Under the pieces are notes generated by a model. That model made no database searches. It saw nothing but the letters and a program-made list of their open reading frames with translations, and had not been told where the DNA came from. Made by a program: the position numbers and the translations under genes. A DNA stretch of 30,388 nt. Origin: Pseudobdellovibrionaceae bacterium. GTDB taxonomy: Bacteria > Bdellovibrionota > Bdellovibrionia > Bdellovibrionales > Bdellovibrionaceae. The DNA is taken from assembly GCA_041288045.1 (NCBI GenBank), contig JBGGMM010000012.1, positions 1 through 30,388 on the forward strand. The letters run 5' to 3'. Below, piece by piece: positions 1 to 30,388 of this stretch. Within the stretch, counting starts at the first letter, position 1; each line of letters opens with the position of its first letter.

Positions 1-228
1 GCCTTCTTCGTCCAAGGCCTTCATGTCAGAATAACCACCAATCAGTTGGCCATCGATCATGATGATTGGCACAGTTCTCCAGCCGGTTTCATTTTTGATC
101 TTCTGAAGAGTCTCAGGCTGATCGGTCAAATCGATGAAATCGTATTTGACACCTTTTTCATCCAAGAGACGTTTGGCGTGAACACAGTAGGGGCAGGGAT
201 TTTTTGAGTATAAAATAACCTTCGCCAT
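1..228 (-). CDS. grxC: Glutaredoxin (Grx3-like), 3' end runs off the window
   Basis: Not in the ORF track. Manual translation from ATG at 228: MAKVILYSKNPCPYCVHAKRLLDEKGVKYDFIDLTDQPETLQKIKNETGWRTVPIIMIDGQLIGGYSDMKALDEEG. Has the CPYC active site, TVP and GGYSD motifs, and an AGGAGA RBS at 235-240. Confidence 0.93.
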   Translation of the reverse strand, partial: MAKVILYSKNPCPYCVHAKRLLDEKGVKYDFIDLTDQPETLQKIKNETGWRTVPIIMIDGQLIGGYSDMKALDEEG

Positions 229-307
229 GCATTATCTCCTTCAATTTCAGTAAAAGGTGAAAAAAATCTCCCACAATCCATGCAAAAAGACAAGACTGAG
301 GAAGCTT

Positions 308-949
308 ATGCAATGCCCCCTTTGCCATTCTCATAGTTTGAAAACGCTGAAACACCAGCAAGTTTCTGGGGAGCAATTCCTTTGTCAAATCTGTGATCTG
401 ATTTTCAAAAGTCCAGACCTGTATTTGAACTGGAGTGAGCAAAAATCCCGCTACGACCACCATCAAAATCAAATGGAAAACCCGGGTTATGTCGATTTTT
501 TCGAGCAGCTCTTAGAGCCCCTCAGGCCTTACCTGCCGCTTCATCAAAAGGCTTTGGATTGGGGAGCGGGCCCCGGTGAAAAGCCTGTGCTGGCGGAACT
601 CCTCAAAAAAGAAGGGCTGAAAGTCGAAACCTACGATCCCATCTATCAACCCGAACCCCCGCAGGGACTTTATGAAGTGATCACTTCGACAGAAGTCTTT
701 GAGCATTTTCAGGGGCCACGAGAATGCATTGAAAAAATTCTTCTGCACCTGACTTCAGGGGGCATTCTGGCCGGGCTCACTCAATTCCACCAAGGGCCTC
801 AGCATTTTGAAAAGTGGTGGTATGTGAAGGATCCAACCCACGTGGTTTTTTATTCTGAAAAGACCTTCAAATGGATCGGACAGCAGTGGGGTCTGGAGGT
901 CTTATTTCTCGACAATCCGGTTTTTATTTTCCGCAAGAGCTGGAACTGA
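308..949 (+). CDS. Class I SAM-dependent methyltransferase with N-terminal Zn-ribbon (Methyltransf_23-like)
   Basis: CPLC...CQIC Zn-ribbon, motif I LDWGAGPG, and the motifs TSTEVFEHF and WWYVKDPTHVVFYS. The ATG at 308 is preferred over the ORF-track start at 257. Confidence 0.85.
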   Translation: MQCPLCHSHSLKTLKHQQVSGEQFLCQICDLIFKSPDLYLNWSEQKSRYDHHQNQMENPGYVDFFEQLLEPLRPYLPLHQKALDWGAGPGEKPVLAELLKKEGLKVETYDPIYQPEPPQGLYEVITSTEVFEHFQGPRECIEKILLHLTSGGILAGLTQFHQGPQHFEKWWYVKDPTHVVFYSEKTFKWIGQQWGLEVLFLDNPVFIFRKSWN

Positions 950-1913
950 CCGAACAAAGGTTCTCCAAGCGCGAGCGAAATTCAGAAGGATTGGTGAAAA
1001 GCTTCAATTCTTCAAAAAGCGGTTTTGCCTCTTCATTCTGTAATGAGAGTGCTTTCAGCCACTGCTTTGTTCGAGCTTGGGCAAAAAAGGGCGACTTGTA
1101 ATCAGAACTCGCCTCGAAAAATTTTGGCAGGATCTCGAGAGTTTGAGGCCATGCCGGCGAATGCGAGCGCCGTTCTGCCTGGTGAATGGATTCTTTGATT
1201 TGCCGGAATAAAAAGGGTTGGGCCACAGCTCCTCGGCCAATCATGATCTGATGGCAGCGAGTGGTTTCAAAGCAGCGCCAGAAGTCACCGACTGTCCAAA
1301 TCTCGCCATTGGCAACAATCGGAATTTGAACTCTCTCTTTGATTTGCGGGATCCACTCCCAATAAGCCGGAGGTCGGTAGCCATCGGTTTTCGTTCGGCA
1401 GTGAATGGTCAGCCAGGTCGCCCCGCCAGCTTGCACCGCCAGTGCATTTTCAAAGCAAGCCGAAGGATCCTCAAATCCCAAACGCATTTTCGCAGTGACT
1501 GGAACACCAACCGGCACCGCTCGGCGAACAGCTTCGACGATTTTGTGAATCCGTTCGGGAGTTTTCAATAGACTGGCACCGCCATCATGCCGATTCACGG
1601 TCTTTGCTGGGCAGCCGAAATTGAGATCAATTCCCGGAGCCCCAAGGCTTGCGGCCTGGGCCGCGTTTTCTGCCAGTGGCCCAGGTTGGCCGCCGAGAAA
1701 TTGCATGAACATCGGGGTTCCGCTTCGGGTTTTCCAGCCCATTTTCATTTCAGGAGCGTATCTCTCGAGCACCGAAGGGGAATGAAGAGTATTGGTGACA
1801 CGAATAAATTCAGTCACGCAGTGATCAATGCCACCGATTTCTGTGAGCAGATCGCGAAGCACAAAATCGACCACGCCCTCCATAGGGGCAAGGTGCAATT
1901 GAAAGGACATCAT
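924..1913 (-). CDS. dusC: tRNA-dihydrouridine synthase (DusC-like)
   Basis: Motifs LAPMEGV, IDLNFGCP, GGASLL, TAKMRLG, IHCRTKTDGYRPPAYW, IVANGEI, MIGRGA. Confidence 0.9.
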   Translation of the reverse strand: MMSFQLHLAPMEGVVDFVLRDLLTEIGGIDHCVTEFIRVTNTLHSPSVLERYAPEMKMGWKTRSGTPMFMQFLGGQPGPLAENAAQAASLGAPGIDLNFGCPAKTVNRHDGGASLLKTPERIHKIVEAVRRAVPVGVPVTAKMRLGFEDPSACFENALAVQAGGATWLTIHCRTKTDGYRPPAYWEWIPQIKERVQIPIVANGEIWTVGDFWRCFETTRCHQIMIGRGAVAQPFLFRQIKESIHQAERRSHSPAWPQTLEILPKFFEASSDYKSPFFAQARTKQWLKALSLQNEEAKPLFEELKLFTNPSEFRSRLENLCSVSSSSCGK

Positions 1914-2369
1914 TCACCCGAGTTTGCAAACGGTTTGAAATTCAGAAGCTGTCACAGGTTGAATGGAAAGTCTTTGCCCTTTTTTTAAAACCAACATCGA
2001 GGCTAATTTTTTGTCGGAGCGCAACTGACCCAGTGAAATGATTTCAGGAAATTTCGAAATGAATTTCACTTCGACACAAAACCAGATGGGCTTTTCTTTG
2101 GTGGCTTTGGGGTCATAAGAGTCACTTTTTTTATCAAACTGACTGGGATCGGGAATTGCTGCCTTTGAAATTTGCGCAAGACCCGCCACGCCCGGAGGTT
2201 CAGCGCTGGAATGGTAAAAAAGCACCTGATCGCCCACCTTCATCATTTGTGTCATAAAGTTGCGGGCTTGATAATTGCGAACTCCAGTCCACAAAGTCGT
2301 TCCGTCTTTTTTCAAATCATCGATGGAATAAGTGCCGGGCTCGGATTTCATCAGCCAAAAAGAACTCAT
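1914..2369 (-). CDS. EVE domain protein (PUA-like, modified nucleic acid reader)
   Basis: Motifs WLMKSEP, WTGVRNYQARNFM, GDQVLFYHS, RLSIQPV. The ATG at 2369 directly follows the proS stop codon. Confidence 0.93.
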   Translation of the reverse strand: MSSFWLMKSEPGTYSIDDLKKDGTTLWTGVRNYQARNFMTQMMKVGDQVLFYHSSAEPPGVAGLAQISKAAIPDPSQFDKKSDSYDPKATKEKPIWFCVEVKFISKFPEIISLGQLRSDKKLASMLVLKKGQRLSIQPVTASEFQTVCKLG

Positions 2370-2370
2370 T

Positions 2371-3873
2371 TTAATAAGCCTTCGCAAAAATCACTCGGCG
2401 CTCGCTGGGTTTGCCAGTGAAAATGCAAGTGCCGGATTCTTTCTCGGCATTCAATGGAATGCAACGGGGAGTGACTTTGAGCTTGGCCAAAATCTCATGG
2501 CCCATGGCTGCTTCATTCCAATGAACAAAAGCAAAGCCACCGGCCTGTGATTCTTCGCTGCCACCAAAAAATTCTTCAAATTCTTTGAGCGAATTGATTT
2601 TCTTCATGTTCTCCGTGCGGCGAGCAAGAGCGCGATCGTAAATCGTCTGCTGGATCTCATTGAGCATCCCAGTGATGGAATTGACAAATTCCGCTCTTGG
2701 CATGCTGGTTTTTTCCTTCACCCCTTTGTCACGACGACCAACAAAGACTTCGTTTTTAGCCAGATCCCGCGGTCCCACTTCGACTCGGACGGGGACTCCT
2801 TGCTTGATGTACTGCCAAGCTTTTTCTCCGCCACGCAAATCCCGAGTATCAACCCGCACCTGCACTCGGCCTTCAAAGAAATGTTGAGCTTTCAGTTCAA
2901 TTGCCAGAGATTCGACATATCCCAGCACTTGGGATTTTTCTTCTTCCGTGCGGTAAATCGGTAGAATCACCACATGCAAAGGCGCCAGTCGCGGTGGCAA
3001 AACCAAACCGTCATCGTCGCTATGACTCATGATCAATCCACCGATCAGACGAGTGGACACTCCCCAAGAAGTAGTCCAAGCGATTTCCTCTTTGCCCTCA
3101 GCGCTTAAAAATTTAATTCCTGATGCTTTGGCGAAATTCTGTCCCAGAAAATGCGAAGTCCCAGCTTGCAGAGCTTTTTTATCCTGCATCATCGCTTCAA
3201 TGGTGTAAGTGTCCACAGCTCCCGGAAATCTTTCATCCGCCGTTTTCATCCCTTTGATCACTGGCATGGCCATGACGTTTTCAGCAAAATCCGCATAGAC
3301 ATCGAGCATTTTCAAAGTTTCTTCTTGGGCTTCTTTGTTCGTGGCGTGAACCGTGTGTCCCTCTTGCCAGAGAAATTCAGCAGTCCGCAAGAAAAGCCGA
3401 GTGCGAAGCTCCCAGCGCATGACATTGCACCATTGATTCATCAAGACTGGCAGATCTCTGTAAGACTTCACCCACTTGGCGTACATGTGGCCAATGATGG
3501 TTTCACTGGTGGGGCGAATGATCAGCGGTTCCTCCAGTTTTCCATCTGGAATCAAATGTCCATCAGGTCCCGCTTTCAAACGGTGATGAGTGACCACAGC
3601 GCACTCTTTGGCAAATCCTTCGACATGCTCAGCTTCTTGTTCGAGAAAGCTCAATGGAATCAAAAGTGGAAAGTAAGCGTTCACATGGCCCGTGTCTTTG
3701 AATTTCTGATCCAAAACTTTTTGCATGTTTTCCCAGATGGCATAGCCCCAGGGCTTGATCACCATGCAACCGCGAACAGGAGAGTTCTCGGCCATGTCGG
3801 CGGCCTTGATGACCTCTTGGTACCATTCGGGATAATTTTCAGACCGTGTGGGAGTGATCGCTGTTTGTGCCAT
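2371..3873 (-). CDS. proS: Proline--tRNA ligase, archaeal/eukaryote-like type (no INS editing domain)
   Basis: Motifs [53 protein letters not shown], and a C-terminal FAKAY. Confidence 0.97.
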
Positions 3874-4061
3874 CGAAAATGCCTTTCCTTAAAAGAAAGA
3901 AAAATTGAACTTAACAAAGGCCTTCTCTCAATTCCATCGGTTGACCAAGGTTAAACGGCGCGACATCAGGCTAGACTCCTGCTTCATTCAAGGAAAGCTC
4001 TTGCTCAGCTTTGGAAAACCAGTTGAAATATTGTCTGCGGGGATGACCTATCAAAAGACTA

Positions 4062-5876
4062 ATGATTTCGAAAACTTATATCATTGCTCTTTGCTTTTTG
4101 ACGGCCTTCATTGCCTACTTCAATGCCATCCATATGGATTTCATTGGCGATGATATCGGACGCATTCTCAATAATCGGACTTTGTTCAAGAGCGGTTGGC
4201 TGACGAGCATTCAAAGCATTTTGCCTGATCGCCCCCTGTTAACGACGTCTTTGTGGATGAATTATCAATTTTCTGAATTCAAAGTGGAATCTTACAAATG
4301 GGTGAGTTTATTTTTCCATGCACTGAACGGCTTTCTGATTTATCTCTTGTTGCAAAAGCTTTCACCCGCGCTTCGTGGTCGATGGTTTTTTGCGATCCTT
4401 CCAGCGCTTCTCTTTATTGCCCATCCGCTCAACAATCAGGCCGTGAATTCAATCAGTCAAAGGGGAGTCCTGCTCTCGGCCTTTTTCACTTTACTGGCTC
4501 TGTGGGTTTCTATTTCTGCTTCTGAAACCCAAGCAAATAAAAAAAGCACTGGGATCGCCCTGGTGCTCACGAGCTTTGGAGTCCTGTCAAAGACAAATGC
4601 CTTGATCACTCCGTTTCTCATTCTCTTCTATGATCGCTGGGTGAAGCAGGCCTCGATGAAAGAAGCATTCAAGAAAAGAGCGCCGCTTTTTCTCATTCTT
4701 TTGATTCCAGTATTTTTTTATTTCATTCTCAAAGTGAATTCCCAAAGTGGGGCCATTCCTTGGTGGAATTATTTTCTGGTTCAAACCCGAGTGATCTTTT
4801 TGTACTTCAAACTGATGCTGGTGCCGGTGAATCTCAAATTTTCCTATCTTCTCGATTCCAGTCCTGATCTTTTTGCCAATGCAACTTGGCTGGCGATTTT
4901 GGGCCACTTCATTCTGATTGTCGGCATCATATTCATTCATCGTCGTTATGACCGGGTGGTCGCTTATTGTTTGGCCTGTGTGTATTTAACCCTGTTGCCT
5001 GAATCGAGTTTTTTTTCGATTCGCCATTTGGCCTTTGAGCACAGGGCCTATGTTCCTTTGGCCTTCTTGGTTCTCGCCGTGGGAGTCCTATTCGGCCGAT
5101 TCCTGGAGCGCCATAAATCGAAAGCTCTTCAGTCAGCTCTTGGGATTGCGGGCCTGGGGGCTCTGGCTGGAGCTCTTTTTTTGAACATCAATTACAATTC
5201 AAAAATTTCCAATTATGAAAATTGGGTTTTTTATAATCTTCAGCAGACACCCAAAGATCGGGCTTTTCTTCATTTTAATTTGGCAGAGTTCTTGGATCGC
5301 AAGTCATCACGGGGACCTGAACTGGCAGAGCTGGCTCTGAAGCTGGAGCCAGAAAACAAAGTATACTCTCTGTATGCAAAGATATTTGACTACAAAAATG
5401 CAAATGCACAAGAGCAGCAGGTGATTCTTCAGCAAATTTTTGATCATTTGACGAGCGCTGAAGCCAATACGGACCGAGATTCAAGGTTGAAACTCAACTC
5501 TTTCTACGGTCGAAATATTCAAAATTTCCTCAATGGGGTCGAATACTGGGAAAAAATCGATGATTTGATTTTTGCTCAACTGCCAAAAATGAGACTGGAA
5601 GGGGATTATTTTTACGAGATTTTTTTGATTTTTCAAAGAAACACCTTTCGTCTGGCCGATGCCTATTTTCAAAATCCGCCCAAAGAGTCTTTTCGGTTTT
5701 TACGAGTTCTGCTGGAAATGAAATATGATTTTGATATTCAAGATGCGCGAATCGAAGAAAAGTTAAGCAATTTTCGCCAGCCATCAGAGCAGAGCACTCA
5801 GGTTCAAGACCTTTTCCAATGTTACGAAAAGCAAGGCACAAGTCCCTTGCCGCTTGTCAAAGAGACGATCAATTGA
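4062..5876 (+). CDS. Polytopic GT-C fold glycosyltransferase, TMTC/protein O-mannosyltransferase-like, with soluble helical C-terminal region
   Basis: Many hydrophobic segments. Acidic DD motif in the first loop (FIGDDIGRILNN), then RPLLTTSLWMNY, FHALNGFL, LLFIAHPLNNQAVNSISQR, YFKLMLVPVNL and EHRAYVP, matching bacterial TMTC-like proteins. Confidence 0.72.
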   Translation: MISKTYIIALCFLTAFIAYFNAIHMDFIGDDIGRILNNRTLFKSGWLTSIQSILPDRPLLTTSLWMNYQFSEFKVESYKWVSLFFHALNGFLIYLLLQKLSPALRGRWFFAILPALLFIAHPLNNQAVNSISQRGVLLSAFFTLLALWVSISASETQANKKSTGIALVLTSFGVLSKTNALITPFLILFYDRWVKQASMKEAFKKRAPLFLILLIPVFFYFILKVNSQSGAIPWWNYFLVQTRVIFLYFKLMLVPVNLKFSYLLDSSPDLFANATWLAILGHFILIVGIIFIHRRYDRVVAYCLACVYLTLLPESSFFSIRHLAFEHRAYVPLAFLVLAVGVLFGRFLERHKSKALQSALGIAGLGALAGALFLNINYNSKISNYENWVFYNLQQTPKDRAFLHFNLAEFLDRKSSRGPELAELALKLEPENKVYSLYAKIFDYKNANAQEQQVILQQIFDHLTSAEANTDRDSRLKLNSFYGRNIQNFLNGVEYWEKIDDLIFAQLPKMRLEGDYFYEIFLIFQRNTFRLADAYFQNPPKESFRFLRVLLEMKYDFDIQDARIEEKLSNFRQPSEQSTQVQDLFQCYEKQGTSPLPLVKETIN

Positions 5877-6910
5877 TGCTGATTTTAATCCCTGCCTACA
5901 ATCCAAATGACCAATTGATCAAGCTCACTCAAGAGCTTGTGAGAGCGCTTCCGCAAGCGGAAGTCATTGTCGTCAACGACGGAAGCTCAGATGGATCGGC
6001 AGATATTTTTTCTCAATTGCGAAAATTCGAGCAAGTGGAAGTCTTGCAGCACGCTTTGAATTTTGGCAAAGGCCGCGCGATTAAAACGGCGATCAACCAC
6101 GGACTTCTTAAATATCCGGACTGCGATCGAATGATCACAGTCGATGCCGATGGCCAGCACCAAATTGCCGATCTTCTGAAAATGGTGGAATCGCCATTGC
6201 GGGCAGATGAAATTCTTTTGGGAGTTCGTCACTTGCCGTCTGCAAAAACCCCCCTGAGAAGCCTGTTTGGCAACCGCAGCATGAGTTTGCTTTTCTTTGT
6301 CTTAACTGGAATCAATCTCAAAGACACTCAGACAGGCTTGAGAGCTTTTTCACCGAAACTGGCGAAAGACTTTTTGATTCTCTCGGCGGATCGATATGAG
6401 TTCGAAATGGACATGTTGATTTGGTGTCGAAAGAACAAGATTCGGTTTCGACAGGTGCCGATTGAGACTGTGTACATTGATGACAATCAATCTTCTCATT
6501 TCAATCCCATTTTGGATTCATTAAAGATCTCATTCACAATGCTGCGTTTTGCATTTTCATCATTATTAACATCCATGCTGGATATGGCCGTTTTTACTCT
6601 TTTGTTTTCGCTCTCAGGGCAGTTGCTGATGAGTCTTCTGGGCGGGAGAGCTTTAGCCGCCATTTTCAATTTTTCATTCAATCGCAAAGCAGTGTTTAAA
6701 AAAGCCGGCCGCGGGTGGGCTTCATTTTTTGAATACTTGATTCTGCTCGGACTGATGACCTCTGCAGCTTATTACATGATTCAGTCTCTGGTTGAATGGA
6801 CGGGTTGGCCCGTTCTTGCTGCCAAAGTGATTTCAGAGACGACCATTTTCATTCTCAATTTTTCTGTTCAACGAGTTTTCATTTTTCGCGGACCTGATCA
6901 TGAAGCCTGA
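5876..6910 (+). CDS. Bifunctional GT2 (polyprenol-phosphate glycosyltransferase, DPM1-like) / GtrA flippase-like protein
   Basis: LIPAYNP, VVNDGS, NFGKGRAIK, DADGQH, DTQTGLRAF and RYEFEMDML, followed by a 4-TM GtrA region (FNFSFNRKAVF, NFSVQRVFIF). The ATG overlaps the upstream TGA. Confidence 0.9.
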   Translation: MLILIPAYNPNDQLIKLTQELVRALPQAEVIVVNDGSSDGSADIFSQLRKFEQVEVLQHALNFGKGRAIKTAINHGLLKYPDCDRMITVDADGQHQIADLLKMVESPLRADEILLGVRHLPSAKTPLRSLFGNRSMSLLFFVLTGINLKDTQTGLRAFSPKLAKDFLILSADRYEFEMDMLIWCRKNKIRFRQVPIETVYIDDNQSSHFNPILDSLKISFTMLRFAFSSLLTSMLDMAVFTLLFSLSGQLLMSLLGGRALAAIFNFSFNRKAVFKKAGRGWASFFEYLILLGLMTSAAYYMIQSLVEWTGWPVLAAKVISETTIFILNFSVQRVFIFRGPDHEA

Positions 6911-7553
6911 AAATTTGAAAACCAATTGGGATCAGTATTACCAATCCGGCGGATTTCCGCTGGCCCGCCTGACCAGAGCCTATCTGGTTCGAAAGCTGGA
7001 TGGCATTCTCTCACAACATCTGGAGCCGCAATCAGGACCGCGGATTGTTGAATTTGGCGGTGGGAATACGATTCTGATGGAGCTTTTTAAAAAAAGAAAT
7101 CCTCGGGATTTTCTCAACCTGGACAGCAACGAGCTTGGGCTGCGTCTGTTCAAGAAGCGAAACGCCGAATTTTCCTGGGCTCGCACTTGCCATTCGGATC
7201 TTTTGCAATATCGACCGGAGGCCTCAGCGGATCTCGTGGTGAGCATTGGTTTGATTGAGCATTTTTCTTCGGAGCAATTGGAAACAGTGATACAAAAACA
7301 CTTTTTAGCTGTGCGTCCGGGGGGCTTGGTGGTGATCACTTTTCCAACTCCCACCTGGCTTTATCGAATCACAAGAGGACTCAGTGAGGCTTTAGGTGCT
7401 TGGAAATTCCCGGATGAGACCCCACTGCCAATAGCAAAAGTGGTTGAGCTGGTGAAAGGCAAAGGCCAGGTGCTTTCGACGCAAATTCTTTGGCCGCAGA
7501 TATTGACTCAAGCTTTGATCGTGGTGCGAGCCGCGCCTTTGAAGCAGGACTAA
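6900..7553 (+). CDS. Class I SAM-dependent methyltransferase
   Basis: Motif I VEFGGGN, DLVVSIGLIEHF, VRPGGLVVITFP. Overlaps the upstream gene by 11 nt. Confidence 0.85.
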   Translation: MKPENLKTNWDQYYQSGGFPLARLTRAYLVRKLDGILSQHLEPQSGPRIVEFGGGNTILMELFKKRNPRDFLNLDSNELGLRLFKKRNAEFSWARTCHSDLLQYRPEASADLVVSIGLIEHFSSEQLETVIQKHFLAVRPGGLVVITFPTPTWLYRITRGLSEALGAWKFPDETPLPIAKVVELVKGKGQVLSTQILWPQILTQALIVVRAAPLKQD

Positions 7554-7556
7554 ACC

Positions 7557-7991
7557 TTAATCAATCAAAGCTGCAACAGCATCGTGAATCTCTTTGGAGT
7601 ACTCAAAAAGCGCATGGATTTTCCCAGTTGGAATCCAGACGGGCCCCTTGTTGTAATCCTGATCCGAGACCGGCAGGGGAACATGAAAGACCTCATCCAA
7701 ATGACCGCGGTAAAAATGAGTGATGCAGTCATAGTTTTTGCCATTCCAGAAAAAAGGATAGGCTTTGGTGAGGCGGGAGTCTTTCTCGAGACGGACCCGG
7801 TAGCCGGTTTCTTCAAGAGTTTCCCGCTCCCCACATTTGATTTCTGTTTCCTCTGGCTCGATTTCCCCGCCAGGAAGGAAATAAAATCGCTTTCCAGATT
7901 TGGGATCAATGCCGACAAAGCAAAGGATTTTTCCTTCAAAAACAACAACAACAGAAACCCTTTCTCTTTTAGTCGCCACAGATGACTCCAT
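7557..7991 (-). CDS. NUDIX hydrolase
   Basis: Nudix box PGGEIEPEETEIKCGERETLEETGY. Confidence 0.9.
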   Translation of the reverse strand: MESSVATKRERVSVVVVFEGKILCFVGIDPKSGKRFYFLPGGEIEPEETEIKCGERETLEETGYRVRLEKDSRLTKAYPFFWNGKNYDCITHFYRGHLDEVFHVPLPVSDQDYNKGPVWIPTGKIHALFEYSKEIHDAVAALID

Positions 7992-8102
7992 TTCTCTGCA
8001 ATCAGCAGCCTTCGGCGCCGGGTCGAATTTCCTTGATTGAGTTTTTTGATTTTAAAAATGAAAATACCGTCCGGTCATCGACTTTTTTCACAGGAGACAC
8101 AA

Positions 8103-8858
8103 ATGGCAAATTGGGTGTTGATTACCGGGGCTTCCGCCGGAATTGGCGAAGCCACAGCCTGGAAATTGGCAGAGGCAGGGCACTCTTTATTTTTGTTGGC
8201 CAGACGCTCGGATCGATTACAAAAGCTCAAGCAAGCGATTGAAAAAAAGCATTCAGTTGCCGTGCGCATTTCAACTCTGGATGTCAGAGATGAAATGCAG
8301 ATCCAGACTTTCGTCAAAGAGAATGAATGTGAGCTTAAAAATCTGGAAACCCTCATCAACAATGCCGGCCTGGCCCGAGGCTCGGACCCATTTCAAACTT
8401 CGAAATTGGATGATTGGGATCAAATGATCGATACCAATATCAAAGGACTTTTGTATTTGACCCGCGCCCTTTTGCCTTTTTTGTTGGCAAATCAAAAGGG
8501 ACACATTGTGAATCTGGGTTCTGTCGCAGGGCGATGGGTTTATCCCGGAGGCGCTGTTTACTGTGCCACCAAGCATGCGGTCCGAGCCATTTCTGAAGCT
8601 CTCCGCTTGGACCTTCTGGGCAAGAACATTCGGGTCAGCAATATCGAACCCGGAATGGTTCAAACCGAATTCAGTTTGGTGAGATTTGAATCTCAGGACA
8701 AAGCCGATCAAGTTTATGCAGGGATGAAGCCTTTGACAGCTGACGACATTGCAGAGACCATAGCCTGGGTTTTAAACAGGCCCAAACATGTCAACATTCA
8801 AGAGCTTGTGATTTATCCAACCGATCAAGCTTCTGTCCGAGACGTCTGGAGAAAATGA
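8103..8858 (+). CDS. NADP-dependent SDR oxidoreductase (YdfG-like 3-hydroxy acid dehydrogenase)
   Basis: [21 protein letters not shown] (YxxxK), [26 protein letters not shown] before the ATG at 8103. Confidence 0.9.
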
Positions 8859-10270
8859 TGGATCAAAGTCAATTCCGAATCGAAAAAGACACCATGGGTG
8901 ATGTGCAAGTTCCAGCTGAAGCCTATTGGGGAGCTCAAACTCAAAGATCCACGCAGAATTTTAAAATCGGCGGCGATCGCTTTCCTCGTGAAATGATCAA
9001 AGCTCTTGGAATTTTGAAAAAATCAGCGGCGCTGACCAATAATAAATTGGGAATTCTCGATGGCAAAAAAACTGAATTCATTGTCAAAGCTTGTGATGAA
9101 GTGATTGCTGGAAAATTGGATGCGCATTTTCCTTTGGTGGTTTGGCAGACGGGGTCGGGCACTCAGACCAATATGAACGCCAACGAAGTCATCGCCAATC
9201 GAGCCATGACTTTGATGGGTCTGAAGCTACCCAGTAAAGACATTCACCCCAACGATGATGTGAACAAAGGGCAAAGCTCGAATGACACTTTCCCAACAGC
9301 CATGCACATTGCTGTCGGTGATCAAGTTCATCATCGTTTGCTTCCCATGGTGGAAAAACTGCACAAAGCATTGATGCAAAAACAAAATGAATTTAAAGAC
9401 ATTGTCAAAATCGGTCGCACGCATTTGATGGATGCGACTCCATTGACACTGGGACAAGAGTTCTCAGGCTATGCCACGCAAATGAGACATGGCTGGCAGA
9501 GAATCCGCAACACTCTTCCGCATTTGCATGAGCTGGCAATTGGCGGCACCGCGGTTGGAACAGGACTCAACACTCATCCCCAGTTCCCTGTGGAAGTGGC
9601 TGCTGAAATTGCTAGGGAAACAAAAATTCAATTTATCTCGGCAGAAAATAAATTTGAAGCTCTGGCCACTCATGATGCTTTGGTGGAAGTGAGCGGCGCT
9701 TTGAAATCACTGGCCGTCTCATTGATGAAAATCGCCAATGACATTCGCCTTCTGGGCAGCGGTCCTCGCTGCGGGATTGGTGAATTGAATTTGCCAGAGA
9801 ATGAGCCGGGCTCTTCGATCATGCCCGGGAAAGTCAATCCCACTCAATCTGAGGCTATGACCATGGTCTGCGCTCAAGTGATTGGCAACGACGTGGCCGT
9901 TTCCATGGGCGGGGCCACGGGACACTTTGAATTGAATGTTTTCAAACCGCTGATTGTGTTTAATGTTTTGAATTCGATTCGTTTGCTAGCTGATGCCTGC
10001 GAAAGCTTCACCGATCATTGTGTCTCCGGAATCACAGCCAACACACAGCAGATCAAGCGGCATTTAGAAAATTCTTTGATGCTGGTCACAGCTCTGAATC
10101 CGCATATTGGCTATGATAAAGCTGCGCAAATTGCCAAGACAGCTCACAAAAACGGCACAACTTTGAAAGAAGAAGCTGTGAAGCTCGGGCATTTGACTGC
10201 TGAGCAGTTTGACAAATTCGTTCGACCAGAAACAATGATCAGCCCCTTGGCTGATGCAAAAAGCAAATAG
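8855..10270 (+). CDS. fumC: Class II fumarate hydratase
   Basis: [33 protein letters not shown], and the signature [13 protein letters not shown]. Confidence 0.98.
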
Positions 10271-10287
10271 ACGGGAAGCGTGATCAT

Positions 10288-11172
10288 TTGAATATCCCGA
10301 AAACTTTAGAAAAAGCCGATTGGTACACAAAGTGGGGAGCCACCGGCGATATCCGCCCTTATGTGTATGTGCGTCCCGATAATAAAATTCACAATCCGGG
10401 GAGCCGTCACCATTCGGATTGGTTCCCCATGTCGCCCATTTACAAAAATCCTCTGGACACCAAGGAACTTGAATTTGCCGAGCAGATTTATTTTATCGAG
10501 GGAAGAGCTTTTGGACCTTCCAACATGGCCATGCCTCGCTGGGTTTTCTATGACTGTGCCATCATTCCTGGATTTGTGGCGGGATTTGCCATGCGCACAG
10601 AGGCTTTGCCAGATAGCATTCGAAGTGTGATGCGAACGGATCCCAAAGAAGAATGGACTCCGCTTTCCCTGTTTATCATCATTCCCACCATGGCAAAGGG
10701 GCAATGGGTGGCCCACAATCTTTGCGCCATCAATTCGCTCTTGCCAGAGCAAGACCGTCTCTATGGGCTGGGATTTTTATCGAAAGCTTTTGGTTTGTGG
10801 TATGCCAATGTTGAATCCTGCCTAGGAATGACTCAGTGGGGAAGCCCGGCTTTGAAGCTTCATACTCACTATGGTCATATGCAGATTGTCACAGCTTACA
10901 CGCCGGTGCATTCCCATGCGAAAACCATCACTTATCGCGTCGAAGTGGACACCCAATGCTGGGAGAAATTCTTCAATCGGCAAGAGGATCTGGGGTTTTT
11001 AGAAAAATACAATCCTTCAGGTCTTCTTTTAGACCCAAAAGACGAGAAAAGTATGATACAACTGCACGAGAAAATACAAAAAGGCGATGGCCCCTATTTT
11101 CTCAGTGCAGCCGATATCGCTTCGAAAAAGCTCACTGATTCGCTTTTGATTTATGAACCGAAGCACGCTTGA
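10288..11172 (+). CDS. Conserved-looking hypothetical protein, possibly degenerate GNAT fold
   Basis: 294-aa ORF with TTG start filling the gap between fumC and the next gene. YGLGFLSKAFGL and SPALKLHTHYGH loosely resemble GNAT motifs A and B. Confidence 0.6.
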   Translation: MNIPKTLEKADWYTKWGATGDIRPYVYVRPDNKIHNPGSRHHSDWFPMSPIYKNPLDTKELEFAEQIYFIEGRAFGPSNMAMPRWVFYDCAIIPGFVAGFAMRTEALPDSIRSVMRTDPKEEWTPLSLFIIIPTMAKGQWVAHNLCAINSLLPEQDRLYGLGFLSKAFGLWYANVESCLGMTQWGSPALKLHTHYGHMQIVTAYTPVHSHAKTITYRVEVDTQCWEKFFNRQEDLGFLEKYNPSGLLLDPKDEKSMIQLHEKIQKGDGPYFLSAADIASKKLTDSLLIYEPKHA

Positions 11173-11199
11173 TTTGAGAGAGAAAAGGAAATTTCGAAT

Positions 11200-11637
11200 A
11201 TGTCAGAGACAAACCAGTTACCCCCTGTTGCCAAATCTTTTCACACTTTCTGTAAGAAGTGTGCTGCCGACCGCTATCACACAGTGGTGGCTCACACCAC
11301 GGCAACATCGGCGAAACTGAAATGTGAAATCTGCGGTGCCAGCAGCACTTACAAATTGCCCAAAGTGGCAGGAGCTAAGCGGCCTCTGACCGGGGCTGCT
11401 GCCAAACGCAAAGAGCAGGCTGCCACGGCCAAGAAAAATGCTCACACTGAAGAGTACTCTCAATTGATGTCTTCAGATGGAGACGCCAATTCCTACACAA
11501 TGAAGGCCAAATTTGCTGTGAACACCAAGATCAAGCATCCCAAATTTGGCATGGGCTTCGTGCGGGCTGTGCAGCCAGATAAAATCGAAGTGGTCTTCGA
11601 AGACGAAGTCCGCAATCTCGTTCACAATCGCGGTTGA
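11200..11637 (+). CDS. Zn-ribbon protein with C-terminal Tudor-like (UvrD/PcrA CTD-like) domain
   Basis: CKKC and CEIC pairs, a Lys/Ala-rich linker, and C-terminal KIKHPKFGMGFVRAVQPDKIEVVFEDEVRNLVH. AAGGA RBS upstream. Confidence 0.75.
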   Translation: MSETNQLPPVAKSFHTFCKKCAADRYHTVVAHTTATSAKLKCEICGASSTYKLPKVAGAKRPLTGAAAKRKEQAATAKKNAHTEEYSQLMSSDGDANSYTMKAKFAVNTKIKHPKFGMGFVRAVQPDKIEVVFEDEVRNLVHNRG

Positions 11638-13667
11638 TTGAAAGCATGTGGACTCAGGGACTGAACCCTGAGCAGGTCAAAGCCGTGGCTCACAACCAGG
11701 GGCCGCTGTTGATATTGGCGGGCGCCGGCTCAGGAAAAACCACTGTTCTCGTTGCCAGGACTGGTCGCATGATCGCCGAAGGCATCGCTCGTCCCGAAGA
11801 AATCTGCGTTCTTACTTTCACCAACAAAGCCGCCCGAGAACTCAAACACCGGGTCGGAGTGAAGCTCGGAGATCGCGCCAAAGGTCTTTGGTCAGGAACT
11901 TTCCATTCTTTTGGTCTTAGACTGCTGCGCACTTATCACCGGGAAGCGGGGCTTCCCACTCAGTTCGGAGTGATTGATCAAAACGATTCGCAAAGCATTC
12001 TCAAAGAACTCATGAAAGACATCAAAGTTACCGGCAAAGACAAATTTGATCTGGAAGCGATTTTGGAAATCATCAATGAGCGCCGCGTGCGCGGCCGAGA
12101 AAAGCTCGAAGGCTTTGATGAATACCATGAGATGGCCGAAATCCTGTTGCCGAAATTTATCAAAAAAATGGAACTGCTCGGGGTGGTGGATTTTGAATCC
12201 CTGCTCTTGAAGCCGCTGGAGCTATTTCGCGAGCATCCGCAAATTCTGGAAAAAGTGCAAAATCAATTCAAATACCTGATGGTCGATGAGTTCCAAGACA
12301 CCAATCTGGTGCAGATGAAGCTGATTGAAAAAATGGTCGATTCCCACCGCAATCTCTGCGTGGTGGGGGACGACGACCAGTCCATTTATGGCTGGCGTGG
12401 GGCGCAGATTTCAAATATTTTGGATTTTCCAAAAAACTTCAAACCTTGCGAAGTTATCCGCTTGGAAAGAAATTACCGCTCAAGCCCGGTGATTCTCAAA
12501 GTCGCCAACGAACTGATTCAAAAAAACAAGCACCGCCATGGGAAAATTCTCAAAGCCGAAGGTCGCTTTCGAAACGAAGAAATGCCCGAAGCCTTTCTGC
12601 TTCCGAACGAAGACGAGGAAGCCCAATTTGTGGTTCGTGAAATCCGCAATTGGCTGAGCATGGGTTACAAATTCGGGGATATCGCTATTCTCTATCGCTC
12701 CAATTCTCAAGGGGGCTTGCTCGAGGGGCACTTTCGGCAAAATCAAATTGCCTACAGCGTTTCCGGTGGCACTGCTTTTTTTGATCGCAAGGAAATCAAA
12801 GACATCCTCGCGTACTTGCGATTTTCCATCAGTCCCAATGATGTTTCGCTCAGGCGAATCATCAACACTCCACCCAGAGGCATTGGTGACACGACCGTTG
12901 AGAGAATCAATTCCTACGCAATTTCTCATAAAATCTCATTCCTGAAAGCTTGTCATGCTTGGCAAGCGGCCGGCGCCCCAGACAAAGCCGGTGAAGCCAT
13001 TGAGCATCTCTTTGCCCAGTTGCGAGCTCTGCCGTCACGACTGATGAATCCGGATCCCAACGAAACTCCGGGTCAAAGGCTCCTCAAATTTCTCAACGAA
13101 ATTCATTACCGAGAATTTCTGATCTCCACGAGCAAAGATCCACAAGGGGCTGATAAAAAATGGACTCTGGTAGAAATTTTCGCTCGCGTGATGGACAGCT
13201 TTGCCAAAAAAGGTGGAGCGAACGAAAAAACCCTGCGCGAATTTGTCGATGCTCTCGAGCTTCGCGACGATGTCAATGATGACGAAGATCGCAACAAAGT
13301 GAGCTTGATGACTTTGCATGCTTGCAAAGGCCTTGAATTCCCTTGTGTGATGATTGTCGGGGTCGAAGAGGATTTGATCCCGCACAAAACTCTCGGCAGT
13401 GATGTCGATGAGGAGCGAAGGCTTTTCTATGTGGGTCTGACACGAGCCAAAGAGCGCTTGATCCTCACTCGCTGCCAAGTGCGCAGCAAATACGGCCAGC
13501 AAAGACCCGTATCCCCCTCGCGATTTCTATTGGAAATTCCCACAGAATCCATTCGCGATTACAAAGGCGAATTTCGTCCAGTGACAGCTACACAAAGAGA
13601 AGGCCTCCTCGCCGGATTTCTGGCAGGATTGGATTCGAAAGTGGCGCAGACTCCGAAAATCAAATGA
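11634..13667 (+). CDS. SF1A DNA helicase, UvrD/Rep/PcrA family
   Basis: [78 protein letters not shown]. No C-terminal Tudor domain, giving a Rep-like length. Alternative ATG at 11646. Confidence 0.95.
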   Translation: MIESMWTQGLNPEQVKAVAHNQGPLLILAGAGSGKTTVLVARTGRMIAEGIARPEEICVLTFTNKAARELKHRVGVKLGDRAKGLWSGTFHSFGLRLLRTYHREAGLPTQFGVIDQNDSQSILKELMKDIKVTGKDKFDLEAILEIINERRVRGREKLEGFDEYHEMAEILLPKFIKKMELLGVVDFESLLLKPLELFREHPQILEKVQNQFKYLMVDEFQDTNLVQMKLIEKMVDSHRNLCVVGDDDQSIYGWRGAQISNILDFPKNFKPCEVIRLERNYRSSPVILKVANELIQKNKHRHGKILKAEGRFRNEEMPEAFLLPNEDEEAQFVVREIRNWLSMGYKFGDIAILYRSNSQGGLLEGHFRQNQIAYSVSGGTAFFDRKEIKDILAYLRFSISPNDVSLRRIINTPPRGIGDTTVERINSYAISHKISFLKACHAWQAAGAPDKAGEAIEHLFAQLRALPSRLMNPDPNETPGQRLLKFLNEIHYREFLISTSKDPQGADKKWTLVEIFARVMDSFAKKGGANEKTLREFVDALELRDDVNDDEDRNKVSLMTLHACKGLEFPCVMIVGVEEDLIPHKTLGSDVDEERRLFYVGLTRAKERLILTRCQVRSKYGQQRPVSPSRFLLEIPTESIRDYKGEFRPVTATQREGLLAGFLAGLDSKVAQTPKIK

Positions 13668-13761
13668 GTCTTCAGAAATTGACGTCTCTCAAACAGCCAA
13701 ACCTGTGAGACGGTTGTCTTTTTGTGCTTGTTTTTCGACCTGTTCCAGGGTTGAAGGGGGT

Positions 13762-14286
13762 ATGAATCAGTGGATTTTTTTGATCTATTTTTCTTTGGTG
13801 GGAGTCGCGGCTGCAAATTCGCAAGTCGCTTTTTTGGAAATCTATGACTCTCACGGAAAGCTTGTGCAGTACGAACCAGGCAGTCGCTTTGGTCATGTGG
13901 CTTTGAAGGTCGGAAACTTTTGGCTGCAAAGTTCTCCCTATGAGGGCGTGCAGCTCATCACCTGGGAGCAATTGCAAAAATTCGGTGTGGTGGCAGAAGT
14001 TCTGCCTTTGCAGAAAGAGTTTTCTCAGAGCGAAATTGCACTTTATTTGGGCCTGCCATTTGATCATCATTACAGTTGGAGCGATCAAGCTTTTTACTGC
14101 TCAGAGCTTTTAGCGAAGCTTCTTAAGATCAAGCCAGAGCCCATGCAATTTAATCATCAGGTTTGGCCCGAATCTTTTTGGCATTTGGAGGGTCAGCCAG
14201 GAATGTCACCAGATAAAATTTATTGGAAAATCAAAGGAACGGTCATCAAAGTGGATGAGCGGGCTTTTGAAAACTCAAGGCCCTGA
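13762..14286 (+). CDS. Secreted permuted papain-like NlpC/P60 cysteine hydrolase (YiiX/YebB-like)
   Basis: Signal peptide MNQWIFLIYFSLVGVAAANS. His motif FGHVAL precedes the Cys motif GLPFDHHYSWSDQAFYCSEL, the permuted order. GGGGG RBS before the ATG at 13762. Confidence 0.8.
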   Translation: MNQWIFLIYFSLVGVAAANSQVAFLEIYDSHGKLVQYEPGSRFGHVALKVGNFWLQSSPYEGVQLITWEQLQKFGVVAEVLPLQKEFSQSEIALYLGLPFDHHYSWSDQAFYCSELLAKLLKIKPEPMQFNHQVWPESFWHLEGQPGMSPDKIYWKIKGTVIKVDERAFENSRP

Positions 14287-15137
14287 TAAATTTTTAAAAT
14301 CTCACGATTTAAGGAAGCAGGCACTTCGCCATCTAAATTCAAAAGAGTGTTTGTGGCAAATTTCGCTGCCAGCACACGACCCCTGGTTCCCACTTTCAAT
14401 TGCAAGCTCACTGTTCCTTGCACCAAATCGCTTTGCTGCAGAAGTTCCTGCAATTGATCGAATCCCTCATTTAATTTTTTCTCTGTGGTTTTGGCGGGCA
14501 GGGGGCCTTCGATATAAGTCTTTGGCTCCATAAACCAGCCATGAATCACCAAACGAGCTTCTCTAGGGTCGCGAGTGCCGCGAACCTCTGTCACGCCATG
14601 TGGGTATCGGGGATCAAAAACCACCAGGCGATTCATCAGTGCCGGAATGCGATCAACAAAACTGGGAAGCTCGCGGTCTTGAGCTCCACCAAAATTTCTC
14701 CAATAAGAAAGAACCTCTGGTTTGAGCATCAAAGTTTCGCCGCCAGAAAATTTTCGTCCCTTCCAAGGAGTCAGTGAATACACATAGGCCCAGGGCCCAT
14801 GCGGCACATCGGAATGAAATTCCTGTTTGCAGCCATCCACATAGTAGCTCAGCCAAGGCGGGGAAATATCCCAACAGCCCAAAGTGCGGCGTCCCCACAT
14901 CAAGAGACTCTTATGAAAATCCATATAAAGTTTCTGTGGAAAATAATGATAGGCTGGAGTGCGATGCAAAGTGTATTGATCGGGCACATGCCAGTAATCC
15001 CAAACAAAGCGTTTGGACGAAGTTTCCTTCGGGTTGGCAAATTGCGAATCAAAAAAAGACCGAAGTTTTTTTGCGTCTCGATAGAACTGATCTTCAATCA
15101 GCACATGGGATTTTAAAGACACTGAGAGGCCATGCAC
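14220..15137 (-). CDS. 2OG-Fe(II) oxygenase (prolyl-4-hydroxylase-like) with C-terminal TonB-C/AgmX-PglI-like domain
   Basis: HSD facial triad start, AYVYSLT, FSGGET, NRLVVFD, PHGVTEV, RLVIHGWF. The start is uncertain (GTG at 15137 or 15122). Confidence 0.8.
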   Translation of the reverse strand: MHGLSVSLKSHVLIEDQFYRDAKKLRSFFDSQFANPKETSSKRFVWDYWHVPDQYTLHRTPAYHYFPQKLYMDFHKSLLMWGRRTLGCWDISPPWLSYYVDGCKQEFHSDVPHGPWAYVYSLTPWKGRKFSGGETLMLKPEVLSYWRNFGGAQDRELPSFVDRIPALMNRLVVFDPRYPHGVTEVRGTRDPREARLVIHGWFMEPKTYIEGPLPAKTTEKKLNEGFDQLQELLQQSDLVQGTVSLQLKVGTRGRVLAAKFATNTLLNLDGEVPASLNREILKIYQGLEFSKARSSTLMTVPLIFQ

Positions 15138-15781
15138 TTTCTGCCACTGCGGCAGTCAGAGTCTTTCAGGCAGCTTCTGAAACAAAGGCCTTGGGATTTT
15201 TCGCAGGCAAAAAATCCGCAGTCCTTCGGTAATCCTGAATCGACTTGTTGGTGCTGACCTTCCGCTGTCTCCTGACAGAAAGGCGACTGGGGGACGCAGC
15301 GTTTGTTCCAACACATTTGCGAGCTTCCACACACTTCAGAAGTTTCACAGGGCAAACAAGAAAACACAGGAAGCTGTGGGGCGGGAGTGGTGAGCTCATA
15401 GTCTTCTCTGGCTTTTTTCCATCTCTCTAAAATCTGCTGGCAGTGAACTTCAGAAGAATTGCACTGAACAGAGGGAAGGCAAGTAGAAGAACCATCAAAA
15501 ACGTAGCCAGTGAGACAGTCCATGGAGCTTTGTGCCTGGCGAAGGCAAAGGCCGGTTTCAGGAAGGCAGCGATAAGCATCGCAATTGCTGCCTTCACCCC
15601 GCTCGTTGGCGGACCAGCGCTCATTGAAGCAGAAATTTTTCTGAAGCTGGCAGCTGCCTTGAGTGCAGACTCCGCCCACTCCACATTCCGAATCGATAAC
15701 ACATGTTTTCGAGCATTGATCTTGGCCAAGAACTGACAAAGGCGTGAAAAACAAAGCCACAAGCAGCAGAGCTTTTCTCAT
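15113..15781 (-). CDS. Secreted cysteine-rich protein with two internal repeats
   Basis: Signal peptide MRKALLLVALFFTPLSVLG, 26 Cys, and a GGGGAG RBS before the ATG at 15781. Confidence 0.8.
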   Translation of the reverse strand: MRKALLLVALFFTPLSVLGQDQCSKTCVIDSECGVGGVCTQGSCQLQKNFCFNERWSANERGEGSNCDAYRCLPETGLCLRQAQSSMDCLTGYVFDGSSTCLPSVQCNSSEVHCQQILERWKKAREDYELTTPAPQLPVFSCLPCETSEVCGSSQMCWNKRCVPQSPFCQETAEGQHQQVDSGLPKDCGFFACEKSQGLCFRSCLKDSDCRSGRKCMASQCL

Positions 15782-15946
15782 GGTCTCCCCCCGGAAACAT
15801 TTTAGAAGCCACAATTAAACCCAAGCAGCTCCGGGTTTCAACTAGGAAATTCGGGGTCTTGCAAAATCAACAGGTGCTTGACGAAGAAGGCCCCAGCCTG
15901 AATCCTATCTCTCAAGTCAAAACTCTATTTTATCAGGAGAGGTCTC

Positions 15947-16879
15947 ATGGCTGAAATGGCAAAGAACGATTTTCTGCTGTCCACTGCAGATTTAGCCCAA
16001 CTCGTTGGCAAACCCGCACTGCAAGTTCTCAAAGAGATTGAGGTTCTGGTCGGTCCGCTAAAACACAAAGCCCATTTGGAACCTCAAAAAGTTCGCCAGT
16101 ACCTGAGCTCTTTGGGTTTTCAATACCCTCACCAGGTGATTTCTTTTCAAATGCTCAAAGGAGGAGTGGCGAAAACCACCTCGGCCCTTAATTTTGGATT
16201 AAGAGCGGCCATGTATGGTTCAAAGGTTTTGTTTGTGGATATGGATCAACAAGCCAACCTGACCTTTGCTTTGGGCCATGAGGCTGATGATAAACCGGTT
16301 TGGGTGGATCTGGTTGAGAAAAAAGCCAAAATCGAAGAAGCCACAATCACCATCGATGAAGGGATTGATCTGATCCCCTCAAGCCTCAACAATTCCGTTT
16401 TGGATCGAGTGCTTTTAAATTCGAACCGCAACTGGGCCCAAGCCGTGAAGGGGCCGCTCAAAGACATTCGCGCTTATTATGATCTGGTCATCATCGATAC
16501 GGCTCCAAATCTTTCAGCCATCAACACGGCCGTGACTTGTGCTTCGGATTTGGTCGTTTTGCCCATCAATCCGGATCGATTTTCGCTTTTGGGATTGCAA
16601 AAGCACCTCGAGGATTTGGCCGACCTCGAAAAAGAATTTGAATTGAAAATCCAAAAAAGGGTCCTTTTGACCCGTTTTGATGCTCGTGAAAGCTCCAGCC
16701 ACGAGATTCTGGCTCAGTGTCTAGAAAAGTTTGAAGATTTGCTGTTAAAGAGTTATATCAGAACATCAAGTGAGATCAAAAATACCATCCGCTCTCAGCG
16801 GACGATCTACTCGGTGAAATCCAACGCCAAAGCAGATTATGATCTCGTGACTCGTGAATTGCTGAATTTGGAGGTTTAA
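15947..16879 (+). CDS. parA: Orphan ParA/Soj-family ATPase with N-terminal extension
   Basis: Deviant Walker A LKGGVAKTT, VDMDQQANLT, IIDTAPNL, YIRTSSEIK. AGGAGAGG RBS. No parB adjacent. Confidence 0.9.
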   Translation: MAEMAKNDFLLSTADLAQLVGKPALQVLKEIEVLVGPLKHKAHLEPQKVRQYLSSLGFQYPHQVISFQMLKGGVAKTTSALNFGLRAAMYGSKVLFVDMDQQANLTFALGHEADDKPVWVDLVEKKAKIEEATITIDEGIDLIPSSLNNSVLDRVLLNSNRNWAQAVKGPLKDIRAYYDLVIIDTAPNLSAINTAVTCASDLVVLPINPDRFSLLGLQKHLEDLADLEKEFELKIQKRVLLTRFDARESSSHEILAQCLEKFEDLLLKSYIRTSSEIKNTIRSQRTIYSVKSNAKADYDLVTRELLNLEV

Positions 16880-16880
16880 G

Positions 16881-17405
16881 ATGACAAAAGCAAAACGCCG
16901 TCCCGGTCGCGATCCCGAAATGTCTCCTGCCCCTGGGGATGTCCATGGCGATGTGGCCATTGTCGATGTCGAAGAGAGCTTTGATTCGGCCGAATCCGTG
17001 GCCACTTCTGCCAAGCATGATGAAACGCCCACGGCTCACGCCACGGCCGAAGAATCTTCTCGGGGCGAAGACGTGTTTGAAGAGACTTTGAATTCACAAA
17101 AAGTGGAATTGAATTTCAAAGGCTCGGAAATTCTGCGAGCCAAATTTCCAAAGCCTTTCGAAGTGGCAGAACAAATTGCCACAGATTGGATTCAGGATGG
17201 GCGTTTCGAAGGCCTTCCCTTGGGACATCCTTTGGCTCAGTACTTTGCAGCCAAGGGGCTTCGACGGGCCAAGGAACTAGAAAAGAAAGTCATGGAAAGT
17301 CCGGTGACAGAAAAGCTGGCCATGCAGGCCCTGACGGCTGGAATGAAAGCCCAGGAAATCGTCAATCAAGTCCGCTCGAAAGTGAAAAAAGATTCGAAAC
17401 CATGA
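16881..17405 (+). CDS. Hypothetical protein (acidic disordered N-terminus, helical C-terminus)
   Basis: GGAGG RBS. Starts 1 nt after the parA stop, and its stop overlaps the bolA start (ATGA). Confidence 0.7.
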   Translation: MTKAKRRPGRDPEMSPAPGDVHGDVAIVDVEESFDSAESVATSAKHDETPTAHATAEESSRGEDVFEETLNSQKVELNFKGSEILRAKFPKPFEVAEQIATDWIQDGRFEGLPLGHPLAQYFAAKGLRRAKELEKKVMESPVTEKLAMQALTAGMKAQEIVNQVRSKVKKDSKP

Positions 17406-17710
17406 GTCTGGAAGCTTCGATTCGGCAAAAGCTGGAATCTCATTTTGCCCCCACTTACCTTGAAATCGAAAACGAGAGTCACAAGCACTCGCGTGGTGGG
17501 GCAGAAACCCATTTTCGACTTATCGTTGTCTCAGAAAAATTCTCTGGTCTTTCGCGAGTCGACCGACAAAGAGCAGTTGCCAATCTGTTTGATCCAGAAA
17601 GGGCTTTGGGTCTCCATGCTCTTTCACAAAGGACTTTCACTCCGAGCGAATGGGCGGAGCTGAAGGACAAGCTCACTTTGCAGTCGCCGGCCTGCAAGCA
17701 CAGCACTTAA
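17402..17710 (+). CDS. bolA: BolA family protein
   Basis: LEIENESHKHS, ETHFRLIVVSEKFSGLSRVDRQRAV, GLHALS, SPAC. The true start is the ATG at 17402, inside ORF 17186..17710. Confidence 0.93.
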   Translation: MSLEASIRQKLESHFAPTYLEIENESHKHSRGGAETHFRLIVVSEKFSGLSRVDRQRAVANLFDPERALGLHALSQRTFTPSEWAELKDKLTLQSPACKHST

Positions 17711-17917
17711 TCACTTAAATTCTTCGATTTTATTCTGCAGTTGCTTGAGCAGGTCTTTGACGTCATTGAGCATTTGTTGGTCGGCGGATAGGCCTTGCGG
17801 CTCTTGAGAGAGATCCTCCCAAGCATCCAGAGCTTTTTTAAGCTCATTTCTCGTCTCTAAAATCCGTTTTCGAGGCGAGTTTGTGTTTTTTTCTTTAACG
17901 TCTTTGCTGTCGTCCAT
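17711..17917 (-). CDS. Small coiled-coil hypothetical protein
   Basis: 68-aa amphipathic helical ORF that exactly fills the gap between bolA and the ettA upstream region. Confidence 0.6.
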   Translation of the reverse strand: MDDSKDVKEKNTNSPRKRILETRNELKKALDAWEDLSQEPQGLSADQQMLNDVKDLLKQLQNKIEEFK

Positions 17918-17986
17918 GTTGAGTTAACAAAAGTGTACTCGACTCTCGTTGACAAGTTCAAAGAGAAAATGAAGAATGGGCCCCCT

Positions 17987-19663
17987 ATGTCTCAAGATAT
18001 TATCTATACAATGAAGGGTGTCTCCAAAGTTTATCCTCCGAACCGATTTGTTCTGAAGGACATTTACTTGTCCTACTTTTACGGAGCCAAAATCGGAGTT
18101 CTGGGGCTCAATGGAGCTGGCAAATCAACTCTGCTAAAAATCATGGCGGGAGTCGATAAAGATTTTATCGGCGAAGCTTTTCCAGCTCGCGCTTTGAAGG
18201 TCGGGTTTCTGGAGCAGGAACCTCAGCTGGACACCAAACTGACGGTCAAAGAAAATATTTTCTCCGGAATGGGCGAGCTTCCAAAGCTCATGCAAGAATT
18301 CAACAAGATCAATGACAAGTTCAATGATCCTGATCTGGATCCGGCCGAAATGGAAAAGCTGATTGAAAAACAAGCTCAGCTTCAGGAAAAAATCGAAGCC
18401 CTGAACGGTTGGGATATTGACCAGGTCATCGATAAAGCCATGGATGCTCTTCGCTGTCCGGATGGAGATTTGCCTGTCACCAATCTTTCGGGTGGGGAAA
18501 AGCGCCGCGTGGCACTTTGCCGCTTGCTTCTCTCGAACCCAGATATCCTGCTTTTGGATGAGCCGACGAATCACTTGGATGCCGAAAGCGTCCTGTGGCT
18601 GGAGCAATTTCTGGCTCGCTTTCCAGGCACTGTCATTGCCGTCACTCACGATCGTTATTTTCTCGACAATGTTGCCGGTTGGATTTTGGAACTGGATCGG
18701 GGAGAAGGCATCCCGTGGAAAGGCAATTACTCGTCTTGGCTCGAACAAAAAGACAAGCGCCTGCACCACGAGCAGCGCACCGAGGAGCGCAGGGCGAAAA
18801 CCCTGGAGCGGGAGCTTGAGTGGATCCGCATGGCGCCTCGTGCCCGTCAGGCCAAGAGCAAGGCCCGCATTTCCAATTACGAAAACCTGATCAAAGAGCC
18901 CACAGCTGAAAAAATGCAAGAGCTTTCCATTTACATCCCGCCAGGCCCCCGCTTGGGTGATGTGGTGGTCGAAGCCAAAAATGTCCGTAAGGCTTATGGC
19001 GAAAAGCTGCTTTTTGAAAATATGAATTTTTCAATTCCTAAGGGCGCCATCGTCGGTGTCATTGGACCGAACGGAGCTGGTAAAACCACTTTGGTTCGAA
19101 TGATCACCGGCAAGGAAAAGCCAGATTCTGGCGAATTCAACGTGGGATCCACAGTGAAAATGGCCTATGTGGACCAATCCCGAGAGACTTTGGATCCGAA
19201 CAAGTCGGTCTTTGATGAGCTCTCTGAAGGTCAGGACCTTATCCGTCTTGGCAATCGCGAAGTCCCAGCCCGCCAGTATGTCTCCTGGTACAATTTCAGC
19301 GGTGAAGGCCAACAGAAAAAAGTAGGAGCCCTCTCCGGCGGCGAACGCAATCGCGTGAACATGGCCAAAATCCTCAAGCAGGGCGGAAACCTTTTGCTTT
19401 TGGATGAACCCACCAACGACTTGGATGTGAACACCATGCGAGCGCTCGAAGAGGCCTTGCTGGAGTTCGGCGGCTCTGCCATCGTCATCTCCCATGATCG
19501 CTGGTTCTTGGATCGTATCTGCACTCACATCCTAGCTTTCGAAGGCGACTCTCAAGTCTATTTCTACAACGGCAACTTTAGCGAATACGAAGAAGACAAG
19601 AAAAAGCGCCTCGGCGAAGAAGCCGCCCAACCCACCCGAATCCGCTACCGCCCTCTGCATTAA
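17987..19663 (+). CDS. ettA: Energy-dependent translational throttle protein (ABC-F)
   Basis: Two ABC domains (GLNGAGKST, GPNGAGKTT; LSGGE twice; LLDEPTN twice) and the linker ELEWIRMAPRARQAKSKARI. ATG at 17987 (MSQDIIYTM). Confidence 0.96.
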   Translation: MSQDIIYTMKGVSKVYPPNRFVLKDIYLSYFYGAKIGVLGLNGAGKSTLLKIMAGVDKDFIGEAFPARALKVGFLEQEPQLDTKLTVKENIFSGMGELPKLMQEFNKINDKFNDPDLDPAEMEKLIEKQAQLQEKIEALNGWDIDQVIDKAMDALRCPDGDLPVTNLSGGEKRRVALCRLLLSNPDILLLDEPTNHLDAESVLWLEQFLARFPGTVIAVTHDRYFLDNVAGWILELDRGEGIPWKGNYSSWLEQKDKRLHHEQRTEERRAKTLERELEWIRMAPRARQAKSKARISNYENLIKEPTAEKMQELSIYIPPGPRLGDVVVEAKNVRKAYGEKLLFENMNFSIPKGAIVGVIGPNGAGKTTLVRMITGKEKPDSGEFNVGSTVKMAYVDQSRETLDPNKSVFDELSEGQDLIRLGNREVPARQYVSWYNFSGEGQQKKVGALSGGERNRVNMAKILKQGGNLLLLDEPTNDLDVNTMRALEEALLEFGGSAIVISHDRWFLDRICTHILAFEGDSQVYFYNGNFSEYEEDKKKRLGEEAAQPTRIRYRPLH

Positions 19664-20151
19664 TTTTGCGATCCTTTCCGGCGGGCCCAGCCTTGGGCTC
19701 GTCGAAATTTCGGATCCTCCATCAGCTGATTTGCAATTCGAGCCAAAACCATGGGTTTGATCTGCGAACTTCGCATTCGTTTCTGGTAACTCTGCAGGGC
19801 ATAAGGAAGAATTTGTCTCCACATCTGGAGAGATAATGGCATTTGCGATTTAGGACGAATTCCATAAACCAATTCACACCCCAAAGCTTCAGCCATTTTT
19901 TCAAGAGTCTGCAGCGAAATCTTCTTGGCTGTCTCGCTTTTTTCAAGAGCTGCATAGGTTGCTTTGTGAACCTCGGCTTTTTTTGCAGCCTGGGAAATAG
20001 AAATTTCCTTGGATTCCCGAATTGTCCTGAGCCAATCCGAAATTAAATTTTGGGATGGTATAGTGAGAAAAGGCTCGACTCTTTCATCTAAATTCGCTCG
20101 GGCTTGAAGTTGTCTCCAAATCCAATAAGCCTTCTTAACTTCTCTTTCCAT
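19660..20151 (-). CDS. XRE-HTH protein resembling 'mobile mystery protein A'
   Basis: WLRTIRESKEISISQAAKKAEVHKATYAALEKSETAKKISLQTLEKMAEALGCELVYGIRPK follows the W-I-R..IR...E-(K)-SE....TL.TL..AAEAL.C..VY...P pattern of that family. ATG at 20151, with an alternative start at 20172. Confidence 0.72.
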   Translation of the reverse strand: MEREVKKAYWIWRQLQARANLDERVEPFLTIPSQNLISDWLRTIRESKEISISQAAKKAEVHKATYAALEKSETAKKISLQTLEKMAEALGCELVYGIRPKSQMPLSLQMWRQILPYALQSYQKRMRSSQIKPMVLARIANQLMEDPKFRRAQGWARRKGSQN

Positions 20152-20254
20152 CGGCGCTCCTGTGGTACTCACTTTATCGTCTGTCTATGGGCAGACGATA
20201 CTTAGAGTGTGCAATCAGGCTTCAAGAATCTGACCAAGTTCCAATGCATTCAGT

Positions 20255-20710
20255 TTAGTCGCGAGATTTGGAGGGTCCGAAAAGGGATTGGAGTTCGGAT
20301 CGGGCGCGCAGGAGCGAGCGGAAAGCTGGAGCTGTGCCGCCTTGATCGGGGTGCAAGCGCAGGGCGAGAGTGCGGAAGGCTTTCTTGAGTTCTTTCGAGG
20401 AGAAGTTGGCGGCCAGAAGAGTGGCGCCGTGAGAGTTAAAAAACTGAAAAGCAGAGGCCTGCTGTGGATTGAAGATGTGGTCGGGACGAGGTTTCAAGGG
20501 TGGGCGATTGCGATGATAGGCCACCCTTGTTTGATCTTTTTGAAAGTGGATTGGGTCTATGTGACCAACAAGATGCGTCCAAAGTTCCGGTTGAGAGAAG
20601 GAGTCTTGAGAGTGAAATTGAGAGGAGGATGGCTTTTGAGAGGCTTCCTTCTCCATCTGAAGGCGGATTTTTCTCTCGAGAATTTGGGCAAATGCGGTGA
20701 ATGAACCCAT
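20255..20710 (-). CDS. Protein with C-terminal minimal J-domain (DnaJ class C-like)
   Basis: SSKELKKAFRTLALRLHPDQGGTAPAFRSL contains the HPD motif. The ATG at 20710 is preferred because the ORF-track extension runs through the repeat/promoter region. Confidence 0.75.
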   Translation of the reverse strand: MGSFTAFAQILERKIRLQMEKEASQKPSSSQFHSQDSFSQPELWTHLVGHIDPIHFQKDQTRVAYHRNRPPLKPRPDHIFNPQQASAFQFFNSHGATLLAANFSSKELKKAFRTLALRLHPDQGGTAPAFRSLLRARSELQSLFGPSKSRD

Positions 20711-20756
20711 ACCAACTGATCGGCTCAATTTGGGAAATCCAGAGGGAGTCTGGTCC

Positions 20757-20857
20757 TTTTTCCCTCGGAAATTGGACTTTTGGGCTAGTTTTCCCTCTGA
20801 AAAATAGGAAATTCCCTCTGAAAATGGCCATTTTGACCGCTTTTCCCCTCGAGAAAA
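20757..20857. repeat. Four short direct repeats, consensus TTCCCTC(T/G)GAAA, in a divergent intergenic region
   Basis: TTCCCTCGGAAA at 20760, TTCCCTCTGAAA at 20791 and 20812, and degenerate TTCCCCTCGAGAAA at 20843. Confidence 0.7.
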
Positions 20858-20974
20858 TGAAAATGAATGCATTTTTTTTTGGACAAAGGCTGAGAAGTGA
20901 TTACACTAGCATCATTGGAAGAACCAATAACCCGTTTAAGGTTGAATCTTAAACGAACCACTTGTGGAGGAAAA

Positions 20975-21331
20975 ATGGCAAAAAAGACAACAAAGAAAGC
21001 GACTAAAAAAGCCGCTACGAAGAAAGCTGTTACAAAAAAAGCAGCGACTAAAAAAACGGCTACTAAGAAGACAGCTTCTAAAAGAAAGCCAAATCCAGCT
21101 TTCATGAAGCCACTGACTCCGAGCGCGACTTTGGCTGCTGTTGTCGGTTCTGGCAATATGCCACGAACTCAAGTTGTTAAAAAACTTTGGGATTACATCA
21201 AGAAGCACAAGCTTCAAGATGACAAAAATCGCCGTAACATCAATGCTGATGACAAATTGAAAGCATTGTTCGGCAAATCAACTGTTTCTATGTTTGAAAT
21301 GACTAAAATCGTTTCAAAGCACCTGAAATAG
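20975..21331 (+). CDS. SWIB/MDM2-domain protein with histone-H1-like Lys/Ala/Thr N-terminal tail
   Basis: (A/T)(A/V)TKK pentapeptide repeats, then RKPNPAFMKPLTPSATLAAVVG..MPRTQVVKKLWDYIKKHKLQD..NRRNINADDKL..MFEMTKIVSKHL. GGAGG RBS. Confidence 0.93.
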   Translation: MAKKTTKKATKKAATKKAVTKKAATKKTATKKTASKRKPNPAFMKPLTPSATLAAVVGSGNMPRTQVVKKLWDYIKKHKLQDDKNRRNINADDKLKALFGKSTVSMFEMTKIVSKHLK

Positions 21332-21408
21332 ATTTGATTATAAGCAGAGGGGGGATCTTTTGAGGTCTTCCACCTGTGTTTCGATTGCAAAATATCGAAA
21401 AATCAGAG

Positions 21409-21440
21409 AAAACCCACTCTCATAAAGAGTGGGTTTTTTT
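21409..21440 (+). terminator. Intrinsic terminator after the SWIB gene
   Basis: AAAACCCACTCT-CATAA-AGAGTGGGTTTT perfect stem followed by a T run. Confidence 0.85.
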
Positions 21441-21457
21441 ATTTAAAAAGGGTGCTT

Positions 21458-22219
21458 ATGGCCATTGTTCCTTTGACCAAGGAAGAAATCAAAAAAATGG
21501 AATGGGTCTGCCGATTGGCGGCTCGCACTCTCACGCACGTGGGAAAATTTGTTCGAGCCGGAGTCACCACCAATGAGTTGGATTTAATTGTTTCTGACTA
21601 CACTCTTGCCAACAATGCCAATCGCGCTTGTTTGGGCTACCACGGCTATCCGAAGACAATTTGCACTTCCATCAATAGCGTTGTCTGTCATGGCCTCCCG
21701 GATGAAACCAAGCTCAAAGATGGGGATATCATCAATGTGGATGTCACCAGCGAGAAGGACGGCTTTTTCGGTGATTGCTCAGCCACTTTTATTGTCGGTC
21801 AGGTCTCAGATAAAATTCGCGATCTGGTCGAAGTGGCCAAAGAAGCCCGCGACAAGGGTATTGAAGTCGTGCGACCTCGCGGAACGACTGGCGACATCGG
21901 CTTTGTCGTGGATAAGTTTGTCACTCGCCGGGGTTACACCACAGTGAAAGAGATTGGTGGCCATGGGATAGGGCGAAAATTTCATGACGAGCCTTTTGTG
22001 CCCTCCTATGGAAAAAAAGGCCGGGGTGAGGTCCTCGTTCCTTGGCAGTGCATCACTGTGGAGCCCATGGTCAACCAGGGCAGTGCCGAATTCAAAGAAG
22101 TCGACATTCCGGGCTCGACTATTAAATACTATGAAACAATTGATGGAAAATTATCAGCTCAATTTGAACACACAGTGCTTGTGACCGATACTGGTTACGA
22201 AATTCTGACATTGGATTGA
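21458..22219 (+). CDS. map: Type I methionine aminopeptidase
   Basis: GYHGYPKTICTSINSVVCHGLP, DIINVDVT, FGDCSAT, GGHGIG..FHDEP, TVEPM, SAQFEHTV. Confidence 0.97.
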   Translation: MAIVPLTKEEIKKMEWVCRLAARTLTHVGKFVRAGVTTNELDLIVSDYTLANNANRACLGYHGYPKTICTSINSVVCHGLPDETKLKDGDIINVDVTSEKDGFFGDCSATFIVGQVSDKIRDLVEVAKEARDKGIEVVRPRGTTGDIGFVVDKFVTRRGYTTVKEIGGHGIGRKFHDEPFVPSYGKKGRGEVLVPWQCITVEPMVNQGSAEFKEVDIPGSTIKYYETIDGKLSAQFEHTVLVTDTGYEILTLD

Positions 22220-22240
22220 GATCAAAGAAAGAGGAAGAGC

Positions 22241-23662
22241 ATGTCACTTCAAACGACAAACGGGAAGACAAAAATGACAAAAGCAGGTGCCGGAAGCGGA
22301 AAGACTTTGGCGAAAAAGCCAACAATGAAATCAACGACAACTGTGGACTATCGAGTCTGCAAAGAGGCAATGGAAAATCCCAAGGTCTTTGCTGAACTGG
22401 CTCGTTGGGGCCGCGAAGAAATTAAAATTGCTGAAAAAGAAATGCCAGGACTGATGTCCCTTCGCAAAGAATTCGGCAAGCAAAAGCCTTTGAAAGGCGC
22501 ACGCATCTCGGGCTGCCTTCATATGACAATTCAAACAGCTGTGCTGATTGAAACCCTGATTGAGCTGGGTGCTCAGATCCGCTGGTCTTCTTGCAATATT
22601 TTTTCAACTCAAGACCATGCCGCAGTGGCGATTGCAGCTGCTGGAATTCCAGTTTTCGCTTGGAAAGGTGAAAATGAAGAAGAATTCAATTGGTGCATTG
22701 AGCAGACAATCACTGGCTGGGGCTCTGAAGGCTTCAACATGATTTTGGATGACGGTGGGGATCTCACCAACATGATGCACGAGCCGAGATTCGCGAAAGA
22801 AATGAAAAAGATCATCGGTCTGTCCGAAGAGACAACAACTGGTGTTCACAATTTGATGAAACTGAAAGAGCAGGGCAAATTGAAAGTTCCTGCGATCAAC
22901 ATCAATGACTCTGTGACCAAGTCAAAATTCGACAACCTCTATGGCTGCCGCGAATCTTTGGCTGACGGAATCAAGCGTGCAACTGATGTGATGCTGGCGG
23001 GTAAAGTCTGCGTGGTTGCTGGTTTCGGCGATGTGGGTAAAGGCTCTGCCGACAGCCTTCGCGCTTACGGCGCTCGCGTTCTGATCACTGAAATTGATCC
23101 CATCTGCGCTCTGCAGGCAGCGATGGAAGGCTACGAAGTGACCACCATGGATGAAGCGGCCCCACAGGCAGATATCTTTGTCACTGCCACTGGCTGCTGT
23201 GATATCATCACTGAAAAGCACTTCACCAAAATGAAAGACAACGCCATTGTCTGCAATATCGGACACTTTGATATTGAAATCGATATGGCTTGGCTGAATA
23301 AGAATTCAAAAATGCGCGAAGTGAAACCTCAGGTCGACATTCACGTTCTGAAAAATGGCAAGCAGGTCATTGTTCTGGCCAAAGGCCGATTGGTGAATCT
23401 GGGCTGCGGCACCGGACATCCGAGCTTCGTGATGTCGAATTCATTTTCAAATCAGGTCATTGCGCAAATGGAACTTTTCACCAACCGCGATAAGTACCAA
23501 GAAATCGAAGTCTATCGCTTGCCAAAACACTTGGATGAAAAAGTGGCGGCTCTTCACCTGGAACAAATCGGCGTGAAACTCACCAGACTTTCAAGCAAGC
23601 AGAGCAAATACCTGGGCATGGATGTGAACGGTCCATTCAAGCCTGAACACTATCGCTACTAA
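22241..23662 (+). CDS. ahcY: Adenosylhomocysteinase
   Basis: [81 protein letters not shown]. Confidence 0.98.
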
Positions 23663-23685
23663 GAATGAAAATTCGTTTTTTTCTC

Positions 23686-23718
23686 AAAGCCTGGGCGATC
23701 TGCCTGGGCTTTTCTTTT
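23686..23718. terminator. Probable intrinsic terminator between convergent ahcY and orn
   Basis: AAAGCCTGGGC-GATCT-GCCTGGGCTTT stem with two G-U pairs, followed by TCTTTT. Confidence 0.7.
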
Positions 23719-23728
23719 CCAGCCAAAG

Positions 23729-24280
23729 CTAAACTTCTCGAATATCGAAATGGCGAAGGTAGAATTTTAATTCTTCAATGCTTTCTTTGATGTCATCCAA
23801 AGCGCGGTGAGAATTGGTCTTGGCATATTTCACATTGTACTTGTGATTGAAAACAATTTTCCAACTGCTCACATCCAGCATGCGATAGTGAAGCTGGTCG
23901 GCGAAACGGTGCATGTACTTGTTCAAGAAAAGACGGTCTTGACCGATGGAATTGCCGGCGAGAATGGGCTTGTCTTCTTTTTTCTCAACTGTGGGCCAAT
24001 GGGTTTTGAGAAGCTTGGTGAGGTCCTCTTCCACTTGATCTGGAGTTTTGCCAAAGGGGATTTTGGCTACCAGACCGGATTTGGTGTGGTGCTCCTTGTT
24101 CCAATCGTCCATGCGGTCCAAATAAATATTCGGTTGGTTGACCACAGCTTCGTAAGTGTCCAGGACATTGAATTCCCAGTCGGTGATCAGAGCTGCGCAT
24201 TCGATGATGACTTCTTTGTCTACATCCAAGCCTGTCATTTCCAGGTCGATCCAAAAGAGTTTGTCCTGCGAGATCTTCAT
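23729..24280 (-). CDS. orn: Oligoribonuclease
   Basis: WIDLEMTGLD, WNKEHHTKSGL, LAGNSIGQDRLFL, LHYRMLDVSS, HRALDDIKESIEELKFY (DEDDh family). Confidence 0.96.
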   Translation of the reverse strand: MKISQDKLFWIDLEMTGLDVDKEVIIECAALITDWEFNVLDTYEAVVNQPNIYLDRMDDWNKEHHTKSGLVAKIPFGKTPDQVEEDLTKLLKTHWPTVEKKEDKPILAGNSIGQDRLFLNKYMHRFADQLHYRMLDVSSWKIVFNHKYNVKYAKTNSHRALDDIKESIEELKFYLRHFDIREV

Positions 24281-24372
24281 AGGTGAAACAGTGTGGCTCG
24301 AAATTCATGAAACATCCAGGCAAGGGGCGTTAAATGCTTGCATAATTCCTCTCCCTCAAGTTCTATGGGAGG

Positions 24373-25152
24373 ATGGATTTTCTTTCGCAATTTCAGCTGA
24401 AGGGGCGACGGGCCCTCGTCTGTGGCGCGTCTCAAGGGATCGGGGAAGCAACGGCTCGAATTCTGGCTCAATTGGGCGCCGAAGTCGTTTTGCTCTCAAG
24501 GCGCGCTGAAAGTCTTCAGAAGTTAAAGTCCGAACTGCCAGGTCAGGGTCATCAGATTTTGGCTGTGGATTTAAGCTCGACAGCCGAACTGGAAAAAGCT
24601 CTGCAGCCTCTTTTACCTTTGCACATTGTGGTGAACAATGCCGGTGGTCCCAAAGCCGGGCCACTTCTTAAGGCGACGGATGTTGAAATTCTTGAAGCCA
24701 TGAAAACTCATTTGCTGGCTTCGCAAAAAATTGCACAACTGACGGTGCCTGGAATGCAGAAGGCAGGTTATGGCCGCTTCATCAATATCATTTCGACTTC
24801 GGTGAAAGCTCCCATTCCAAATTTAGGTGTTTCCAATACGGTTCGAGGGGCCATGGCCAATTGGGCGAAGAGCTTGGCCCATGAGCTGGGACCATTGGGA
24901 ATTACTGTGAATAATGTGCTTCCGGGTTATACAAAAACGCCGCGCTTTGAAACGCTTCGAAAAGCAGCCTCAGAGAAAAGCAAAGTTCCCGAGTCTCAAA
25001 TCGAAGATCAATGGAAATCCAGCATTCCGCTCTCTCGGTTTGCTGAGCCCTTCGAAGTGGCCAGTGCGGTTGCTTTTCTGGCAAGCCCAGCGGCTGGTTA
25101 TATTTCTGGAATTAATTTGCCGGTCGATGGGGGCAGGACGCCGAATTTATGA
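24373..25152 (+). CDS. SDR family oxidoreductase (FabG-like, atypical catalytic motif)
   Basis: CGASQGIG, VNNAGGP, GRFINIISTSVK, LGVSNTVR in place of YxxxK, VNNVLPG, VDGG. Confidence 0.9.
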   Translation: MDFLSQFQLKGRRALVCGASQGIGEATARILAQLGAEVVLLSRRAESLQKLKSELPGQGHQILAVDLSSTAELEKALQPLLPLHIVVNNAGGPKAGPLLKATDVEILEAMKTHLLASQKIAQLTVPGMQKAGYGRFINIISTSVKAPIPNLGVSNTVRGAMANWAKSLAHELGPLGITVNNVLPGYTKTPRFETLRKAASEKSKVPESQIEDQWKSSIPLSRFAEPFEVASAVAFLASPAAGYISGINLPVDGGRTPNL

Positions 25153-26348
25153 AATTCGATCTTTTTCTTTCCATCTGCCAAACTGAAGTGAATGGTTACA
25201 CTCCAAGTGAGAAGCAAATGTTTCTCAATTTCTTTGATCAAGTGAAGTTGGCAGATCAGTTGGGTTTTGGAACGGCTTGGGTGGCTGAAACGCATTTGTC
25301 CTGTCAAGTGCAAAAAGAAAATCCCTCAGCTGTCATTCCTGAGTTCAAAGGCGAAATTGGCCTGAACACCGACATTCTGCAAATGGCTCACAAAGTTTTT
25401 GCAGTGACAAAAAATATTCATGTGGGATCCGCCATTCGCAATATCATCTGCAATGGCGGTCCTTTGGCTCATGCTGAAGCTGTTAAAACTTTTCTGACTT
25501 TGCATGGGCTCAACCCCGGAGAAAAAAGAAAATTGCATCTGGGATTTGCCGCCGGGAGATTTCCCTTTTCAAATACGCCTTATGGTTTTTATCCAAAGAC
25601 TGAGCTTGAGAAAAAAGCTTGGGATGTGGTGAAGAATAAGTACTTTCAAGAAGCCACCGAAATTTTCTTAAGAACTTTGCAAGGCGAAAAGTTGTCTTCG
25701 AAAGAAATTTCAGATCGCTTTTTGCAAGAGTCCGATTTCCGCGACGCCAAGACTTGGAAAGAATGCTGGGATCTGGCTGAAAGGGAAAATCGCATTCAAG
25801 GTCAGCAAATCCGCTTGGATCATCACTGGAATTTTGAAAAAGTAGGGATTTTGCCATTTGAAGCTCCGCTTGAGTTTTTGGATTTGACAATTGGCAGCCA
25901 CGATCCAGAGACACAGAAGCTTGCCAATCAGATTTGTCCTGTCGGAGTTTTCAACCTTTCCATCACTCCTCCGCAAGTCATTGAAGAGACTCATCAAAGA
26001 ATGCAGTCTGTGTACAATCGCAAAGGGGGAGCTTGGCGACGGGATCTGATGCCAAGAACTTTGCTTTTGTTTATTGATGAGATTTCGTCAAAAGCCCGTG
26101 AAGCTTCGCAAAAAGCGTGGGAGAATTATTGGCGAGCGATGGAAGGGACCTTGGACCCGAAAAAAGTTCAATCTGCTGTTGAAAACACAATCGCTGGAAG
26201 TCCGGGAGAAGTCCTTGAAAAAATCCAGCAGAAGTACAATCCGGCAGATCGTTTGATGTTGTGGTTTGACTTTAATAATCACGACAGTGAACAAGTGAAA
26301 AAAGCCATGACGACTTTTATGGAAAAAGTAGCACCAAAGTTGATGTAG
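25149..26348 (+). CDS. Luciferase-like (LLM class) flavin-dependent oxidoreductase
   Basis: MKFDLF, DQVKLADQLGFGTAWVAETH, TKNIHVGSAI, LHLGFAAG, IAGSPGEVLEKI. ATGA overlap with the upstream SDR. Confidence 0.88.
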   Translation: MKFDLFLSICQTEVNGYTPSEKQMFLNFFDQVKLADQLGFGTAWVAETHLSCQVQKENPSAVIPEFKGEIGLNTDILQMAHKVFAVTKNIHVGSAIRNIICNGGPLAHAEAVKTFLTLHGLNPGEKRKLHLGFAAGRFPFSNTPYGFYPKTELEKKAWDVVKNKYFQEATEIFLRTLQGEKLSSKEISDRFLQESDFRDAKTWKECWDLAERENRIQGQQIRLDHHWNFEKVGILPFEAPLEFLDLTIGSHDPETQKLANQICPVGVFNLSITPPQVIEETHQRMQSVYNRKGGAWRRDLMPRTLLLFIDEISSKAREASQKAWENYWRAMEGTLDPKKVQSAVENTIAGSPGEVLEKIQQKYNPADRLMLWFDFNNHDSEQVKKAMTTFMEKVAPKLM

Positions 26349-26361
26349 TGGAGGGGGCTTT

Positions 26362-26655
26362 ATGATTGCATTTCGTTACCTGGCTCAATTTTTAAAAACA
26401 AAGAGACTGGAAGAGGGGTTGACCCAAGCCGAAGTGGCAGATGCCATTGGCGGGATTCACAGCCAGTTTGTTTCCAACTGGGAGAGGGGAGTGAGTTCTC
26501 CGCCCGGGTACTGCATTCAGAAATTGATTGAAGTGCTGCATTTAAATCGTGAAGAGCTGGTGAGAGCCATGCTTCAGGATTCAAAAGCGGTCATTGAAGC
26601 CAAGGTCTATCCGAAAAAAGCGAAAGCTCGGCAGAAAACAAGTAAGAGAGGATAA
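26362..26655 (+). CDS. XRE-family HTH regulator (copy 1)
   Basis: LKTKRLEEGLTQAEVADAIGGIHSQFVSNWERGVSSP. GGAGGGGG RBS. Confidence 0.92.
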   Translation: MIAFRYLAQFLKTKRLEEGLTQAEVADAIGGIHSQFVSNWERGVSSPPGYCIQKLIEVLHLNREELVRAMLQDSKAVIEAKVYPKKAKARQKTSKRG

Positions 26656-26657
26656 AA

Positions 26658-27401
26658 GTGTCTGATGTTTTGAGAGCTTCAGGATTGATTCTTGAAACCC
26701 CTTTAGAAGCTTCGATTGTTCAATCACTTGAGAGAGTGGCATCGTTGATTCGCGGGCGTGGATACCCTTGTCAGGCTTCGTCCAAGCCAGCTTTGGTTCG
26801 ATTGCCAATGCTTTCATCAGAGCAAAAACATCAGGTCCTTCATCAGCTTCAAGTCTTGGAGCAAATTATTTTTGCCAAAGAGCCGGAGGCTCCGCCGGTC
26901 GAAAAGGGCGAGCATTCAGAGAAAAACATCGTCGAGCAGGCTCTGGATTTTTACAATCTCGAGATTCGCGATGATTTTTGGAGTCGGGTTAAATCCAATG
27001 AAGTGATCGAGATTTACAACCAAAATCAGATCCAGATTTTTCGAACTCTCAATTTCTTCAATTACTGTGGCTATTCACTTTTGGATCTTCTCACCAATGA
27101 ATGGTACACTCTTTGGCAGCGGCCCTCGACCATTCTTGAAGCTTTAAAGACAAAAGCCGAAGAGGTCTTTTCTGGTGTCACTTCAGGGGCTCAAGCTTTG
27201 AATCTTTCCAATCATCTTGTTCTTGAAATTTTCAATTCTGAGAAAGATGAATTCTTTTTGCCACGCTCGATGTTGATTGAGTTTGGAATTCTTTGTCCGC
27301 TTTATCGGAGAGATTTGCCGATCGTTCAAGGCGCTTTGATCACTTCGTCTGTTTCGAATCTGACGATTGGCAAAGAAACAAATCGAATGGCCGTTTTATA
27401 A
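26658..27401 (+). CDS. Stand-alone PAS-like domain protein (copy 1)
   Basis: VIEIYNQNQIQIFRTLNFFNYCGYSLLDLLTNEWYTLWQR fits the PAS A-beta/B-beta..F..GYS..EL pattern. GTG start 2 nt after the XRE stop. No recognisable output domain. Confidence 0.62.
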   Translation: MSDVLRASGLILETPLEASIVQSLERVASLIRGRGYPCQASSKPALVRLPMLSSEQKHQVLHQLQVLEQIIFAKEPEAPPVEKGEHSEKNIVEQALDFYNLEIRDDFWSRVKSNEVIEIYNQNQIQIFRTLNFFNYCGYSLLDLLTNEWYTLWQRPSTILEALKTKAEEVFSGVTSGAQALNLSNHLVLEIFNSEKDEFFLPRSMLIEFGILCPLYRRDLPIVQGALITSSVSNLTIGKETNRMAVL

Positions 27402-27493
27402 ACAAATTTCTTTTTTAGTCTTGTCTGCTGTTAAATTTCAGGAGAAAATGGTTTTTCATCTACAGAGTGAGAATTGAAATTATTGAGGTTGTT

Positions 27494-27778
27494 ATGGCAG
27501 AATTTCATCACTTAGGCGCCTATCTAAAACAAAAAAGAACTGATGCTGGTTACACCCAAGTGGAGCTAGCTGAAAAGCTGGGTGATATTCACAGCCAGTT
27601 TGTCTCCAATTGGGAGCGTGGACTTTGTGCTCCTCCCGGGCACAGTTTGCCAAGGCTTGTGGATATTTTAAAGCTCAGCCGAGAGAGACTGGTTGAGGTC
27701 ATGGTTCAGGATTCTCGGGCTGGAATCATGGCCAAAATCTATAAGAAAAAAGCTAAATCCAACAAGAAGACAGCTTAG
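27494..27778 (+). CDS. XRE-family HTH regulator (copy 2)
   Basis: LKQKRTDAGYTQVELAEKLGDIHSQFVSNWERGLCAP. GAGG RBS before the ATG at 27494. About half its residues are identical to copy 1 by manual alignment. Confidence 0.92.
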   Translation: MAEFHHLGAYLKQKRTDAGYTQVELAEKLGDIHSQFVSNWERGLCAPPGHSLPRLVDILKLSRERLVEVMVQDSRAGIMAKIYKKKAKSNKKTA

Positions 27779-27785
27779 TCGATTC

Positions 27786-27800
27786 TTTTGACAGTCAAAA
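27786..27800. promoter_or_regulatory. Perfect palindrome TTTTGAC-A-GTCAAAA containing a TTGACA hexamer; candidate operator
   Basis: Read directly from the sequence, just after the XRE copy 2 stop codon. No well-spaced consensus -10 was found. Confidence 0.45.
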
Positions 27801-27821
27801 TTTTCCTAAAAAATAGGCAGG

Positions 27822-27876
27822 AAGCAGGATTTCCTGCTTTTGGAGGCGGCTTTTCCAGAAGCCCTCTTCATTTTTT
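27822..27876 (+). terminator. Two hairpins between XRE copy 2 and PAS copy 2; possible terminator/attenuator
   Basis: AAGCAGGA-TT-TCCTGCTT (27822-27839), then an imperfect GAG..GGCTT/AAGCC-CTC stem followed by TTCATTTTTT. Confidence 0.45.
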
Positions 27877-27902
27877 AATTAAAATCGGTTAGCTTCCGGT
27901 CC

Positions 27903-28481
27903 ATGACGAATCTCGATTATCAGAAAATTGGCTTGAGCCAGGGCTACGTGATCCGCTTGGGTCAACCAGCTCGCCAGTTGGTTCATAGGCTCCTTGATGA
28001 GCAGCAGCCAAAAGCGGATCAAGATCCCTGGTCGGATCTTCCGCCTTCCACAGAGCTTTTCGTGCGTCGAGTATTTAAAGTGGGCCGCCTGAAGGTCGCT
28101 TCTTCCTTTTGGGAAACACTGAAAGACAATTATGGCTTTGAGCTTTGGAGTTCAGAACTTGAATATGTGGTGGGTTGCGGGAAGTTTCTGTCTTTGACCA
28201 GCTACAGCCAAGAGGAGCTGCTTTCAACTCCTTGGAATCAGCTTTTTGAACGGGATCCCATTCATATCCAGCAGTTGCTCACGGCATTTCAAAGAATGAT
28301 GGAAACCCAAGAGCCTCAATTCAATGTCACGCCTTTTCATGTGGTGAAAGAAACTCAAAGCGTGAAAAAGGTTTCGTTGATGGTGGCTATTCGGGCCATC
28401 TATCCTTTTTACTTTGAGGAAATGCCAAATACTCCAGCGGGCGCTGTGGCCCTCACAGAATTTAAGCCGCTTTCTTCTTAG
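27903..28481 (+). CDS. Stand-alone PAS-like domain protein (copy 2)
   Basis: FWETLKDNYGFELWSSELEYVVGCGKFLSLTSYSQEELLSTPWNQLFER aligns without gaps to the core of copy 1 (FW..K.N...E...F...YS..LL...W..L..R; later HVVKE versus HLVLE). Confidence 0.62.
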   Translation: MTNLDYQKIGLSQGYVIRLGQPARQLVHRLLDEQQPKADQDPWSDLPPSTELFVRRVFKVGRLKVASSFWETLKDNYGFELWSSELEYVVGCGKFLSLTSYSQEELLSTPWNQLFERDPIHIQQLLTAFQRMMETQEPQFNVTPFHVVKETQSVKKVSLMVAIRAIYPFYFEEMPNTPAGAVALTEFKPLSS

Positions 28482-29085
28482 AATGTGTTTGAACTGATCC
28501 CAAGGCGTGCAGATCCTGCAGCATCGCTTCGTAGGATCGAGCCGACATTTTGAGATTTTCAACAATCGCTTTTTGGTCGCCCGGTGGCAGGCCAGAAATA
28601 ATTTGATAAGCGCTTTCCAAATGACCTTCGTCTTCTTCGGCGTGCAATTTTAAAAATGTCAGGGCTTTGGTTGTTGTCGAGGCCTTTGCCAAGGTCTCTT
28701 TGCCAAATGTGATGGCCAGAGCTTCGAGAAAAAGAATGTAGCCCAAAAAGCTCACTGGATTGACGTGTTCAATTTGATAGTACTGTGAGCCGTAAAAAGC
28801 CCGGGTGGCCGGAAGCTCTGCTTCCAGGGGGCGGCCCAGAATTTTTAAGTCATTGAGGAGCATTCGATCATGACCTTTTTCTTCGGCCAAGTGTTCAATG
28901 CAGCGACGGTGATAGGTCGGGTTGTCGATGCTTCGTCCACAAGACAATGCGAGCATCGGGGTCGAGTGGCGGACAATGTAATACTGCTGCGAAAGCCAGT
29001 GGCCATACATCACAGCGTCCCGCCAAGGGTAATTCAAAATCAGAGGCGAAATTTCAACCATGAGCTGTTCGACTGTTTTCTTCAT
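28462..29085 (-). CDS. Heme-oxygenase-like diiron enzyme (HDO; iron-containing redox enzyme / CADD-TenA-PqqC fold)
   Basis: Candidate ligands E68/E69-x-G-H72 (HLAEEKGH), E121 (ILFLEAL) and H148-x3-D152-x2-H155 (LHAEEDEGH). All-helical composition. Confidence 0.85.
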   Translation of the reverse strand: MKKTVEQLMVEISPLILNYPWRDAVMYGHWLSQQYYIVRHSTPMLALSCGRSIDNPTYHRRCIEHLAEEKGHDRMLLNDLKILGRPLEAELPATRAFYGSQYYQIEHVNPVSFLGYILFLEALAITFGKETLAKASTTTKALTFLKLHAEEDEGHLESAYQIISGLPPGDQKAIVENLKMSARSYEAMLQDLHALGSVQTHSKKKAA

Positions 29086-29762
29086 GCACTTTTCCTTTGC
29101 GAGGGAAATGGAATCACTGATGCCTCTTTGACAAGCGAAGAGTGATTTTCCTTTTGCGTCCAGAGCTCATCAATCAGACTTTGGACTTTCTGCAGGGGAT
29201 GCCCGTGAAGTTCCGAAGTTTTAGCGAACATCACTTTGCAGACAATTCCATGTCGGTTGATTTCTGCGTAAGGTTGAGGTCCATATTTGCCACCAATCTT
29301 ATCGGCTTTCATGTCGACTCGCGAGTATCCCATCACAGCCGTGTAAGGAGTGTAAGTGGCCAGTTTCAGAGTCAAACCCATAATCAAATCCGCCGGCTGG
29401 ATTTTAGTAAATTTTCCTCTTTGATTGGGATGTACAGTCACCCATTCGATGGTCATGACTTGCTCTTTTTGATTCTGCAGGCGCTTTTTGAAAGCTTCAG
29501 GGGCTGGTTCGAAATAGCTGAGATCCAAAACGCCAGCTAATTGAGAATTCATATTGTTGAGGAGGCTAAAGGCAATTGGATTTTGCTCTCCATCATGAAG
29601 AACCGAAAGCATTTTGCAGCGATAGAAGTAATCAGCAGAAAGGGTCTCGTGCGCTTCCGTCAAAATGGGTTCATAGACTTCTTTCCAGGTCTGAAAGCAA
29701 TGCGAAACCAATGTCGTTTTGGCTGTGGGGACATCGGCAAGTGAAATGATTTCGTACTTCAT
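29082..29762 (-). CDS. GNAT-fold acyltransferase-like protein (LuxI/FeeM-like)
   Basis: Motif A-like IEWVTVHPNQRG followed by the helix ADLIMGL. N-terminal CFQTWKEVY...SADYFYR and a beta hairpin recall acyl-HSL / N-acyl amino acid synthases. AAGGGG RBS. ATGA overlap with the HDO gene. Confidence 0.6.
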   Translation of the reverse strand: MKYEIISLADVPTAKTTLVSHCFQTWKEVYEPILTEAHETLSADYFYRCKMLSVLHDGEQNPIAFSLLNNMNSQLAGVLDLSYFEPAPEAFKKRLQNQKEQVMTIEWVTVHPNQRGKFTKIQPADLIMGLTLKLATYTPYTAVMGYSRVDMKADKIGGKYGPQPYAEINRHGIVCKVMFAKTSELHGHPLQKVQSLIDELWTQKENHSSLVKEASVIPFPSQRKSA

Positions 29763-29843
29763 GTTTCCCCTTTTTCTAAATGAGCCAGTATTTATCCATT
29801 CGGAGCCGTTTCGGAAAACTTAAGAAACTTTTTGCCAAGCCAA

Positions 29844-29872
29844 TTTATAGATTTAAACTTGTTTATAGATTT
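29844..29872. promoter_or_regulatory. 11-bp direct repeat TTTATAGATTT x2 upstream of the GNAT-HDO operon
   Basis: Exact copies at 29844-29854 and 29862-29872, adjacent to TTGCAA at 29873-29878. Confidence 0.4.
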
Positions 29873-30008
29873 TTGCAATTTAGCAGGAATTTTCGTCTGA
29901 ATCTGCGACATTTTCAGGCCCAGATTGAAACACTTTTATCTTGTCATGAGACTGATCTTTAGACTTGGTCTCGAGCGCGGCGGTGACGAGGGTAAGCGTC
30001 GATTTGTC

Positions 30009-30050
30009 CGTCCATGCGATGGCTCCCAGACGGCCATCCGGGCCGTCTAG
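30009..30050. repeat. GC-rich REP-like hairpin element
   Basis: AGACGGCC-ATCCG-GGCCGTCT (30028-30048) preceded by a small CCAT-GCG-ATGG hairpin, within an otherwise AT-rich spacer. Single copy in this window. Confidence 0.4.
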
Positions 30051-30293
30051 CAAGTTTTTAGGAGAGGAAAAAGCGAGCGACGTTCTTAAAATTTTTTAGG
30101 GAAAAAGTTTGACATGATTTTTCGCTCTTTCATCTTGGCTAAGAGAGCAGATTTTTGTGATTTTGGATTTTCTGGAATTTTCTTTGTGATCGCTCGGAGG
30201 CGAAGGTCCTATGGCTTTTGCGATTTTGTTTTCAAGCTATTCTCTCGCTGTTTGAAAATGCTCTGAAAAAACTCGTGTTACAACACATGCACG

Positions 30294-30388
30294 ATGAAAC
30301 AAAAAACAAATTCTAATATGAAATCATTCGGTGGTGAGCTTCTTAAGGGAAAAAGAAAAACGAAAAGGCCGCTTTCCACCAAGCAGCC
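30294..30388 (+). CDS. N-terminus of a probable HUH/Y1 (IS200/RAYT-like) transposase-family protein, truncated by the window edge
   Basis: Manual translation MKQKTNSNMKSFGGELLKGKRKTKRPLSTKQP. I recall the FGG.LLK..RK..RPLS(T)K.P leader as preceding the first His strand in Bdellovibrio-type Y1_Tnp proteins. The catalytic motifs lie outside the window. Confidence 0.5.
   Translation, partial: MKQKTNSNMKSFGGELLKGKRKTKRPLSTKQ

Follow-up and report, generated by a model that had tools for sequence, protein, structure and literature searches.

Six genes between positions 26362 and 29762 of the window (the whole stretch of 30,388 nucleotides from a Pseudobdellovibrionaceae bacterium analysed here) form part of a cassette found repeatedly in predatory Bdellovibrio-type bacteria, and this cassette may be a cell-to-cell signalling system. 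In the explanation that we favour, with modest confidence, a GNAT acyltransferase and a diiron oxidase would make an oxidised N-acyl small-molecule signal, which would be bound by a PAS protein and passed on to a separate XRE regulator. Within the window the working circuit is likely XRE2-PAS2-HDO-GNAT, and the XRE1-PAS1 pair, together with a third pair on contig C162, likely represents orphan receptors for desaturase-type signals.

Gene order and sequence of the locus

A check of the open reading frames of the window found all six genes in the places given by the sequence-only reading, with the order and junctions that it described. Four lie on the forward strand: XRE1 (26362..26655, 97 aa), an XRE/HTH_3 regulator without a ligand-binding domain; PAS1 (26658..27401, 247 aa), a soluble protein with about 100 residues of N-terminal helices and one PAS domain; XRE2 (27494..27778, 94 aa), also an XRE/HTH_3 regulator; and PAS2 (27903..28481, 192 aa), a short form of the PAS family of PAS1. 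The reverse strand carries HDO (28462..29085, 207 aa), a haem-oxygenase-like diiron oxidase, and GNAT (29082..29762, 226 aa), an acyltransferase whose fold is LuxI/FeeM-like and whose family has no Pfam model. A gap of 2 nt separates XRE1 from PAS1, GNAT and HDO share the ATGA at 29082-29085, and the 3' ends of PAS2 and HDO share 20 nt at 28462-28481. The frame of XRE2 is open from a GTG at 27467; its start is most likely the ATG at 27494, which corrects the earlier one, because a GAGGT ribosome-binding site lies ahead of this codon and the homologues start there.

Five contigs from one public run match 26334-30007 with zero differing letters outside two short uncovered gaps; this run is probably the source sample, and hence not an independent confirmation. 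No repeats beyond the XRE duplication were detected in a repeat search, Rfam gave no match at 26000-30388, and a promoter and terminator scan gave 4 promoter-like sites where 5.9 were expected and 13 terminator-like sites where 8.5 ± 2.5 were.

The enzymes and the spread of the cassette

GNAT has no Pfam match, and sequence searches of solved structures gave weak, non-significant matches only (best E 0.019), so that its fold rests on models. The AF2 model (pLDDT 93.6) matched the GNAT/LuxI fold in Foldseek (E 7e-7), and in a model-based fold search its best structural match was the AHL synthase RpaI (Z 15.9, rmsd 3.5, 196 aligned), with FeeM (2g0b) at Z 14.6 and LasI at Z 13.6. FeeM/GNAT clusters of the Atlas match it at TM 0.6-0.7, and the listing also includes two clusters from outside the phylum, one mostly of Myxococcota (TM 0.80) and one mostly of Actinomycetota. 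The earlier description of this gene as LuxI-like therefore stands for the fold and fails for family membership: none of 120 GNAT family members matches PF00765 (LuxI) or PF21926 (FeeM). PF00765 has no match in the window's own genome at E 1, and its 10 weak matches in 201 genomes all lie away from cassette GNAT positions; PF21926 detects two other genes of the same genome and not the window GNAT. Residues W26, D44, F46, R48, Y83, R115, R148 and G161 are conserved in the family. The arginine of the LuxI strand-4 motif, Glu101-x-Ser-Arg104-Phe in LasI numbering (PMC9654057, Table 1), is missing from the consensus and the five commonest residues at family positions 106-110, in a register that is not fixed by superposition.

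With this modelled fold, GNAT would transfer the acyl group of acyl-ACP or acyl-CoA to an amine, e.g. an amino acid. The lead of RpaI over general acyltransferases in the fold search is small (1.0 Z unit). The many protein N-acetyltransferases that match the model at Z 12-13.6 would suit a protein-modification switch, in which the target of GNAT is a protein, be it the XRE, the PAS or another, and HDO, whose clusters are described as labile in the available part of PMC13108848, serves as an oxygen or iron sensor. We regard such a switch as very unlikely, since the best and longest match of GNAT is a small-molecule synthase, XRE is missing from many loci, and the exchange of HDO for a desaturase-family enzyme points to acyl-substrate chemistry.

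HDO matches PF14518 (E 2.8e-10) and PDB 3dde (E 4.5e-7), and its diiron ligands E69, H72, E121, H148, D152 and H155 are all six present in 99 of 99 cassette HDOs. The window protein thus has the three histidines and three carboxylates given for the superfamily in the available part of PMC13108848, according to which only about a dozen HDOs have been validated so far. It lies on the strand of GNAT in 94 of 98 loci and adjoins it in 89. With these ligands, HDO could act on the GNAT product with iron and O2, by desaturation or oxidative decarboxylation.

The four-family composition described in the sequence-only reading is not fixed: a desaturase-family gene can stand in for HDO, and sensor kinases for PAS and XRE. 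Among 107 complete loci, 75 carry HDO only, 12 both oxidases, 12 a desaturase only and 8 neither; HDO is therefore replaceable in the cassette by a fatty-acid-desaturase-family gene (PF00487), found in 12 of the 20 complete loci that have no HDO. A solo GNAT clade, comprising 8 complete loci in one clade, has no partner at all, and outside this clade every complete locus has an oxidase next to the synthase. In the genus, a single chromosomal site behind SDR-LLM-XRE-PAS holds either HDO-GNAT (the window and L021) or a desaturase, accompanied by GNAT in L030 and standing at the contig end in L185. The desaturase family, searched like the membrane sensor with a profile built from cassette neighbours, also occurs outside the cassette: of 14 strong matches, 7 have no GNAT and no PAS next to them. 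At L192 a possible canonical GNAT lies beside HDO, with a profile comparison that was not significant.

In most HDO-less loci a membrane desaturase-family enzyme might thus perform the second step, by analogy with UndB for UndA. The available part of PMC11204201 assigns the same reaction to UndA, an HDO, and UndB, which is desaturase-like; the likeness lies in an HDO and a desaturase-superfamily diiron enzyme in one role and in the 3-His/3-carboxylate ligands, whereas UndA and UndB are stand-alone enzymes acting on free fatty acids.

The GNAT family occurs in 78 of 201 genomes of the phylum Bdellovibrionota, and the cassette in all 24 good genomes searched from the window's family. For the 39 GNAT matches in 41 relatives, HDO lies within 3.5 kb in 34 cases and PAS within 3.5 kb in 34, while weaker HDO matches of other subfamilies have GNAT or PAS nearby in 0 of 18 cases. 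In 99 new loci, left out of the building of the first profiles, HDO is near in 81, PAS in 71 and all four families in 31; later-found loci that partly repeat earlier ones were left out of the counts. The six-gene arrangement is far beyond chance, the association of GNAT-HDO pairs with PAS and XRE genes is conserved in other genomes, and the convergent layout of synthase and receptor proposed for the window is the usual form (55 of 89 loci with PAS).

These enzymes could also make or modify a membrane aminolipid, with PAS or a membrane kinase monitoring the lipid or a fatty-acid precursor. The FeeM-like fold, the desaturase-family and acyl-CoA dehydrogenase partners and the membrane-embedded sensor kinases agree with this; however, the patchy presence in the phylum is unusual for a structural lipid pathway, the cassette GNATs are mostly 12-27% identical to that of the window, and there are up to four copies per genome and one copy on a plasmid, all of which makes an aminolipid quite improbable.

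Likely receptors and regulators

A PAS fold had been proposed for both 26658-27401 and 27903-28481. For PAS1, which has no Pfam match, it was recovered by the AF2 model (pLDDT 94.2), whose fold matches are nearly all PAS/LOV domains (best Z 6.5, rmsd 3.2, 104 aligned), in agreement with the Atlas. These matches are middling (Foldseek best E 1.1e-3) and point to no ligand; the RpfR PAS (Z 4.9) and phage VqmA (Z 5.4) are only generic fold matches, and MltR is not among the matches listed. PAS1 has no membrane segment and no plasmid match. The predicted structure is of PAS1, and PAS2 is assigned to the fold by homology to it only (20% identity, E 4e-6, with shared hits in other genomes), its single Pfam match being PAS_9 at E 0.05. 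The best 150 PAS relatives are 144-346 aa long without any XRE, GNAT or HDO part, a weak search of longer proteins found no fused output domain, one XRE fusion is present among the loci, and MmyB-type Pfam families match none of 129 PAS members.

Among the loci, each of the five nearest relatives of PAS1 belongs to a cassette with a desaturase. Because of this grouping, the earlier suggestion that both PAS modules are receptors of the window synthase is probably wrong; PAS1 would more likely be an orphan receptor belonging to the class of desaturase-type cassettes. Two of the three nearest relatives of PAS2 (L021 and L100) adjoin two of the three nearest relatives of the window GNAT, and PAS2 is likely the cognate receptor of the HDO-GNAT product. 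Over 86 loci the co-variation of GNAT and PAS (rho 0.25) exceeds the shuffle maximum of 0.14; GNAT and PAS travel together. Fold and linkage are consistent with a cytoplasmic PAS that would bind the product.

XRE1 and XRE2 match HTH_3 (E 2.5e-10 and 2.1e-8) and are 53% identical. The partner of XRE1 is, by position, PAS1, and XRE2 shares 71-72% identity with the XRE that occupies this site in two genomes of the genus. Of 51 PAS genes, 30 have an XRE gene within 600 nt, against 0.09 expected, and these 30 include 8 of the 13 PAS genes far from the enzymes; in one of 119 loci both parts form a single 364-aa frame. The pairing of XRE with PAS that had been postulated is thus supported as gene linkage, and PAS would switch XRE, probably via its N-terminal helices. 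The XRE subfamily extends beyond the cassette, with 31 of 101 copies beside PAS, and no XRE is nearby in 36 of 81 complete PAS loci. A shared operator was not found: spaced palindromes showed no excess in XRE loci, with a best z of 3.3 upstream of GNAT with XRE (53 loci) and 3.9 without XRE (67 loci), 2.8 upstream of XRE (51 loci) and 3.3 upstream of PAS (91 loci).

The XREs match generic HTH parts of the HipB and RmrA models, which, with the one plasmid copy, would fit a toxin-antitoxin or anti-phage module with GNAT as toxin and XRE as antitoxin. GNAT, HDO, PAS1 and PAS2 match no PADLOC family, and GNAT is coupled to HDO rather than to XRE, which is near only 37 of the 99 new GNAT loci; such a module is extremely unlikely.

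The receptor slot is also exchangeable. Two sensor-kinase types, a six-to-seven-helix membrane kinase and a soluble-sensor kinase, occur at 15 of the 26 PAS-less loci and at 0 of the 81 PAS loci; in the 107 complete loci, 81 have PAS without these kinases, 15 these kinases without PAS, none both and 11 neither. Their sensor domains are unrelated to the PAS family, and Pfam gives no match for the soluble one; the membrane sensor family is not cassette-dedicated (GNAT or HDO at 0 of 11 independently chosen sensor loci). Since one of these kinases usually stands beside the enzymes in loci without PAS, the product may be a molecule that is released from the cell. After correction for kinship, the oxidase and receptor swaps are not significant (on supported branches there are 2 and 5 independent pairs, with a median p of 0.5); none of the pairs runs the opposite way, and the test, made on a quick version of the tree without L169 and the second GNAT of L027, is underpowered.

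The same anatomy, with a soluble PAS, could belong to a pathway for a specialised metabolite directed against prey or competitors, or for an intracellular cue, in which PAS and XRE would sense the product or a precursor, a role that has been proposed for MmyB-type regulators, with no signalling of density. Further tailoring genes, namely an acyl-CoA dehydrogenase at 4 cassette loci and a B12 radical-SAM gene at L029, agree with such a pathway, as do the related HDOs of Gammaproteobacteria, whose genes are found in biosynthetic clusters together with those of an AMP ligase and an SDR. We nevertheless think it unlikely: two small enzymes with an adjoining receptor, PAS or kinase, in 96 of 99 complete loci (the solo clade removed afterwards) fit signal diversity better, no recurring transporter or resistance gene was found among the neighbour clusters, and orphan XRE-PAS pairs and several divergent cassettes per genome also speak against it.

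Relation to known systems

The signalling circuit that we prefer resembles LuxI/LuxR systems (RpaI, LasI, MesI, TofI) in its synthase fold, in an adjoining and mostly convergent receptor, and in having orphan receptors and a solo synthase clade. It differs in that GNAT has no PF00765 match and no strand-4 arginine, an oxidase adjoins the synthase, and the receptor is a PAS with a separate XRE, or a kinase, with no LuxR beside the synthase. The fold is also that of the FeeM N-acyl amino acid synthases; unlike these, GNAT has no PF21926 match and is linked to a receptor. In DSF/BDSF signalling (RpfF, with the PAS-bearing RpfR or the membrane kinase RpfC) and CqsA/CqsS signalling, a lipid-like signal is likewise read by a cytoplasmic PAS or a polytopic membrane kinase; the synthases are unrelated, and the cassette PAS seems to lack a fused output domain. 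MltR, in the available part of PMC3406030, combines an XRE with a PAS-like domain bound to myristate. Both domain types of MmyB/MltR are present in the cassette, once as a fused frame, but the cassette otherwise splits them into two genes.

A Gammaproteobacteria cluster is annotated as encoding a 'thermostable hemolysin', an AMP-binding protein, an iron-containing redox enzyme and an SDR. Its HDO is related (it matches the cassette profile at E 1e-25 to 2e-34), whereas it carries the AMP ligase and SDR and has no match to the cassette GNAT, PAS and XRE profiles. Other GNAT/diiron operons and a canonical myxobacterial LuxI appear in the available parts of PMC2922099 and PMC7862692, respectively, and that of PMC8461301 holds nothing relevant to the cassette.

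No description of the cassette was found in the literature covered, which took in few subscription journals and no supplements. A genome survey reports, in its available part, no acyl-HSL synthase in Bdellovibrionota and suggests other factors for quorum sensing (bioRxiv 10.1101/2020.11.01.364414). The cassette, with a GNAT invisible to Pfam, is a concrete candidate for the missing signal synthase. More tentatively, we entertain a phylum-wide quorum-sensing language of Bdellovibrionota, in which a divergent LuxI-fold synthase with an exchangeable diiron oxidase, HDO or a membrane desaturase, would make strain-specific oxidised N-acyl signals for split PAS/XRE or kinase readers, and orphan receptors, XRE1-PAS1 among them, would hear rival predators. 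If the cassette is indeed a signalling system, its signal chemistry and its HDO reaction would both be new, as would a receptor design with PAS and XRE as two proteins, and it could possibly give control over predators that are studied as living antibiotics. Two small soluble enzymes make the cassette easy to examine, as does a named isolate, Bdellovibrio sp. HM001, which carries a four-gene form on a plasmid (BdHM001_36590/36580/36570/36560).

Window genes and predicted folds

The six reading frames claimed in the sequence-only reading agree with the window sequence in frame, strand and junctions: XRE1 (26362-26655, +), PAS1 (26658-27401, +), XRE2 (27494-27778, +; ATG 27494 is the most likely start), PAS2 (27903-28481, +), the haem-oxygenase-like diiron oxidase HDO (28462-29085, -) and the acyltransferase GNAT (29082-29762, -). 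Where contigs of one public run, probably the source sample, cover the cassette, zero letters differ. A Pfam scan of the window proteins matched both XREs to HTH_3, the HDO to PF14518 (E 2.8e-10) and PAS2 to PAS_9 only (E 0.05), with no match for GNAT and PAS1. Records of named relatives are Bdellovibrio, Pseudobdellovibrionaceae and Bdellovibrionales, and the closest Atlas clusters are mostly Bdellovibrionota.

The best structural match of the predicted GNAT model (pLDDT 93.6) is the AHL synthase RpaI (Foldseek E 7e-7, Z 15.9, rmsd 3.5, 196 residues), just 1.0 Z unit ahead of a Pseudomonas acyltransferase (14.9), which is followed by an insect amine acyltransferase (14.6), FeeM (14.6), MesI (13.8) and LasI (13.6). 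Because the LuxI and FeeM Pfam models match 0 of 120 GNAT family members, and the family has no conserved Arg counterpart of the LasI Glu101/Arg104 motif (as listed in PMC9654057, Table 1), GNAT is placed in neither family; the earlier description as LuxI-like holds for the modelled fold, not for LuxI or FeeM membership. The LuxI model found nothing anywhere in the window's genome, and the FeeM model matched two genes other than the cassette GNAT. These true FeeM-family genes lie at L194 (contig C18) and L195 (contig C181) of the assembly; the first appears to carry a C-terminal extension and to lie downstream of a nitroreductase-like gene. At L192:125-1314 (-), the gene after a cassette-type HDO is GNAT-like but of another kind (Acetyltransf_5, E 0.011), and its E-x-x-R motif is nearer canonical LuxI/FeeM.

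The PAS fold proposed for 26658-27401 was corroborated by the PAS1 model (pLDDT 94.2), in which four N-terminal helices accompany a PAS domain; its matches are nearly all PAS/LOV domains, at middling scores (best E 1.1e-3 in Foldseek, best Z 6.5), and give no pointer to a ligand. Judged by sequence, PAS2 belongs to this family too, in a shorter form. Clustering at 50% gave 841 PAS1 relatives, the best 150 of which span 144-346 aa and contain no XRE, GNAT or HDO part. In the cassette HDOs, E69, H72, E121, H148, D152 and H155 are all present in 99 of 99 copies, matching the superfamily's 3-His/3-carboxylate ligand set as described in PMC13108848.

Cassette linkage and exchangeable slots

The GNAT profile matched 27 of 41 relatives and 78 of 201 phylum genomes, 24/24 in the window's family. 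In descriptive counts, since related genomes are not independent, an HDO lay within 3.5 kb of 34 of the 39 GNAT matches in the 41 relatives, a PAS of 34 and both of 29; the 18 loci outside profile building gave 16, 15 and 13, and control weak HDO matches in these relatives were near GNAT or PAS in 0/18 cases. For neighbourhood analysis 119 GNAT loci were collected. The co-occurrence predicted earlier recurred in the 99 loci unused for the first profiles, with HDO in 81, PAS in 71, XRE in 37 and all four families in 31; the PAS and XRE profiles behind these counts had since been extended with members from the same loci, and the first profiles with a looser XRE cut-off gave 81, 71, 45 and 36, respectively. 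HDO and GNAT share a strand in 94/98 loci, and PAS is convergent with GNAT in 55 of 89 loci, the layout originally proposed (co-directional in 24, divergent in 10); gene order is otherwise freely reshuffled. Bdellovibrio sp. HM001, a named isolate, carries XRE, GNAT, HDO and PAS on plasmid pBdHM1, each annotated hypothetical, so that direct tests are possible.

Clustering of the remaining neighbour genes gave two recurring groups, which were scored in 107 complete loci. The first, a fatty-acid-desaturase-family gene (PF00487, eight invariant histidines), shares an oxidase slot with HDO: 75 loci have HDO only, 12 HDO and desaturase, 12 desaturase only and 8 neither. The second comprises two histidine-kinase types, with either a six-to-seven-helix membrane sensor or a soluble sensor without Pfam match; in this receptor slot, 81 loci have PAS without kinases, 15 kinases without PAS, none both and 11 neither. 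Thus, the fixed four-family composition first envisaged does not hold. On a quick tree the 8 oxidase-less loci form one clade of partnerless GNATs; with this clade removed afterwards, an oxidase is present in 99/99 complete loci and a receptor in 96/99. Members of the clade (L105, L106, L109, L110, L112, L113, L119 and L120) are second copies within genus g10 genomes; they have no oxidase or receptor neighbours and are possibly solo synthases.

Within the genus of the window, one chromosomal site has SDR-LLM-XRE-PAS in front of HDO-GNAT in some genomes (window, L021) and in front of a desaturase in others (L030, which has its GNAT as well, and L185, truncated where the contig ends). An independent find, the metagenome locus L197, combines desaturase and PAS with a GNAT that shares 34% identity with that of the window. 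Slot swaps amount to 7-16 changes on the quick tree; an independent-pair test restricted to supported branches found only 2 and 5 pairs (median p 0.5), none in the opposite direction. With profiles built from cassette neighbours, the membrane sensor had 27 matches in 201 genomes, 11 being the neighbours used in training; GNAT or HDO occurred at 0/11 other membrane-sensor loci. The desaturase profile had 14 strong matches across 41 genomes, 7 of them beside GNAT or PAS. Neither family is exclusive to the cassette.

In the histidine kinases beside GNAT-HDO at L135, L155, L156 and L163, the N-terminal domain is soluble, about 185 aa long and without Pfam match; it may resemble V4R/H-NOX-type sensors. 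A B12-dependent radical SAM gene beside GNAT (L029:6690-8390, where HDO is absent and a contig end is close) and the acyl-CoA dehydrogenases beside GNAT at L077, L085, L146 and L157 are extra tailoring genes.

XRE-PAS pairing and the likely receptor of the window synthase

The pairing of XRE with PAS was upheld: 30 of 51 PAS genes have a cassette-subfamily XRE no more than 600 nt away (0.09 expected), among them 8 of the 13 PAS genes distant from any GNAT or HDO. Conversely, just 31 of 101 XREs of this subfamily adjoin PAS. GNAT loci contain XRE in 45/81 cases with PAS versus 1/26 without. L072:5625-6716 (-) is a single 364-aa frame joining XRE and PAS, the sole case among 119 loci, and may reflect recent stop-codon loss. 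A search for an operator motif yielded none.

Both PAS modules had been read as receptors of the HDO-GNAT product; this is improbable for PAS1, whose five nearest relatives (37-26% identity) all belong to desaturase-bearing cassettes. PAS2 is the likely partner: its nearest relatives are at L021, L034 and L100, those of the window GNAT at L021, L022 and L100, with PAS2 identities of 25-26% and a thin margin. The assembly (83% complete) holds no second cassette-family GNAT. Because of the relatives' cassette types and this lack of a second GNAT, XRE2-PAS2-HDO-GNAT is likely the working unit and XRE1-PAS1 likely an orphan receptor, either left over from an earlier cassette or kept for reading other strains' signals.

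Elsewhere in the assembly, C162:3-922 (-) holds a third XRE-PAS pair, of PAS1 type and cut by the contig end (XRE 64% identical to XRE2, PAS 38% to PAS1). At C241:3601-5640, two divergently placed cassette-family desaturase genes (maximum identity to cassette desaturases 43% and 41%) have no GNAT or PAS beside them and adjoin an aminotransferase-like gene. GNAT and PAS similarity correlate across 86 loci (rho 0.25, against at most 0.14 after shuffling), which shows joint inheritance, not co-evolution. Identity between cassettes of the same genome is just 15-30%.

The proposed circuit and features beside the cassette

From the anatomy of the cassette, we consider a signalling circuit somewhat probable. 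GNAT would acylate an amine with an acyl group from an acyl carrier, and HDO or the desaturase-family enzyme would desaturate or oxidatively decarboxylate the product, by analogy with UndA and UndB, an HDO/desaturase-like pair catalysing the same reaction (PMC11204201). The product would bind PAS, which would then control XRE, as the precedent of MltR suggests, a regulator combining XRE and PAS-like domain types that binds myristate (PMC3406030). A membrane kinase fills the receptor slot in some lineages, which suggests that the product crosses the membrane. The same genes could form a biosynthetic cassette that senses its product without density signalling, which we hold to be unlikely; an aminolipid pathway is decidedly less probable, and a protein-acylation switch slightly less so again. 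A toxin or defence module is highly improbable, as PADLOC matches are confined to the HTH parts.

The cassette appears to work like a synthase-receptor circuit, but it fails membership of LuxI/LuxR and of MmyB, and its GNAT shares the FeeM fold but fails FeeM family membership. DSF and CqsA/CqsS systems offer a further comparison. The LuxI Pfam model gave weak partial matches in just 10 of 201 genomes, none in the window's family, consistent with a Bdellovibrionota genome survey, which reports no acyl-HSL synthases (bioRxiv 10.1101/2020.11.01.364414). Full-text literature searches, mostly outside subscription journals, turned up no account of the cassette, and none of the terms GNAT, quorum and Bdellovibrio occurs in the HDO review PMC13108848. 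Gammaproteobacterial plasmid-collection records (L199-L201) carry a cluster annotated thermostable hemolysin, AMP-binding protein, iron-containing redox enzyme, SDR and hypothetical protein, which is a separate uncharacterised HDO pathway.

In the window, an SDR and a divergent luciferase-like monooxygenase with an ATGA overlap (24373-26348, +) end 13 nt before XRE1 and could be co-transcribed with XRE1-PAS1; they also precede the cassette at L021, L030 and L185, of the same genus, and are not cassette members elsewhere. Another XRE-type gene (19660-20172, -; 170 aa) belongs to another subfamily, unrelated to the cassette XREs. The non-coding stretch 29970-30310 has no Rfam match, draws similar contigs of other organisms at high depth and is possibly a conserved element. 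At a single chromosomal site, the window (about 29790-29830, -), L021 and L030 have in common a short stretch, TTCTTAA...CCGA, some 40-70 nt before GNATs that belong to different clades; it may be a retained promoter.
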